Assembly: GCA_949288095.1 (NCBI GenBank) | Contig: CASEIX010000038.1 | Location: 1-54,135, forward strand | Length of the DNA: 54,135 nt | Source: an uncultured Eubacteriales bacterium | GTDB lineage: Bacteria > Bacillota > Clostridia > TANB77 > CAG-508 | Direction of reading: 5' to 3' | Part shown: positions 1 through 54,135 of the stretch, piece after piece | Numbering within the stretch: position 1 is the stretch's first letter | How the letters are laid out: each line of letters starts with the position of its first letter | The notes under the pieces: model-generated | Told to the model about the DNA's origin: nothing | Database searches by the model: none | The model's input: the letters and a program-made list of their open reading frames with translations, nothing else | Program-made: the position numbers and the translations under genes

Positions 1-126
1 AATAAAATTCTAATTATTAATATTTATATAATTTTATTTCTATTTTTTTTTATTTTTATATGTCTCCTTCTTTGTCTCTCTCTCTCTCCTACCCACCCTC
101 TCCCGCCCCCCCACGTCCCTAACGTT

Positions 127-1191
127 TCACTCTGTTAAAAATTCTTCCATTAAATCATATTTTCTAGAATAATCTTTTGTTTCTTCATTTGAAAGATAAA
201 CTTCTGATGTGTTAGTTTTTAAAAATTCAATAATCTCATAAACATCTATCCAAATTTCATTTGGACTATCTACTTGTGATTCGTCAAAAATAAGTTGCAT
301 ACCAAAATGTAAATGAGCAACATTTATATTATTTACATTTTCTTTTATGCTATATCCTGTCATTCCTAAATATCCAATAACATCACCTGCTTTTACAGTA
401 TCTCCTTTTTCTAGACCTTCTACATAAGGATGGTCTTTTCGTAGATGGGCATAATAGTAATATCGTTTTCCATCAAAACTCCTAATACCGACACGCCAAC
501 CACCATATTGATTCCAACCGAGTTGTTCAACTATGCCAGATTCTACTGCTATGATAGGTGTTCCGATACTTCCCATTAAATCATTTCCTAAATGGGTTCT
601 TTTAAATCCATAAGATCTAGAATTTCCAAAATCTTTGTAATGTGTAAAATAATAATTTTTGGCAATAGGTAAAAAGGCTTTTAATCCATATCGATTTTCA
701 AAAACTTTTTCATTATTTTCATTGACCGTTTCAATAGCATAATTACCAAGAAATCCACTTAAAACAGCTGAGTAAGCTTCTAAATAATAATCATAAAAAG
801 TTAAAGTAGATGTAAGCTCTTCCATAGTTTTACCATTTTTAAGATTTTCCACGATTTTATCTAAATCACTTGATTTAAAGTTTTCAAAATTTCCACCATA
901 AATGCAAGCTAAATAGGATAATAATTCAATCCAATTATAGGTAATCTCTTCATTGTTATTATGAGAATTGATGTCTAATTCAGAAGTTAATTTTAAAACA
1001 CTACAAGGGACAGTAAAATCTACCCATTTTATATAATCTTCTTCACTATCAGAATTCACTTCAATTGATTGCAGATGGTTTTTGATGAAATAGAAAATAA
1101 AAGTAGAAAATAGAAAAACAACTAAGATTAATATAGATATACATATACTTATGATATAATTCTTTTTTATATGTATCAATTTCATAATCAA
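127..1191 (-). CDS. M23 family peptidoglycan endopeptidase with N-terminal membrane anchor
   Basis: HLGND (HxxxD), YYYAHL and AHLHF (HxH) M23 motifs; GWNQYGGW segment; hydrophobic N-terminus. Confidence 0.9.
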   Translation of the reverse strand: MIMKLIHIKKNYIISICISILILVVFLFSTFIFYFIKNHLQSIEVNSDSEEDYIKWVDFTVPCSVLKLTSELDINSHNNNEEITYNWIELLSYLACIYGGNFENFKSSDLDKIVENLKNGKTMEELTSTLTFYDYYLEAYSAVLSGFLGNYAIETVNENNEKVFENRYGLKAFLPIAKNYYFTHYKDFGNSRSYGFKRTHLGNDLMGSIGTPIIAVESGIVEQLGWNQYGGWRVGIRSFDGKRYYYYAHLRKDHPYVEGLEKGDTVKAGDVIGYLGMTGYSIKENVNNINVAHLHFGMQLIFDESQVDSPNEIWIDVYEIIEFLKTNTSEVYLSNEETKDYSRKYDLMEEFLTE

Positions 1192-1208
1192 TCAAAACAC
1201 CTCATAAA

Positions 1209-1238
1209 AATATATGAGAATAAAATGAAAATCATGAC
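1209..1238 (-). promoter_or_regulatory. Possible sigmaE-type (sporulation) promoter of the M23 gene
   Basis: Minus strand GTCATG...CATATATT resembles the sigmaE -35/-10 consensus. Confidence 0.4.
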
Positions 1239-1375
1239 GACTACTTGTGGAGAGAAAAAGAAATCAAATACACCATCGTGAAATGTTTTTGGTAAAACTA
1301 TTTACGAAATTAGAATGTTATATTAAAATGAGAATGTAAAGATTATGAATAGAATATATACTAAATAAGAAAGGA

Positions 1376-1846
1376 ATGAGGAAGATGGATAAATACATGA
1401 AATTAGCAAAACAAAATGCAGAAGAGGGAATCAACAAGGGAGAAGGAGGTCCATTTGGTGCAGTAATTATAGATAAAGAAGGGAATGTTATTTCAAATGG
1501 AAACAATCAAGTAATCAAGAATAATGACCCAACAGCACATGCAGAAATTGTTGCAATTAGAGAAGCTTGTGAAAAATTACATACATATGATTTATCAAAT
1601 TATATATTATATACATCTTGTGAACCATGTCCAATGTGTTTATCAGCAATTATTTGGGCAAATATAAAAGAGGTGTATTATGGTTGTACAAAAGAAGATG
1701 CTGGCGAAATAGGTTTTCGAGATGATATGATTTATGATTATTTAAAAGGAAATAATTCTAATTTAATTCATTTAAACAGAATGGATAGAGATGAATGTTT
1801 GGAAGTGTTTAAAAAATATAAGGAAGCAGGGGGAATTATTTATTAA
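1376..1846 (+). CDS. guaD: Guanine/nucleoside deaminase (CDA-fold zinc deaminase)
   Basis: GGPFGA, HAE and PCPMC motifs; GFRDD tail typical of B. subtilis-type guanine deaminase. Confidence 0.8.
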   Translation: MRKMDKYMKLAKQNAEEGINKGEGGPFGAVIIDKEGNVISNGNNQVIKNNDPTAHAEIVAIREACEKLHTYDLSNYILYTSCEPCPMCLSAIIWANIKEVYYGCTKEDAGEIGFRDDMIYDYLKGNNSNLIHLNRMDRDECLEVFKKYKEAGGIIY

Positions 1847-1859
1847 AATAAAAAAATAT

Positions 1860-1892
1860 AAACCGTTGATATATAGATATATTCAACGGTTT
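1860..1892. terminator. Hairpin between convergent deaminase and tRNA-Arg
   Basis: AAACCGTTGA...TCAACGGTTT inverted repeat. Confidence 0.7.
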
Positions 1893-1895
1893 AAG

Positions 1896-1972
<77 letters not shown>

Positions 1973-2119
1973 ATACCTAATATTATAACGGTTTATCGTT
2001 AATTTTACAAGACTTTTTGTTGGATTTTTCAAATTATTTTCATTAAGGGAAAATAAAATTTTAAAAAAGTCTTGCAAACTACAAAAAAATGTGCTATTAT
2101 ATATAAGCATGAAATAAAT

Positions 2120-2195
2120 CGAGGTGTAGCGCAGTTGGTAGCGCGCGTGGTTTGGGACCATGAGGTCGCAGGTTCGATCCCTGTCACCTCGACCA
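2120..2195 (+). tRNA. tRNA-Pro(TGG), integration site of the IME
   Basis: CGAGGTG/CACCTCG acceptor stem, loop TT-TGG-GA, GGTTCGATCC, CCA end. Confidence 0.97.
2184..2195 (+). repeat. attL core
   Basis: TCACCTCGACCA, identical to 13558-13569. Confidence 0.88.
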
Positions 2196-2331
2196 TATTA
2201 GACCGTTTTTCAAGGAAATTGAATAGAATTTGAAAACAGTCAACAAAATTTAAAAGTGCTATTTTCTAAGGATTTTAGAGAATAACACAATTTTTTTACG
2301 TTCTAAAAAATTCTCAAAAATTCCAATATTT

Positions 2332-2395
2332 TGTTCAGAAAAATGTTCCGCAATTTTTAAAATCTTTAAAAAAATTGTTCCGCAAATTTCCGCAA
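2332..2395 (+). repeat. Integrase arm-type sites, left end
   Basis: TGTTCAGAA 2332, TGTTCCGCAA 2344 and 2376, TTCCGCAA 2388; same motif recurs at the right end. Confidence 0.7.
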
Positions 2396-2462
2396 AGCAA
2401 AATTCATTGATATTTAGCCACTTTCAGTGTTATTCAAAAAAACTGAAAGGAGAACTATTGTT

Positions 2463-3017
2463 ATGGATTTTATACCTTATAAAGTAAATGAATATCTTGA
2501 AAACACTTTTTATCAAGTTCCAAAAGAACTATTTACAAACCCTTATTATAAAAAGCTTAATTCAGATAGTATACTCTTATATGCTCTTTTACTTGATAGA
2601 CTATCTGTTTCTAGAAAAAATGAATGGATTGATGAAGATGGTAATGTATTTTTACTATTTGCAAGAAAAGATGTTGAAAAGAAATTAAAATTATCAGATA
2701 AGACAGTTACTAAAGCTTTTAAACTATTAGCTGAACACAAGCTAATATATGAGAAAAGATTAGGCTTTAGAAAAAAGAATATTATTTATGTTGGAAAAAT
2801 AAATCATGTACCAACTGCAGAAATTATGAATCGTAAAAATTACGACTCAAGAAACGGAGAAACTACGATTCAGGAGTCGGAGAATTTACGATGTAGTAAT
2901 AATAAGTATAATAAGAATAATTATAGTAATACACCCCAGAGAAAAAATTCATATTCAAATTACGAACAAAGAGTTTATGACCCTGAACAATTAGAAAAAT
3001 TATATTGTAATGTTTAG
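2463..3017 (+). CDS. RepA_N-type replication initiator
   Basis: FYQVPKELF..Y..L..DSILLYALLLDRLSVSRKNEWIDEDGNVF is the RepA_N signature; ATG 2463 follows AAAGGAG. Confidence 0.88.
   Translation: MDFIPYKVNEYLENTFYQVPKELFTNPYYKKLNSDSILLYALLLDRLSVSRKNEWIDEDGNVFLLFARKDVEKKLKLSDKTVTKAFKLLAEHKLIYEKRLGFRKKNIIYVGKINHVPTAEIMNRKNYDSRNGETTIQESENLRCSNNKYNKNNYSNTPQRKNSYSNYEQRVYDPEQLEKLYCNV
2828..2931 (+). repeat. Three 23-bp iteron-like repeats plus AT-rich tract inside repA (putative oriV)
   Basis: Units GAATCGTAAAAATTACGACTCAA / GAAACGGAGAAACTACGATTCAG / GAGTCGGAGAATTTACGATGTAG, then an AT-rich run; RepA_N origins typically lie within the gene. Confidence 0.7.
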
Positions 3018-3036
3018 AAAAAGGAGATTTAAAATT

Positions 3037-3429
3037 ATGGAAAATGTAGAATTAAAAGATAGATGTATAGATGAAAAAACAGGAATTGAATATATAAGAA
3101 ATGGTGATTATTATTTGCCAAATCTAGTATTAGCAGAACAAAAGAAAATAAAATTAAACAAATATGGTCGTTTAAGATTAGACTATTTAAAGAACCATAA
3201 AAAAGCAGAATATGCTATTTTATTTATGGATAATAAATTAACAGACCACTTAGAAGAAGTACAAGAAATTGCAACTAAAAGAGTAGAAGAAATTATAAAA
3301 TCATTAAAAGAACAAAGTAATTTAACAGAAGAAATGAAAAATACAGACCAACTTTATTGGGTTGGAATGATGAATAACTTTAAAAACCAAGCTGAAGAAA
3401 TTGTATTAAAAGAATTAATTTATGTATAA
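3037..3429 (+). CDS. tnpV: TnpV family protein
   Basis: YIRNGDYYLPNL, YGRLRLDYLK, WVGMMNN..AEEIV signatures; ATG 3037 after AAGGAG. Confidence 0.88.
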   Translation: MENVELKDRCIDEKTGIEYIRNGDYYLPNLVLAEQKKIKLNKYGRLRLDYLKNHKKAEYAILFMDNKLTDHLEEVQEIATKRVEEIIKSLKEQSNLTEEMKNTDQLYWVGMMNNFKNQAEEIVLKELIYV

Positions 3430-3550
3430 CCTCTATTTCTATTTTAAAAATTTAGGAATTATTAAAGAATAAATTAGCTTTTTTAGGAGAAGAAATTTAA
3501 AATTTTCTTCTCTTTTTTGATGTAAAAAAATTTGAAAGGAGCAAATAAAA

Positions 3551-4042
3551 ATGAGAAATAAAGAATTAAAAGTAACAGAAGAATTTACTAATTTATTTGA
3601 TTATGAATTAGTAATTTATAAAAATATTTTAATAAAAGGAAGAAGTAAAATTACTTTTTATAATTATATTATTGTAACAAGAAAAGGCATTTTTGCAATT
3701 AAAACTAAAACAATTTTAGGTCGAATGGTAACAGATAAATATAAAGTAAAATGGAAATCTTATATAGGTTTTATTCCATTTATTTTTACAAATCCACCAT
3801 TAGATGTTAGTTATAAAAGTTGTGATTTAAATTTTGTTTCAGATTGTGATATGGATAAAATCATTCCAATTTCAATTATAAAAAATAAAGGAAAAAGACA
3901 TTTTTATATCGATATGAATTACACACAAAAAGAAAAATTTTATTATGAATTATACCATCAAGAAGATATATTTTCTGATAAAGAAGTTGCAAAAATTTGT
4001 GAGCTAATAGAGAAAAAATCACTTGTTTTTAGTAAAATTTAG
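3551..4042 (+). CDS. NERD-like (PD-(D/E)xK fold) protein with degenerate catalytic residues
   Basis: IYKNILI...YNYIIVTRKGIFAIKTKTILG follows the NERD pattern IDhlvvt..GifviEtK...G but has N and K at the acidic positions. Confidence 0.55.
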   Translation: MRNKELKVTEEFTNLFDYELVIYKNILIKGRSKITFYNYIIVTRKGIFAIKTKTILGRMVTDKYKVKWKSYIGFIPFIFTNPPLDVSYKSCDLNFVSDCDMDKIIPISIIKNKGKRHFYIDMNYTQKEKFYYELYHQEDIFSDKEVAKICELIEKKSLVFSKI

Positions 4043-4072
4043 TCACACTTAAAGTTGGCACTATTTTGAAAG

Positions 4073-4207
4073 CAAGCATCGCATTTATACTCCCGTATAA
4101 ATACCGCTTGTCAGTTTTAATGTAAAACTGAATTATAGGGAATTACTTCCCCAATCCCCTTAATAATATAAGAATTTTTCTGGCAGTCTTTTAGAGAAAA
4201 GACTGTC
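4073..4207. other. Putative oriT
   Basis: Hairpins ATTTATAC-TCCC-GTATAAAT (4083-4102) inside CAAGC/GCTTG, TCAGTTTTA-ATG-TAAAACTGA (4111-4131) and a hairpin at 4182-4207, directly upstream of mobC; GCTTG resembles MOBP nic contexts. Confidence 0.65.
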
Positions 4208-4225
4208 AATTTTTTGTAAAGGAGA

Positions 4226-4558
4226 ATGAAAATTATGAGAAAAAGAAATATAAAAAAACAGATATGGTTAGATATAAAAGAAGATGAATTATTAAAAAGA
4301 AAATCAAAAGAAGCAGGTTTAAAAGAAGCTGAATTTATTAGAAGTTTAATTAAAGGTTATAGAATAAAAGCACAACCAACTGAAGAAATAAAATCTTTTC
4401 AAAGAGATTTATATGGTATAGCAAATAATATAAATCAAATTGCTAAAGTTGCAAATTCTAGATACAGTGTTTCACACGATGATTATAAATATATTTCAGA
4501 TACTTTATCTGATTTTATTTTAAGATTTGAAAGAAAAATTTATTCAAGACAAAAATAA
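4226..4558 (+). CDS. mobC: MobC relaxosome accessory protein
   Basis: N-terminal ribbon-helix-helix (AGLKEAEFIRSLI) and IANNINQIAKVAN motif. Confidence 0.9.
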   Translation: MKIMRKRNIKKQIWLDIKEDELLKRKSKEAGLKEAEFIRSLIKGYRIKAQPTEEIKSFQRDLYGIANNINQIAKVANSRYSVSHDDYKYISDTLSDFILRFERKIYSRQK

Positions 4559-4572
4559 AAGGAGGTATTTTA

Positions 4573-5904
4573 GTGGCAATTACAAAATATAAAGTTATTA
4601 AGAAAAATTTAGATGCAGTAATAAATTATGTGATGAATGGAGAAAAAACTGAAAATGGTATTTTAGTATCTGCAATAAATTGTATGCCTCAAACAGCATA
4701 TTCTCAAATGATGCTAACTAAAAAATCATTTCATAAAGAAGGTGGTAGATTAGGTTATCATATAATACAATCTTTTAATGGTAATGAAATTTCTCCAGAT
4801 AAATGTAATAAAATTGGAATAGAACTTGCTCAGCAACTATGGGGAGATAAGTATCAAGTTATAATTTGTACTCATACTAATAAGAAAAATGTTCATAATC
4901 ATATCGTTTTAAATTCGGTTTCATTTATTGATGGAAGTAAATATCATAACTCAAATGTAGAAATTGCTTTACTTCGAGAAACAAATGATGACATTTGTAG
5001 GAAACATGGACTATCTATAATTAAAAGCACAAAAGCTACTACAGTATCTGATATATCAAAAAGTAGAATTGCGAATTATAATCGTAATTCTGGAAAAATG
5101 GAACTAATAAAAGCTGATATTGATGAAGCAATTAAAGAAGCAACTAAATACCAAGAATTTATAGATCTATTAGCTTTTAAAGGTTATTATATCAAAAAAT
5201 CTAATGGTTCTATATCTGTTTCTACTCCGTACTATAATAGAAATATAAGGCTTGCTAGAGCATTTGGAGAAGATTATATTTTTGATAATATTAAAACTAG
5301 AATATATCAACCTACTTTATATGATAGATATTTAAAAAGAACTAACAATGAAAAAGTATATAAAGTAAGAATTTATGATGGTATAAAAATTAATCAAGAA
5401 AAATTAAAAACTTCATCTTTTTATAGATTATATGTTCATTATTTATATTTGCTTGGGAAATTACCACCTAAAATTCATTATGAAGAAAGAACAAAAGAAT
5501 ATTATAAAGAAATAGATAGATTTAATAAATTAGCAGATGAAATGAATTTAATATGTACTTATAATTTGGAATCAAAACAAGATGTTCAAAATTTAAGAAT
5601 GAAGTATATTGAAGAAGTTACACCTTTAAAAGCAGAACGAGGAAAACTAAGGCAGTTATATAAGAAAGCTACTAATGAGGCAGATAAAACTATTATACAA
5701 GCTAAAATAGATATTCTTACTGAAGATATTAACAAAATAAACTCTAAAATTCAGACTTGCAAACGAATTATTACTAAAGCTGAAAAAGGCGAAAAAGAAA
5801 CTATTTTAATAAATAATAGAGTATCTGAAAATCAATTAAATAGTGAGCATGAAAATTCACTTAATAAACATAAAAACAAAAACAAACAAGAGCTAATTTC
5901 TTAG
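4573..5904 (+). CDS. MOBP-family relaxase
   Basis: INYV (catalytic Tyr), GYHIIQSF, HTNKKNVHNHIVLNSVS (3H motif). Confidence 0.93.
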   Translation: MAITKYKVIKKNLDAVINYVMNGEKTENGILVSAINCMPQTAYSQMMLTKKSFHKEGGRLGYHIIQSFNGNEISPDKCNKIGIELAQQLWGDKYQVIICTHTNKKNVHNHIVLNSVSFIDGSKYHNSNVEIALLRETNDDICRKHGLSIIKSTKATTVSDISKSRIANYNRNSGKMELIKADIDEAIKEATKYQEFIDLLAFKGYYIKKSNGSISVSTPYYNRNIRLARAFGEDYIFDNIKTRIYQPTLYDRYLKRTNNEKVYKVRIYDGIKINQEKLKTSSFYRLYVHYLYLLGKLPPKIHYEERTKEYYKEIDRFNKLADEMNLICTYNLESKQDVQNLRMKYIEEVTPLKAERGKLRQLYKKATNEADKTIIQAKIDILTEDINKINSKIQTCKRIITKAEKGEKETILINNRVSENQLNSEHENSLNKHKNKNKQELIS

Positions 5905-5915
5905 CTCTGTTAAAT

Positions 5916-6383
5916 TTATTTACTTATATGCAATATTTTGAATATAAAGTTTTTAAATCTAGCAAAAAATGATTCTTTATATTCTATTAACGCTGTATTA
6001 GTATTGTTTTTATATGTTTCTATATTAGTAATTTCTGTATTCTTATTTGCCTTTTTAAATATATCATCTGGATTATATTTTTCTCTTTTTTCTAGTTCTT
6101 CCTTTTTTTGATTTAAATCTAATATTTCTTTTATCTTAACTTTTTGTTCTTCTGTTGCAAAATAATCTCTAAAAAGATTAACTATAATAGCATTTGCTTC
6201 TGGAGAAATATTTTGCTCTGATAAATCAATTTCTGGATTTATTACAAAAACATAATCGTTATCCTTATTATCTTTATAAAATTCTATTTTTTCTTTAGGT
6301 ATTTTATTATATTCTCCTTCTGGAAAATGTTTTATTATCTCTAATACTTCTGTATATGCTTTAGCATAAATTGTATTAATCAT
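5916..6383 (-). CDS. Uncharacterised 'AYTEV..KIP' family protein (partner of upstream repeat protein)
   Basis: Start overlaps the upstream stop by 8 nt; N-terminal ~75 aa align with 13597-13821. Confidence 0.8.
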   Translation of the reverse strand: MINTIYAKAYTEVLEIIKHFPEGEYNKIPKEKIEFYKDNKDNDYVFVINPEIDLSEQNISPEANAIIVNLFRDYFATEEQKVKIKEILDLNQKKEELEKREKYNPDDIFKKANKNTEITNIETYKNNTNTALIEYKESFFARFKNFIFKILHISK

Positions 6384-7188
6384 CTATTTCTTCTCCCTCT
6401 TTTGTGATTTCTGGATTTAATTCTGATTGTTCTACACCATTAGCCTCAGCAGATTTGATTGCTGTAGTCCCTTTTAATGCACTTTTAACAGCAGCTGTTG
6501 GAGTTATCTTTTTACTGTTTTGTTCTTTAACTTTGATTTCCTCTATTGCTTTTTGCATTCTCTCTTGTTCTGATGCACTTTCCATATATTTTGGACTATC
6601 TGAATTACTAAATTCACAAAATGCTTCGTGAACTGCATCTGTATTTCTAATTATAAAACGTTTATCATCTAATAAATCCCATTGCTGTTCATCTGAAAGA
6701 GTATCAAATTCTGGATGCAATAATGCAAAATATTTTTCTACCTTTGCGTGCCACATTGCTTTTTGCATTCTTTCTTGTTCAGTAGCTTTTCCCATATATC
6801 TTGGACTATCTGAATTACTAAATTCACAAAATGCTTCGTGAACTGCATCTGTATTTTCTATTATAAAATCTTTATCATCAAACAAATCCATTTGTTGCCT
6901 TATTGTCATTGAAGAATAACCTGGATGTAATATTTCCATATATTTTTCTACTTTCGCTTGCCACATTGCTTTTTGCATTCTTTCTTGCTCTGATGCACTC
7001 TCCATATATCTTGGACTATCTGAATTGCTAAAAGTAGTAAATGCTTCATGAATTGCATCTGTATTTTCTATTATAAAATCTTTATCATCAAATAAATCCA
7101 TTTGTTGCCTTATTGTCATTGAAGAATAACCTGGATGTAATATTTCCATATATTTTTCTACTTTCGCTTGCCACTCTGCTTGTTCCAT
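6376..7188 (-). CDS. Protein with three tandem 70-aa repeats and a charged C-terminal tail
   Basis: AGGAGG RBS; own promoter TTGTAA-17-TAGTAT (7267-7239); repeats WQAKVEKY...ERMQKAM. Confidence 0.85.
   Translation of the reverse strand: MEQAEWQAKVEKYMEILHPGYSSMTIRQQMDLFDDKDFIIENTDAIHEAFTTFSNSDSPRYMESASEQERMQKAMWQAKVEKYMEILHPGYSSMTIRQQMDLFDDKDFIIENTDAVHEAFCEFSNSDSPRYMGKATEQERMQKAMWHAKVEKYFALLHPEFDTLSDEQQWDLLDDKRFIIRNTDAVHEAFCEFSNSDSPKYMESASEQERMQKAIEEIKVKEQNSKKITPTAAVKSALKGTTAIKSAEANGVEQSELNPEITKEGEEIDD
6544..7173 (-). repeat. 3 x 210-bp in-frame tandem repeat
   Basis: Trp codons (cca on +) at 7171, 6961 and 6751, exactly 210 bp apart; units 1 and 2 nearly identical. Confidence 0.95.
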
Positions 7189-7380
7189 AAAATCCTCCTT
7201 GTTTCACAAATACTATTCTTCATATTTATTATATCTAAATACTACCATAAGAAATTTATTTTTACAATAAAAACTCAAATAATTCTAAAAAATATCGCTT
7301 CAGCAGCAATGAAAAAATCGAATAATAATTCGTTAATAAAGCAAATGAGGTGTTGTAATAAAAATAAAATATAGTAAAAA

Positions 7381-7409
7381 ATGGCATTTACTTTCTAAGT
7401 AAGTGCCAT
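7381..7409 (-). terminator. Intrinsic terminator of the abiE-kinase operon
   Basis: ATGGCATTTACTT-TCT-AAGTAAGTGCCAT stem preceded by an A-run on +. Confidence 0.7.
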
Positions 7410-7414
7410 CTTTG

Positions 7415-8713
7415 TTAAATAACAATTATTGGATCTCCTAATCCTAAATCGTTTCGTTCAAATTCATCATAGTGTTCTTCTAATGAAATAGAGATTTTTT
7501 CTTTTTCTATTATTTTTATTTGATAATTTTCAATGTCTTTTTCAATTTCTTCAATATTCTGATATCTTGATTCTGGTTTATCTGCAAGACATTTTTCAAT
7601 TATTGTATCTAAATTTCTCATATTTGAACTATCATAATTTTTATATAAATGTTCCCTATTTGTTCCTCTAGTAAACATTCCTGTTACATACCATTGAATT
7701 ACTTGTCCAATAGAATATATATCCATTGTTTTTTGTGGTAGAGTTCCTTTAATAGATTGCTCTGGAGGTGAAAAATTTCTATTTCCTAAAAGCTCTCCAT
7801 ATTTTGTATTTCCTGTAAAATCGTAATTTTCAGGATTATAATATGCTATTCCAAAGTCTGAAATAATAATATTTGAACTCTCATCTATTAAAATATTTTC
7901 TGGTTTTAAATCTCTATGAATTATTCCTGACTTATGTACTTCCTTAAAAATCCTACATAGCTCTAGAAATAAATTTATTGCTTTTTCTTCAGTTATATCA
8001 TTATTTTTTAATTGCCCCTTATATTGTTTCATAATGATATAGCTTATTATAGCACCTTCAAACTCTACTTCGTCATACAAATATTGTTCTACAATTCCTG
8101 GGATCTTTTGTAGAGTCATTAATACATTAATAAATTCTTCTTTAAATCGATTTCTTTTTCCTTCATCTTTTTGATATAAAACTTTTATAGCAACATTCTT
8201 TTTGTTCAAAGTACCAAATAATACTCTACCATTCCCACCACTATTTCCATCTGCATAAATATCTGTTATAATTCCATATTTAGTTGTTAATCCTTCTTTT
8301 TGAATCTTTCTACAAAATTGAGTAATGATAGCATTATATTCATCTTGGCTTATAATTTTTTCTTTATTTATTTCTGGTATTACTTGGGTTGAATAACTAA
8401 ACTGATTTTCTTGTTGTGCATTGTTTAGCTGCTTTTCATAACTTGTAAGTTTCTTTTGATTACTTATTATATCTCTCTGCAAATTAGAAATTTCTTTGTT
8501 TAATGTAGCATTCTTTTTAGATAAAGAAGCATTTTTTGATAAACAACTCTTTATTGTTGTATCACTTTTGGTAGTTCTAATCTTTTTATCATTTTCAGAA
8601 ATTTTTCTGTTATTATCGTTTATCTCTTTTTGCTTATCAGAAACTTTTTTATTAAGTTCAGCTATTTTGTTTCGTGTTCTTCCTATATTTGATATTAAAA
8701 TGTCTATATCCAT
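7415..8713 (-). CDS. Hanks-type Ser/Thr protein kinase with N-terminal coiled coil
   Basis: GNSGGNGRV, VAIK, HRDLKPENIL, SDFG, SPPEQ, DIYSIG; ~100-aa heptad-rich N-terminus. Confidence 0.93.
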   Translation of the reverse strand: MDIDILISNIGRTRNKIAELNKKVSDKQKEINDNNRKISENDKKIRTTKSDTTIKSCLSKNASLSKKNATLNKEISNLQRDIISNQKKLTSYEKQLNNAQQENQFSYSTQVIPEINKEKIISQDEYNAIITQFCRKIQKEGLTTKYGIITDIYADGNSGGNGRVLFGTLNKKNVAIKVLYQKDEGKRNRFKEEFINVLMTLQKIPGIVEQYLYDEVEFEGAIISYIIMKQYKGQLKNNDITEEKAINLFLELCRIFKEVHKSGIIHRDLKPENILIDESSNIIISDFGIAYYNPENYDFTGNTKYGELLGNRNFSPPEQSIKGTLPQKTMDIYSIGQVIQWYVTGMFTRGTNREHLYKNYDSSNMRNLDTIIEKCLADKPESRYQNIEEIEKDIENYQIKIIEKEKISISLEEHYDEFERNDLGLGDPIIVI

Positions 8714-8727
8714 ATATTCTCCTTCTT

Positions 8728-9549
8728 TTAGTTTTTAATTGTAGCAATATTTTCAAAATAATTTAAAACATTATCAATAACATCTTTTATAGGTATTTCT
8801 AGCCAATTGTTATTTGCTGTGTTAATTCTTGATTGAAATCTGTTATTGTTTAGAATATTTGTTAATCTGATATGTATATCTTTTAATTCATTTTCACGCA
8901 TTGTTTCATCTTGAAAAATTAAAATATCTATAAATTTTATTAGATTGTCCTTATCTAAATTTTCATTATTAATTAAATAATAAAAATCAAAAATATCTTT
9001 AAATCTTGTAGAAGTAATACCAAATTTTAATAATGATTTTAACTTTTCTACAATTATTTGCTCTTTAGAATTTATTAGTAAGCTAACACTTTCATCAATT
9101 ATATTAAAATCAAAATAGTACTCATCTTGCTCCATATCAAAGTATTTATGAACTCCAATATCTAGTTTAGAACTTATTGAATATTTATTTTTATCAGTTA
9201 GCTCAATATAAACTCTTTTTCCATCATAATCTTGATGATGTAATGGTTCAATCTTTCCAGTAACTTTTATTTTTACACCATCATCTGTATTGTTTAATTC
9301 TTTTATAAAATTAAGAATTGATTTATCTTCCAAAGAATATTTTATAAAGTCAATATCCATATCTCGAGTTGCGCGACGCATATCTTTAGAAATATTATGC
9401 ATTACAACTCCACCTTTTACAGTTATATTCTTATTGTATTTGCTATTTCCAATTTTAAGTAAAACAATATCTTGTGCAACTTTTGGAATTGCATCATCTT
9501 CAGAATAACCTGCTGTTACATATTTATTTACTAATTCATATATATTCAT
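8728..9549 (-). CDS. abiEii: AbiEii-family nucleotidyltransferase (type IV TA toxin)
   Basis: VKGG, RATRDMD, EKL and RFKDIFD motifs. Confidence 0.88.
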   Translation of the reverse strand: MNIYELVNKYVTAGYSEDDAIPKVAQDIVLLKIGNSKYNKNITVKGGVVMHNISKDMRRATRDMDIDFIKYSLEDKSILNFIKELNNTDDGVKIKVTGKIEPLHHQDYDGKRVYIELTDKNKYSISSKLDIGVHKYFDMEQDEYYFDFNIIDESVSLLINSKEQIIVEKLKSLLKFGITSTRFKDIFDFYYLINNENLDKDNLIKFIDILIFQDETMRENELKDIHIRLTNILNNNRFQSRINTANNNWLEIPIKDVIDNVLNYFENIATIKN

Positions 9550-10091
9550 TAAAACACCTCGTCTTGTATTATTTCAAAAATTTTATCTCCATTTACAAAA
9601 TATTGTAAATATTCTTCTATCTTTTGTGTATCTAATGAATTTGCTAGTTTTCTGTAATTAGATATAATTTCTTTATATAAATCATATCCAATTTGATTTT
9701 TGTTTCTAGCTAAATCAATTAGCATTCTTTCTTTGTCATATATATTTATTTTAATTCCTTCATAATTAATTTCGGTTTTTCCTAAATTATATAATTCTTC
9801 TTTCATACGAATTTGTTTTATTTTATTAGAAGATATCATTCTGTTATTTCTATCTGTTGCTAAATATATTTTATCTGGAATAACATCTGTTAAATTAAGA
9901 TAATAATAAGCTGAATAAGAAGTAAATGCTCCATATGGATATTTCTTCATAACAATATCTAAATAATGTACACTAGGCACATCAGAGTATATTCCTTTTT
10001 CAATTTTATATATTTCTTTATTTTCTAAGGCTTTTCTAATTTGATAAGTACTTTTATACTTACTTTTTATTTCACTATGATTATATAACAT
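9549..10091 (-). CDS. abiEi: AbiEi-family antitoxin / transcriptional regulator
   Basis: wHTH with IYKIEKGIY, LTDVIP, IYDKERMLID; TAATG overlap with abiEii. Confidence 0.85.
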   Translation of the reverse strand: MLYNHSEIKSKYKSTYQIRKALENKEIYKIEKGIYSDVPSVHYLDIVMKKYPYGAFTSYSAYYYLNLTDVIPDKIYLATDRNNRMISSNKIKQIRMKEELYNLGKTEINYEGIKINIYDKERMLIDLARNKNQIGYDLYKEIISNYRKLANSLDTQKIEEYLQYFVNGDKIFEIIQDEVF

Positions 10092-10111
10092 ACTTTTTTA
10101 CCTCCAAAAAC

Positions 10112-10164
10112 ATTTTAACCTAATTCGCTCCATAAGTCAATAGTTAGGGAGTGAATTAGGTTAA
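10112..10164 (-). promoter_or_regulatory. abiE promoter with overlapping 17-bp inverted-repeat operator
   Basis: TTGACT(10140-10135)-17-TAAAAT(10117-10112); TTAACCTAATTCGCTCC / GGAGTGAATTAGGTTAA match at 16/17, like AbiEi autorepression operators. Confidence 0.8.
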
Positions 10165-10236
10165 TTTTTTTATTTTAATTATGACACTGAATAGATTGTA
10201 CAAATTCAGTGCCATAGTTAAATTTTTATTATATTT

Positions 10237-11166
10237 TTAATCTATATTTGGTATTTTTACAGAAATTCCATCATCAGTATGTATTACATTACGAGATATA
10301 GTTTTTCCTCTACTTTTATATACATTAGCTTTATTCTTACATTGTGGTGTATCATATTCAGCTTTTGGATTATTCGCGATAAATGCTTTTTCGCAGAAAT
10401 TACATATTTTTAATAATCTAACATCTTGAGCCATTTGCATAGAATAAGATATATCAATAGCTTGTTTTAAATAATTAATTGTAAATCCAAAGCTATTGTT
10501 ATAATATAAATCTTCTATCTTGTGTTCTAAATGATTTACACTTAAAAATGGTAATTTCATTGTTAAATGTTTATTATCTAATGCCCAATAAAAATGCTTA
10601 TACAATGACCTTGCATAATTTAAAACCAATTCAAGTGGTTCTGCATAATGTTCTGAATATATTAAGTATTCATTTATAAAAGATGTTAAATAATCTTCTT
10701 TTCTATTATTGCTAGCTACATCTTTACATTTTTTTATTAAACTATTTATTTCTCTCTTATTTAATTTTGGTAAAAAGAACTTTAAATATTCCTCTGTATT
10801 TATAAAATCTAAATTTTCCTTTCTATTTATATAAAAAGGATCTCGTACAGCTACTTTTTCATCTAATACAAAGTACTTATTTATAGCTAGGTCAATCATA
10901 AATCCAAAAGAGCCATATTTAGCATAGTAATTTAATAATTCAAAATCTTCTATTGGTTCTTTAAAAAATTGTTTTTTTCCTATATTTAATGTTTCAATTA
11001 ATAAATCATCAATATGTTCTGTTATGCTAATAGCTTTCTTAGTTGCTTTTTCTTCTGGCATAGCATATCTTTTTCCATTAATTTCTTCAATTTTATATTT
11101 ACTATAAACATAGCAAAATGGTGATGATTCAAGTCTTAAATTTGTTTTCATTTTATTCACTCCCAA
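10237..11166 (-). CDS. CGNR-like zinc-finger protein (probable regulator)
   Basis: C-terminal LKICNFCEKAFI...YDTPQCKNKANVYKSR resembles zf-CGNR; divergent from xis-int. Confidence 0.6.
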   Translation of the reverse strand: MGVNKMKTNLRLESSPFCYVYSKYKIEEINGKRYAMPEEKATKKAISITEHIDDLLIETLNIGKKQFFKEPIEDFELLNYYAKYGSFGFMIDLAINKYFVLDEKVAVRDPFYINRKENLDFINTEEYLKFFLPKLNKREINSLIKKCKDVASNNRKEDYLTSFINEYLIYSEHYAEPLELVLNYARSLYKHFYWALDNKHLTMKLPFLSVNHLEHKIEDLYYNNSFGFTINYLKQAIDISYSMQMAQDVRLLKICNFCEKAFIANNPKAEYDTPQCKNKANVYKSRGKTISRNVIHTDDGISVKIPNID

Positions 11167-11194
11167 ATTTTTTCAAGAATTTTCTTGTAAGCTA

Positions 11195-11224
11195 TTGACA
11201 AATATAATCAATTGCTGGTAGAAT
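11195..11224 (+). promoter_or_regulatory. sigmaA promoter toward the structured RNA and xis
   Basis: TTGACA-18-TAGAAT with extended TG. Confidence 0.7.
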
Positions 11225-11397
11225 ATTGCTACACAGTAATCGGTTGTGTTGTAAAATCGCTTACCGTTGTGTAGTAATCTTTAGTAGGCTATTGATAGGC
11301 TTCAAGTACTGAATTATACTGATGTAGAGCCATTGATTGTAAGTTATAACAACTTACTTTTTTAACACCTAATCAGTAAGCGATTATCTATAATAAT

Positions 11398-11426
11398 AGT
11401 ATACAACGATTACTAAAAACTGTCAA
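11398..11426 (-). promoter_or_regulatory. sigmaA promoter toward the CGNR-like gene, convergent with the 11195 promoter
   Basis: TTGACA-17-TATACT on the minus strand. Confidence 0.7.
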
Positions 11427-11489
11427 GAGAATTAAATAGAATTCTCAAAAGCACATTGAAAACTGAATACCAAATAGCTAGATACAAAT

Positions 11490-11641
11490 AATGATACACT
11501 TGCATAGCCACAGCTCGAGCGTGAAAAAACCGTCGCAAGCAATGGGTGCAACTCGGACGGAGTCGGAGTGGTGAAATTCCAGTGGAGTATGAAAATACCA
11601 TTTAGCATTGCCCAGAATAGAGGGACAGGAAGAATATCATT
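11490..11641 (+). ncRNA. Candidate structured cis-acting RNA upstream of xis
   Basis: GC-rich island closed by AATGATA/TATCATT; internal TTGCA..CCA/TGG.TGCAA, GAAA-capped hairpins, GCAATG/CATTGC pairing. Confidence 0.6.
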
Positions 11642-11672
11642 CAAAATTTTCACGAAAGGAGGAGTATGTTAT

Positions 11673-11867
11673 ATGGGAGATACAGTTAAAGAACTTCCTA
11701 GATTTTTCTCAACAGAAGATGTTAGAAAAATTTTAAAAATAGGAAATAAAGCCTGTTTAGAATTATTTCATAGAGAAGATTTTCCCTGTGAGAGATTTGG
11801 AAGAGGTTATAGAATTGCAGAAGAAAGTTTTAATGAATATTTTAAAACAAGACGAGTTTACAAATAA
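11673..11867 (+). CDS. xis: Excisionase (HTH_17-like)
   Basis: FFSTEDVRKILKIG..ACLELFHREDFPCERFGRGYRI pattern; AAGGAGGAG RBS before ATG 11673; upstream of integrase. Confidence 0.85.
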   Translation: MGDTVKELPRFFSTEDVRKILKIGNKACLELFHREDFPCERFGRGYRIAEESFNEYFKTRRVYK

Positions 11868-11903
11868 AAAAAGAAGATTTAAATATGCGACATTTAAACC
11901 TTC
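11866..11903 (-). terminator. Hairpin with a U-tract on the minus strand
   Basis: GAAGATTTAAAT/ATTTAAACCTTC (11/12) preceded by A7 on +. Confidence 0.6.
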
Positions 11904-11937
11904 AAATACAATTTTATGTATTTAAAAAACTGAAAGA

Positions 11938-12006
11938 AAAACTATTGCTATAGAATTCCTTAACTGATATAATTATACCATAAAATCCAATTATAGCAAT
12001 AGTTTT
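11938..12006. promoter_or_regulatory. Overlapping sense/antisense promoters within a 15-bp inverted repeat upstream of int
   Basis: AAAACTATTGCTATA/TATAGCAATAGTTTT; + strand TTGCTA-17-TATAAT, - strand TTGCTA-16-TATAAT, both with extended TG. Confidence 0.65.
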
Positions 12007-12039
12007 CCTTAAAATATTACAAAAAGGAGATAACGAATT

Positions 12040-13407
12040 ATGAAATTAAAAGGAATAACTGTTGGCACATATATTTCAAAAAGACCAAAAGGAAAATTTG
12101 ATGAATCAATATGTGCAAGTTGTGAAAATAACAAAAATAAGAACATTGACAAAGAAAAACAATATGAATTATGCAAAGGATGCGATAAGTTTTATGTATC
12201 AAAAACTTGTAAAGCTGTATTAACAACTGGACGAGATCAAACAACAGGTCAAACTCAAAGAAAGTCATTTGTTGCTGATACCGAACAAGAAGCATTAGAT
12301 AAAGCTTTAGATTATAGAATAAATCTAAACAAAAACGGTGGTCCGAGAATTATAACAAAAACAAATAAAACTTTAATAGATTTAGTAAGACCAATGATAG
12401 AAGAACAATTTAAACTAAATAGAATTAAAGAATCCACTTATAAAAGAAAATTAGACACATTAAAACAAATTGGAAACGCATCATTTGCAAGAAAGCCAAT
12501 TGCAAAAGTAACAAGAGATGAAGTAGTTAATTATCTTGCTAAACTAAAGACTTATTCAAAAACAACAATAAAGCAAAATTATGAACTACTATGTATGGGA
12601 TTTGGAGAAGCTTACCATCAGCAAATAATAAATGATAACTTTTTAGATGGTTATAAAAGAATTGAAAAGCCAAAAAGTGAATACAACGGACATCACAGAA
12701 TAGCACTTACAATAAATGAACAAAGAAAGCTAATTCAATTTTTAAATGATGTAGATTATTCAAATTTCAAACACAAATATCTATTTTTGTTATTGCTTAG
12801 TACAGGAATGAGAATAGGTGAAGCTTTAGTGTTAGATTATACTAAAGACATTGATTTAGAAAAAGGAATTGTAATAATTAGAAGAACACAAACTAAAGAT
12901 ACAAAAGGAAAATCTCGAATAGGAGAAACAACAAAAACTTTTTCTGGTCAAAGAACTATTGATTTAAATGATATTAGTAGAAAAGCACTTGAAGATGCTA
13001 TGAACCATATCATTCCAAATAAGTTCCATTTACTATTCTATAATCCAACAAATAAACAATATGGATTATATGAAGAAGCTAGTATTAATTCTGCATTAAA
13101 ACGAGCAGGATTAAAATTAGGAATTGGACTTTATGAAGAAATTAATTCTAAAGGCAAAAAGGTAACAAGAACAGATATACACACTCATATGCTTAGAGGA
13201 ACTTTTGCAACAAGATGTGCAGAAGCAAAAATTGCTCCAGTAGTATTAAAAGAAATATTAGGTCATTCTGATATATCTATTACAATGAAATACTACATTG
13301 ATATAGATACTGATTTTATTAAAGCTGAAAATAAAAGTGTAGTTAATTATTTAATAAATAAAAATATTTTTGGAGTAATACAAGATAAAGACAATCTGGC
13401 TAGTTAA
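12040..13407 (+). CDS. int: Tyrosine recombinase / integrase with Cys-rich N-terminal insert
   Basis: TGMRIGE, HMLR, LGHSDISITMKYY catalytic motifs; CASC and CKGC in the N-terminus. Confidence 0.95.
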   Translation: MKLKGITVGTYISKRPKGKFDESICASCENNKNKNIDKEKQYELCKGCDKFYVSKTCKAVLTTGRDQTTGQTQRKSFVADTEQEALDKALDYRINLNKNGGPRIITKTNKTLIDLVRPMIEEQFKLNRIKESTYKRKLDTLKQIGNASFARKPIAKVTRDEVVNYLAKLKTYSKTTIKQNYELLCMGFGEAYHQQIINDNFLDGYKRIEKPKSEYNGHHRIALTINEQRKLIQFLNDVDYSNFKHKYLFLLLLSTGMRIGEALVLDYTKDIDLEKGIVIIRRTQTKDTKGKSRIGETTKTFSGQRTIDLNDISRKALEDAMNHIIPNKFHLLFYNPTNKQYGLYEEASINSALKRAGLKLGIGLYEEINSKGKKVTRTDIHTHMLRGTFATRCAEAKIAPVVLKEILGHSDISITMKYYIDIDTDFIKAENKSVVNYLINKNIFGVIQDKDNLAS

Positions 13408-13441
13408 AATTATACAAAACTAATAAAAAACATTGGAACTA

Positions 13442-13495
13442 TGCGGAATTTTAAAGCATTTATTACTTTAAATGTTCCGCAAAAGTGTTCCGTAA
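13442..13495. repeat. Integrase arm-type sites, right end
   Basis: Inverted TGCGGAA 13442, TGTTCCGCAA 13473, TGTTCCGTAA 13486. Confidence 0.7.
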
Positions 13496-13557
13496 AATAT
13501 TATACAAACGCTGAAAAGCTTAAAATATCAAAGGAAATAGTACAAAGTGTCGAGTAC

Positions 13558-13569
13558 TCACCTCGACCA
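13558..13569 (+). repeat. attR core (displaced tRNA-Pro 3' end)
   Basis: TCACCTCGACCA followed by the hairpin AAGAGACTT..AAGTCTCTT. Confidence 0.88.
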
Positions 13570-13596
13570 GAAAAAAAGAGACTTTTTACAAGTCTC

Positions 13597-13821
13597 TTAA
13601 TTTGTTTTTAGATAATGAAAATAAATTTGATTAAGTATAGCAATTGTATCATCATCTAAATATTGTTCATCACCAGGAATATATGAATAACTATATGTAT
13701 TACTTTTTCTTCTTTCTATTTCGTTCCAAACTGTTAAGGGTATTTTTTCTCTATCCTTTTTATCCAGACATTTTAAAATGGAATAAACTTCTGTAAGTCT
13801 AGCGGAAATATCATTTATCAT
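13597..13821 (-). CDS. Short 'TEV..KIP' family protein (partner of the ART gene)
   Basis: MINDISARLTEVYSILK..EKIP..EQ..AI aligns with 5916-6383; starts 6 nt after the ART stop. Confidence 0.75.
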   Translation of the reverse strand: MINDISARLTEVYSILKCLDKKDREKIPLTVWNEIERRKSNTYSYSYIPGDEQYLDDDTIAILNQIYFHYLKTN

Positions 13822-13827
13822 TTACTA

Positions 13828-14946
13828 TCACCTATCCCTTTCATTTCTTCTGAAAATACTGCGGATAAAGTCACCAGCTTGTTGTATTTTGTTTCTAAAA
13901 CTTCCTATGTCTTTTTGTCCTCTTGCAATTCCCCAGGTTAGAAAATTAGTAGATTTTAGTTGAGGATACTCGATTGCATATTGAATTTCTCTAAATTTAA
14001 GTTGCAGATATTCTTTAAAGTCATCTTGCCATTTAAAAAATTCTTGTTTTAACATCATAGATTTTTCATCATTGCCAAGAGCATGTGGATTATACTTAAT
14101 TGTCTGACGCCAATGGTTATAATAATTAAATGGTATATCTGATTTTATAATAGACTGCTTTAGTATTTGCATTTTTTCTTTTTCTTTATCAGATAATTTA
14201 CTGCATTTGCTTTGAGAAATATGTACATCATATTCTGTATAGGAATCATATATTGTAGATTTATTATCATAATGAATAGTTAAAAATGGTGGTAATAAAA
14301 CTTCTTTTTCGCCATCTTCACCTCTAAGGGCAGACAAATCTATACAAGGCGTACCTTTTTCTAAAACGCCTTTCATAAAAAGTATATCTTCTTTTCCTTC
14401 AGTAAAATCAAACTTATATTCCCCTTGAGAAAATGACAATAAACTTTCTGTTCTACCAGATTTTTTCATTTCATCAGAAAACATGTCAGAATCTACTCTA
14501 TTAATATGTAATTCTTTATTATTTCGTTTAGCAAATTTACACATTGCAGAATACATTCTACAATAAAGTTCTATTAATTCTTCTGGTTCTGATAAAATAG
14601 ATAAATTGGTTCCTCCATATCTAGGATTATTATATTGAAACAAATCAATTCTATGTAATAATGTTGTTGGGATAAAATATTCGGATCCAGTATATTTTTC
14701 TAATTCTGACCATTCTTCGTCTGTAATACCATATTTTGCTAAGTTCTTTTTTAAGAATTTTTCTTTTTCTTTCATTTCTTTGGTATTAGCTTTTTCGTCA
14801 TATTCAGGATGTATAATTGATGGTGTAGGTGGAATTGAACAAGTAAACGATTCAGTTTCTGTTTGAAAATCTTCTCCTTGTGAATTTATACCATCTGATG
14901 TAGAGTTATCTTGAATATCAATTGGTTTATCTAAGGTTTCGTTCAT
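13828..14946 (-). CDS. Putative mono-ADP-ribosyltransferase (R-S-E class, VIP2/C2-like fold)
   Basis: ITDEEWSELEKYTGSEY (YT..Y helix), HINR, LLSFS, LEKGTPCIDL, GEKEVLLP in canonical order; GGAGG RBS; TTGACA-17-TATGAT promoter at 15030-15002. Confidence 0.72.
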   Translation of the reverse strand: MNETLDKPIDIQDNSTSDGINSQGEDFQTETESFTCSIPPTPSIIHPEYDEKANTKEMKEKEKFLKKNLAKYGITDEEWSELEKYTGSEYFIPTTLLHRIDLFQYNNPRYGGTNLSILSEPEELIELYCRMYSAMCKFAKRNNKELHINRVDSDMFSDEMKKSGRTESLLSFSQGEYKFDFTEGKEDILFMKGVLEKGTPCIDLSALRGEDGEKEVLLPPFLTIHYDNKSTIYDSYTEYDVHISQSKCSKLSDKEKEKMQILKQSIIKSDIPFNYYNHWRQTIKYNPHALGNDEKSMMLKQEFFKWQDDFKEYLQLKFREIQYAIEYPQLKSTNFLTWGIARGQKDIGSFRNKIQQAGDFIRSIFRRNERDR

Positions 14947-15052
14947 AAAGCTACCTCCCCCTTTTTAAATGGTTTATTTTGTCAACAATAATACCTATTT
15001 TATCATACTCTGTTTTATGTAAAATGTCAATTTTTAGGGGAGCGATAAGTAG

Positions 15053-15451
15053 CTAATTATTAGTGTTTTCCTTATTATCTAACAAATAAATAGCAATACA
15101 AGTAATTCCAATTCCTAGCATAATGATAGACGATTTTATATCTATTTGATTTAATATATTTAATACCACAACAGCAATTCCCATTGCTAAAGCAACAGCT
15201 TTAAATATTAGATTCATTAAATCTTTTATTTTTGTATTGGAATTTTCTTTCTTTTTAGCTTTCAATAATTCTTCAACAGATACATCTAATATATCTGCTA
15301 ATTTTGAAATAGTATTAATATCTGGACAAGATAAATCTCGCTCCCACTTTGAAACTGCTTTATCTGTAACATTCATTTTTTCAGCTAATTCATTTTGTGT
15401 CATACCTTTTTGCTTTCTTAAAGAAGCAATGGTTTCTCCTATACTTTTCAT
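15053..15451 (-). CDS. XRE-family HTH regulator with two C-terminal TM helices
   Basis: LRKQKGMTQNELAEKMNVTDKAVSKWER plus hydrophobic C-terminus. Confidence 0.9.
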   Translation of the reverse strand: MKSIGETIASLRKQKGMTQNELAEKMNVTDKAVSKWERDLSCPDINTISKLADILDVSVEELLKAKKKENSNTKIKDLMNLIFKAVALAMGIAVVVLNILNQIDIKSSIIMLGIGITCIAIYLLDNKENTNN

Positions 15452-15677
15452 AATTTATCACATTCCTTTCCAATAAATAAGCTAGGTTGAAAAATCATAA
15501 AAACGATAATAAAGTTTCAACCTAATAATATCTTTATTTTCGTATAATTCAATGTTACTATGTCTCATAAAAAAAGTAAACCGATAATCAGTTTAGTTTT
15601 CTCGACTATTAGTTTACTTATAGTAGAATTGTAAATCATCTATTCAAAAGATAATTTGCATTATAAAATTTACGATA

Positions 15678-15950
15678 TTATTTTTCCATGATACTTTTAG
15701 ACAATTTTTTTATTCGTATTATAGAAACAATAAGAATGATAATATCTATCAGTAAAGGAATTGCAAAAACATATAGGTAAAAGTATAGACTTACCCAAAC
15801 ATGTTGAAACCAGTAAAATATGGTAACACCAAAAATATCATTATAATAATTACCAGCCAAAAAACCGTTTATTATGATATATCCTGCAAATATCATGAAA
15901 CATACTAATAGAGCTAAAGTAATATTTCTAATAATTTTCCATTTCTTCAT
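15678..15950 (-). CDS. Small two-TM membrane protein
   Basis: Two hydrophobic helices; AAGGGG RBS. Confidence 0.65.
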   Translation of the reverse strand: MKKWKIIRNITLALLVCFMIFAGYIIINGFLAGNYYNDIFGVTIFYWFQHVWVSLYFYLYVFAIPLLIDIIILIVSIIRIKKLSKSIMEK

Positions 15951-16015
15951 AATAATAAATCCCCTTACAACTTAACATATATTTATTAGAATTATATCAT
16001 TAAGGAAAAAAGGAT

Positions 16016-16780
16016 TCAATATTCTTCAATATAAATTGCCTTTGCAAGATAAGGAGTAATTTCATTCATATCATACCAACCAGAGCTTTTACTATCATTC
16101 TCTAAACCATTAGGATTAGAAACATAAACCATTCCATTTCCATCAGTAGCAAGAAGAGCCATATAATGAGAAGCAGTTGTCCATCGGTTATTATGTGGTT
16201 GGTTCCAAACACAAACAATAATTGGTCTATTGGTAAGTAGATGCTCTTCAATAGCTGTATTAGATAAATGGTTAGAATCATAGTAAAAGCCAGAATTTTG
16301 AATCCCAAAGGTAGAAGCCAATTCACTTGGAAATTGTTCATAATCCATAACAGGATAATATTTTTGTCGTAAATCTTCAGGAGTGTAATTTTTATTATAA
16401 CCACTTAAAATAATAGACATAACGGTTATGCCACAACCATTTTCAGCCATAGTATCTCCCCAGTAGGTGTTATTACTCCAAGAAGCATCTCCATTTTGTT
16501 TATATTCCAGATATGTTTTTTGATGTTTTTCTTCTGTTGTAAAAGTGGTAAAATAGCCATCTCTATGATTTACTTTTTCTTGACCAATTCCAGCATAATG
16601 ACGATTGATATCTTGTTTAATAACATCATATTCAGAATCATTTTTTAAAGAAGAAATAAAATTGGTACTTTCAACAGAAATATCTTGAGAATTTATATAT
16701 AAATAAAAAATGATACATAATAGGAGTAAAGACAGGAATAATCTTTTCTTATTTAGTTTTTTGTGTGTTCTTTTTTTCAT
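16016..16780 (-). CDS. C39-like (papain-fold) peptidase, membrane anchored
   Basis: YKQN..W, NGCG (catalytic Cys), HYMAL, VSNPN. Confidence 0.8.
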   Translation of the reverse strand: MKKRTHKKLNKKRLFLSLLLLCIIFYLYINSQDISVESTNFISSLKNDSEYDVIKQDINRHYAGIGQEKVNHRDGYFTTFTTEEKHQKTYLEYKQNGDASWSNNTYWGDTMAENGCGITVMSIILSGYNKNYTPEDLRQKYYPVMDYEQFPSELASTFGIQNSGFYYDSNHLSNTAIEEHLLTNRPIIVCVWNQPHNNRWTTASHYMALLATDGNGMVYVSNPNGLENDSKSSGWYDMNEITPYLAKAIYIEEY

Positions 16781-16850
16781 TTTAAATCCTTCTTTCTATA
16801 AAAATGTTTTGTTTTCATATAAATTTTATAAGATAAATACAAGAAGAGCT

Positions 16851-16889
16851 TTAAGAAAGGATTAACAAATTCTTAACATTTTCTTACAT
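16851..16889. promoter_or_regulatory. OmpR/VanR-type direct-repeat array
   Basis: TTAAGA, TTAACA, TTAACA, TTACAT at 16851, 16862, 16873, 16884 (11-bp period). Confidence 0.6.
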
Positions 16890-17009
16890 TTCTGAAAAAA
16901 GAATAAAAATAGGGAATTTATATGGTATAATGCGATAAAGAGAAAAAACAGAAGTTGACCCAATTATAATTTTTTATATAATTTGAACCTTGAGAAAGGA
17001 ATTGTAAAA

Positions 17010-17699
17010 ATGAACATTTTAGTATTAGATGATGAAAAAGAAATTGCAGATTTAGTAGAATTATATCTGCAAAATGAAAATTATCAGATATATAAATTTT
17101 ATACATCAGAAGAAGCAATCAATTGTATTGATACAAAGAAAATAGATGTTGCTATTTTAGATGTGATGATTGAAGGAAAAGATGGATTTGAAATTTGTAG
17201 GTATATTCGTGAAAAAGGACTTAAATTTCCTGTCATTATGCTAACTGCTAAAATAGAAGACAATGATAAGATAAAAGGATTAACGTTGGGAGCAGATGAC
17301 TATATTACCAAACCCTTTAATCCGTTAGAGTTGGTGGCAAGAGTAAAATCAGCATTAAGAAGATATACATTATACAATGGAGAAAATATATCAAATAATA
17401 TAATCGAAATCAATGGTTTAGTGATAGATAAAGATAAACACAAATGCTCACTATATGAAAAAGAAATTGATTTCACACCAATGGAATTTGAAATATTGCT
17501 ATACTTAGCAGAAAACAGAGGAAAAGTGATTCCTTCAGAAGAGTTATTTGAAAAGGTATGGAAAGAAAAATATTTAGACAGTAATAATACAGTTATGGTG
17601 CATATTAGAAGGATAAGGGAAAAACTAAATGAAGATACCAAACATCCAAAATTTATAAAAACGGTATGGGGAGTGGGATATAAAATTGAAAATGAATGA
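17010..17699 (+). CDS. OmpR-family response regulator, VanR-like
   Basis: ILVLDDEKEIADLVELYL, ILDVM, GADDYITKPFNPLELVARVK, NNTVMVHIR, TVWGVGYKIE. Confidence 0.92.
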   Translation: MNILVLDDEKEIADLVELYLQNENYQIYKFYTSEEAINCIDTKKIDVAILDVMIEGKDGFEICRYIREKGLKFPVIMLTAKIEDNDKIKGLTLGADDYITKPFNPLELVARVKSALRRYTLYNGENISNNIIEINGLVIDKDKHKCSLYEKEIDFTPMEFEILLYLAENRGKVIPSEELFEKVWKEKYLDSNNTVMVHIRRIREKLNEDTKHPKFIKTVWGVGYKIENE

Positions 17700-18765
17700 T
17701 TTAACCAAAAGGAAAATTAGATTAAGCATAACATTAATCACAAATTTAATTGTTGCATATATTATTTCTATGATTGTCTATTTTATTGCTACTTTATTTT
17801 TAGAAAGTGGAATATCTGTTGTAGTAGAGAGCTTAAATTATGAAGTATATTACTGGATTGTGAATAACAGAAATATAATCACATATGTATACATTGGTAT
17901 TGTTATGATTATTGTTATCTATCGATTTATATCAAAATATGTAAATAGTATGCAAGAAGTACATAATGCTTTAGATTTGATATTAAAAGAGGATAATGAA
18001 ACCATTAAATTACCAAGTGAGATGAGCCAATTTTCTGATAAAATCAATGAAATTAAATATGATTACATACTAAGCAAAAAAAATGAAAGAGAAGCAGAAC
18101 AAAAGAAAAATGATTTAATTGTATATATGGCACATGATTTAAAAACACCACTAACTTCTATTATTGGATATTTAACCTTATTAAAAGATGAAAAACAAAT
18201 ATCGAAAGAGTTGCAAGAAAAGTATATCAAAATTGCATTAGACAAAGCCTTAAGAGTAGAAGATTTAACCAATCAATTTTTTGATATTACAAGATATAAT
18301 TTACAAAAAATGCCGATAAATAAACAAGAAATGAATTTAGTATATCTACTAAAACAAGTTATTGATGAATGTTATCCTATGCTTGAAAAAAGAAACCTAA
18401 AATGTCATTTAGAATCTGTTGATAAAGTAATGTATGTCGGTGATGGAGATAAATTAGCAAGGGCATTTGATAATTTATTAAAAAATGCCATTAATTATAG
18501 TTATGAAAATACTACAATAGAAATACAGTTAGAAGAAAAAGAAGGGAAAATATCCATTGTATTTAGGAATAAAGGAGATAAGATTCCACCATATAAATTG
18601 GATAAACTATTTGAAAAGTTTTATAGAGGAGATGATGCAAGAACTAGTAGTACAGGTGGAGCAGGATTAGGACTTGCCATAACCAAACAAATTATAGAGT
18701 TGCATCAAGGTAAGATTTATGTTAAAAATGATAATGAATATATAGAATTTTTTATAGAATTATAA
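17686..18765 (+). CDS. Sensor histidine kinase, VanS-like
   Basis: Two TM helices, AHDLKTPLTSIIGYL, NLLKNA, FYRGD, GGAGLGLAI. Confidence 0.92.
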   Translation: MKMNDLTKRKIRLSITLITNLIVAYIISMIVYFIATLFLESGISVVVESLNYEVYYWIVNNRNIITYVYIGIVMIIVIYRFISKYVNSMQEVHNALDLILKEDNETIKLPSEMSQFSDKINEIKYDYILSKKNEREAEQKKNDLIVYMAHDLKTPLTSIIGYLTLLKDEKQISKELQEKYIKIALDKALRVEDLTNQFFDITRYNLQKMPINKQEMNLVYLLKQVIDECYPMLEKRNLKCHLESVDKVMYVGDGDKLARAFDNLLKNAINYSYENTTIEIQLEEKEGKISIVFRNKGDKIPPYKLDKLFEKFYRGDDARTSSTGGAGLGLAITKQIIELHQGKIYVKNDNEYIEFFIEL

Positions 18766-18790
18766 AACAATAAAAAATAGGAGGTAAACT

Positions 18791-19333
18791 ATGGGAAAAG
18801 TATTAAAAGTAAGAGAGGTAGGAGATCCTATTTTAATAACAAAGTGCGAAGAAGTAGATACACAACATATAGATAAATCCATAATAGAAGTTATAGAAGA
18901 TATGAAAGAAACTTTGAATTTTACAGGAGGATTTGGAATAGCAGCCCCACAAATAGGTGTGAATAAAAGAATTATTGTTATACAAGTGGAAAAAGATAAG
19001 TGTACCTATCAAGATTGTGAAGATATCTCAACAACAATTATGATAAATCCAGTTTGGAGAAATCTATCAGAGGAAACTTATGTAGAATATGAAGGTTGTC
19101 TAAGTGTGCCATCTATTAGAGGAAAAGTAGAAAGATATCATGACATAGAAGTTACTTATTATAATGAACAGGGAGAAAAAATAACAAAGCAAACTCATGG
19201 ATTTATAGCAAGAGATATTCAACATGAATGTGACCATTTAGATGGGATTGTGTTTTTAGAAAAAGTAAATATGCATAATGGATTTGCAACAAAAGAAATG
19301 ATAAATAAATATAATTTAAAGGAAGAATTATAG
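18791..19333 (+). CDS. def: Peptide deformylase
   Basis: GIAAPQIG, EGCLS, QHECDHLDG. Confidence 0.95.
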   Translation: MGKVLKVREVGDPILITKCEEVDTQHIDKSIIEVIEDMKETLNFTGGFGIAAPQIGVNKRIIVIQVEKDKCTYQDCEDISTTIMINPVWRNLSEETYVEYEGCLSVPSIRGKVERYHDIEVTYYNEQGEKITKQTHGFIARDIQHECDHLDGIVFLEKVNMHNGFATKEMINKYNLKEEL

Positions 19334-19409
19334 GATATAATATTGTTTTGTATTACATAAGAAAAAATATAAAAAGAAATAAAGTATATAGCAAAATGCA
19401 TATATACTT

Positions 19410-19952
19410 TTATTTTTTATCTAAAATATGTATTAAATTTTCTTGGTGATCAAACATGGTTTTTATTTCTTTTGAATCTGCATTGGCATGAATAGTATCA
19501 TATTGTAATAAGACTAAATGTTTCATACTTTTTATTTTATGTCTGTCGCAGAAATTCTTAATTTCATCAATTAACAATTCTTCTTTATTTTGATATTCAA
19601 AAATTCCTTTACTTTGATAAGAAGCATGTTCAAATTTATAATACATATGGTTATATTCATAAAGAAGAAAGGCATGACACATATGATGGTTATAAATTGC
19701 ATAACATTCATTTTTAAAATTTTGAGAGTCAAAAAATAATTTTTCTAAAGCAACTTGTTCAAAGCAAATTCCAATGCCATATTCAAAAACTTCATTTAAA
19801 CTAGCCATTCTGTATTTTTCTAATAGATTACCAATATTAGAATATCGAATGATATTATCTTTTCCTATCCAGCCATATTGAATATATTTATCCATAAAAT
19901 CCAATAATTCTTCAGGTGTTTTTAAAGTATAAAATAAATCTTTTAAATTCAT
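19410..19952 (-). CDS. Hypothetical protein, possible transglutaminase-like Cys-His-acid triad
   Basis: GICFEQ, HAFL, FEH. Confidence 0.5.
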   Translation of the reverse strand: MNLKDLFYTLKTPEELLDFMDKYIQYGWIGKDNIIRYSNIGNLLEKYRMASLNEVFEYGIGICFEQVALEKLFFDSQNFKNECYAIYNHHMCHAFLLYEYNHMYYKFEHASYQSKGIFEYQNKEELLIDEIKNFCDRHKIKSMKHLVLLQYDTIHANADSKEIKTMFDHQENLIHILDKK

Positions 19953-20024
19953 GATTTGTCTCCATATATTTTTTATTTATTATAACATATAAAACAAGAT
20001 TAGAAAAAATATTTAAAGAAAGTA

Positions 20025-20053
20025 TTGACAAAATGAATAAAAACCATTATAAT
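20025..20053 (+). promoter_or_regulatory. Consensus sigmaA promoter of tRNA-Gly
   Basis: TTGACA-17-TATAAT. Confidence 0.85.
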
Positions 20054-20073
20054 TTATAAATGTCAAGAGTAAT

Positions 20074-20147
<74 letters not shown>

Positions 20148-20229
20148 TTTGAAAATAACTTACGGACTAATTAAAGTTCGTAAGTTTTATTTTTATATAA
20201 ATAAGTAGTTATATAAGGAGATAGAATTA

Positions 20230-20778
20230 ATGGATTATAAGAAAAATATGGATAAAATTATAGAATTTTCAACAAAGTTTTATAATAGTTTAGATTTTGC
20301 ACATAATATGGAACATGGAAAAAGAGTAGTAAAAAATGCAAAAGAAATTGCTAAAATGGAAGGTGGAGATATGTTTCTAGTAGAAGCTGGAGCATGGTTA
20401 CATCAATTCCATGATAAAATAGAAGAAGTAAACGGTTTTATAAAATCTTTAGATATGAACGATGAAATAAAAAACAAATTATATAAAATTGTTAAATGCA
20501 GGCCTGAATATATTGATGAAACATCCTTATTAGAAAGTAAAATAGTATATGATGCAGATGCAATTGAAGTACTTAGTGCTTATGGAATGATAAGAGAAAT
20601 AATTTGTAATGCAAAATGTAGAAATAAAGAATGGGAAAAATCAGTTGAAGATACGATTATGGTTCAACAAAGATTTAAAGAAAAATTACAAACTAAAACA
20701 GCCAAAAAAATGCTAGAAAAAGATTTTGAAGTAATAGAAGAATTTTGGAATTTATATAAAAAATGGTCAAATAATTAA
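20230..20778 (+). CDS. HD-domain metal-dependent phosphohydrolase-like protein
   Basis: AHNMEHGKRV, AWLHQFHD, VYDADAIE. Confidence 0.75.
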   Translation: MDYKKNMDKIIEFSTKFYNSLDFAHNMEHGKRVVKNAKEIAKMEGGDMFLVEAGAWLHQFHDKIEEVNGFIKSLDMNDEIKNKLYKIVKCRPEYIDETSLLESKIVYDADAIEVLSAYGMIREIICNAKCRNKEWEKSVEDTIMVQQRFKEKLQTKTAKKMLEKDFEVIEEFWNLYKKWSNN

Positions 20779-21054
20779 ATATGTTAACCTTATGGGTGAA
20801 GGAACCTAGAAAATTTTGAAATTTTTATTATTTTTAAAATTATAGATATCAATAAAAGTAAAAAGAGTTTGAATTGAGAAATTTTTGAATTAATGTAAAA
20901 ATTGACTATTGACTTAAAAAGTGGTAAAATAGAAGTGATATGGGAAAGTAACCCGTGTCGTTAACCCTATTCACTAAATGGTGATGAGGTCAACCTCTTC
21001 CTTTTAGTTTTACATATAGTATTTTATTCATCAAATTCAAGGAGGAAAAAAACG

Positions 21055-21528
21055 ATGACTAAAAAAATTAAGGCAACAGTAACAATGTGCATTTGTATCA
21101 GTATTATGCTTGCAATTACTGCATGTGGTAGATCAAATGCAGCAGAGGTACCTCTTACCTATGCAGAAACGGACGGAGATTTGTATGACTCTAATGTCAT
21201 TGAGACTGAAGAGGGAGTGACTATTCTTTGTACATCCAACTATGTGTTGGGACCGGAAGTTAGCGGGCAGTTTCTGTTTATGCTTAGCGACTGGTCAGAA
21301 GGATATCTGGAAGATAACTATGATTGGAGAGTGAAGTTTGTATCAAATGGTCATATTTATCAGAAGGATTTTTATGATTATGATGGAAATATCATTGCTA
21401 CAGAAGAATGCAATGGTATTGTAACTGTTGACCAGGAGTATGAAGGTACGTATATCGACAAAATCGTTCTTCATATTGAATATGAGGACAAGATGTTTAC
21501 TGCCGAATTCGTGAGAAATGGCAGATGA
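21055..21528 (+). CDS. Lipoprotein of unknown function, higher GC than its flanks
   Basis: Lipobox LAITAC; AAGGAGG RBS; downstream terminator near 21541-21584. Confidence 0.75.
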   Translation: MTKKIKATVTMCICISIMLAITACGRSNAAEVPLTYAETDGDLYDSNVIETEEGVTILCTSNYVLGPEVSGQFLFMLSDWSEGYLEDNYDWRVKFVSNGHIYQKDFYDYDGNIIATEECNGIVTVDQEYEGTYIDKIVLHIEYEDKMFTAEFVRNGR

Positions 21529-22054
21529 AATGTAAGAGGTAGAGCATAGGCTGGATTAGTGATAATCCGGCTCATGCTATTTTTACTAGAATATTATGAT
21601 AGAAATAATGAAAATATTTCTAAGAAAGATGAAATGTTATTAACAAAAAGTATTACTGAAAAAAAATCAAATTACAGAAACAGTACAAATAGATAATATA
21701 TATAGAGTTAAAGAGATGATTAGATGGACTAATATTATAAGAATGAAAAAAAGTTAGTGTATTAAGATTGAATTTTAGTGGTGCTATTGGTAAAGCCGAT
21801 GGAAAATATTTGAGTATGAAAAATAGAAATAGAGTTCTCTGAATAGAACATTGAATTTATAGTATCATAAGTATTAGAAAGTAATTCATAGAGATTGATG
21901 TAGGAGGAACGAAAGTTCCAGTTAATTTGCTATGGAAGGCAACTAGTTAGAAATAATTAGTTGCCAGTTTTTTTATATTATTTTAAAAGATTGAAGAAGA
22001 AATGGAAGTTCGTATAGAAAAGTTTATATACAAATTTATTTCAAATTATTACAA

Positions 22055-22492
22055 TCACTTATTTTTTAACTTAATTAATTTAGCGATATTTAAAATAGAT
22101 GGAATGGTAATTATTATTAATGCAACAATTAAAATTAAATCAAAATCTAAATTTGATACTCCATATTTGATTTCGTATTTATAATCAGAGATTATACTTG
22201 GAATGATGCATCCTATAATACAAATCTTAATTACACTATTCATACAGGAATATATGAATCCTCTTTTAATTTTGCCAACTGTTATTAAAAAATCAAATAC
22301 TATTACAATTAAAGTAATAATTGAGGGTAATATAAAGATAACTCCTAATTGTCCCCAACCATCTGCACCTATACTTTGTAAACTCATTAATAAACCATAT
22401 GATGATAAAATTAATCCTATTATACTACAAATAATTGATATTACTTCTTGTATTTTAAATTGTTTCATATACTTTCCTCTTCTCTTATTCAA
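22055..22492 (-). CDS. Four-TM membrane protein
   Basis: Four hydrophobic segments; likely start at the second Met after GAGGAA. Confidence 0.65.
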   Translation of the reverse strand: MNKRRGKYMKQFKIQEVISIICSIIGLILSSYGLLMSLQSIGADGWGQLGVIFILPSIITLIVIVFDFLITVGKIKRGFIYSCMNSVIKICIIGCIIPSIISDYKYEIKYGVSNLDFDLILIVALIIITIPSILNIAKLIKLKNK

Positions 22493-22818
22493 TGCAATAA
22501 TTGAATCATTTTTTGGTAAAAAGATATTAACTTCTCGCAGTAATTTTATATTAAGATTATATTATAAGAGTCAAAAAAAATCCATATAGCTATTGAAATA
22601 ATATTTAATTTTAACATAAATATTATTGGATTTTTATAAATCTATTGGAATTCAATAATAAAAAATCTATTAAATAAAAATATTGAAAAAATTCATGAAT
22701 ATGATATAATAACAAAGACTGAGCTAGTAAGAATATCTTTATAGCAAAGTATTTATAAATTTCTAATACTAAAATGTTATTGAAGTAGAAGTATGAATAT
22801 CATATTTAGGAGGAAATC

Positions 22819-23064
22819 ATGGATACAAGGGTTGCCATAATAGGAATAATATTAGAAAAAAAGGACGAAGTGGATAAACTAAACTCTATTTTACATGACT
22901 ATTCAAAATGGATTATAGGAAGAATGGGTATGCCATATCCTAAAAAATCTATCAATATTATTAATATTATCGTAGATGCACCACAAGATGAAATAAACAC
23001 TTTATCAGGAAAAATAGGCAAACTTTCTGGAATTACAAGTAAAGTGATTTATTCCAATGTATAG
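22819..23064 (+). CDS. TM1266-family (iron-only hydrogenase system) ACT/NikR-C-like small regulator
   Basis: MDTRVAIIGII, LNSILHDY, IIGRMGMPY, INTLSGKIGKL. Confidence 0.85.
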   Translation: MDTRVAIIGIILEKKDEVDKLNSILHDYSKWIIGRMGMPYPKKSINIINIIVDAPQDEINTLSGKIGKLSGITSKVIYSNV

Positions 23065-23117
23065 TAAAGATATATTCTTATTTTAAAGCTCTATTTCTAT
23101 AAAAGGAGGAGTTTAAA

Positions 23118-23726
23118 ATGGAGAATGAAAGTGTTATTAATAAAAGAATAACCGATTTTTCAAAAGGTGCTGATATAGCACAAACAATCATTATATTTTT
23201 AATTGCCCTATTAGTTCCAACATTCTTAGGACAGCTTATTACAAGTCTATTTGGATCAACAAGTGTGATAGCAACTAACTCTCAATTAATTGTTGGAACA
23301 ATTGTCAATATGGCTTTAGTCACAACAGCTATTAATTTAAAAGGTTGGGCTAAAATTCTTGGAGTTGTAACAATGCCAAGTATTTCTACAATATTAAGTG
23401 GATATGTATTTGGAACAGCTTCTACATATATGGTATATATGATACCAGCAATATGGGTAGGAAATTTTGCATTAGTATATGCCTACAAATTTATCATGTT
23501 AGGAAAAAATAAACATTATTTCTTAGCTGGAGTAGTAGGTGTGGTTGTAAAAGTAGCTATTATATTTGCTTTCTTTGGAATTTTAAATGCTTTTGGTGTT
23601 TTCCCAGAGAAATTAGTTTCCAATTTACAAACAGCTATGAGTACAACACAATTAATTACAGCTACATTAGGCGTTGTTTTATCTTATATCATTTATAAAT
23701 TAGAAAAGAAATCAGTGAAAGAATAA
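23118..23726 (+). CDS. Membrane protein, ECF-transporter S-component-like
   Basis: About six TM helices; QLIVGTIVNMAL, MIPAIWVGN, QLITA motifs. Confidence 0.65.
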   Translation: MENESVINKRITDFSKGADIAQTIIIFLIALLVPTFLGQLITSLFGSTSVIATNSQLIVGTIVNMALVTTAINLKGWAKILGVVTMPSISTILSGYVFGTASTYMVYMIPAIWVGNFALVYAYKFIMLGKNKHYFLAGVVGVVVKVAIIFAFFGILNAFGVFPEKLVSNLQTAMSTTQLITATLGVVLSYIIYKLEKKSVKE

Positions 23727-24043
23727 ATAGAAATAATAAATGTGAACTTAAAAAATAGTGAAATGAACCTAAATGAATTAGACAAAAAGTTTAATTATAA
23801 GGGTTCATTTTTTTATTGGATAGAATAAAAAAGAACTAGATTACTGTTATAGGAGAAATCTAGTTCATAAACAAAAAATAATTAATAAATCGATATATAA
23901 ATATATGATTTATTACTGGTATTTTAGCAAATAAAAGAAAACAAGTCAATAAAAAAACACAAAAAACAACAAATTTCTATAAAATGTTACAAAAGAAATT
24001 GATAAAGAAATTTGTTAGAAAAAATTTATCTAAAAACATAAAT

Positions 24044-25540
24044 TTATTGATAAATTTCTAAATCTTTAAAGGCTGGCCCATATAGATTTTTACCCATGGC
24101 ATCATAGCGAGAACCATGGCAAGGACAATCCCAAGTTTTATCAATGTCATTCCAGGTAAGGAGACATCCCAGATGTGTACAAATGGGATTAATTGCATGA
24201 ATTTGATTTTCTTTATCTCTGTAAATTCCAACCTTTTTTCCATCTAGCTCAATAATATCTCCTGAATTTGGTTTAATTTTTTCTAAAGAAGCATCTGAAG
24301 ATTTTAATTTATTTAGCAATAAAGAATTTGTAGAATCAACAATCATATTTTTCACTTCGTCAAAATTTTTAAACAAACCAAATCTTGTAGAATCAAACAA
24401 ATAAGCATATGGATTTTTTCTTTCGCAAATTTCATCAACAATTAAATTAGCAGCAACATTAGAAAGTGTCATACCCCATTTTTTAAACCCTGTTCCTACA
24501 TATACATTTGGTAATAAATTTGAATATTTGCCGATATAGGGAAGTTTATCTAAAGAAATACAATCTTCACTACTCCACTCATATAAAACATCACAATCTG
24601 GGTAGTATTGTTTAGCAAAATTTTTCAAGGTATCATAAGGATTTTCAAGAGAATAATTATGACCAGTTTTACTATTACCACTTGCTAATAATAGAATATC
24701 TTTTCCATTAAATTTGGCTGTTCTAAAAGAGTAAATAGGAGAAGAAACATTAATATACATATCATTTAATGCTTCTTTTTTGGTATCTAAGGCAACAATA
24801 TAAGAAGTAGATTGATACAATTTAGAAAAATAAAAACCAGGAACATTCATAAAAGGATAACGTGTTGCCATAATAACATGTTTTGCTTTTATCATTTTGC
24901 CATTATCTGTATAAACTACATAATTTTTCTTATCTTTTTCGATATCAACAGCAATTGTATTTGTATAAATTTGTCCATTTTTTTCAATAATTGTATTGGA
25001 TAATCCTAAAACATATTTTAAAGGATTAAATTTAGCTTGATTTTTAAAACATAAAGCACTTTCAACTTCAAATGGTAAAGAAACATTTTTGGTTAACTCT
25101 GCATGATAATCTAAACTTTCTAACACCTTTTGCTCTTTTTTTAATAAATCAACTTCTTCTTTTTTTGTCGTATATACATAACTATCTTGTATTTCGAAAT
25201 CACAATCAATTTGTTCTTTATTGATAATACTTTCCATATTTTTAATAGCTTTTTCATTAACTTCTAAATAATCTTTAGCAAAATGCATATCATAAGAAAT
25301 GTTCAGATAAGAATAAAATAGACCATGTTGACTAGTAATTTTACCAGTTGTAAAACTAGTTGTACCTGCTAAATTATTTTTATCAATTAAAATAACTTTA
25401 AAACCTAAGTGACTTAGATAATACCCGCAAGTCATTCCAAAAATACCTGCTCCAATAATACAAATATCAGCTTCTAAGTTTTTATCTAATGATTCGAATT
25501 TTGAAGTTTCTTTTACAGAATCTATCCATAAAGAATTCAT
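24044..25540 (-). CDS. FAD-dependent oxidoreductase with C-terminal Rieske 2Fe-2S domain (YhfW-like)
   Basis: IIGAGIFG, TTGKITSQHG, GFKKWGMT, CTHLGC and WDCPCHGS. Confidence 0.92.
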   Translation of the reverse strand: MNSLWIDSVKETSKFESLDKNLEADICIIGAGIFGMTCGYYLSHLGFKVILIDKNNLAGTTSFTTGKITSQHGLFYSYLNISYDMHFAKDYLEVNEKAIKNMESIINKEQIDCDFEIQDSYVYTTKKEEVDLLKKEQKVLESLDYHAELTKNVSLPFEVESALCFKNQAKFNPLKYVLGLSNTIIEKNGQIYTNTIAVDIEKDKKNYVVYTDNGKMIKAKHVIMATRYPFMNVPGFYFSKLYQSTSYIVALDTKKEALNDMYINVSSPIYSFRTAKFNGKDILLLASGNSKTGHNYSLENPYDTLKNFAKQYYPDCDVLYEWSSEDCISLDKLPYIGKYSNLLPNVYVGTGFKKWGMTLSNVAANLIVDEICERKNPYAYLFDSTRFGLFKNFDEVKNMIVDSTNSLLLNKLKSSDASLEKIKPNSGDIIELDGKKVGIYRDKENQIHAINPICTHLGCLLTWNDIDKTWDCPCHGSRYDAMGKNLYGPAFKDLEIYQ

Positions 25541-25676
25541 AAAATTTCACCCTTTCGTAATAATCTTTACAAATAGTATAACCAGATTTTTGGAATAAAT
25601 TATAAAAATAGTGGAAAAATGAATAATATAATGATATACTGTGAAACAGAAAAAAGAATATATAGGAGGGATAAAG

Positions 25677-27071
25677 ATGAGTGAAGAACTAAGGGAAAAA
25701 CTTTTTGATAAAAAGGAAAATGGATGGATTTCACTAAATGAAGAAGAAAAACAAAATATTTTTGATTTTTCAAAAGGATATATGAATTTTTTAAATCAAG
25801 CTAAAACAGAAAGAGAATTTATAAAAATGGCAAGAAAACTTGCTGACCAAAATGGATTTAGAGATATCATGGAGTTTGATGCTTTAAAACCAGGAGATAA
25901 AATATATTTTGTGAATAGAAATAAAAGTATGTATTTAGCGATTATCGGAACAGAAAGTATTGAAGAAGGATTACATATTATTGGTTCTCATGTGGATTCA
26001 CCAAGATTAGATTTAAAACCAAATCCTTTATATGAAGATACAGAAATGGCATATTTTAATACCCATTATTATGGAGGAATTAAGAAATATCAATGGACAA
26101 CAATTCCACTTAGTATCCATGGAACAATTGTAAAAGCAAATGGAGAAACAATTGATATTTGCATTGGAGAAGATGAAAATGATCCGATCTTTACTATTAC
26201 AGATTTATTGCCACATCTAGCACAAGACCAAATGGAGAAAAAATTAAAAAATGGAATTGATGGGGAAGACTTAAATCTTTTAATCGGAAGTATTCCTTAT
26301 GGAGAAAAAGGAAAAGATCAAGTAAAATTAAATATTCTAAATATATTAAATCAAAAATATGGTATAACAGAAGCAGATTTAAAAAGCTCAGAAATCGAAT
26401 TGGTACCAGCATTTAAAGCTAGAAGTTTAGGATTTGACGAAAGTATGGTAGCAGCATATGGTCAAGATGATAAAGTATGTGCCTATACATCACTTGTAGC
26501 AATGATGGAATTAGAAAATGTAAAAAATACAGCTGTATGCATATTATCTGATAAAGAAGAAATTGGAAGTATGGGAAATACAGGTATGGAATCACATATG
26601 TTTGATTTCTTTATCTCAGAAATATTAAATAAATTAGGCGTTAACAGACCAAATCTTTTAGATAAAGTATTTTGTTTTTCAAAAATGCTATCTTCAGATG
26701 TAGATGCAGGTTTTGACCCAATTTATGCTTCTGTATCAGACACAACTAATGCAGGATTTTTAGGAAAAGGAATTAGTTTGAATAAATATACAGGTGCTAG
26801 AGGAAAATCAGGAGCTTCTGATGCGAATGCAGAATATGTAGCATGGGTAAGAAATGTATTAGAGAGAAATAGTATTCAATATCAAATTGCAGAACTTGGA
26901 AGAGTAGATATTGGTGGTGGAGGCACAATTGCCTATATCATTGCCAATAAAGGAGCAGATGTTATTGATTGTGGAGTTCCAGTATTATCAATGCATGCAC
27001 CTTATGAAGTAACTAGTAAGTATGATATTTATTCTGCATATAAGACATATAAGGCATTTTGGAATGTATAA
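25677..27071 (+). CDS. M18 family aminopeptidase
   Basis: GSHVDSPRL, HYYGGIKKYQW, DDKVC, DKEEIGS, SMHAP; GGAGG before ATG 25677. Confidence 0.93.
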   Translation: MSEELREKLFDKKENGWISLNEEEKQNIFDFSKGYMNFLNQAKTEREFIKMARKLADQNGFRDIMEFDALKPGDKIYFVNRNKSMYLAIIGTESIEEGLHIIGSHVDSPRLDLKPNPLYEDTEMAYFNTHYYGGIKKYQWTTIPLSIHGTIVKANGETIDICIGEDENDPIFTITDLLPHLAQDQMEKKLKNGIDGEDLNLLIGSIPYGEKGKDQVKLNILNILNQKYGITEADLKSSEIELVPAFKARSLGFDESMVAAYGQDDKVCAYTSLVAMMELENVKNTAVCILSDKEEIGSMGNTGMESHMFDFFISEILNKLGVNRPNLLDKVFCFSKMLSSDVDAGFDPIYASVSDTTNAGFLGKGISLNKYTGARGKSGASDANAEYVAWVRNVLERNSIQYQIAELGRVDIGGGGTIAYIIANKGADVIDCGVPVLSMHAPYEVTSKYDIYSAYKTYKAFWNV

Positions 27072-27080
27072 AAACAAATG

Positions 27081-27114
27081 ACAGCCAATAATCTTTCTAT
27101 AGATTATTGGCTGT
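27081..27114. terminator. Terminator hairpin between convergent genes
   Basis: ACAGCCAATAATCT/AGATTATTGGCTGT perfect 14-bp stem. Confidence 0.8.
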
Positions 27115-27161
27115 TTGCATTAATATCAAAATACAAATTGTGTTATCGATTTTTAAATAAA

Positions 27162-27509
27162 TTAATCTTTATTAAAATTAAGTAATAAATCAATCATATT
27201 ATCAACAAAATTCAGTTTTTCTTCTGAAAGTTGATTTAGTTTTTCAGATATTTCAATTTGTTTCATAATGTCTTTATTTGTCATAAGTTCTTTAAAAATA
27301 GTATTAGGAGTAATACCTAAAATATTCATATAATTAATCAAAGTCTGGGTTTTAATTCCGCTATATCCGTTTTCAATTCTAGATATATATTTTAAAGAGA
27401 TTCCAAGTTTTTCTGCCATAACCTCTTGCGTATAGCCGTTTTTTACTCTAAAATCTTTTAATATTTTTCCGAATGTTTTATCAATATCACTTTTTGAGAT
27501 AGAATTCAT
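27162..27509 (-). CDS. XRE-family HTH regulator
   Basis: YTQEVMAEKLGISLKYISRIENG. Confidence 0.88.
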   Translation of the reverse strand: MNSISKSDIDKTFGKILKDFRVKNGYTQEVMAEKLGISLKYISRIENGYSGIKTQTLINYMNILGITPNTIFKELMTNKDIMKQIEISEKLNQLSEEKLNFVDNMIDLLLNFNKD

Positions 27510-27723
27510 TTTATTCCTCCATAATTCAAAAGTATTATTATAAGTATAACAAGCTGAGAGCTAACATAAAACACAGTAATAATATAAGAAAAAAACAATA
27601 AAAATATTCTAAAAAATGTTAAAAAGCTTGAAAAATAAAATGACTAATGATAATATTGATTTAAACACAATGTATAACTAAAAGTTATACAAGAAAAATC
27701 AATAGATGGAGAAATAATTAGAA

Positions 27724-28038
27724 ATGATAAAAAACGAAGAATATATAGATTATTTAAAAAAAGTGATAGCTTGTATTAGTAGTGGAGACTATTATTCTAT
27801 AAAAGAATTGTCTATTTTAAAATTAGATATATTAAATGAGGAAACTAAAGAAATGAAAAAAAATTTACGTAAATACGCTAAGAAAAATATTTGCAAAAAG
27901 GAATTGAGAAATTTAGAAGAACAAGAAGTTTTATACATTACGAATTTGTATATAGACTATTTATTTAATGAAATGAAAGAATTCAAAGGTGTCAAAAAGA
28001 TTGCTTCTATAGAAGAATTTATCCAAGAAATGCAATAG
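27724..28038 (+). CDS. Hypothetical protein divergent from the XRE regulator
   Basis: ORF with GGAG RBS; palindrome GTATAACT-AAA-AGTTATAC in the intergenic region. Confidence 0.55.
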   Translation: MIKNEEYIDYLKKVIACISSGDYYSIKELSILKLDILNEETKEMKKNLRKYAKKNICKKELRNLEEQEVLYITNLYIDYLFNEMKEFKGVKKIASIEEFIQEMQ

Positions 28039-28159
28039 TTTTAAGTTACATATAGTGATATATGTAATTTTAAAAATATAAAAATTATCGAAAAACAATA
28101 AAAAAATATTGACAAATAATAAAAATGCGAATAAAATAATAGCCATAGGAGGTAAGCTT

Positions 28160-29611
28160 ATGAGTTCGATTTTTATTTGTGGAATCATTTTTAGTATATT
28201 GCAATCTATATTATTTTGGGAAAAGGAACCAGGAATTTCTGTACTACTATTTGTGAGTTCTTTTATAATAGGGCTAATATATTTAATGTATAAACATAAA
28301 AAAGTAGAGAATAAAAAAGCGCTTATATTCGCAATTCCTATTATTTTATTGAGTGCTACTTATTTTATGTATCATAATACATTCTTTCAAACCATTAATG
28401 TAATTATGATTGTGTTTCTAACAATGATTATGTGTATATATGCCACTAGAATGCATGTCAAAATACAAGAATTCTTAATCAAAACAATTGAATTGTTAGC
28501 AGGAAGTTTTGAAAGTATTAGTGATGTGATAGACAGTTTGAAAAATAAATTTAAGAAAAAAGAAGATATCGAAAATGAGAAATCTGCTAAACTAAAACAA
28601 GGAGTAAAATCATTTGTATATGCAATTCCAGTGATTTTAATTGTTTTTATATTATTAATGTCGGCAGATAGTGTATTTGCCAATATATTTGAAGGGATAT
28701 TTGGCGAATTTCAAAATATCTTTATGGCAGAAAATTTTGTGATGTTTTGTTTAAGATTATGTATTATTATGATATTTTTCTTTATATTTTCAGGATTTTT
28801 CGTAAATCTTTTAAAAAAGGATACGATGTTTAATAGTGAAAGTGAAGAAAAGATAACGGAAATTCATGTAGAGAAAATGACGATAAATATGATATTAACC
28901 ATTTTAAATATATTTTATTTGATTTTTAGTATCATACAGTTTACAAGTTTATTTTCTAACATGAATACAAATAATTTGGATTATGCAACATATGCAAGAC
29001 AAGGCTTTTTCCAACTAATGATCATATCTTTTATTAATATTGTTATGATTATACTTGCAAAAGTAAATAAAGGAGATACAAGTAATTATACAAAAGCAAT
29101 GTCTATTTTAACATTGTTATTTACAGTTGTTATTCTATTATCTGCATTTTTCAGAATGAACTTATATGAAAAAGCATATGGATATACCTATTTAAGATTA
29201 TTTGTTTATTATATTTTAGCAACAGAATTTATTTTGGTTTTACCAATAGGGTTATGGATATTAGATAAAAAGATAGATATATTAAAATGGACAATAGGAA
29301 TTGTAACGCTTATGTATCTAATATTAAATTTTTCAAATATAGAATCCACAATTGCGAAACGAAATGTGGATAGATATTTTGAAAACCAGGAAGAAAATGA
29401 AATTGATTTAGAATATTTATTTCAACATACAGGAACAGATGCAATTGGACAAATCAAACGACTATTAAATGCAAAAGATGAAAATGTAGTGATAAGAGTA
29501 AAAGAATATTTACTTCGTGAAAAAGAAGAATTACAAAATACAGAAACGAGTTGGCAAGAAACCAATTTATCTGAAATAAAAGCAAAAGAGGAACTTGTGA
29601 ATATTAGGTAG
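28160..29611 (+). CDS. DUF4153/DUF4173-type polytopic membrane protein
   Basis: LLMSADSVF, YARQGFFQL, RMNLYEKAYGYTYLRL; AGGAGG before ATG 28160. Confidence 0.8.
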   Translation: MSSIFICGIIFSILQSILFWEKEPGISVLLFVSSFIIGLIYLMYKHKKVENKKALIFAIPIILLSATYFMYHNTFFQTINVIMIVFLTMIMCIYATRMHVKIQEFLIKTIELLAGSFESISDVIDSLKNKFKKKEDIENEKSAKLKQGVKSFVYAIPVILIVFILLMSADSVFANIFEGIFGEFQNIFMAENFVMFCLRLCIIMIFFFIFSGFFVNLLKKDTMFNSESEEKITEIHVEKMTINMILTILNIFYLIFSIIQFTSLFSNMNTNNLDYATYARQGFFQLMIISFINIVMIILAKVNKGDTSNYTKAMSILTLLFTVVILLSAFFRMNLYEKAYGYTYLRLFVYYILATEFILVLPIGLWILDKKIDILKWTIGIVTLMYLILNFSNIESTIAKRNVDRYFENQEENEIDLEYLFQHTGTDAIGQIKRLLNAKDENVVIRVKEYLLREKEELQNTETSWQETNLSEIKAKEELVNIR

Positions 29612-29624
29612 GGGGAATTTTATT

Positions 29625-30119
29625 ATGAGAATTTTAGGAAAGAATAGTTTATCATCAGTTGTTATGCTATTTTTATGTGTATTATTAATACTTTGTATAA
29701 TTGCAATTGTAGCAGGAGGTATATTTGTATTAAGTAATTTTTCATTTTTTACAAAAGATTTATTAAGTATTACTTATATTTTAATTTATTTATCAGCTAT
29801 ACCAGCATCGGTTATGATTATTGCATTTTTACAAATATTTAATACCTTAAAACAAGGAAATCCATTTGAAAAGAAAAATGTAAAAAGATTAGGAATTAGT
29901 TACATAATTTCTATTATAATAGGGGGAATATATGCTATTAATGTGCTTTTAATTTATTTAGGTGTTGGAATGGTGCAAGAAAGATTTTTCATCATATATC
30001 CATTAGCAAATGTAGCCATATCTATCATATTCTTAATATTTGGAATTGGTCTTGTTGTTTTAAAAGAGATTTATAGAAAAGCAATTGAATATAAAGATGA
30101 AAATGATTTAACAATATAA
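29625..30119 (+). CDS. DUF2975-family membrane protein
   Basis: PFEKKNVKRL and C-terminal KAIEYKDENDLTI. Confidence 0.85.
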   Translation: MRILGKNSLSSVVMLFLCVLLILCIIAIVAGGIFVLSNFSFFTKDLLSITYILIYLSAIPASVMIIAFLQIFNTLKQGNPFEKKNVKRLGISYIISIIIGGIYAINVLLIYLGVGMVQERFFIIYPLANVAISIIFLIFGIGLVVLKEIYRKAIEYKDENDLTI

Positions 30120-30132
30120 AGGAGGGAAAGAT

Positions 30133-30339
30133 ATGTCAATTGTTGTAAATTTAGATGTTATGTTAGCAAAAAGAAAAATGAGTTCACAAGAATTAGCAGA
30201 AAAAATAGGTATTACACAAGCAAATCTTTCCATATTAAAAACAAATAAAGGAAAGGCTATTCGATTTTCAACATTAGAGGCCATCTGTAAAGTATTACAT
30301 TGTACACCTGGAGATATTTTGGAATATAGGGAAGATTAA
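30133..30339 (+). CDS. Cro/C1-type HTH regulator (YozG-like)
   Basis: VNLDVMLAKRKM..NLSILKTNKGKAIRFSTL..C.PGDILEY. Confidence 0.92.
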   Translation: MSIVVNLDVMLAKRKMSSQELAEKIGITQANLSILKTNKGKAIRFSTLEAICKVLHCTPGDILEYRED

Positions 30340-30390
30340 GAAGAGATTGCTTATAAGTTCTTCAACCATCATTATTTTTTAGAAAGGAAA

Positions 30391-31038
30391 GTGAGTAAAC
30401 TGGAAATACAAAAACCAAAAGTATTCAAAATGGAAGAAATAGCAGATTTCGAAAAAGAAATGATAGAAAATTCTGAAAAATTTGAAATAAGAGAAAAACA
30501 ATTTAAAGATATAGAAGAGGAAAATATAAAAGCAGAAAAATATGAATTTAGAAATTGTATTTTTGAATCTTGCAAAATGATACACTCTAATTTTGAAAAT
30601 GCTTATTTTTCAGATGTTATATTTCAAAATTGTGATTTTTCAAATTCGAATTTTACTAGAGCAGGATTTAATAGAGTAGAATTTATTAATTGCAAGTTAA
30701 CTGGATGTGAATGGATAGAAGCAGATATATTTAATACATATGTCAAAGAATCCAATTTTGCTTATGTGAATTTTTCAGAGGCAAATTTTAGGGATGTAAA
30801 AATGGAAAATACGAATTTACAAAGTAGTAGTATGAATGAAGTGACATGGAAAAATATTGTATTTTCAGAATGTAATCTTACTAAATCTGAATTGGTTAGA
30901 ACAAAACTAAAAGGAATTGATTTTTCTACATGTGAATTTAATGGAATTACTGTCAACATATCAGATTTAAATGGTGCTATTGTGAATGAATTTCAAGCAT
31001 TGGAATTATCAAAACTATTAGGATTGAAAATTAAATAG
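30391..31038 (+). CDS. Pentapeptide-repeat protein
   Basis: Repeated xxFxx/xxLxx pentads (CDFSN SNFTR AGFNR VEFIN CKLTG). Confidence 0.9.
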   Translation: MSKLEIQKPKVFKMEEIADFEKEMIENSEKFEIREKQFKDIEEENIKAEKYEFRNCIFESCKMIHSNFENAYFSDVIFQNCDFSNSNFTRAGFNRVEFINCKLTGCEWIEADIFNTYVKESNFAYVNFSEANFRDVKMENTNLQSSSMNEVTWKNIVFSECNLTKSELVRTKLKGIDFSTCEFNGITVNISDLNGAIVNEFQALELSKLLGLKIK

Positions 31039-31143
31039 ATTAAAGACAATCAGTAAAAAGCGGTAAATTTTGGTAGTAATTTACTGCTTTTTGTGGTATA
31101 ATATATATGTGTGTTAAAAATAGAGATTATACGAGGAGGAATC

Positions 31144-31311
31144 ATGAATCGAGAAGAAAAATTTGAATTTGATATAGCCAATTTAAAACAAGATTTAGCC
31201 ATAGAAGATATGCATGTTACAGAAGAAGATGTGGCACTATTACGAAGATATTTTGATAATGAAATCACAATGCCTGAGATGATTGATATAATAAAGAAAA
31301 CAACCATGTAA
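31144..31311 (+). CDS. VbhA/FicA-like antitoxin
   Basis: 55 aa, LAIEDM resembles the inhibitory xxxE(G/N) motif; directly upstream of fic. Confidence 0.7.
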   Translation: MNREEKFEFDIANLKQDLAIEDMHVTEEDVALLRRYFDNEITMPEMIDIIKKTTM

Positions 31312-31323
31312 GGAGAATGTCTT

Positions 31324-31920
31324 ATGAGTGATTTATATGAAGCTAGAAATTCCATATATTGCTATAAAGATAGTGATGTATTAGTGAATAAGTTTGATAT
31401 ACATGATAATAAAAAATTAGAAGAAATTGAAAGAAAGATTGTCTTAGCAAAATTATATGAATTAAGACAAAATCGTCAGATAGGAAATTTTGACATTGCC
31501 CATTTTGTTGGGATTCATAAATTTCTTTTTGAGGATATTTATCCATTTGCAGGACTTTTCAGAAATGAAAATATTGCAAAGGGAAATTTTAGTTTTGCTG
31601 AATGGGAATATATAGAATATGAATTAAAAAAACTATTAGGTCAGCTAAAGGAAGAAAAGTATTTACAGAATTTAGATAGAGATACATTTATCAAAAGATT
31701 GTCATATTATATGGCAGAATTAAATGTATTGCATCCTTTTAGAGAAGGAAACGGAAGAACGATTAGAGAATTTATCAGACAGTTGGCATATAAGAATGGA
31801 TATGTTCTAAATCTAAAACATATTAATCCAAAAGAAATGTTACATGCCTGTATTCGTTCTGTAGTAGATACCACACAATTAGAAAATATCATATCTGAAT
31901 GTTTAGAAAAAGAAGGATAG
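31324..31920 (+). CDS. Fic-domain AMPylase toxin
   Basis: Canonical HPFREGNGRTIR; YCY..SDVLVNK N-terminus. Confidence 0.93.
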   Translation: MSDLYEARNSIYCYKDSDVLVNKFDIHDNKKLEEIERKIVLAKLYELRQNRQIGNFDIAHFVGIHKFLFEDIYPFAGLFRNENIAKGNFSFAEWEYIEYELKKLLGQLKEEKYLQNLDRDTFIKRLSYYMAELNVLHPFREGNGRTIREFIRQLAYKNGYVLNLKHINPKEMLHACIRSVVDTTQLENIISECLEKEG

Positions 31921-31952
31921 AAGAATTAGAAAAATTAGAAAGTGAGAGTAAA

Positions 31953-32420
31953 ATGTCATTTATAAAAGCAAAAGAATATTTAGAAAAATATGGATTAGAA
32001 AATAAAATTATGGAGTTTCCAGTTTCTTCAGCAACAGTAGAAGAAGCAGCAAAAGCAGTAAATTGCAAAGAAGAGGAGATTGCCAAAACTTTATCTTTTA
32101 TCGTAGAAGATAAACCAATCTTAATTGTAGTAGCAGGAGATAAAAAGATAGATAATCCGAAATATAAAGCAGAATTTCACACAAAGGCAAAAATGATTCC
32201 ATTTGATGATGTTGAAAGATTAGTGGGACATGAAGTTGGAGGTGTTTGCCCTTTTGGAATTAAGGATGGTGTACAAGTATATTTAGATGATTCACTAAAA
32301 AGATTTCCTGTTATATATCCTGCTTGTGGAAGTTCTAATAGTGCTATAAAACTAACAATTGAAGAATTAGAAAAGACATCAAATTATGAAAAATGGATAG
32401 ATATTTGTAAAGATATTTAA
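31953..32420 (+). CDS. YbaK/EbsC-family aminoacyl-tRNA editing protein
   Basis: TVEEAA, IAKTL, GGVCPFG, YPACGS. Confidence 0.92.
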   Translation: MSFIKAKEYLEKYGLENKIMEFPVSSATVEEAAKAVNCKEEEIAKTLSFIVEDKPILIVVAGDKKIDNPKYKAEFHTKAKMIPFDDVERLVGHEVGGVCPFGIKDGVQVYLDDSLKRFPVIYPACGSSNSAIKLTIEELEKTSNYEKWIDICKDI

Positions 32421-32512
32421 GAAATATAATTATATTATAAAAAAATAGGATAAAAAAAGGATTTCAAATTTACTGTTTTTTTAACAGTTCAAAATGAAAT
32501 CCTTTTTTGATT

Positions 32513-33112
32513 TTATGAATTATTTAAAATATTTTCTGCTCTTGCATTTAATGAATCATTCTTTTCTATGTCGTATTTTAATGTACTGATTAATTCGATT
32601 AATATATCTCTATCTTCTTGAGATAAATTTTGTTCTTCTAAAACAGTTAAAATCATATCATAAAAACTAATGCTAGCTTGTGATAGAGTATCTTCTTCTA
32701 CATCGATTCTTTGAATTCCAGAACTTTCAGCTTCCATCTGTGCAGTTACTGTTTCAAAGTCATCATAATATCTATTCATAATTTCTGTTACTTTATTTAT
32801 GAAATTTTCTTGTTCAATTGCTTCTTCTGCAAATTGTGTATCTTCAGAATTTGCTCTTGTAGAAATACTTGTTTCAGATTCTGGTCGTGAAGAACCTGCT
32901 TGATTTTCATGGTCTTTTGCAAATTGCTCTTTTTCTGCTAATCTATTTTCTAGTTCTTTATCATTGCTAGTTTCTATCATCTCATCATTAATTTGAGGTA
33001 ATATAGTCGCCATATATCCACCAGTTGTTAGTGCAATTACTATTAAAACAATTATTAGAACAACAGATAGAGAAACAATAATAACTATTTTTTTTCTATT
33101 CATGATTAACAC
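32513..33112 (-). CDS. Membrane-anchored acidic hypothetical protein
   Basis: Single N-terminal TM; GGAGG RBS directly after the amidase gene. Confidence 0.7.
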   Translation of the reverse strand: MLIMNRKKIVIIVSLSVVLIIVLIVIALTTGGYMATILPQINDEMIETSNDKELENRLAEKEQFAKDHENQAGSSRPESETSISTRANSEDTQFAEEAIEQENFINKVTEIMNRYYDDFETVTAQMEAESSGIQRIDVEEDTLSQASISFYDMILTVLEEQNLSQEDRDILIELISTLKYDIEKNDSLNARAENILNNS

Positions 33113-33115
33113 CTC

Positions 33116-34284
33116 CTAAAATGTGTAAATTAAGTAATAAGAATCAGGGTCTTGCCTACATATGTCTTTTAAACTCTTGTCTAATGTGTTAGTAGAATGA
33201 TATGTTAATAAGAATGTATTATCTACACCATCATTCAAATATCCTGTAATATACATACTATGTCTAACTGTTCCAACTTTACCAAGCCAATTATCAGCTT
33301 TTTGAATTACACAACCTTGAGTGATTGGCTTTGACCATACCACATCTGGGTTGTCCAAAATTTGTTGACCAGTAGCTTTATAAGCACCATTAGTCGTTCG
33401 TGAAACCCAAAATTCCTTAAATTGTTCAGCACTAATCCAAGGGCTTGGGTCTGACAATTCAAAACTATTATTTAATTGGTTAACATTATATATCTCTGTG
33501 TAATTTAAGTTTTTTCTATAAATATACCAATTATCTCTAGAATGTATACCACTAGCTAGCATACATTGAGAAACAAAATTGGTACAATCTCCACCAATAC
33601 TATCGTTATCTAAATTTGGATATGCTTCAACAAAACTATTATAATTTGCAGTAGCATAATAAGCACCTAAATCGACATCCATTTCAACAGGTTCTAAAAT
33701 CCACAATTCAGTCCAATTATTTCCAAATTCATATTGATTTATGTTATGACCCTCAGTACAATTAGAACCTTCTGTAACAACACATTTTTCATAATTACTT
33801 ACTTTTGTTAAAATAGCATAAACATTTTTAGTAGTAGTTCCAATTTTAAATTTTTGAGCATCTGTTCCGTTATATTCCCATACTTGAACATTGGCTTGAT
33901 TTGCACTACTTGCATCTGCTACATCTAAAACTAGATTATTTCCTAATGCAGAATAAAGTGTAAATGTTCCATCTCCATTGTTATTCAAATACCATTTTTG
34001 AGAATCTGTGCCATTATATTTATATTGCCAGACATTTGTACCTGCTTGGGCAACACCACCAGAAACATCCATATACTGACCAGTACATGCATTTTTAATA
34101 TAAAACCATTTATATTCATAGTGGTCTTGACCTGGTCTAACTGCTCTTGTCAAAGATTGTTCCCTAAAAAACCTGTGATTTCGTTTAGCGCATCATTTTC
34201 AACTGCTTGTGTAGGAATTGCTATAAGAACTAATAAGCTAAAAATTATCATAAGTGTAATAAATTTTAAAGATATCCTTCTCAT
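33116..34284 (-). pseudogene. Secreted ricin-lectin + Amidase_6 (CHAP-like) protein split by a -1 frameshift near 34165-34171
   Basis: Signal-peptide ORF 34284-34150 (MRRISLKF..PTQA) with GGAGG RBS; downstream frame has QxW ricin repeats and GGDCTNFVSQC/HSMYIT/YHS; join at GGT TTT TTA GGG. Confidence 0.75.
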
Positions 34285-34767
34285 AAAAATCCTCCTTTTC
34301 TAATTTGTACTTTTTATAATAATCACACCTCCTTTTTTTTATTATTTATGAAAATTTTTATAAGTAAATATAATATCTGATTAATCAAGTCTTATAATAA
34401 TTTTTTTACTTTTGTAAATATAAATGTATAAGATATTGATAGGCTGAGAGTTTAAAGCATATATTCTAATTTATGTACTATATATTTTGTTATTTATAAT
34501 ACTAATATCTAATATAAAGTGTAACACCATGAGATGAATATTTTCAACAAAATAGTTATTTTCTTACAAAAAACTTACATTATTTTACAATTTTAAGAAT
34601 ATTATAAAAATTTCATTATTTTACATGTTTCGACATTTTTTGCAAAAGAAATATGCTATTATGAAAAATGAAAATATTATACAAATGAAGAAACGATATT
34701 GCGAAAAAGTATATGACTTAAAAGATAAGTTTATAGAGTATCCAAATAAAAGGGGTTTAGTAATAAT

Positions 34768-35427
34768 ATGAAAAAAGTATTAGTGATAGAAAGTAAAAAG
34801 GATATGTCTAAACGAATTGTGGATATGTTACAAGAAGAGAAATATGAAACTTATGTTATAGTCAACAAAATTGATAACATGAATCATATTCAACTTAAAT
34901 CATTTGATATAATATTATTAAATATAGAATTATTGCAGAAAGAAGATATTCGTATTTTAAAAAAGATTGTAGAAAATCAAATACCAGTTATTGTACTTTT
35001 AGATAGAATAATTAATGAGGACATAGTAAAAATATTAAAAGATGGTAATAATGATTATATTATTAAGCCTTTTAAAAAAGTAGATTTATTAGCAAGAATT
35101 CATTTGAGATTAAAAGACAATGATAATGAAATATACCAATATAGAGATATTATAATTAATACTAATCAAAAAATTGTCTATAAGAATAACAAAAGAATAG
35201 ATTTAACATTAAAAGAATATGAACTATTTTTATTATTTGTCAAAAATTTAGATATCATATTACCAAGAAAAGAAATATTATCAAGAGTATGGGGAATTCA
35301 TGTGGAATTACAAACAAGGACAATAGATTATCATATACAACAATTACGTAGAAAACTTGGATTAAAGGATAATATTGTAACAATTAATAAAATAGGTTAC
35401 TATTTAAGAGGAGAAAAGATTGCTTAA
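34768..35427 (+). CDS. Orphan OmpR-family regulator with atypical receiver domain
   Basis: Intact wHTH (LTLKEYELF, TRTIDYHIQQLRRKLG); receiver has IESK and LLNI in place of the acidic pocket and phospho-Asp. Confidence 0.85.
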   Translation: MKKVLVIESKKDMSKRIVDMLQEEKYETYVIVNKIDNMNHIQLKSFDIILLNIELLQKEDIRILKKIVENQIPVIVLLDRIINEDIVKILKDGNNDYIIKPFKKVDLLARIHLRLKDNDNEIYQYRDIIINTNQKIVYKNNKRIDLTLKEYELFLLFVKNLDIILPRKEILSRVWGIHVELQTRTIDYHIQQLRRKLGLKDNIVTINKIGYYLRGEKIA

Positions 35428-35562
35428 AAAAGCTCAATTTTCTAATAAGCAAATAAAATGATTTAATAAATATTAAAAACAAATAAAAGAATTCAAAACT
35501 ATCTATACGTTCTCGTATATTATATTTACGAAAAGTGTAGAAGGTTGAAAAATATTGTTATC

Positions 35563-35646
35563 TATCTTTGATTTTGTGTGAAAATATGTCAAAATTATCT
35601 TTGGTTTTGTGCGAAAACATACTTGAATTATTCTTGATTTTGTGAT
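35563..35646 (+). repeat. 33-bp tandem repeats (about 2.5 copies) upstream of the ATPase gene
   Basis: TAT(C/T)(T/C)TTG(A/G)TTTTGTG starts at 35563, 35596 and 35629. Confidence 0.8.
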
Positions 35647-35682
35647 AAAGTATAATTAGTTTCATATTAGGGGGAAGAGGTT

Positions 35683-37035
35683 ATGAAAAGGAAAGTATAT
35701 AATAACATTTTAAAATGGAAAAAGGAAAGTCAAGGAAAAACAGCTTTATTAGTAGAGGGAGCTAGGCGTGTAGGTAAAAGTTATATTGTGGAAGAATTTG
35801 CAAAAGAAAATTATAAAAGCTATATATTAATAGATTTTTCTAAAGTATCAAAAGAAGTAAAAGAATTATTTGATAACTATTTAGATAATTTGGATTATTT
35901 ATTTACGTATATTTCAAATTATTATGGCGTAAAATTATATGAACGTGATACAGTATTTATATTTGATGAAATACAATTTTGTCCCAGAGCAAGGGGGGCC
36001 ATAAAACATTTAGTGGCTGATGGCAGATATGATTATATAGAAACAGGGTCTTTAATTTCAATCAAAAAAAATGTTAAAGATATTTTAATTCCATCAGAAG
36101 AAGAAATGATTAAAATGAATCCAATGGATTTTGAAGAATTTTTATGGGCTATGGGAAATGACACTTTAATGGATTTTATAAAAGGATGTTATGAAAATAA
36201 AAAACAAATGGAACAAGCACTGCATAGAAAGGCAATGGACTATTTTAAAGAATATTTAATTGTTGGAGGTATGCCACAAGCTGTTTTAGAATATAGGTCA
36301 TCAAGAGATTTTGAAAAGACAGATAAGATAAAAAGAAATATTCTAAACTTATATAGAGAAGATATAAGAAAATATTCTGATGAACTAAATTTAAAGGTTG
36401 AGCAAATATTTGATACAATTCCATCTCAACTTCAAAAACACGAAAAAAAATTTAACATATCAGCTTTAGATGAAAATGCTAGATATAGAAATTTTGAGGG
36501 AGCTTTCTATTGGCTATCGGATGCGTGCTTAATTAATATTGCACATAATACAACAGAGCCTAACATTGGATTGGGACAGAGAATAGATAGTAATAGTTTT
36601 AAATGTTACTTATTTGATACAGGGTTATTATTATCTATGACATTTAATGAAAAAGCTATCATAAATGAGGAAATATATAAAAAAATATTGTTTGACAAAT
36701 TGTCATTTAATGAAGGCATGATTTTGGAAAATGTTGTATCTCAAATGTTAGTAGCGGGAGATAGAAAATTATATTTCTTCTCAAGAAATGATAGAAATGA
36801 TTCGTCAAAAACAATGGAAATAGACTTTTTAATTTCTTCAGATAAAGTAACATCTAAACACAATATAATACCAATAGAAGTTAAATCAGGAAAACGATAT
36901 ACGTTTTCTTCACTTATAAAGTTAAATAATAAATATAAAGAGTATTTAGGAGAATCAATTGTGATACATACAAAAGATTTAAGAGCAGAAAATGGAATAT
37001 TATATATTCCTGTATATATGACTGGATTATTATAA
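35683..37035 (+). CDS. AAA_14 ATPase with DUF4143 and C-terminal PD-(D/E)xK nuclease-like motif
   Basis: GARRVGKS, FDEIQ, ETGS, GGMP, DTGLL, EIDF..IPIEVKSG. Confidence 0.9.
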   Translation: MKRKVYNNILKWKKESQGKTALLVEGARRVGKSYIVEEFAKENYKSYILIDFSKVSKEVKELFDNYLDNLDYLFTYISNYYGVKLYERDTVFIFDEIQFCPRARGAIKHLVADGRYDYIETGSLISIKKNVKDILIPSEEEMIKMNPMDFEEFLWAMGNDTLMDFIKGCYENKKQMEQALHRKAMDYFKEYLIVGGMPQAVLEYRSSRDFEKTDKIKRNILNLYREDIRKYSDELNLKVEQIFDTIPSQLQKHEKKFNISALDENARYRNFEGAFYWLSDACLINIAHNTTEPNIGLGQRIDSNSFKCYLFDTGLLLSMTFNEKAIINEEIYKKILFDKLSFNEGMILENVVSQMLVAGDRKLYFFSRNDRNDSSKTMEIDFLISSDKVTSKHNIIPIEVKSGKRYTFSSLIKLNNKYKEYLGESIVIHTKDLRAENGILYIPVYMTGLL

Positions 37036-37061
37036 TTATTTGATGAAAAACATTTGAATAT

Positions 37062-37097
37062 AAAAAAGTCTTATACAGTGTTCGTATAAGACTTTTT
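37062..37097. terminator. Bidirectional terminator
   Basis: AAAAAGTCTTATAC..GTATAAGACTTTTT. Confidence 0.8.
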
Positions 37098-37174
37098 TGG
37101 TGAGCCAGGAGGGATTCGAACCCCCGACCCTTGGCTTAGAAGGCCAATGCTCTATCCAACTGAGCTACTGACCC
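37098..37174 (-). tRNA. tRNA-Arg(TCT)
   Basis: GGGTCAG/CTGGCTC stem, loop CT-TCT-AA, GGTTCGAATCC, CCA. Confidence 0.96.
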
Positions 37175-37326
37175 ATGGCTGAATAACAATAAATATAATA
37201 GCACAAATGTAGACTTGTGTCAATAATTTTAGAATAAAAAATAAAAAATTATGTAAAAATAGTTCGGATTTGCATACATATTTATTATTTTTTATACCAT
37301 ATGTGTTAAACTGACTAAAAAATATA

Positions 37327-37941
37327 CTAAATATTAAAGACCAGACCAATAACACCAAAAGCAATAAACAAACTATTGGAAATCATTTCAATTATATTTT
37401 GACGAAATTTCATACTTAAAAGTTTTCCAAAAACAATAGCAAGTAGATTACTACAAACCATACCTAAAATAGAGCCGATAATTAAAGAAAATTTATATTC
37501 TGGATATTGAATTCCAAGACCAATAGAAGAGAGAAAAGTTTTATCTCCTAATTCTCCAACAAGCATGCAAAAAGCAATGATAAATATATAATTTATTTTC
37601 AAGTTACACAATTTAGAAATAATACCAGTCGTATGATTTTCTATATTATCTAAAGAGCTATTTTTCATAGAGATAAATCCCAATATTCCAAACAAAATGA
37701 AAGAAATATATGTAAATAGGTTTAAATAATAAGAAATATTTTCGTTATGGATAGAGCCTAATTGACTACCAAAAAGAATAGCTAATCCATGACTAAGAAA
37801 TGTTCCTAGAGCAATACCTAATAGAATATGTTTCATTCTACTTTTTGTAGAAAAAGATAAAACCATAATTTGTGTTTTATCTCCTAATTCAGCAAAAAAT
37901 ATGATGGTGAACGATAATAATAGGGGATACAAAGCATTCAT
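37327..37941 (-). CDS. TMEM165/GDT1 (UPF0016) Mn2+/Ca2+ transporter
   Basis: Two ELGDKT motifs. Confidence 0.92.
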   Translation of the reverse strand: MNALYPLLLSFTIIFFAELGDKTQIMVLSFSTKSRMKHILLGIALGTFLSHGLAILFGSQLGSIHNENISYYLNLFTYISFILFGILGFISMKNSSLDNIENHTTGIISKLCNLKINYIFIIAFCMLVGELGDKTFLSSIGLGIQYPEYKFSLIIGSILGMVCSNLLAIVFGKLLSMKFRQNIIEMISNSLFIAFGVIGLVFNI

Positions 37942-38141
37942 AATTTAACCTCATTTCTTAACTAATTCATATGTGAACAAATCAAATTTTATGAAAAAAT
38001 AATAGAAAATAAATCTTGTCGAATTTTGCAAATATAAGTATCCCTAGGCGTGTAATGTGAATTTTTTGTGAAATTCTTTACATCAACAAAGATAAATGAT
38101 AATATGGTCATAATATAAATAAAATCAAAGGAGGAATTTTT

Positions 38142-39083
38142 GTGATAGAGGTAAAAAATGTTACAAAAAAGTATGGAAAAGCAGTAGCCGTAGAAGATAT
38201 AAGCTTTTCCATTAATGATGGGGAAATCGTAGGCCTACTTGGTCCAAATGGTGCTGGAAAAAGTACAACAATGAATATTCTAACAGGTTACATAGAGCAA
38301 ACATCTGGAGAAGTAGCAATTGAAGGATATAATACATTAAAGAAACCTAAAAAGGCCAAGAAACAAATAGGATATATGCCAGAGGGAGTACCTCTTTATA
38401 CAGATTTAACAGTAAAAGAATTTGTAACATATATGGCAGAATTAAAACAAGTAGATAGAAAAGTAAGAAAAGAAAAAGTTGAAAAAGTAATTGAGCAAAC
38501 AGGATTAAAAGAAGTCGAAAACAAACTAACGAAAAATTTATCTAGAGGATATAAACAAAGAGTTAGTATGGCAGGGGCTTTAGTAGGAGAACCTAAAATA
38601 TTAATACTAGATGAACCAACAGTAGGTTTAGATCCAAAACAAATTACAGAAATTAGAAATTTAATTAAAGAACTTGGAAAAACACATACAGTTATATTAA
38701 GTTCTCATATCTTATCAGAAGTTAGTCAAATTTGTAATAAAGTTATTATTATCAATAAAGGTAAGATTGTAGCAATTGATACACCAGAAAATCTAGAAAA
38801 CAAGGTAAGTAATAATAATTGTATTTATGTTACAGTAGAAGATACAGAAAATAAGATAGAAACGATGAAAGATAAAATAAAAGAAATAAAAAATATAGAA
38901 TTAGTTCAAGAAAATGAAGATAAAACAAAACAATATTTAATCGAAGCAGATAAAGATATTGATTTAAGGAAAAAGATTTTCTCTGAATTTGCAAAAGAGA
39001 ATATAACTATATTTGAGATGAAGAAAGCAGATACAACACTAGAAGATGCATTTATGAAATTAATCGAAGGAGGAAATAAATAA
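38142..39083 (+). CDS. ABC transporter ATP-binding subunit (GldA-like)
   Basis: GPNGAGKST, LSRGYKQR, LDEPTVGLDP. Confidence 0.93.
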   Translation: MIEVKNVTKKYGKAVAVEDISFSINDGEIVGLLGPNGAGKSTTMNILTGYIEQTSGEVAIEGYNTLKKPKKAKKQIGYMPEGVPLYTDLTVKEFVTYMAELKQVDRKVRKEKVEKVIEQTGLKEVENKLTKNLSRGYKQRVSMAGALVGEPKILILDEPTVGLDPKQITEIRNLIKELGKTHTVILSSHILSEVSQICNKVIIINKGKIVAIDTPENLENKVSNNNCIYVTVEDTENKIETMKDKIKEIKNIELVQENEDKTKQYLIEADKDIDLRKKIFSEFAKENITIFEMKKADTTLEDAFMKLIEGGNK

Positions 39084-39763
39084 TGTGGGCAATCATAAAA
39101 AAAGAATTTAAATCTTATTTCTTTTCACCAATAGGATATGTATTTATAGGATTATTTTTAATCATGTTTAGTATATTTTTCTATACAGACGTATTTGATT
39201 ATCAAAGTGTGAATTTTGAATATATATTTTATTCAGGTGCAACGATTTTAACATTTATTACACCAATTCTTACAATGAGAACATTGGCAGAAGAAAGAAA
39301 GTCTGGAACAGAACAATTATTATTAACATCACCAATTAGTATCACAAAAATTGTATTAGGAAAGTTTATATCAGCTACTTTAATTGTGGTAATTACGGAA
39401 CTTTGTACATTTATGTATTTTGGAATATTATCTTTTTTTGGAACACCACATTTAACGACAGCACTAGTTACTTTATTAGGATTCTTATTACTTGCTATGA
39501 GCTACATATCTTTTGGATTATTAGCTTCAAGTATAACCGAAAATCAAATTGTAGCAGGTGTTATTACAATTGGATTTTTTATCTTAACATGGTTTTTACC
39601 AAACTTTAGTGATATATTTACCAATTTTTCATTAATCAATATATTTGCTAATTTTCCATCAGGACAAATTGATATTGCAGACACAGTAACCCTTATAACA
39701 TTTACAATTATGTGTATATTGTTAACAGTTATTGTTATGCAAAGAAGAAAAAGTGTAAGGTAA
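39083..39763 (+). CDS. ABC-2 permease (GldF-like)
   Basis: KEFKSYFFSPIGY, AEERKSGTEQLLLTSP, ENQIVA. Confidence 0.88.
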   Translation: MWAIIKKEFKSYFFSPIGYVFIGLFLIMFSIFFYTDVFDYQSVNFEYIFYSGATILTFITPILTMRTLAEERKSGTEQLLLTSPISITKIVLGKFISATLIVVITELCTFMYFGILSFFGTPHLTTALVTLLGFLLLAMSYISFGLLASSITENQIVAGVITIGFFILTWFLPNFSDIFTNFSLINIFANFPSGQIDIADTVTLITFTIMCILLTVIVMQRRKSVR

Positions 39764-39771
39764 GGAGGTTA

Positions 39772-41382
39772 GTGAAGTTGAAAGAAAAAGAAGAAAAGAT
39801 AAAAAAACAAAAAATGCCAAAAGAGCAAAAAGAAAAGAAATTACCAAAAGAAGAAAAGGCAAAGATTGAAAAAGTAAAAAAAGAGAAGGAAAAAAAGGAT
39901 AAAAAAGATAAAGAAACAAGTAAATTTGTACAAAGAATAAAGAAAAAATGGTTAATTGATGGTACAAAGACAATCATATTAGTTGTATTAATTATAATGG
40001 TATTTTTAGCAATTAATGTTGGTATGCAAAGTTTAGATTTAACACCATTAGATTTTACACAAGAAAAATTATATACATTAACAGAAGAAAGTAAAGAAAG
40101 AGTAAAAAACATAGATAAAGATGTTCATATATATTTTGTGGGATATGCAGATGACGATGCAGATTTGTCACTTGCAAAACAATATAAAAGTGCCAATGAA
40201 AGAATTGTAGCAGAAGCAGTTGATGCAAATAGTAGACCAGATTTGGCAGAAAAATATGGTATAGAAACTGATTCAACAGGAATTATTGTAGAGTGTGGAG
40301 ATCGTTCAAAAGTATTAACATCAAGTGATTTAGTAACTTATGATACAACAACCTATGAAACCATTAGTATTGCTGAAGAAAAATTAACCAGTGCTATTAT
40401 ATCTGTTACAACAGATGATATTCCAAAAGTATATTTCCTAGAGGGATATAGTGATGACTTTACCTTAGATTATGGTATGAGTTATTTAAATGTATATTTA
40501 CAAAACGAAATAACAGAGGTAGAAACATTAAATATTTTATCAACAGGAAATGTGCCAGATGATTGTGACACATTAGTAATTCCTTCACCAACACAAGACT
40601 TTAGTGAAGAAGCAAAGACAGCCATTATCAATTATATTAATCGAGGTGGTAATATTCTATGGTTAAATGCAGCTATGGCAATATCCGTGGATTTACCAAA
40701 TGTAAATGAAGTATTAGCTTTATATGGAGTAAATCCTTTTGAAGTGGGCGTTATCATGGAAACAGATTCCTCAAGAATGGTAGCAGGTTCACCAAATTTA
40801 ATTATTCCAAATTTAGGATATTCAAAAATAACAGAAGATATATATAGTGATGGAGTTATTCTTGCAAACGCAACAAAAATCAATATTAATGAAGATGGAT
40901 TAGATGATTTAAATGTTGTAGAAACAGATTTAGCAACAACTAGTGAAGGTGCATATTTCAGAACAAACTTTAATAATAGTTCAACAACAGCAGTAGAAGG
41001 AGAAGAAACAGGTCCTTTTGTGGTTGGTGCAGAATTAGAAAAAACAATAACAGAAGCAAATGAAGAAACAGGAGAATCAGCACTAACATCAAGACTAATT
41101 ATTTATGGAGAAAATTATTTCATTTCAGATTATAGACTTAGACAAGATGATCAATATCCAGCAATACAAATTTCAACATATAATAAGGACTTGGTATTAA
41201 ATTCTTTGGCATATTTGACAGATAGAGAAGAAGATATTACAGCAAGAAAGAGCACAGGAACAGTAACTTATACAGCTACAGAGCAACAAGATACAATTGT
41301 TAGAATTATTATATTCGCAGTACCATCTGTTATTATTATAGTAGGTTTAATTGTATGGCAAAAGAGAAGAAGAAAAAAATAG
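39772..41382 (+). CDS. GldG-like ABC auxiliary component
   Basis: DFTQEKLYTLTEES, PKVYFLEG, YINRGG; N- and C-terminal TM; AAGGAGG before GTG 39772. Confidence 0.82.
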   Translation: MKLKEKEEKIKKQKMPKEQKEKKLPKEEKAKIEKVKKEKEKKDKKDKETSKFVQRIKKKWLIDGTKTIILVVLIIMVFLAINVGMQSLDLTPLDFTQEKLYTLTEESKERVKNIDKDVHIYFVGYADDDADLSLAKQYKSANERIVAEAVDANSRPDLAEKYGIETDSTGIIVECGDRSKVLTSSDLVTYDTTTYETISIAEEKLTSAIISVTTDDIPKVYFLEGYSDDFTLDYGMSYLNVYLQNEITEVETLNILSTGNVPDDCDTLVIPSPTQDFSEEAKTAIINYINRGGNILWLNAAMAISVDLPNVNEVLALYGVNPFEVGVIMETDSSRMVAGSPNLIIPNLGYSKITEDIYSDGVILANATKININEDGLDDLNVVETDLATTSEGAYFRTNFNNSSTTAVEGEETGPFVVGAELEKTITEANEETGESALTSRLIIYGENYFISDYRLRQDDQYPAIQISTYNKDLVLNSLAYLTDREEDITARKSTGTVTYTATEQQDTIVRIIIFAVPSVIIIVGLIVWQKRRRKK

Positions 41383-41389
41383 AAATTAT

Positions 41390-41650
41390 TTAGGAACAGT
41401 TTTCCATGTTTAAGGGAATCTTATATATATCATATAAAGTCATTACATGATTTTGTATAAGCTAAATTTTCATAGAAATTCTAAAATAAAAAAGTGAGCC
41501 TCTTTCATTGTTGCCAAAAATCATAGGCAAAATGAACATTCCTCACTTTTTTATTAAAGGATTTCTATATTCAAATTTAGATACGCAAAATCATTTCTTT
41601 TTTTATATGATATATATAAGATTCCCTTAAACATGGAAAATTGCTCCTAA
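41390..41650. repeat. 261-bp imperfect palindrome (MITE-like or long-hairpin element)
   Basis: Perfect 39-bp IR 41400-41438 / 41602-41640 plus nested inner IRs. Confidence 0.9.
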
Positions 41651-41735
41651 TAAATGGAATAAAAAGGGAAAACCCTCATAAAATATTATGAAATGTTGAA
41701 TACTGGAATATATGAAAATAAGAAGGAAGGTCAAA

Positions 41736-42761
41736 ATGAGAAAAATCTTAAAAGCCGTATTTGTGATAATAGGGACATTGATTGGTGCGGGATTTGCATC
41801 AGGTCAAGAAATTTATATATTTTTTTATCAATATGGTATTCATGGAATTTGGGGAATGCTCATCTCTAGTATATTATTAGGACTTGTTACATATAAAGTG
41901 TTAAGTATTAGTAAAGAAAATGAAGTAACAAATTATAAAAACTTTTTAAAAAAATTTATAAAACAGGAAAGACATCTAGAAATTTTTAATTCCATCATGA
42001 ACATATTTATTTTAATTACATTTTACATTATGATAGCAGGATTTGGAGCATATTTTGAGCAACAATGGGGAATACATGCTTTGATAGGAAGTACCTTATT
42101 GGCATTTATTTGCTATTTTGTATTTTTAAGAGATGTATCAGGTCTGATTAAGGTGAGTCAATATATAGTACCTTTATTAATTGGAAGTTTATTACTAATT
42201 GGTATCAATGTCATAGATTTTAAAAATATATTTGAAATTATGCATTATGTACCAGAAAATACCAGTTGGAAATGGTTCTTAGATAGTGTGTTATATGGCA
42301 GTTATAATACGATATTGCTAATCCCTGTACACATTGCTTTACGAAATCTTATCAGTAATAAAAAAGAACAAAGCATGATTTCTGTATTAACTGCTATTTT
42401 CATAATTTTGCTATCATTTATTGTCTTTTTTATATTAACAAAAATAGATGTAAATATACAAAATTTAGAAATGCCAGCAGTATATGTTACTTCGAAAATT
42501 TCACTAGTATTTGAATATATCTATGGATTTATTATTTTAAGTTCTATCCTAACAACTAGTATTTCCTTAGGAACCAGTCTATTAGAAAATATAGCACATA
42601 CGAAAAAAAGATATAAGCAATATGCAATTTTAATATGTATCAGTTCTGTTTTAGTTTGCAATATTGGTTTTTCTAATTTGGTAAACTTATTATATCCTAT
42701 ATTTGGATATATAGGATTGATTCAAATTTTAAAAATCAGTATGAGAAAAAAGAAATCATAA
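41736..42761 (+). CDS. YkvI-like membrane protein (APC-type transporter)
   Basis: IGAGFASGQEI, YGSYN, LYPIFGYIG. Confidence 0.85.
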   Translation: MRKILKAVFVIIGTLIGAGFASGQEIYIFFYQYGIHGIWGMLISSILLGLVTYKVLSISKENEVTNYKNFLKKFIKQERHLEIFNSIMNIFILITFYIMIAGFGAYFEQQWGIHALIGSTLLAFICYFVFLRDVSGLIKVSQYIVPLLIGSLLLIGINVIDFKNIFEIMHYVPENTSWKWFLDSVLYGSYNTILLIPVHIALRNLISNKKEQSMISVLTAIFIILLSFIVFFILTKIDVNIQNLEMPAVYVTSKISLVFEYIYGFIILSSILTTSISLGTSLLENIAHTKKRYKQYAILICISSVLVCNIGFSNLVNLLYPIFGYIGLIQILKISMRKKKS

Positions 42762-42891
42762 AGGAAGTGTTGTTAGTCAGTTCCTAAGTAGATATTAAAT
42801 TAGGAGAAAATAGTAGAAAAAACAGGTGCTAGCTTGCTTTTTTAAATTTAGTATAGTAGAATATCATTAACGAAAGATAAGGAGAAATAGA

Positions 42892-44076
42892 ATGAGAGAT
42901 TATTGGGAAGAACCAGAAACAAATCATAAACAAATAAATACGAAAAAAATTGTTTTATCTGTTGCTATTTCTATTTTTGTTATTGCTGTCATTGTTATTG
43001 TAGCTTTATACATTACAAACAATGAATTTAGAAATTGGATTGATGTAGAAATATTTCGAAAAGAAATTTCACAAGATGGTGTTACAACCATTGAATTAGA
43101 TGAGGGAGAAACATCAAATATATATGCATTTAACAAATATATAGGAATATTGAGCAAAAATACATTAGCTTTATATGGATCAAATGGAGAACAAGAAACC
43201 AATTTAGAAGTGCAAATTACCAATCCATTATTTAGCTCAGCAGACAGATTTTTGATTATTGGAGAATCTAATGGAAAAAAGATTTATGTCATTGAAGATA
43301 AAGAAATCGCATGGGAGAGTGAAGTAGAAGGAAATATTTCAAAAGTGTATGTGAATAAAAATGGATATGTAGCAGTTATTATGACTGGAACCAGTTATAA
43401 AAGTGAAGTTCAAGTATTTGACCCAGAGGGAAATTCTTTATTTATTTCATTTTTATCATATACAATGGCTGTGGATGTAGCTATCTCTAATGATAATAAA
43501 TATTTAGCCATTGCGGAAGTAGATACATCAGGAACGATTATCCAATCCAATGTACGAATTACTTCTATTGAAAAAGCAAGAACAGACCCAAGAAATTCTG
43601 ATGAAAATAACTATAAAAGTGAGCAAAATAAATTAATTGTTAACATAGATTATCAAGACAAAGATAGGATTGTATGTATGTATACAGATACCATTAATGT
43701 AATAGAAAATGGTCAAGAATCTGTTGTTTTTGATAACCAAGATAAAAAGATAACAGCACAATCTATTGATTTGAAAAATCATTTTGCAACCATACAAGAA
43801 GAATCTTCAGGAATTTTTTCTGCAAACTCTGTAATTAATATTATTAATGTAGACAGCAAAAATACACAAAAATATACAGTAGAGACATCTGTAAAAGAAA
43901 TGTATACAAAAGGAGATATGATTGCTTTAAATTTGGGAACAGAAGTAGAATTTATTAATACTGGTGGATGGCTTGTCAAAAGATATATAGCAAATCAAGA
44001 AGTATCAAATGTTACAGTATCAGATAATATAGCTGGCATTATTTATAGAGACAAAGTAGAAATTATTAATTTATGA
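42892..44076 (+). CDS. Membrane-anchored beta-propeller-like protein (DUF5711-like)
   Basis: N-terminal TM, repeated beta-rich blades (VYVNKNGYVAV, DVAISNDNKYLA). Confidence 0.65.
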   Translation: MRDYWEEPETNHKQINTKKIVLSVAISIFVIAVIVIVALYITNNEFRNWIDVEIFRKEISQDGVTTIELDEGETSNIYAFNKYIGILSKNTLALYGSNGEQETNLEVQITNPLFSSADRFLIIGESNGKKIYVIEDKEIAWESEVEGNISKVYVNKNGYVAVIMTGTSYKSEVQVFDPEGNSLFISFLSYTMAVDVAISNDNKYLAIAEVDTSGTIIQSNVRITSIEKARTDPRNSDENNYKSEQNKLIVNIDYQDKDRIVCMYTDTINVIENGQESVVFDNQDKKITAQSIDLKNHFATIQEESSGIFSANSVINIINVDSKNTQKYTVETSVKEMYTKGDMIALNLGTEVEFINTGGWLVKRYIANQEVSNVTVSDNIAGIIYRDKVEIINL

Positions 44077-44104
44077 TAGAGGAAAGAAAGGAATGAGATA
44101 AAAT

Positions 44105-44728
44105 ATGAGTATCGTGGTAGATATTATTATTGTTGCTATTATTTTATTATCAACGTTTTTAGCATATAGAAAAGGTTTGATTACTTTAGCAATACAATTA
44201 GTTGCCTTTGTCATTGCCATTGTATTAACATTGTTATTATATAAACCAGTTTCAAATGTTATTATCAATGTAACAGGAATTGATGAGACAATTCAAAATG
44301 CAATTTTAGAAGAAGCCAATGATATTATGACAAATGAAAAAGAAGGTGCAAATCAAGTAGTAGAAACAATACAAAATAACATGTTACCTGAAACAGCAAG
44401 AACCATTTCTATCAATATTATAGAAGGAGCGGTTATCTTAATTCTATATATTATTATAAGAATTGCATTAAAATTTGTTACGGCACTAGCAAATTTAGTT
44501 TCAAAATTACCAATTCTAAATCAACTAAATCAATTAGGTGGTATCATTTATGGAATTTTAAGAGGAATACTAATTGTATATATTGTATTATTACTTGTAA
44601 ATCTAAGTGGAGAAATAGAACCACAAAACCAGGTTTATACAGCTGTTGAAGAATCTTATATAGGAAAAATAATGAATGAAAATAATATTTTGGATATACT
44701 ATTTACAAAAGTAAGTGAAAATGAATAA
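44105..44728 (+). CDS. CvpA family membrane protein
   Basis: DIII..AYRKGLI, LNQLGGIIYGILRG. Confidence 0.85.
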   Translation: MSIVVDIIIVAIILLSTFLAYRKGLITLAIQLVAFVIAIVLTLLLYKPVSNVIINVTGIDETIQNAILEEANDIMTNEKEGANQVVETIQNNMLPETARTISINIIEGAVILILYIIIRIALKFVTALANLVSKLPILNQLNQLGGIIYGILRGILIVYIVLLLVNLSGEIEPQNQVYTAVEESYIGKIMNENNILDILFTKVSENE

Positions 44729-44840
44729 AAAATAAAATGAAAGTGGGTAAAGACAAATTCTTAAAATTTGTCTTTATTTGTTGATTTTTGATAAGATATT
44801 TGCTATACTAATTACATGATTTTTTAGGAGTGGATTATAA

Positions 44841-46253
44841 GTGAATGATAATAGAACAAACAAAAGACAAAAACCGAATAGTAAAAATACAAAAAATAAT
44901 AGAAAGAAAAACCAAAATATAAAACAAAAACCAAAAAAGAAAATGAAAATGTGGAAAAAAGTATGCTTAGTTATCTTGTTAATTTTATTAATTGCAGGTA
45001 GTGTATTTGCATATAAAGTCTATAAAAATGGAGGAGGACTATCTGGTATGTTAGCAACTGTGGTAGGACATGATGAAAACACTAGAAAAAGTCTAGGAGA
45101 ACTTCAAGTACTACTAATGGGGGTTAGTACAGATCAAGAAGGAGTTGCTTTAACAGATACGATAATTGTAGCTTCATATAATCCTAATACACAAAAAGCT
45201 GTATTATTGTCAATTCCTAGAGATTCTTTTACAGGTAAAAATACCAAAAGAGCAGTGGCATCTGACAAAATAAATGCTATTTATAACATAACAAGAGAGC
45301 CTATGGAAACAGTAGAAGCTGTCAATGAGTTAACAGGATTAGATTTACAATATTATGCAATTGTTCAAACAGAAGCATTAATCGAATTAGTAGATGCCAT
45401 TGGTCCAATTGAATATTATGTTCCAACAGATATGAATTATGATGATACATCACAGGACTTACATATTCATTTTGAAGAAGGATTACAAGAAATAGATGGA
45501 CAAGCAGCAGAAGAATTATTAAGATTTAGAAAAAATAATGATGGAACAAGTTTCCCTTCAGAATATGGTGATAATGATATAGGAAGAATGAGAAACCAAA
45601 GAGAATTTATTACAGCGGTTGTTGAACAAACAGTAAAATTAGAAAATATTACTAAATTAGGTTCTATATTAGATATTGCTAGTAGAAATTTAATAACAAA
45701 TTTAAATTTTGATGTATTAAAAGATTATTTACCATATGCTGTAGAATTTAACACACAAAATTTACAAACGGCATCATTACCAGGAAGTGTTCCTGATTTA
45801 AGTCAAACAAACAATGTGAGTATATTTGTAGTAGATAAAGAAGAAACGGAACAATTAGTAAAAGAATTATTCTATCCAGAAGAACTAACAGAAGAAGGAA
45901 CAACTGATGGAAATACAACAAACACAGCAAGCAATACTACAAATACAACTTCTAGTAGTTCAACAACTTCTAATTCAAGTGTAAAAATAGAAGTATTAAA
46001 TGGAACCAATGATGGTAAAGTACTTCAAGAAGTGGTAAATAAATTGAAAGAAGAAGGATATAATGTTTCTAGAACAGGAACAACAACTTCTACAAGTAAA
46101 ACAATCATAGCAAATAAAAAAGATGTTTCAACAACAATCATGAGTAACATAAAAGAAACCATAGGAGTGGGAAATGTTTCTGACAGTAGCGGAGGAGGAA
46201 GTTCTAGTAAAGTAGATGTAACCATTATTATTGGAAAAGATTATCAATTATAA
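44841..46253 (+). CDS. LCP-family wall-polymer ligase with LytR_C domain
   Basis: TDTIIV, LLSIPRD, KINA, LRFR, DIGRMRNQ; C-terminal IEVLNGT..DVTIIIGKD. Confidence 0.92.
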   Translation: MNDNRTNKRQKPNSKNTKNNRKKNQNIKQKPKKKMKMWKKVCLVILLILLIAGSVFAYKVYKNGGGLSGMLATVVGHDENTRKSLGELQVLLMGVSTDQEGVALTDTIIVASYNPNTQKAVLLSIPRDSFTGKNTKRAVASDKINAIYNITREPMETVEAVNELTGLDLQYYAIVQTEALIELVDAIGPIEYYVPTDMNYDDTSQDLHIHFEEGLQEIDGQAAEELLRFRKNNDGTSFPSEYGDNDIGRMRNQREFITAVVEQTVKLENITKLGSILDIASRNLITNLNFDVLKDYLPYAVEFNTQNLQTASLPGSVPDLSQTNNVSIFVVDKEETEQLVKELFYPEELTEEGTTDGNTTNTASNTTNTTSSSSTTSNSSVKIEVLNGTNDGKVLQEVVNKLKEEGYNVSRTGTTTSTSKTIIANKKDVSTTIMSNIKETIGVGNVSDSSGGGSSSKVDVTIIIGKDYQL

Positions 46254-46316
46254 AGAAATGAAAGTATATAAAAATAGGGGCAGACAAGTAAATCTTGTCT
46301 GCCTTTTAGAATATCT

Positions 46317-47567
46317 TTAAGCATTTTTCTTTTTTCTATTAGAAAAGAAGATTTCAAAAGTAACCAATAAAGCAATAAATATACCACCAATTTGTAATAC
46401 AAATTGAAGCAATTGAGAATTCTCTACATTGTGTGTTGCAACAATATCAGCTTCATAAGAAATTCCATCAATTGTATAAATCGCTTTTCCAAGTACATCA
46501 CCTTCTGCAATTGGAGCAGAAATATTAGCATTTAGTTGTATGTCAGGAATATAATTTGTTTCAAGGTCAGAATTGTTAACTAACGCATGAATACTATCTA
46601 CAAAAGCTAAATCTAAAGATTTTGTAGAAGGGGTAGCATTAGATACTTCGATAGAAGTAATAATATCTCCTGGATTTGCAATATTTTTTAAAGAAAAATG
46701 ATTAAATCCATATTCATATAAAGAAACACTATCTGTAAACCTTGAAGATGTACTATCATCTGAAAGTGTTCCACCTAATACAACACAGGTTAATTCTATA
46801 TCATTTCTATAGGCACAAGAAACTAAACATCTTCCAGCTTCTGTTGTAAAACCAGTTTTCCCTACAGTAACATAGCTATAATAATTAGGACTATCAGGAA
46901 GAATTAATTGGTTAGTAGATGTATAAGATCTCACACCTGACTGATTAGTTGCAGGAATAGAACAAGATACACTACCAGCAATTTTTCTGAAATCATCATT
47001 TTGAATACAATATTGCATAATTTTAGCTAAATCATATGCTGTCGTATAATGATTATCTTCTTGTAATCCATAAGTATTTGTAAAATGTGTATTGGTTAAA
47101 CCTAATTCATTTACTTTTGTATTCATCATAGAAACAAAGCTCTCTATAGAACCACCAACATATTCTGCTAACACATTTGCTGCATCATTTGCAGAATGTA
47201 CTAACAACATTTCCAAAAGTTGTTCAACGGTAAATTGTTCTTCACCTTGAATTTCAGCAGTTACATAACCTTCAGGGATAGACATAAGAGCATCATAACT
47301 TGCTGTTACAGTTTCATTTAAATCACAGTTTTCTAATACCAATATAGCTGTCATAATTTTTGTGGTACTTGCTGGGAACATTCTTTCATTTGCATTTTTA
47401 TCATATAACACTTTATTTGTTTCATTATCAATCAGAATTGCTGCTCTAGAGGCAATTTCTGGTGCGTCTGTATCATTATCTGTTGCATAAACAATATTCA
47501 AATTGGTAAACAATACTGCTATTAATAAAAAAGACAGTATAAGCATTTTTTTAACATGTATTTTCAT
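46317..47567 (-). CDS. D-alanyl-D-alanine carboxypeptidase (peptidase S11, DacA-like)
   Basis: ASTTK, SAN, KTG; C-terminal TM. Confidence 0.93.
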   Translation of the reverse strand: MKIHVKKMLILSFLLIAVLFTNLNIVYATDNDTDAPEIASRAAILIDNETNKVLYDKNANERMFPASTTKIMTAILVLENCDLNETVTASYDALMSIPEGYVTAEIQGEEQFTVEQLLEMLLVHSANDAANVLAEYVGGSIESFVSMMNTKVNELGLTNTHFTNTYGLQEDNHYTTAYDLAKIMQYCIQNDDFRKIAGSVSCSIPATNQSGVRSYTSTNQLILPDSPNYYSYVTVGKTGFTTEAGRCLVSCAYRNDIELTCVVLGGTLSDDSTSSRFTDSVSLYEYGFNHFSLKNIANPGDIITSIEVSNATPSTKSLDLAFVDSIHALVNNSDLETNYIPDIQLNANISAPIAEGDVLGKAIYTIDGISYEADIVATHNVENSQLLQFVLQIGGIFIALLVTFEIFFSNRKKKNA

Positions 47568-47802
47568 TTTATAAACTCCTAATAATGAATTTATTTAATC
47601 ATATAATAGTAATACTATATAGCATTTTGTCGAATTTTGCAATCCTAATTTTATTGAAAAATCGATTTTTCATATTCAACAAAAAAATTAAAAAAGCCTA
47701 ATATTATTTTATAACGAAAATATGTATATTTAGTGAAGAAAAAAGAAATTTAATATATATTGTAGGTTTATAGGTAAAACCAATTGAAAAACCTAAATAA
47801 AT

Positions 47803-48549
47803 ATGAGGAGGGAAAAGATATATTTAAATATATATCCAATAACTATGATGTATGAATTTAGTAAAAAACAAAAAATTATATTGATAATGATTGGCTCAAT
47901 AATTATCATTGCCTTTTTATACTATATCTATACTAAAGAAGATGATAACATTATTTCTACAGAAGAAAATATGATAGAAAATATAGAAGAGGATTCAGAA
48001 GAAAGTGAAGAAAACACAAAAGAAGAAATTGGTAAAATTATTGTGCATGTATCAGGAGCGGTAAATAAAGAAGGGATAGTAGAATTAGAAGAAAACAGTA
48101 GGATATCAGACGCCATTAATAAAGCAGAAGGATTAAAAGAAAATGCAGATACCAAACATATCAACTTGGCATTTAAACTAGAAGATGGAATGAAAATATA
48201 CATACCAACAATAGGAGAGAATATAGAAGGAAATGAAGCAAATGAACAAAATCAAAATACAAATATGATTGATGAAACTTCAAAGTATGTAACATCATCA
48301 AGTGGCGTGATACAAGAAGAGCAAACAAATGCGCAAAGTGAGCAAAAAAAGAATGAAAAAATTAACATAAATACAGCAACACAAACAGAATTAGAAACAT
48401 TACCAGGAATTGGTCCAGCCACTTCATTAAAAATAGTAAATTATAGAGAGGAGAATGGTAAGTTTCAAACAATAGAAGATATTAAAGAAGTTAGCGGGAT
48501 TGGTGATGCCAAATATGAAAATATAAAAGACTTGATTTGTGTGAAATGA
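47803..48549 (+). CDS. comEA: Competence DNA receptor ComEA
   Basis: TM, SLBB (VHVSGAV), ININTAT..LPGIGP HhH pair; true start may be the MM at ~47845. Confidence 0.9.
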   Translation: MRREKIYLNIYPITMMYEFSKKQKIILIMIGSIIIIAFLYYIYTKEDDNIISTEENMIENIEEDSEESEENTKEEIGKIIVHVSGAVNKEGIVELEENSRISDAINKAEGLKENADTKHINLAFKLEDGMKIYIPTIGENIEGNEANEQNQNTNMIDETSKYVTSSSGVIQEEQTNAQSEQKKNEKININTATQTELETLPGIGPATSLKIVNYREENGKFQTIEDIKEVSGIGDAKYENIKDLICVK

Positions 48550-48663
48550 CTTTATATTCTATATTTTTTTCTTATCTCTAATTAATAAAAAGGAAAAAAT
48601 GAGTTTATCCCTCACATCCCCCAAAATATCCCAAAAGAAACGTCCCCAATTGTTCCAAATTAC

Positions 48664-48709
48664 TTGACAAGGATAAAAAATCATAGTAAAATGTTAGCGT
48701 AAACTAACA
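48664..48709 (+). promoter_or_regulatory. sigmaA promoter with DtxR/MntR-type operator
   Basis: TTGACA-17-TAAAAT; palindrome TGTTAG-CGTAAA-CTAACA at 48692-48709. Confidence 0.75.
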
Positions 48710-48720
48710 AGGAGGAAAAG

Positions 48721-49194
48721 ATGAAACTAACCAATTCCCAAGAAGAGTATCTAAAAACGATATATATATTAGAAAAGAGTAATGGAAAAGTCAGGGTGAC
48801 AGATATTGCTAAAAAACTAAAAATTACAAAGCCAAGTGTCAATAGAGCCATAAAAAATTTAAGAGAACTAGACTTGGTGGAATATGAAGTATATGGAGAT
48901 ATCAATCTAACATATCAAGGAGAAGAAAAAGCAAAAGAAATCATAAAAAAGCATGACATTATAAAAATGTTTTTAGTAGATATATTAGATGTAGATGAAA
49001 AAGATGCTGAAGAAGAAGCAAAATCTATGAAACATGCTATGTCACCAGATACTACGAAAAAACTAGAAAAATACATAAGTAAAATCATGGATTTAGGAGA
49101 CTTAGATTGTGACTATGATGAAAATAATCCCAAATGTCAAAGCTGTATAAAAGTCACTATAAAAAATAGATTAAACAAGAAAATAAAGAAATAA
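48721..49194 (+). CDS. DtxR/MntR-family metal-dependent repressor with Cys-rich tail
   Basis: SQEEYLKTIY, VRVTDIA..KPSV, KKH, AEEEAKSMKH; C-terminal C-x8-CQSC. Confidence 0.9.
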   Translation: MKLTNSQEEYLKTIYILEKSNGKVRVTDIAKKLKITKPSVNRAIKNLRELDLVEYEVYGDINLTYQGEEKAKEIIKKHDIIKMFLVDILDVDEKDAEEEAKSMKHAMSPDTTKKLEKYISKIMDLGDLDCDYDENNPKCQSCIKVTIKNRLNKKIKK

Positions 49195-49208
49195 AATAGG
49201 AGGTAAAC

Positions 49209-49931
49209 ATGATATTAGAATTAGAAAATATATGTTTTGAAAGAGATAACAAAAAAATATTAAACAATATAAATTTAAAAATAGATTTAGGAAAATTTAT
49301 TGCTATTACAGGACCAAACGGATCAGGAAAATCAACATTAGTAAAAATGATCATGGGAATTGAGCAACCAGATTCAGGAAAAATTATCTTTGATGGAAAA
49401 GATATTACCAATATGGAAATTAATGAAAGAGCAAAGTTGGGAATTAGTTTTGGGTTTCAACAACCAGTTAAATTTAAAGGAATCACAGTTTATGACTTAT
49501 TAAAAATAGCAGCACATAAAAAAATAACGAAAAAAGAAGCTTGTGATGCATTAGCAAAAGTTGGTTTATGTGCAAAAGAATATGTAGATAGAGAAGTAAA
49601 TGGATCTTTATCTGGTGGAGAATTAAAAAGAATTGAAATTGCAACTGTTGCTTTAAGACAAACAAAACTAACCATATTTGATGAGCCAGAAGCAGGGATT
49701 GACTTATGGAGTTTTAACAATTTAATAGATGTATTCCAAACAATGAGTAAAATCACAAAAGGGACAACCATTATCATATCACACCAAGAAAAAATCTTAG
49801 AAATAGCTGATGAAATCATATTAATGAAATCAGGAAAAATACAAAAAATTGGTACAAGTGAAGAAATATTAAATAATGAGATAAAAAATAAAGGTTGTTG
49901 TAAAATAAATAAAGAATGTCAAAAAGATTAA
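49209..49931 (+). CDS. SufC/SmsC-like ABC ATPase
   Basis: GPNGSGKST, FQQP, LSGGELKRIE, DEPEAGIDLWSF; C-terminal GCC..C. Confidence 0.88.
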   Translation: MILELENICFERDNKKILNNINLKIDLGKFIAITGPNGSGKSTLVKMIMGIEQPDSGKIIFDGKDITNMEINERAKLGISFGFQQPVKFKGITVYDLLKIAAHKKITKKEACDALAKVGLCAKEYVDREVNGSLSGGELKRIEIATVALRQTKLTIFDEPEAGIDLWSFNNLIDVFQTMSKITKGTTIIISHQEKILEIADEIILMKSGKIQKIGTSEEILNNEIKNKGCCKINKECQKD

Positions 49932-50054
49932 ATTATGTAAGTGTTTGAATAAGAACTTTAAAGACAATGATAAGAAAAACATATTAGGGAAGAAATAGAT
50001 TTATTTGTAATGTACAAACCAAAAATCATACAGAAAGAAGGGAAGATAGAAAAT

Positions 50055-50987
50055 ATGGAGTCAAATAATTTAAATCAAATAGATGAACAACTTTTGAATG
50101 AAGTTTCTAATTTAGAAAATATGACAAAAGGTGCATACAATATTAGAAAGAATGGAAAAGGTGTAGAAAGACAAGTAACAGAAAATGTCAATATTGTCAC
50201 CAAAAAAGATGTATCAGGAATTGATATTTATGTAAAAGAAAATACAAAATTTGAATTTATACATATACCAGTTATCATTACAGAAAGTGGATTAAAAGAC
50301 TTAGTATATAACGATTTTCATATTGGAAAAAATGCTAATGTCATTATAGTAGCAGGATGTGGAATTCATAATGATCATCATAAAGATTCAGAACATGATG
50401 GTATTCATAGATTTTACCTTGAAGAAGGAGCTAAAGTAAGATATATAGAAAAACATTATGGAGAAGGAAATGGAGACGGAAAAAGAATTTTAAATCCGGT
50501 AACAGAAGTATATTTAAAAGCAGGAAGTAGCTTAGAAATGGAAAGTGTACAAATCAAAGGTGTTAGTTCAACCATTAGAGAAACAAAAGGCATTTTAGAA
50601 AAAGATACTAACTTTGTAGTAACAGAAAAAATCATGACAGATGGAAATCAATATGCAAAAACTATTTTTGATGTACAACTAAATGGAGAAAACTCTAGTA
50701 CACATGTTACTTCTAGATCTGTTGCAACAGAAAACTCAAAACAAGAATTTGTTTCTAAAATATATGGAAATGAAAAATGTTTTGCACATAGTGAATGTGA
50801 TGCCATTATAAAAGATAATGCCATTGTTACAGCGACACCTGAAATCACAGCAAATAATGTAGAAGCTAATTTAATCCATGAAGCAGCTATTGGAAAAATT
50901 GCAGGTGAACAATTAACAAAATTAATGACACTAGGGCTATCTGAAAAGGAGGCAGAAGAGGAAATCATTAATGGATTTTTGAGATAA
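50055..50987 (+). CDS. SufB/SufD (SmsB-like) Fe-S scaffold
   Basis: AGCGIHN, HSECDAII, LIHEAAIGKIA, LMTLGLSEKEAE. Confidence 0.88.
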   Translation: MESNNLNQIDEQLLNEVSNLENMTKGAYNIRKNGKGVERQVTENVNIVTKKDVSGIDIYVKENTKFEFIHIPVIITESGLKDLVYNDFHIGKNANVIIVAGCGIHNDHHKDSEHDGIHRFYLEEGAKVRYIEKHYGEGNGDGKRILNPVTEVYLKAGSSLEMESVQIKGVSSTIRETKGILEKDTNFVVTEKIMTDGNQYAKTIFDVQLNGENSSTHVTSRSVATENSKQEFVSKIYGNEKCFAHSECDAIIKDNAIVTATPEITANNVEANLIHEAAIGKIAGEQLTKLMTLGLSEKEAEEEIINGFLR

Positions 50988-51383
50988 AATATATAATTAT
51001 CAAATTATATATAAAAAATATTTATAAAATAAAAGATAAAGCTAGAGTATAGAAATAAAAAATCAAACGATAAAATATTAATATAAATAGTATAAAACTG
51101 ATAATGAAAAATAATTATCAGTTTTTTGTAATATGTGATATAGAAAAATGCTATGTATTTTTTGTTGTCGACAATTTGTGTGCTCTTTTGAAAAGTTAAA
51201 GGTATAAATATAAAGTTAAATTAGAAAATTAAGAAAAGTTGTCGAGAAACAATATGTTTTTTATTAGAAATAGAATGTTGTATAAGTAGGATTTTTTGCC
51301 AGAACGAGAAATGTGAAATTATGGTGAATTTTAAGAAAAAACAAAATTTTATGATATAATGAAATAAAAATGGAGTAAAGTAC

Positions 51384-52472
51384 ATGAGTAAAAAAGGAAA
51401 ACATTCAAAAGAAGAAAAAAATAAGTTAAAAATTGATAGTAAAATACTAAAAATAGGACTTTCTATATGTGCAGTTATTGCAATAGGAATTGTTATATAT
51501 AGTTATATTATGAGAAGTAAAGAAGAGGTAAATGAACAAGTAGAAGAACAAAAAGAAGAGGAAAGCATGGAAACAGCAAGCATAGAAGAACCAATTATTG
51601 AAGAAACAGTAGATAACAATATAGAAAATTTGATAAATCAAATTATGACAGAAAATAACTTAAACGAAAACAACTTTTTCTTTTTCTTTTACAATGTAGA
51701 AGAAAAAAAGTATTATTTTTATAATGAAAATACATATTTCACAGCAGCAAGTACGATAAAAGTTCCAGTTGCTATGCTGTATTATGATAAAATAGCAGAT
51801 GGAGAACTAAACTTATCAGACACCTTAATATATAATCGTGATGACTATGAAGCAGGAGATGGAAGTACTGCTACGGATTATTTAGTAGGAGAAAAAATAC
51901 CAATTTCTTATTTATTAGAACAAACCATAGTAAATAGTGATAATACGGCATTAAATATTTTAATAAATCATATAGGCTATCAAAAATGTAAAGAAGAATT
52001 AACAAAATATTCTGATATAGAACCTATAGAAGATTTTTATTCATTAAATGTTGCAAATGTTTCATATTATTATGATGTATTACAATATCTATATCAAAAT
52101 GCCGATAAATATAGTGAATTAATTGAAAATATGAAAATATCATCAGGTGGAGGATATCTAAAAGCCAATTTACCACAGTATGAAGTAGCTCACAAATATG
52201 GATCTTATGACGGATATGTGCATGATTATGGCATTATCTATGGTCAAAATACATATTTAATAGGTGTATTTACAAATGAAGTTGCAAACGCAAGTGATTT
52301 GATAGCAGATATAGGAGAACAAGTTGTTACTTGTGTGGAAGCAGAGGAATTAGAAGAAACAAATGAGACGGAGAATAGTACTAATTCTGTTGAAACAACA
52401 GATACCAATATGGCTAATACTTTAGAGATACAAGAAAATGATAATGTGAATATTACAGAAGAAGTTGAATAA
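51384..52472 (+). CDS. Membrane-anchored serine hydrolase of class A beta-lactamase-like fold
   Basis: ASTIK, SDN, HKYG; N-terminal TM. Confidence 0.82.
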   Translation: MSKKGKHSKEEKNKLKIDSKILKIGLSICAVIAIGIVIYSYIMRSKEEVNEQVEEQKEEESMETASIEEPIIEETVDNNIENLINQIMTENNLNENNFFFFFYNVEEKKYYFYNENTYFTAASTIKVPVAMLYYDKIADGELNLSDTLIYNRDDYEAGDGSTATDYLVGEKIPISYLLEQTIVNSDNTALNILINHIGYQKCKEELTKYSDIEPIEDFYSLNVANVSYYYDVLQYLYQNADKYSELIENMKISSGGGYLKANLPQYEVAHKYGSYDGYVHDYGIIYGQNTYLIGVFTNEVANASDLIADIGEQVVTCVEAEELEETNETENSTNSVETTDTNMANTLEIQENDNVNITEEVE

Positions 52473-52703
52473 GATCAAAAAATAAGAAATGAGAAATGAG
52501 AAATAAAAAATGAAAATGAAAAAAATTGAAAAATAAGAAATAAGAAAAAATGAGAATGAAAATCAAAAATAAGAAATTGAAAAGCTACTGTGTAAATAAA
52601 TATATAAAAAATAGCTCTAACTTATTAAAGCTTAATAGGTTAGAGTTACTATGTTTATTATGATTTATATGTCTTGTAAGAATAAGTTTAAGAATAAAAA
52701 ATA

Positions 52704-53084
52704 TTATTCAACTTCTTTTTTCCATAAACCATGTTTATTACAATAAGCATATAAGCATGAACCAGGGATATATGGAAAACGACATTCAGCATTTTGTTCT
52801 GGATATAATTTAACCATATATTCTTTATTATCTGCTACTAAAGCTACCCATTCAATAAAATGTTCTTTTTCCATAACATGATTTACTGTAACAAAAATTT
52901 CATCCTCAACTTTTTCATAATTAGGAACATGTTTTTCAACTGCGGCGTCAACTGAATTTGGTTTTAAAATTTCCATTGGTTCACCACAGCAAACAATACC
53001 ACATCCTTCACAATTGCAGTCTTCAATGACCTTTACTGTTGCTCCACAAGATTTACATCTTTTTATAACTAATTCATTTTTCAT
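52704..53084 (-). CDS. dfx: Desulfoferrodoxin (superoxide reductase)
   Basis: CKSCG..CCGEPM, EKHVP, HVMEKEHFIEW, CNKHGLW. Confidence 0.93.
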   Translation of the reverse strand: MKNELVIKRCKSCGATVKVIEDCNCEGCGIVCCGEPMEILKPNSVDAAVEKHVPNYEKVEDEIFVTVNHVMEKEHFIEWVALVADNKEYMVKLYPEQNAECRFPYIPGSCLYAYCNKHGLWKKEVE

Positions 53085-53454
53085 AATAATCCATCCTTTC
53101 TTTTTTACTTTTTTATAATGATTATAGTATAAAAGGTATTTATTTCAATATTTACCTTTTTGCAAGCTTAGTATATCACAATATAATAAAAAAATATACT
53201 GTTTTTAGATTTTAATTGTTAATTTATAATTTATTTTTTATTATTTATTGTTTATTTTTTTTGTCTTTCTTTGTTCTTGTTTTAGCATTTTGTTCCTTTA
53301 GCTTAGGAATATTTTTGGCTTTTTTGAATATAATATATAAGATGATAAAGTTTGATTGGTGGGCATTCATTAAAATTTGAAAATGATTCTAATTTTAAAA
53401 TAGGAGTTTAAAATTTAAAGCTTATTGGAAAATATTGTATTTTTTCTAAAAGTG

Positions 53455-53483
53455 TTGACATTGCACTTTATTAGTAGTATAAT
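53455..53483 (+). promoter_or_regulatory. Consensus sigmaA promoter of tRNA-fMet
   Basis: TTGACA-17-TATAAT. Confidence 0.85.
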
Positions 53484-53503
53484 TATTTTTGTAAAATTTA
53501 TAT

Positions 53504-53579
<76 letters not shown>

Positions 53580-53846
53580 AAGTATATATCACTAGAACTG
53601 TGACGGTTTTAGTGATTTTTTGTTGCTTAAAAATTGGTTGCAATAATGCTTGAAAATGGCATTTTTATGTAGAATGGGGGAAAAGTTGGGGAAGAAATCC
53701 TCAAAAACCATTGATATTTCTAATAAATTTTCAGTAAAAGACTATGGGAAACCTAATTTTATATTTAGTAGTCTTTTACTTTTTTATCGTGAAAAATTTA
53801 ATGACTTTTTAAATCACTTTAGTGAAATTTGAAAAAAGATTTTAGA

Positions 53847-54135
53847 CTAGTTTTTTTGTAGTAACAAGTTTTGTAATACATTTCCTGCATTTCTATTATG
53901 AGAAATAATAGGGTGTACATAGAAATTAAATGTTGTTGTAATTTGTGCATGACCTAATCTTGCTGCTACTACTGCTACATCAATATTTTGCGATATTAAA
54001 AGTGTAGCGTTTGTGTGTCTTAACCCGTGAAAGTTAATTACAGGTAGGCCTATTTGTGCTACATATTTTACAAACCATTTGCTAATTGTAGAAGGGTGCA
54101 TAGGTTTGCCATCAGCTTGTACAAATAACCTATTA
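53847..54135 (-). CDS. Tyrosine integrase, C-terminal part (runs off the window)
   Basis: FHGLRHTNATLL, RLGHAQITTTFNFY; points toward tRNA-fMet. Confidence 0.9.
   Translation of the reverse strand, partial: NRLFVQADGKPMHPSTISKWFVKYVAQIGLPVINFHGLRHTNATLLISQNIDVAVVAARLGHAQITTTFNFYVHPIISHNRNAGNVLQNLLLQKN

Follow-up and report, generated by a model that had tools for sequence, protein, structure and literature searches.

Two gene pairs in an uncultured Clostridia genome belong to a very large unannotated family and suggest a tag-and-adaptor system

Two two-gene units and their surroundings

The window analyzed here is the whole 54,135-nt contig CASEIX010000038.1 of an uncultured Eubacteriales bacterium (assembly GCA_949288095.1; GTDB lineage Bacillota, Clostridia, TANB77, CAG-508). 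It contains two units, each composed of an upstream gene and a small downstream gene, whose products we refer to as upstream proteins 1 and 2 and partners 1 and 2 (Table 1). An initial annotation, made from the sequence alone, had delimited both units correctly and had placed each partner start within 8 nt of the upstream stop. The genes of unit 1 overlap by 8 nt, with the ATG of partner 1 lying within the final codons of the upstream gene, and those of unit 2 are separated by a 6-nt gap. In both units, a Shine-Dalgarno (SD)-like purine run for the partner sits in the last codons of the upstream gene; in unit 1 it is GAGGGAG. The charged C-terminal ends ascribed to the two upstream proteins are real but are partly the ribosome-binding site of the partner read as codons. 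Each unit had also been credited with its own σA promoter, which holds for unit 2, with its strong consensus match, but for unit 1 comes down to a weak site only.

Table 1. Features of the two units and of the mobile element, in window positions
Feature	Position	Strand	Basis
Integrated mobilizable element with unit 1	2427..13559	.	right border from genome comparison; left limit provisional
Element genes RepA_N, TnpV-like gene, NERD, NikA/MobC			
MobA/VirD2 relaxase	4573-5904		PF03432, E 7e-39
Terminator-like hairpin directly 3′ of partner 1	5889..5908	-	
Partner 1, 155 aa, full-length family member	5916..6383	-	ORF
Upstream protein 1, 270 aa	6376..7188	-	ORF
Tail module of upstream protein 1 (last 45 aa)	6379..6513	-	tail common to proteins with unrelated body
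Three 210-nt (70-aa) repeats in upstream protein 1	6501-7130		70-88% DNA identity
Weak promoter-like site, 9/12, in 226-nt spacer 5′ of unit 1	7368..7397	-	
Hairpin after kinase gene, near unit 1 promoter-like site	7381-7409		
PD-T4-6-like kinase	7415-8713		
AbiEii	8728-9549		
AbiEi	9549-10091		
HTH_17	11568-11867		
Tyrosine integrase	12040-13407		Phage_integrase, E 9e-23
Terminator-like hairpin directly 3′ of partner 2	13576..13598	-	
Partner 2, 74 aa, short form (N-terminal domain only)	13597..13821	-	ORF and profile match
Upstream protein 2, 372 aa, ADP-ribosyltransferase-like	13828..14946	-	
Sigma-70-like site TTGACA-17-TATGAT, 11/12, 5′ of unit 2	15002..15030	-	consensus match only

Unit 1 is convergent with the MobA/VirD2 relaxase gene, and no type IV secretion system (T4SS) ORFs were found between the relaxase and the integrase. 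By gene content, its setting is an integrative mobilizable element, with relaxase and integrase but lacking a full T4SS. In a related genome with a different integrase at the same place, homology starts at the right border of the element, about 17 nt beyond the terminator-like hairpin of partner 2. This agrees with the earlier placement of unit 1 as element cargo and of unit 2 just outside.

The upstream proteins of the two units share no Pfam family and no phmmer match, and they are unrelated, as originally described. The 70-aa repeats noted in upstream protein 1 are present in three copies, and its AlphaFold2 (AF2) model (pLDDT 73) shows an all-helical repeat body, with residues 240-270 below pLDDT 50. 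Relatives of this protein are few: only 9 among 5.8 billion proteins, and 0 in 120 other genomes of the order.

Upstream protein 2 had been labeled ADP-ribosyltransferase (ART)-like, a supported lead that makes it a candidate member of that group. Its match to Pfam ADPrib_exo_Tox (E 0.0022, 17.8 bits) falls below the cut-off of 23.4, but its nearest named clusters in Atlas features are ADPrib_exo_Tox (score 0.92), and it matches the PADLOC family RTas1808 at E 4.8e-18 (residues 116-324, profile positions 67-275 of 278). An Arg (INR, 148-150), SFS (171-173), and EKE (213-215) follow one another in what we take to be the R-S-E motif order of ADP-ribosyltransferases. The protein has no match among PDB sequences. 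RTas1808 comprises proteins associated with defense reverse transcriptases; because the ORFs adjoining upstream protein 2 include no reverse-transcriptase gene, unit 2 does not appear to be a DRT system here. Of the 120 other genomes surveyed in the order, 2 encode an ortholog (99% and 57% identical), and in both cases a 74-aa partner gene follows.

The partners belong to a large family without a name

Partners 1 and 2 are 30% identical over 77 columns (BLASTP, E 1e-4). A profile of the six full-length paralogs in the host genome matched the 74-aa partner 2 with 95.2% probability (hhalign, E 2.6e-8, 66 columns), and an hmmsearch of all host-genome ORFs found only the six paralogs (E ≤ 1.9e-55) and the 74-aa protein (E 8.2e-8). 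Chance cannot account for similarity of this degree, and the homology of the two partners, first proposed from their alignment, held under profile comparison. The initial annotation had been unable to name their family; neither could we, as the partners had no match in Pfam, NCBIfam, PHROG, or PADLOC, and a Pfam scan of both at E ≤ 0.1 returned 0 families.

The family comprises at least 4,876 clusters at 50% identity, and one search with the partner 1 family matched 1,614 proteins. It is present in 29/31 genomes of the order, at 1-10 copies each, and a sample of about 490 other Bacillota genomes contained 0 members. Numerous copies are chromosomal and have no mobility genes nearby; their neighbors include polA, alaS, rnc, and a radical-SAM gene. 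For the partner, 20 of 21 pairs gave a dN/dS of 0.13-0.39 and the closest pair gave 0.62, which indicates purifying selection. This selection and the retention of the family in 29/31 genomes imply that the partner does something.

In the AF2 model of partner 1 (pLDDT 82.3, pTM 0.69), residues 1-75 form an N-terminal helical domain and residues 78-102 a long helix; the conserved stretch KYNPDDIFK comes next, then a linker without order (113-135) and, last, a cationic amphipathic helix (139-150). Such a helix is usually predicted at the C terminus of the family. In each of 70 members, the last 22 aa were scanned for the best 14-mer, whose hydrophobic moment averages 0.72 and whose net charge averages +4.5. 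The rest of the same sequences gives 0.51 at the 95th percentile, which is exceeded in 94% of members. The amphipathic helix is missing from partner 2 and from other short forms, so not every member can depend on membrane targeting. The 74-aa length of partner 2 is kept in orthologs of two related genomes (G595 and G553).

A Foldseek search with partner 1 returned nothing at E ≤ 0.001 (best E 4.2), and the best VIA-align score among 48,161 chains was Z 4.6, under the level meaningful for helical proteins. Neither search matched a DNA-binding fold, and no nuclease or recombinase family or fold was matched to this small all-helical protein in the Pfam and fold searches.

Variable upstream genes in front of a conserved partner

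We took a census of gene position around 84 members from 31 genomes, scoring a same-strand upstream gene as tight when it ends ≤40 nt from the partner start. A same-strand upstream gene was found for 76 of the 84 and was tight for 59, compared to a baseline of 220/575 equally tight adjacent gene pairs in the same loci; a tight downstream gene was found for only 26. For 25/84 members, no same-strand gene lies within 40 nt upstream. One group has the partner gene directly after an integrase, with the variable gene behind it. We note that some gaps may be misjudged because gene starts are longest-ORF calls. An SD-like 4-mer lies 3-13 nt 5′ of the partner start in 48/59 tight pairs, 24 of the 48 times inside the upstream ORF.

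The 59 tight upstream proteins fall into 47 unrelated BLAST groups, and among the 56 searched against Pfam, no family occurs in more than 3 members. The bodies reach 1,168 aa and include ResIII/DEAD helicases, leucine-rich repeat (LRR) proteins, and many helical proteins without an enzyme domain; others are an accessory CoaE-like P-loop kinase, an AAA_28 protein, methyltransferases, and amidoligases. The conserved partner thus stands behind highly variable upstream genes, as the initial annotation proposed from two examples. It called these genes effectors; they are variable, but only a few of the 56 proteins match defense or conflict families, with ≤2 members for any PADLOC family, and nothing marks them as effectors. 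The 757 neighbor proteins of 128 loci revealed no third conserved gene or machine near the partner genes.

Unrelated upstream proteins share a C-terminal tail

Within two partner subfamilies, unrelated upstream proteins carry a C-terminal tail of about 45-125 aa that is homologous by sequence comparison. In the subfamily of partner 1, whose partners are 68-92% identical, upstream proteins of 270, 540, 558, 438, and 444 aa are alike only in their last 47-56 aa. Residues 215-270 of upstream protein 1, for example, match residues 485-540 of the protein at locus L129 with 48% identity (E 1e-12), and three database proteins (P0281-P0283) join this tail to different bodies. The second subfamily, with partners 58-86% identical, has a tail of its own that measures 60-125 aa; this tail sits on several unrelated bodies and is well conserved, at 37-70% identity over 54-131 aa. 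Therefore, the unit is best described as a variable body, a tail, and a partner. A polymorphic toxin-immunity pair does not fit this arrangement, in which partners 68-92% identical follow bodies without detectable similarity, the second subfamily likewise.

The tail of upstream protein 1 has the core KKITPxxxxxxAL, with 4 positions invariant in 7 sequences; the core is predicted as a short helix (230-241), and about 30 acidic, disordered residues come after it. Among 1,414 pairs with unrelated bodies, more similar partners tend to have more similar tails, a modest correlation (Spearman 0.14, reached by 11/2,000 label permutations). Tail sequences are subfamily-specific, and the only family-wide trait is a polar, less hydrophobic composition: the hydrophobic fraction of the last 15 aa is 0.25 in upstream tails versus 0.39 in other tightly coupled genes (p 4e-9; n=56 and 114). 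The profile search with upstream tabulation and C-terminal motif check that had been proposed for the family yielded 47 upstream groups and subfamily tails but no family-wide motif (Gibbs information 13.5 bits versus 12.5-12.9 in 8 control sets).

Over its whole length, the tail evolves almost neutrally, with a dN/dS of 0.38-1.41 in 20/21 pairs and 2.12 in the closest pair. Only the 13-aa core is kept, so the likeness of the tails may largely be descent of a DNA cassette and not constraint. We considered a recombining or hitch-hiking cassette, in which the partner and its 5′ flank land at the 3′ ends of expressed genes for translational coupling and the tail is translated flank with no protein-protein function. 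The absence of a family-wide motif fits this explanation, the polar, low-complexity, purine-rich tails are what an AT-rich leader with an SD would give, and the junction does recombine, as one tail-partner deletion fusion (P0279) and 4 read-through fusions show. The CoaE-like kinase likewise has about 35 extra C-terminal residues before its partner. Against this, many unrelated bodies have repeatedly been joined in frame to 45-125 stop-free codons, which would be unlikely in the absence of selection, the second-subfamily tail and the four invariant core positions are conserved, the partner is under purifying selection and kept in nearly all genomes of the order, and it matches no nuclease or recombinase that would make it mobile. 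We consider this explanation quite unlikely.

The partner as a possible tail-docking adaptor

The two pairs are members of a very large unannotated family, and our observations suggest a new tag-and-adaptor system. Each unit would consist of an exchangeable body, a subfamily-specific tail (about 45-100 aa) fused in frame to the C terminus of that body, and a small partner whose translation is coupled to it. The conserved N-terminal helical domain of the partner would dock on the tail of the protein translated just before it, and in full-length partners the cationic amphipathic helix would carry the pair to the membrane or a membrane-bound machine. Such an escort might serve to localize the upstream protein, to pass it to a transfer or secretion machine, or to control its activity. 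The tail would be needed on the protein itself, because it is otherwise hard to explain why so many unrelated bodies are fused in frame to one tail. We assign a probability of roughly 0.4 to the partner being a tail-docking adaptor or escort and not a toxin-specific immunity protein.

Complex prediction for 70 aa of tail (7-row alignment) and partner 1 (71-row alignment) gave a score of 0.52, compared to 0.00 for the best of 3 controls; runs agreed in at least 84% of contacts, and the partner pLDDT was at least 63. In calibration, 58/80 solved complexes and 2/110 mismatches reached the mark, with only 7 of the 80 solved complexes and both passing mismatches at scores ≤0.60, and 0.52 falls in a band where the tool is more often wrong than right without a good prior. 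By the verdict of the tool, this is weak support for binding between tail and partner 1; a complex of the pair, proposed earlier, is predicted over controls but only in the weak band of the tool.

The initial annotation had set immunity proteins aside on the premise that they vary with the toxin. This premise is contradicted by the Panacea (DUF4065) domain of PanA, a single antitoxin domain that is paired with at least 88 toxin domain combinations (PMC8832971). As described there, such hyperpromiscuous type II antitoxins resemble the present family in having one conserved small-protein domain, two-gene operons, dozens of unrelated partners, and often mobile, multi-copy genes, and they make a promiscuous antitoxin or regulator the main competing explanation. 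By it, the partner neutralizes, sequesters, or destabilizes growth-arresting or defense enzymes encoded upstream, and the units are mobile toxin-antitoxin (TA) or abortive-infection modules.

The architecture at our locus is that of a generic type II TA system, with an overlap or 6-nt gap, a terminator after the second gene, and unit 1 in a mobilizable element; such units are also multi-copy and often on mobile elements. Unit 1 adjoins AbiE and the PD-T4-6-like kinase, upstream protein 2 is ART-like and matches the family associated with defense reverse transcriptases, and the CoaE-like P-loop kinase, AAA_28, methyltransferases, and amidoligases stand among the upstream proteins. The partner has a disordered segment, like many antitoxins, and one antitoxin domain with many toxin folds has reported precedent (PMC8832971, PMC10440598). 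However, helicases, LRR proteins, and enzyme-free helical bodies of up to 1,168 aa are poor toxin candidates, few of the 56 upstream proteins match PADLOC families, and recognition of a shared tail alone would not directly block dozens of differing active sites. Neither a Panacea domain nor any other antitoxin domain is present in the partner, which likewise matches no DNA-binding fold. Panacea itself differs in its reach, as it spans 27 bacterial phyla and the present family was seen in one order, whose variable proteins carry a partner-linked tail and are in many cases large and non-toxin-like. An antitoxin role appears unlikely to us.

Mobile elements and secretion

Among the 128 loci, a Mob_Pre relaxase cluster occurs in 14, a serine recombinase in 13, TnpV in 5, and a tyrosine integrase in 4, in keeping with the proposal that the family spreads partly by mobile elements. 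The initial annotation further envisaged that a charged C-terminal signal directs effectors into a T4SS (or T7SS/T4P), with the partner serving as their secretion chaperone. Enrichment on mobilizable elements, which need a helper T4SS (the Mob_Pre loci and the relaxase beside unit 1), three TraG-D_C coupling-protein-like genes over cut-off in the host genome, and a tail-plus-escort logic that suits secretion chaperones are compatible with export. However, 0 of these three genes adjoin a partner gene, no T4SS or T7SS gene was found among the 757 neighbor proteins of the 128 loci, and the host genome has 0 WXG100 genes and no AAA_10/VirB4 match over cut-off; a tie to T4SS, T7SS, or T4P was seen neither in the host genome scan nor in these neighborhoods. 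The proposed export signal fares no better, as there is no family-wide motif and the terminal charge is partly SD-encoded (48/59 pairs with an SD-like 4-mer). The many chromosomal copies without mobility genes (those with polA, alaS, rnc, and radical-SAM neighbors) and the restriction of the family to one order, unusual for a T4SS accessory, also argue against export, which we regard as improbable.

The helicase, methyltransferase, ART, and amidoligase bodies resemble the enzyme set of polyvalent proteins, whose domain list reportedly includes all four, a point in favor of export. Polyvalent proteins of phages and conjugative elements are proposed to enter recipients with DNA (PMC5512222). These are single giant multidomain polypeptides, unlike the separate bodies found here, each with its own tail and partner, and the upstream proteins have no Pfam match to LPD domains.

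Relation to known adaptors

Conserved adaptor genes that adjoin polymorphic cargo and bind a conserved handle are familiar from T6SS (DUF4123 and DUF1795/Eag) and T7SS (Lap1/Lap2 of LXG toxins). Those adaptors are part of known secretion systems, recognize N-terminal handles, and have their genes upstream. In the present family, the partner gene follows and overlaps its neighbor, the handle would lie at the C terminus, and there is no linked secretion system and no Pfam match. The flagellar/T3SS export chaperones FliS, FliT, and FlgN and the tag-binding proteolytic adaptors SspB and SocA are likewise small and helical, and each recognizes a disordered or helical segment at the C terminus of its client. 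The partner has no sequence match to these families and no Foldseek hit better than E 4.2, the best VIA-align score of Z 4.6 carrying little weight for a helical protein, and its clients are unrelated enzymes and not flagellar parts. CdiA-CT/CdiI, Rhs, and LXG cassettes also swap modules by recombination at a fixed in-frame junction beside a small downstream gene, but there the N-terminal part is constant and the C-terminal toxin and immunity gene vary together, whereas here the N-terminal body varies and the tail and partner are constant.

The polymorphic effector system with a shared chaperone or adaptor that was first proposed is partly supported: the conserved family, the variable upstream genes, and carriage by mobile elements hold, and the traveling tail and weakly predicted complex favor an adaptor-like role, but the secretion link and the effector nature of the upstream proteins are not supported. 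In its most far-reaching form, the tag-and-adaptor reading would describe a lineage-restricted sorting system of gut Clostridia, in which dozens of unrelated, largely mobile-element-borne proteins gain one of several interchangeable docking tails at the C terminus, and a dedicated, translationally coupled adaptor binds the tail and delivers the cargo, by its amphipathic helix, to the membrane or to an export, transfer, or packaging machine. We think this full form unlikely. If true, it would amount to a way of addressing cargo that is new for Gram-positive bacteria, with the partner gene as a ready marker for cargo discovery.

The two downstream partners are homologous

The source genome (1.74 Mb, 65 contigs, ~26% GC) carries both units on its contig C38, which makes up the window. 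Tight spacing between upstream gene and partner gene, reported in the initial annotation, holds for each unit, and a terminator-like hairpin closes each. The proposal that each unit has its own promoter gains support for unit 2, with an 11-of-12 promoter-like site, but less so for unit 1, where we found only a 9-of-12 site.

Coordinates of the two units and of neighboring features in the window
Feature	Position	Strand	Length	Remark
Partner 1 ORF	5916-6383	-	155 aa	start overlapped 8 nt by upstream gene
Upstream protein 1 ORF	6376-7188	-	270 aa	
PD-T4-6-like Ser/Thr kinase and AbiEi/AbiEii	7415-10091	-		in same element as unit 1
Protein without family match	10237-11166	-	309 aa	
Partner 2 ORF	13597-13821	-	74 aa	6-nt gap after upstream gene
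Upstream protein 2 ORF	13828-14946	-	372 aa	

Upstream protein 1 is made of three 210-nt repeats and is predicted to fold entirely as helices, one of them short (residues 230-241), before a disordered C-terminal end; the best Foldseek match, to designed helical repeats (E 0.48), is uninformative. Upstream protein 2 may be ART-like, as had been suggested. The Pfam match to ADPrib_exo_Tox (E 0.0022, under the family cut-off), the nearest Atlas neighbors (ADPrib_exo_Tox, score 0.92) and the occurrence of Arg, SFS and EKE in that order are weak but concordant. This protein also matches PADLOC RTas1808 (E 4.8e-18). The 20 sequencing runs from 11 studies listed as containing all or part of 5916-7250 include no run marked as RNA; they are mostly chicken, bird or gut metagenomes, and the library kind, absent for three runs, is otherwise probable DNA.

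By BLASTP, the two partners share 30% identity over 77 columns (E 1e-4), which is modest alone. The source genome encodes five further full-length paralogues (on contigs C40, C48, C28, C58 and C56), and a profile of all six recovers partner 2 with an hhalign probability of 95.2% (E 2.6e-8) and an hmmsearch E of 8.2e-8, confirming the proposed homology. Run over all ORFs of the genome, the same profile matched nothing beyond the paralogues and the 74-aa protein. Partner 2 consists solely of the N-terminal domain of the family. This short form does not stem from a local truncation, since the 74-aa length is kept in the orthologous units of two related genomes, G595 and G553, whose upstream proteins are 99% and 57% identical, respectively, to upstream protein 2.

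A large family confined to one order

Among 1,634 candidates, 1,614 relatives of partner 1 were retained at E ≤ 0.01; the 120 listed relatives contain no Pfam domain, and the sole name shown is "hypothetical protein". An exhaustive profile search returned at least 4,876 clusters (50% identity) at E ≤ 0.001, with 3,235 at E ≤ 1e-10. The family is present in 29/31 genomes of the order, with 1-10 matches each, and was not detected in 300 other genomes drawn phylum-wide. When 200 scored genomes were drawn across the class, the family appeared in the source genome and in four of seven genomes of the same order, and in 0/192 of the remainder. Where relatives are named, they derive from MAGs of uncultured Clostridia of the rabbit, deer, sheep, human and chicken gut. 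Two contigs binned as "Lachnospiraceae bacterium" and "Bacteroidaceae bacterium" (L159 and L160) have partners that are 100% identical and upstream proteins that are ~95% identical, reflecting either a host-crossing mobile element or mis-binning. Three representatives (P0121, P0122 and P0125) hold two tandem family copies in one polypeptide. No within-genome paralogue pair exceeds 60% identity (0/115), but between-genome pairs above this level are also scarce (0.3% of 2,586), and we therefore draw no inference about insulation of paralogues within genomes.

Neither partner matches a model in Pfam, NCBIfam, PHROGs or PADLOC, and all 30 Atlas clusters nearest partner 1 are unnamed "hypothetical protein". 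The best match of the partner profile to PDB sequences, to RalGDS RA domains (E 0.033), was taken as chance. In the AF2 model of partner 1 (pLDDT 82.3, pTM 0.69), four helices (4-17, 22-25, 30-39 and 61-75) precede a long one (78-102); a disordered segment (113-135) then leads to the terminal helix (139-150). The best Foldseek match of this model in the PDB has an E of 4.2, and in a wide VIA-align search the top Z was 4.6, for a terpene synthase, with coiled coils ranking next; we read no fold from these values. We could place the partner in no described family or fold among those tested, where "not described" means no model in those four libraries and no name other than "hypothetical protein".

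Partner genes follow unrelated upstream proteins

We called neighboring ORFs ourselves, by a longest-ORF, greedy non-overlap rule, at 7 places in the source genome and 77 related ones. The upstream gene lies on the same strand in 76/84 members and within 40 nt in 59/84, often overlapping, compared to a baseline of 220/575 adjacent pairs of the same loci; a tight downstream gene was found in only 26/84. The 59 tight upstream proteins form 47 BLAST groups, to which an all-against-all phmmer comparison of the bodies (the variable parts preceding the C-terminal tails) added no links, revealing no hidden common domains. A conserved partner behind unrelated upstream proteins, the central claim of the initial annotation, is therefore borne out.

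A Pfam scan of the 56 upstream proteins of at least 100 aa, tallied per family, gave ResIII/DEAD/Helicase_C (3), Amidoligase_2 (3), Methyltransf_12 (2) and single cases including YidB, LRR_5, AAA_28 and CoaE. PADLOC matches were few, with at most two members per family. The initial annotation named random housekeeping neighbors as a refuting observation, but this objection does not hold here. The sole apparent case, a CoaE-like P-loop kinase (236 aa, with ~35 extra C-terminal residues) that stands with its partner gene directly upstream of polA (contig C40, 35477-36660; L007), is an accessory paralogue, as another CoaE-like gene lies on contig C11 of this genome (201 aa, 28% identity) and only 3/25 genomes of the genus carry relatives of the C40 gene.

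In one partner clade (L045, L046, L048 and L049), the usual order is reversed: the partner directly follows an integrase (gap ~300-670 nt), and the variable gene comes within 11-37 nt behind it. In a further unit of the source genome (contig C48, 1-3498; L008), a divergent XRE-like gene and an uncharacterized 308-aa protein with a hydrophobic end precede the partner, behind which stands a 539-aa protein that weakly matches the PD-T4-6 kinase (E 6.3e-6).

Across 757 neighbor proteins from 128 loci, the recurrent clusters were a Mob_Pre relaxase (14 loci; one member checked, E 3.8e-44), a large serine recombinase (13), TnpV (5), a tyrosine integrase (4) and several uncharacterized proteins; no secretion machinery recurred. 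The initial annotation had viewed the upstream proteins as possible T4SS or T7SS substrates. This reading could apply to copies on mobilizable elements, but it finds no direct support here and we consider it very unlikely.

Tails are inherited with the partner

Compared to the tails of other genes, including other tightly coupled ones, those of the upstream proteins are more polar and less hydrophobic. Their charged C-termini, noted previously, are real, but the terminal charge is partly the Shine-Dalgarno (SD) sequence of the partner read as codons. No motif is common to all upstream tails, and we therefore reject a family-wide C-terminal export signal. Nor do the tails resemble amphipathic helices like the partner C-terminus, as their maximum hydrophobic moment averages 0.52 compared to 0.49 in controls (≥ 0.65 in 12% and 10%, respectively).

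Tails are shared at a narrower scale, as seen in two partner subfamilies in which we examined body swapping. The decisive case is the partner-1 subfamily, in which partners that are 68-92% identical stand behind upstream proteins of 270, 540, 558, 438 and 444 aa, whose mutual likeness is essentially confined to the last 47-56 residues, with the core KKITPxxxxxxAL; three database proteins with other bodies have the same tail. In a second subfamily, several unrelated bodies end in another tail, of 60-125 aa, which is better conserved. This second tail also occurs as a free-standing 66-aa ORF (LWMNRF..WYS.ID...) 10 nt before the partner gene in genome G010 (L067, 931-1131), which looks like a minimal pair of tail and partner.

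Among all pairs whose bodies are unrelated, similarity of the tails correlates with that of the partners at rho 0.14, a value reached by 11/2,000 permutations. As unrelated bodies have common tails and related partners, we conclude that tail and partner are inherited as one unit, in front of which bodies are swapped in frame. In 20/21 pairs, partners are under purifying selection (dN/dS 0.13-0.39) and tails have dN/dS of 0.38-1.41, so that the whole tail, the core excepted, is nearly neutral. A pure hitch-hiker cassette would account for this neutrality, but it leaves unexplained the repeated in-frame fusions and the conserved second tail type, making it a quite improbable reading.

Four longer proteins (P0271-P0274) scored E ≤ 0.001 as fused forms among 8,000 candidates. 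They carry HAD, Abi_2, SBP_bac_3 or, in one case, no Pfam domain (HEVTHH motif). Each is a single-sequence cluster, and we rejected them as true fused forms; they are probably read-through or frameshift calls. A further protein, P0279, is a deletion fusion that joins an upstream-protein tail to mid-partner at an NPEI stretch common to both.

A predicted complex of tail and partner

We predicted the complex of the cognate 70-aa tail (7-row alignment) with partner 1 (71-row alignment) in one job. The pair scored 0.52, compared to 0.00 for the best of three controls, which the tool grades as "weak support"; in calibration, its mark was reached by 58/80 solved complexes and 2/110 mismatches, with scores of 0.60 or less comprising only 7/80 solved complexes plus both passing mismatches. 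Contacts agree by at least 84% between runs, and the partner pLDDT is at least 63. Together with co-inheritance, the prediction raises the odds of tail-partner binding but does not establish it.

In 70 members, the terminal helix of the partner combines a strongly amphipathic character (mean moment 0.72) with a positive net charge (+4.5). It may target the membrane, by analogy with the amphipathic helices of MinD and FtsA.

Mobile-element setting of the two units

Unit 1 is inside a mobilizable element with RepA_N, NikA/MobC, a MobA/VirD2 relaxase, HTH_17 and a tyrosine integrase. The cargo of this element is a small defense island, in which a PD-T4-6-like kinase (PADLOC E 3.1e-34) is joined by AbiEi and AbiEii as a complete pair (E 3.7e-62 and 3.3e-104). 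Pfam, NCBIfam, PHROGs and PADLOC gave no family match for the 309-aa protein; a cluster recurring near partner genes in 4/128 loci has a representative (L085, 3856-4722) that is like it by eye, not by alignment.

Unit 2 is just beyond the border of this element. Homology between G595 and the window begins at window position 13559, and at that spot G595 has another tyrosine integrase gene. The site directly past the partner 2 terminator (~13559; L120, 1-1229) is an integration hot spot. G595 carries unit 2 at 99% identity beside its different integrase.

The defense-rich surroundings of both units fit the main rival reading, in which the partner would act as a promiscuous antitoxin or regulator of the Panacea type (PMC8832971). 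This reading is a poor fit with the large, non-enzymatic bodies, and we consider it unlikely.

A docking-adaptor model and its implications

The best-supported model, to which we assign a probability of roughly 0.4, is that the partner is a docking adaptor. The body would be translated first and the tail would emerge last; the coupled ribosome would then make the partner beside the new upstream protein. The partner would bind the tail through its N-domain, and in members with the amphipathic helix, this helix would take the two proteins to the membrane. The architecture is the mirror image of that of polymorphic toxin cassettes and an analogue of both adaptor-marked effectors and Panacea. That the units form a new cargo-addressing system remains doubtful.

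Partners make up a very large family, and almost all genomes of a single order of animal-gut Clostridia have 1-10 copies. The partner gene could flag hundreds of unrelated, mostly uncharacterized proteins in genomes, some of which look like conflict enzymes (ART-like, helicase, methyltransferase, amidoligase and P-loop kinase). An antitoxin, if that reading is true, would be a second "universal" neutralizer besides Panacea. If the tail-adaptor reading is true, a common tail with a cognate partner would provide a simple rule for addressing or controlling foreign proteins, serving these bacteria and their mobile elements.

Follow-up and report, generated by a model that had tools for sequence, protein, structure and literature searches.

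Background

canT of the conjugative transposon Tn916 is a cis-acting processive antiterminator RNA that lies in the spacer between orf8 and xis (Wirachman and Grossman 2024, PMC11658703). In that study, a 162-bp deletion of nt 229-390 after the orf8 stop, canT(delta162), and a replacement of ATA by TGC from nt 283 after the same stop, canT(S3), each reduce conjugation ~100-fold and do not lower excision. When placed behind a foreign promoter, a 452-bp canT fragment (nt 126-577) allows read-through of T1, T2 and T3 of Tn916, and it also passes the gatB terminator and three tandem foreign terminators (PMC11658703). This read-through occurs in cis only and in one orientation only, and a 400-bp canT fragment is still active with the S3 change. 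Start-codon and stop-codon mutants of orf5 of Tn916 show normal conjugation, the protein being dispensable, and the single-strand origin was mapped separately from canT (PMC11658703). The authors suspect direct binding of canT to RNA polymerase; they describe structure predictions as hard to interpret and did not take sequence or structural analysis further. A 2026 preprint from the same laboratory reports that Pint transcripts lack canT and stop at T1.

Other RNA antiterminators are put of phage HK022, EAR of the Bacillus eps operons and conAn2 of plasmid pLS20. conAn2 requires the protein ConAn1 for action at a distance, and pCF10 is reported to possess a conAn system (PMC8191782). The boxA elements present in rRNA leaders and in the nut sites of phage lambda are bound by NusB and S10 (PMC12691694). 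The pemK RNA motif (RF02913) is a cis-regulatory candidate of Rfam. No function for pemK RNA was found in print; the main text of its 2017 source paper does not contain the word "pemK".

The window, by which we mean the whole stretch of 54,135 nucleotides that was analysed, comes from an uncultured Eubacteriales bacterium (contig CASEIX010000038.1, assembly GCA_949288095.1) and carries an RF02913 RNA directly before the xis and int genes of a mobile element.

Methods

Rfam matches were obtained with cmscan over the whole window at gathering scores and, for 11200-12100 on both strands, in a permissive scan at E up to 1. Genes were assigned using Pfam, and 36 predicted proteins (window 127-30119) were scanned for reverse-transcriptase families. 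Genes downstream of family members were surveyed by comparing 141 ORFs from 55 loci with Pfam, leaving out the plasmid locus L028 as well as L020, where downstream DNA is lacking. A pattern for the start of the core yielded 36 loci in species-representative genomes. The structural alignment comprised 25 distinct sequences, namely the window, L008-L011 and 20 of the 36 pattern loci; it omits nine duplicate rows and seven loci that have another upstream flank and lack the xis-type downstream region. Helices were called from RNAalifold and pair counts. A helix equivalent to the outer helix was sought in one locus per sequence cluster by pairing the 18 nt 5' of the core against the 27 nt 3' of the core. 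The boxA pattern C[ACT]TTGA[AC]AA was counted over 52 non-identical loci with at least 250 nt on each side, which excluded L012, L020, L034 and L042 because of short flanks. Intrinsic terminators were predicted with a scan that requires three G-C pairs, promoter-like sites were called by a consensus scan, and att cores were located by exact-word search.

Results

A mobilizable element in a tRNA gene

One of the tRNA genes of the window harbours an integrative mobilizable element of 11.4 kb, which is delimited by att cores and arm-type repeats. The att core CACCTCGACCA occurs in just two copies in the window, and the arm-type repeat TGTTCCGYAA in four, at 2344, 2376, 13473 and 13486. The element has a plus-strand replication and mobilization module at its left end, followed by minus-strand genes that encode, by Pfam, two unknowns, a protein kinase, AbiEii, a likely AbiEi and a 309-aa unknown. 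The plus strand then carries the RNA, followed by xis and int. Its principal features are as follows.

2185-2195: attL core CACCTCGACCA, at the 3' end of the tRNA gene 2120-2192
2427-3017, plus strand: RepA_N gene (Pfam)
3010-3429, plus strand: TnpV gene (Pfam)
3485-3514, 4181-4208 and 5889-5908, plus strand: predicted intrinsic terminators (terminator scan)
3551-4042, plus strand: NERD gene (Pfam)
4226-4558, plus strand: NikA/MobC gene (Pfam)
4573-5904, plus strand: relaxase gene (Pfam)
11655-11662, plus strand: ribosome-binding site AAAGGAGG of xis (sequence)
11673-11867, plus strand: xis-like gene, 64 aa, HTH_17 (PF12728, E 6.2e-6, 26.8 bits against a cut-off of 27)
11941-12004, both strands: long inverted repeat in the xis-int gap, perfectly paired over 12 bp or more (sequence, scan and fold)
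12040-13407, plus strand: tyrosine integrase gene, 455 aa (PF00589, E 9e-23)
13559-13569: attR core CACCTCGACCA (exact-word search)
13576-13598, plus strand: predicted terminator just outside attR (terminator scan)

No conjugation genes were found on the host element within the window. There is likewise no sig7-sig8 or any other sigma-factor gene upstream of the RNA, where the neighboring gene (10237-11166) is divergent and matches no Pfam family.

The terminator scan found six terminators where 0.7 were expected; folds of -12.5 and -15.1 kcal/mol were predicted among those at the left end, and none was found between attL and repA. Several promoter-like sites with 9-10/12 matches occur in the replication and mobilization module, no more than in shuffles, and the module may have promoters of its own. 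Directly before int, the 11941-12004 repeat contains promoter-like sites on both strands and is predicted to fold as an RNA hairpin of -17.7 kcal/mol. It may serve as a terminator or attenuator, or as a protein-binding site combined with an int promoter.

The RNA is a member of the pemK family

The initial annotation of this DNA, made by a model from the letters and their open reading frames, had proposed a compact structured RNA at 11451-11641, upstream of xis. The cmscan search that it suggested placed RF02913 at 11488-11585 on the plus strand with 55.2 bits against a gathering score of 34.8 (E = 2.9e-7 on the whole window and 4.8e-9 on 11200-12100), and the alignment spans model positions 1-61 of 61. 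The RNA is thus a member of RF02913. Scanning the whole window gave six Rfam matches in total, the other five being tRNAs, and the permissive scan of 11200-12100 gave no family besides pemK on either strand. No match for 11440-11900 was found in phage records.

All of the words to which that annotation had drawn attention are in place: GCACATTGAAAACTGAATA at 11451-69, AATGATA at 11490-96 and TATCATT at 11635-41, GCAATG at 11539-44 and CATTGC at 11606-11, and, within 11500-11624, TTGCA..TGCAA, TGG-TGAAATT-CCA, GTAT-GAAA-ATAC and CCC/GGG. The G+C content of 11488-11630 is 47.6%, against 26.5% window-wide. The folding energy of the island is unexceptional by itself, as 59 of 200 shuffles fold equally well as or better than 11451-11660 (MFE = -41.4 kcal/mol, z = -0.48).

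The genome from which the window comes has one RF02913 match. The family is present in 18 of 61 related genomes (own included); of 151 genomes sampled across the class, 34 have it, and of 14 control genomes none does. A recombinase gene stands on the same strand within ~1.5 kb downstream at 40 of the 55 loci surveyed (20 tyrosine and 20 serine recombinases), and an Xis-type helix-turn-helix gene at 24, five of which match the Tn916-Xis family; these locus counts overstate independence, because many loci are close relatives or near-copies. PemK is found downstream at eight loci and a ParA-like ATPase at four, with no family at two. Such non-homologous downstream genes would fit with a general elongation signal. 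In a Vescimonas replicon, the RNA stands after a sigma-70-family gene and a helix-turn-helix gene, and an overlapping ORF there is annotated as a TnpW family protein.

Structure of the RNA and covariation

In the structural alignment, the RNA of the window consists of the following parts.

11477-11483, plus strand: 5' strand of the outer helix P0, GCUAGAU (RNAalifold, pair counts)
11488-11585, plus strand: pemK-motif core (cmscan with alignment)
11500-04/11547-51, plus strand: hairpin P1, with a 38-nt insert (cmscan alignment)
11552-58/11562-68, plus strand: hairpin P2 (cmscan alignment)
11569-71/11579-81, plus strand: hairpin P3, loop UGAAAUU (cmscan alignment)
11587-11598, plus strand: hairpin P4, GUAU-GAAA-AUAC (alignment)
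11600-11606, plus strand: 3' strand of P0, AUUUAGC (RNAalifold, pair counts)
11611-11624, plus strand: hairpin P5, CCC-AGAAUAGA-GGG (conservation)
11635-11641, plus strand: conserved word TATCATT (conservation)

P0 is the outer helix of the RNA. Among the 25 sequences, 98.3% of its cells are paired and three of its seven pairs show changes on both sides, U-A being replaced by C-G in nine sequences, G-C by A-U in five and A-U by G-C in one. The covariation score was matched by none of 500 shuffles, and shifting the partner by 1-3 columns reduced pairing to at most 41%. Because P0 covaries, the RNA must start upstream of 11477. An equivalent of P0 with other sequences was present in seven of eight sequence clusters, the longest helix per cluster measuring 7, 10, 10, 11, 10, 6, 11 and 11 bp, against a mean of 5.14 bp in cross-cluster pairings (n = 56), of which 11 reached 7 bp or more.

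The outer helix that had been suggested in the initial annotation, AATGATA/TATCATT (11490-96/11635-41), did not survive this comparison. Although 86.3% of its cells are paired, 236 of 500 shuffles equalled its covariation score, and two of its seven pairs are broken, in 10 and 14 of the 25 relatives, without compensation. TATCATT itself is conserved, and the changes lie in its 5' partner AATGATA. The pseudoknot suggested in the same place, GCAATG/CATTGC, fared no better: three of its six pairs fail in 13 of the 25 relatives, and the pairing is confined to the 12-13 relatives with the P1 insert. Covariation among homologs bore out P0 and P2, the latter with compensatory changes in 3 of the 25 relatives, and gave no backing to the closing helix or the pseudoknot.

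Within the core, a single-stranded AUAAUGAUAC is followed by one closing pair, C11499-G11582, and then by the three hairpins P1-P3, all of which every one of the 25 relatives retains, apart from three isolated mismatches. The three outer pairs of P4 are likewise present in every relative. Read by eye, the alignment makes P4 one pair longer in 13 relatives, with GUAAU..AUUAC and loops such as GUAA, AUAA and GAAA, so that its length appears to vary by paired insertions. With P0 and P2, P4 belongs to the structure that we regard as shown. Each of the three pairs of P5 is retained in 22-24 of the 25 relatives and none shows changes on both sides, which makes P5 weakly supported as a helix. Most loci outside the genus of the window have an additional 5' domain between boxA and the core, with GAGCGAGCGAUAAA, a hairpin and GGCGAUGAC; in a scan of the loci, this domain matched no other Rfam family. 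Judged by these comparisons, the conserved unit is larger than the 61-position Rfam model and takes in boxA, P0, P4 and P5 as well.

A boxA-like element upstream of the core

The element that the initial annotation had likened to the boxA of rRNA operons lies upstream of P0.

11451-11469, plus strand: boxA-like element GCACATTGAAAACTGAATA (likeness to own rRNA leaders, family count)
11454-11462, plus strand: boxA core 9-mer CATTGAAAA (sequence)

The likeness to boxA is clear from base identity and from recurrence in the family. Both 16S leaders of the same genome carry AGTACATTGAAAAGTAAACA after a strong promoter, with a hairpin between the two in one of them, and window positions 11450-69 are identical to these leaders at 16 of 20 bases, CATTGAAAA included (hand count). 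The corresponding rRNA-leader words in other genomes are GGACCTTGAAAATTGAATAG (two operons of G093), GGACCTTGAAAATTAAACA (G151), and GTACATTGAAAAGTAAACA and GTACATTGAAAAATAAACA (G201). The 9-mer pattern occurs in sense orientation within 300 nt upstream at 41 of the 52 loci, against 1 of 52 on the antisense strand of the same stretch and 0 of 52 in the 300 nt downstream; as the pattern was drawn up after the loci had been seen, the rRNA leaders provide the independent check. The remaining 11 of the 52 loci contain near matches only. There is no clean co-variation between the boxA of elements and that of their hosts, the leaders of G201 having ACATTGAAAA and its element ACCTTGAAAA.

The chances that this boxA recruits NusB and S10, as in rRNA operons, seem to us evenly balanced. 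Direct binding to RNA polymerase, as suspected by the canT authors, is the alternative to this route. The published active 452-bp canT fragment begins at TTGAAAAC, at +126, and is therefore without the first two bases of the 9-mer and everything 5' of them. This truncation, the 11 loci with near matches and the mismatch in G201 speak against boxA being required.

The pemK core coincides with the canT mutations of Tn916

The family member L054 has the gene order of Tn916. A 143-aa sigma-like ORF is followed by a 76-aa ORF (orf8) with its stop ending at 1218, an 83-codon antisense ORF, a 67-aa Tn916-type Xis and a Tn916-type integrase that is split into two ORFs. The RF02913 match of L054, at 1501-1601, begins ATAATGATAC and lies in the orf8-xis spacer. 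The 460-nt orf8-xis spacer of L054 is 100% identical to that of pCF10, where tet(M) and the sigma-like and helix-turn-helix genes stand on one side and excisionase and integrase genes on the other. pCF10 has exactly one pemK match, between the orf8-like gene and the excisionase gene. The pCF10 element that carries this spacer is presumably Tn925. These two matches bear out the statement of the initial annotation that similar words occur before xis in Tn916-like elements.

On L054 coordinates, the published delta162 deletion maps to 1447-1608 and the S3 substitution to 1501-1503. As mapped, the pemK core lies inside the 162-bp deletion, and S3 alters the first three bases of the Rfam model; the core thereby coincides with the mutations that inactivate canT. 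An antiterminator RNA had been one of two readings envisaged at the outset, and the orf8-xis spacer is the very site of the published canT (PMC11658703). A term search of that paper gave no occurrence of pemK, Rfam, boxA, NusB or rRNA, and one of the laboratory's 2026 preprint gave none of pemK, Rfam or boxA. Processive RNA antitermination is already known as a kind of system. In the literature searched, neither the cross-identification of pemK with canT nor the pairing with boxA was found in print.

Upstream signals and RNA-library contigs

Four features lie on the 5' side of the RNA.

11195-11224, plus strand: promoter-like TTGACA-18-TAGAAT (consensus scan, 11/12 matches)
11292-11320, plus strand: promoter-like TTGATA-17-TATACT (consensus scan and alignment, 10/12 matches)
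11339-11363, plus strand: terminator-like hairpin GTAAGTT-ATAAC-AACTTAC with six T (sequence and fold)
11427-11446, both strands: operator-like inverted repeat GAGAATT-AAATA-GAATTCTC (sequence and scan)

In 20 aligned upstream regions, relatives have a strong conserved promoter, TTGACA-17-TATAAT, ~100 nt 5' of boxA, which is flanked by GTAATC and GATTAC words and aligns with 11292-11320. The operator-like repeat overlaps a minus-strand promoter-like site (11426-11398), and by an estimate without count, a repeat AGAATT..AATTCT occurs at the same place in most of the 20 relatives; it may be an operator.

The 11339-63 hairpin was missed by the terminator scan on account of the requirement for three G-C pairs. 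Six of the 20 aligned relatives carry it, counting the window (L001, L011, L064, L075, L081 and L090). The hairpin stands between the best promoters and boxA, which is a point against the antiterminator reading, and it would be beyond the reach of the antiterminator because it lies upstream of boxA.

Parts of the stretch were found as contigs in four RNA-library runs from three studies. One 2691-nt contig of run X17 covers 11215-13499 with 121 other letters and nine gaps; run X20 has a 211-nt contig on 11487-11682; run X19 has a 423-nt contig on 11571-11993 and another of 446 nt in which 11482-11551 adjoins a foreign upstream flank with GGCGAAGA; and the contigs of run X18 cover 11164-11363 and 11675-11832 only, with none over the RNA itself, a gap that does not speak for absence. 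Because such libraries can hold DNA, these contigs, which reveal neither strand nor transcript ends, are merely compatible with transcription.

Discussion

Proposed mechanism and its alternatives

We consider it probable that 11451-11641 is a canT-type cis-acting processive antiterminator RNA and the leader of the xis-int operon of the element. Its parts would be the boxA-like word at 11451-69, then the domain closed by P0 with AUAAUGAUAC, the pemK core and P4, and then hairpin P5. By homology with Tn916 canT, the nascent RNA would remain with its own RNA polymerase and render that polymerase resistant to terminators. In the integrated state, transcripts would yield xis and int and then exit the element at attR. 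After excision and circularisation, they would continue across the joint into repA, tnpV, the NERD gene, mobC and the relaxase gene, passing the predicted terminators at 3485-3514 and 4181-4208 on the way. Because transcripts would cross the joint only in the circle, we propose that the replication and mobilisation genes would be expressed only when the element is excised. The antitermination activity of the window copy and its targets are modelled on Tn916; a predicted hairpin at 11873-11903 is a weak candidate for a target, and these two terminators beyond the joint are predicted to be stronger. Points against this reading are the unexceptional folding energy, the missing sig7-sig8 genes and the divergent, unrelated upstream gene, the possible own promoters of the replication and mobilisation module, the lack of a predicted terminator from attL to repA, and the activity of both the 452-bp canT fragment, truncated in the 9-mer, and the 400-bp fragment with S3.

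The same RNA might instead act only locally, as a riboswitch-like or attenuator-like leader in which a protein or small ligand sets the expression of xis. Rfam classes RF02913 as cis-regulatory, the RNA directly precedes the ribosome-binding site of xis, and both TATCATT and the surroundings of that site are conserved. The S3 change is without effect in the 400-bp canT fragment (PMC11658703), and the role of the core is for this reason not simple. We nevertheless regard a purely local leader as unlikely, since the stretch from the RNA to xis showed neither a terminator/anti-terminator pair nor a helix that would hide the ribosome-binding site, the downstream genes are non-homologous across the family, and the Tn916 region acts on far-downstream and foreign terminators, with excision unreduced in its mutants (PMC11658703). 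Less probable still is a reading in which the conserved words act as DNA, be it as a weak xis promoter, as an operator or integrase/Xis sites, or as a single-strand origin. TTGAAA followed by 17 nt and TAGATA can be read as a weak promoter, a figure legend in the Tn916 paper describes Pxis as weak, its -35 and -10 boxes being poor (PMC11658703), and operator-like repeats surround the site. The TAGAT stretch is part of P0, however, and because P0 covaries it is constrained as RNA; the rRNA leaders carry the same word downstream of their promoters; and canT works from a foreign promoter and in one orientation only, with the single-strand origin of Tn916 separate from it (PMC11658703). TAGCA hairpin loops in some relatives had prompted the idea of a single-strand origin, which was dropped on account of this separate origin and as P0 explains the word in RNAs of the window type.

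Coding on the opposite strand, in the manner of orf5 of Tn916, is a very improbable source of the conservation. Antisense ORFs at 11413-11601 and 11432-11653 (62 and 73 aa) do cover the island, and L054 has its 83-codon antisense ORF at the same place, but only 12 of 25 relatives keep an antisense frame open across the structured region, the lengths of that region (149-172 nt) differ by amounts that are not multiples of three, and the orf5 start- and stop-codon mutants conjugate normally (PMC11658703). The initial annotation had itself regarded conservation through antisense ORFs as one finding that would speak against an RNA, and the frames do not bear this out. The sense frame is open over the structured region in 1 of 25 relatives. 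We assign a negligible probability to a remnant of group II intron domain I or a self-cleaving ribozyme, an idea that came only from a likeness of words in that annotation. It found no echo in the data, pemK being the sole Rfam family to match 11200-12100, both strands searched at E up to 1, with no group II model matching window-wide at gathering scores and no reverse-transcriptase family among the 36 proteins scanned.

Beyond this locus, the canT-type antiterminator reading can be extended to the whole pemK family, a step that we offer tentatively and rate as somewhat less than an even chance. Every pemK RNA would then be the core of a boxA-coupled processive antiterminator that uses NusB, S10, NusG and NusA through an rRNA-type boxA and is sited before recombinase, partition and toxin operons of Firmicute conjugative and mobilizable elements, with the folded domain, its invariant AUAAUGAUAC strand and its UGAAAUU loop holding the complex on RNA polymerase. 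If true, this would provide a function for an Rfam family that is so far an orphan and occurs in about one in four of the sampled genomes, and canT would gain a covariation-backed structure along with a candidate host cofactor.

The overlap of S3 with the core joins a motif of Rfam to an RNA that was genetically defined in 2024, and the core and outer helix P0 supply canT with a comparative structure. It predicts processive antitermination for many Firmicute mobile-element operons that encode a recombinase, ParA or PemK. boxA indicates a cofactor route that can be tested. For the host genome, the canT-type mechanism could explain how a small mobilizable element couples replication and relaxase gene expression to excision.

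Comparison with known systems

The closest described system is canT of Tn916, which has the same Rfam core, over the S3 site and within the 162-bp deletion, at the same place and in the same orientation, directly before xis and int at the end of the integrated element. Each of the two RNAs has a boxA-like word upstream. L054 appears, by eye, to have an outer helix like P0, formed by GCAACGA with UCGAUUGC and containing one bulge, in which the flank before the core pairs with the flank that follows a P4 hairpin. In both elements, terminators lie on the path of transcripts after circularisation, those of the window being predicted, and the promoter-like site within the xis-int repeat of the window recalls the Pint transcripts of Tn916 described in the 2026 preprint. 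The two systems differ in that canT of Tn916 is driven by a Sig7-Sig8-dependent promoter, through sig7-sig8 genes that the window lacks, and in that the Tn916-type locus has a 110-nt 5' domain between boxA and core that is missing from the window. The distance from boxA to core is 26 nt in the window versus about 140 nt in the Tn916-type locus, whose word TGTTCTTTGAAAACTGAATA is placed 157 nt before the core. Tn916 is a conjugative transposon, whereas the host of the window RNA is an 11.4-kb mobilizable element.

As a pemK RNA, the window copy likewise resides in a Firmicute mobile element upstream of genes, and it departs from the RF02913 model in the 38-nt insert of P1. The boxA-like word of the window precedes a structured RNA, much as boxA adjoins boxB elsewhere; boxB is a small hairpin, whereas the partner RNA here is a multi-helix domain for which no N-like protein is known. 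If the reading as an antiterminator holds, the window RNA would act like put, EAR and conAn2, as a cis-acting RNA through which RNA polymerase resists terminators over long operons of mobile elements; no sequence relation between them and the window RNA was seen. Despite the reported conAn system of pCF10, its sole pemK match lies in its Tn916-type element.

Conserved sequences outside the Rfam model

In most pemK-family copies from beyond the genus of the window (L029-L057), a conserved 5' domain lies between boxA, the rRNA-leader-like word, and the pemK core; in L054, a Tn916-type locus, it lies in the stretch 1400-1500. The domain comprises, in order, a GCCAAGACC-like word, a hairpin, GAGCGAGCGAUAAA, a second hairpin and GGCGAUGAC. 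The same copies carry conserved words 3' of hairpin P4, CUUGAUGACUUCCC ... GGGGUGUCGAGGACAAAUA. Neither the 5' domain nor the post-P4 words of L029-L057 are contained in the 61-position Rfam model.

Possible leader region and cargo of the element

The region ahead of boxA in the window resembles a small, regulated leader or a short upstream RNA, and contains the following features:

11195-11450: two promoter-like sites and repeated GTAATC and GATTAC words
11339-11363: terminator-like hairpin with six T
11426-11398, minus strand: promoter-like site

The cargo genes of the integrative mobilizable element lie on the minus strand:

7415-11166, minus strand: element cargo genes
within 7415-11166, minus strand: protein kinase gene (432 aa)
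within 7415-11166, minus strand: AbiEii and its likely AbiEi partner
within 7415-11166, minus strand: 309-aa protein with no Pfam family, its gene divergent from the promoter region of the RNA

Individual loci

On the Vescimonas replicon (L028), the ORF at 6005-6352, assigned by annotation to the TnpW family, starts inside the pemK core; perhaps its start has been placed too far 5', or perhaps ORF and RNA overlap. L054 has, at 52-281 and upstream of its sigma-like gene, a match of 229.8 bits to Rfam family RF03532 (SQ2397, "cis-regulator of HTH transcription factor"). The integrase reading frame is broken into two ORFs in L054 (1964-3101) and into three in L006 (1915-3077), another pemK-family locus.

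The rRNA leader L097 (G201:C2) has almost the same sequence as the leader in the window's genome, although G201 is assigned to a different family within the class; this contig may be mis-binned.

A divergent second copy of the pemK-type RNA was observed outside the window in the same genome (contig C6, approximately 30950-31240, minus strand), with GCACATTGAAAATTGAATAG, then ATAATGAAACATCCGTCTGGC 20 nt further on, and a variant third hairpin. It was absent from the matches reported by the own-genome scan with RF02913. The copy resembles the pemK-family locus L018, whose score of 30.4 bits falls short of the cut-off.
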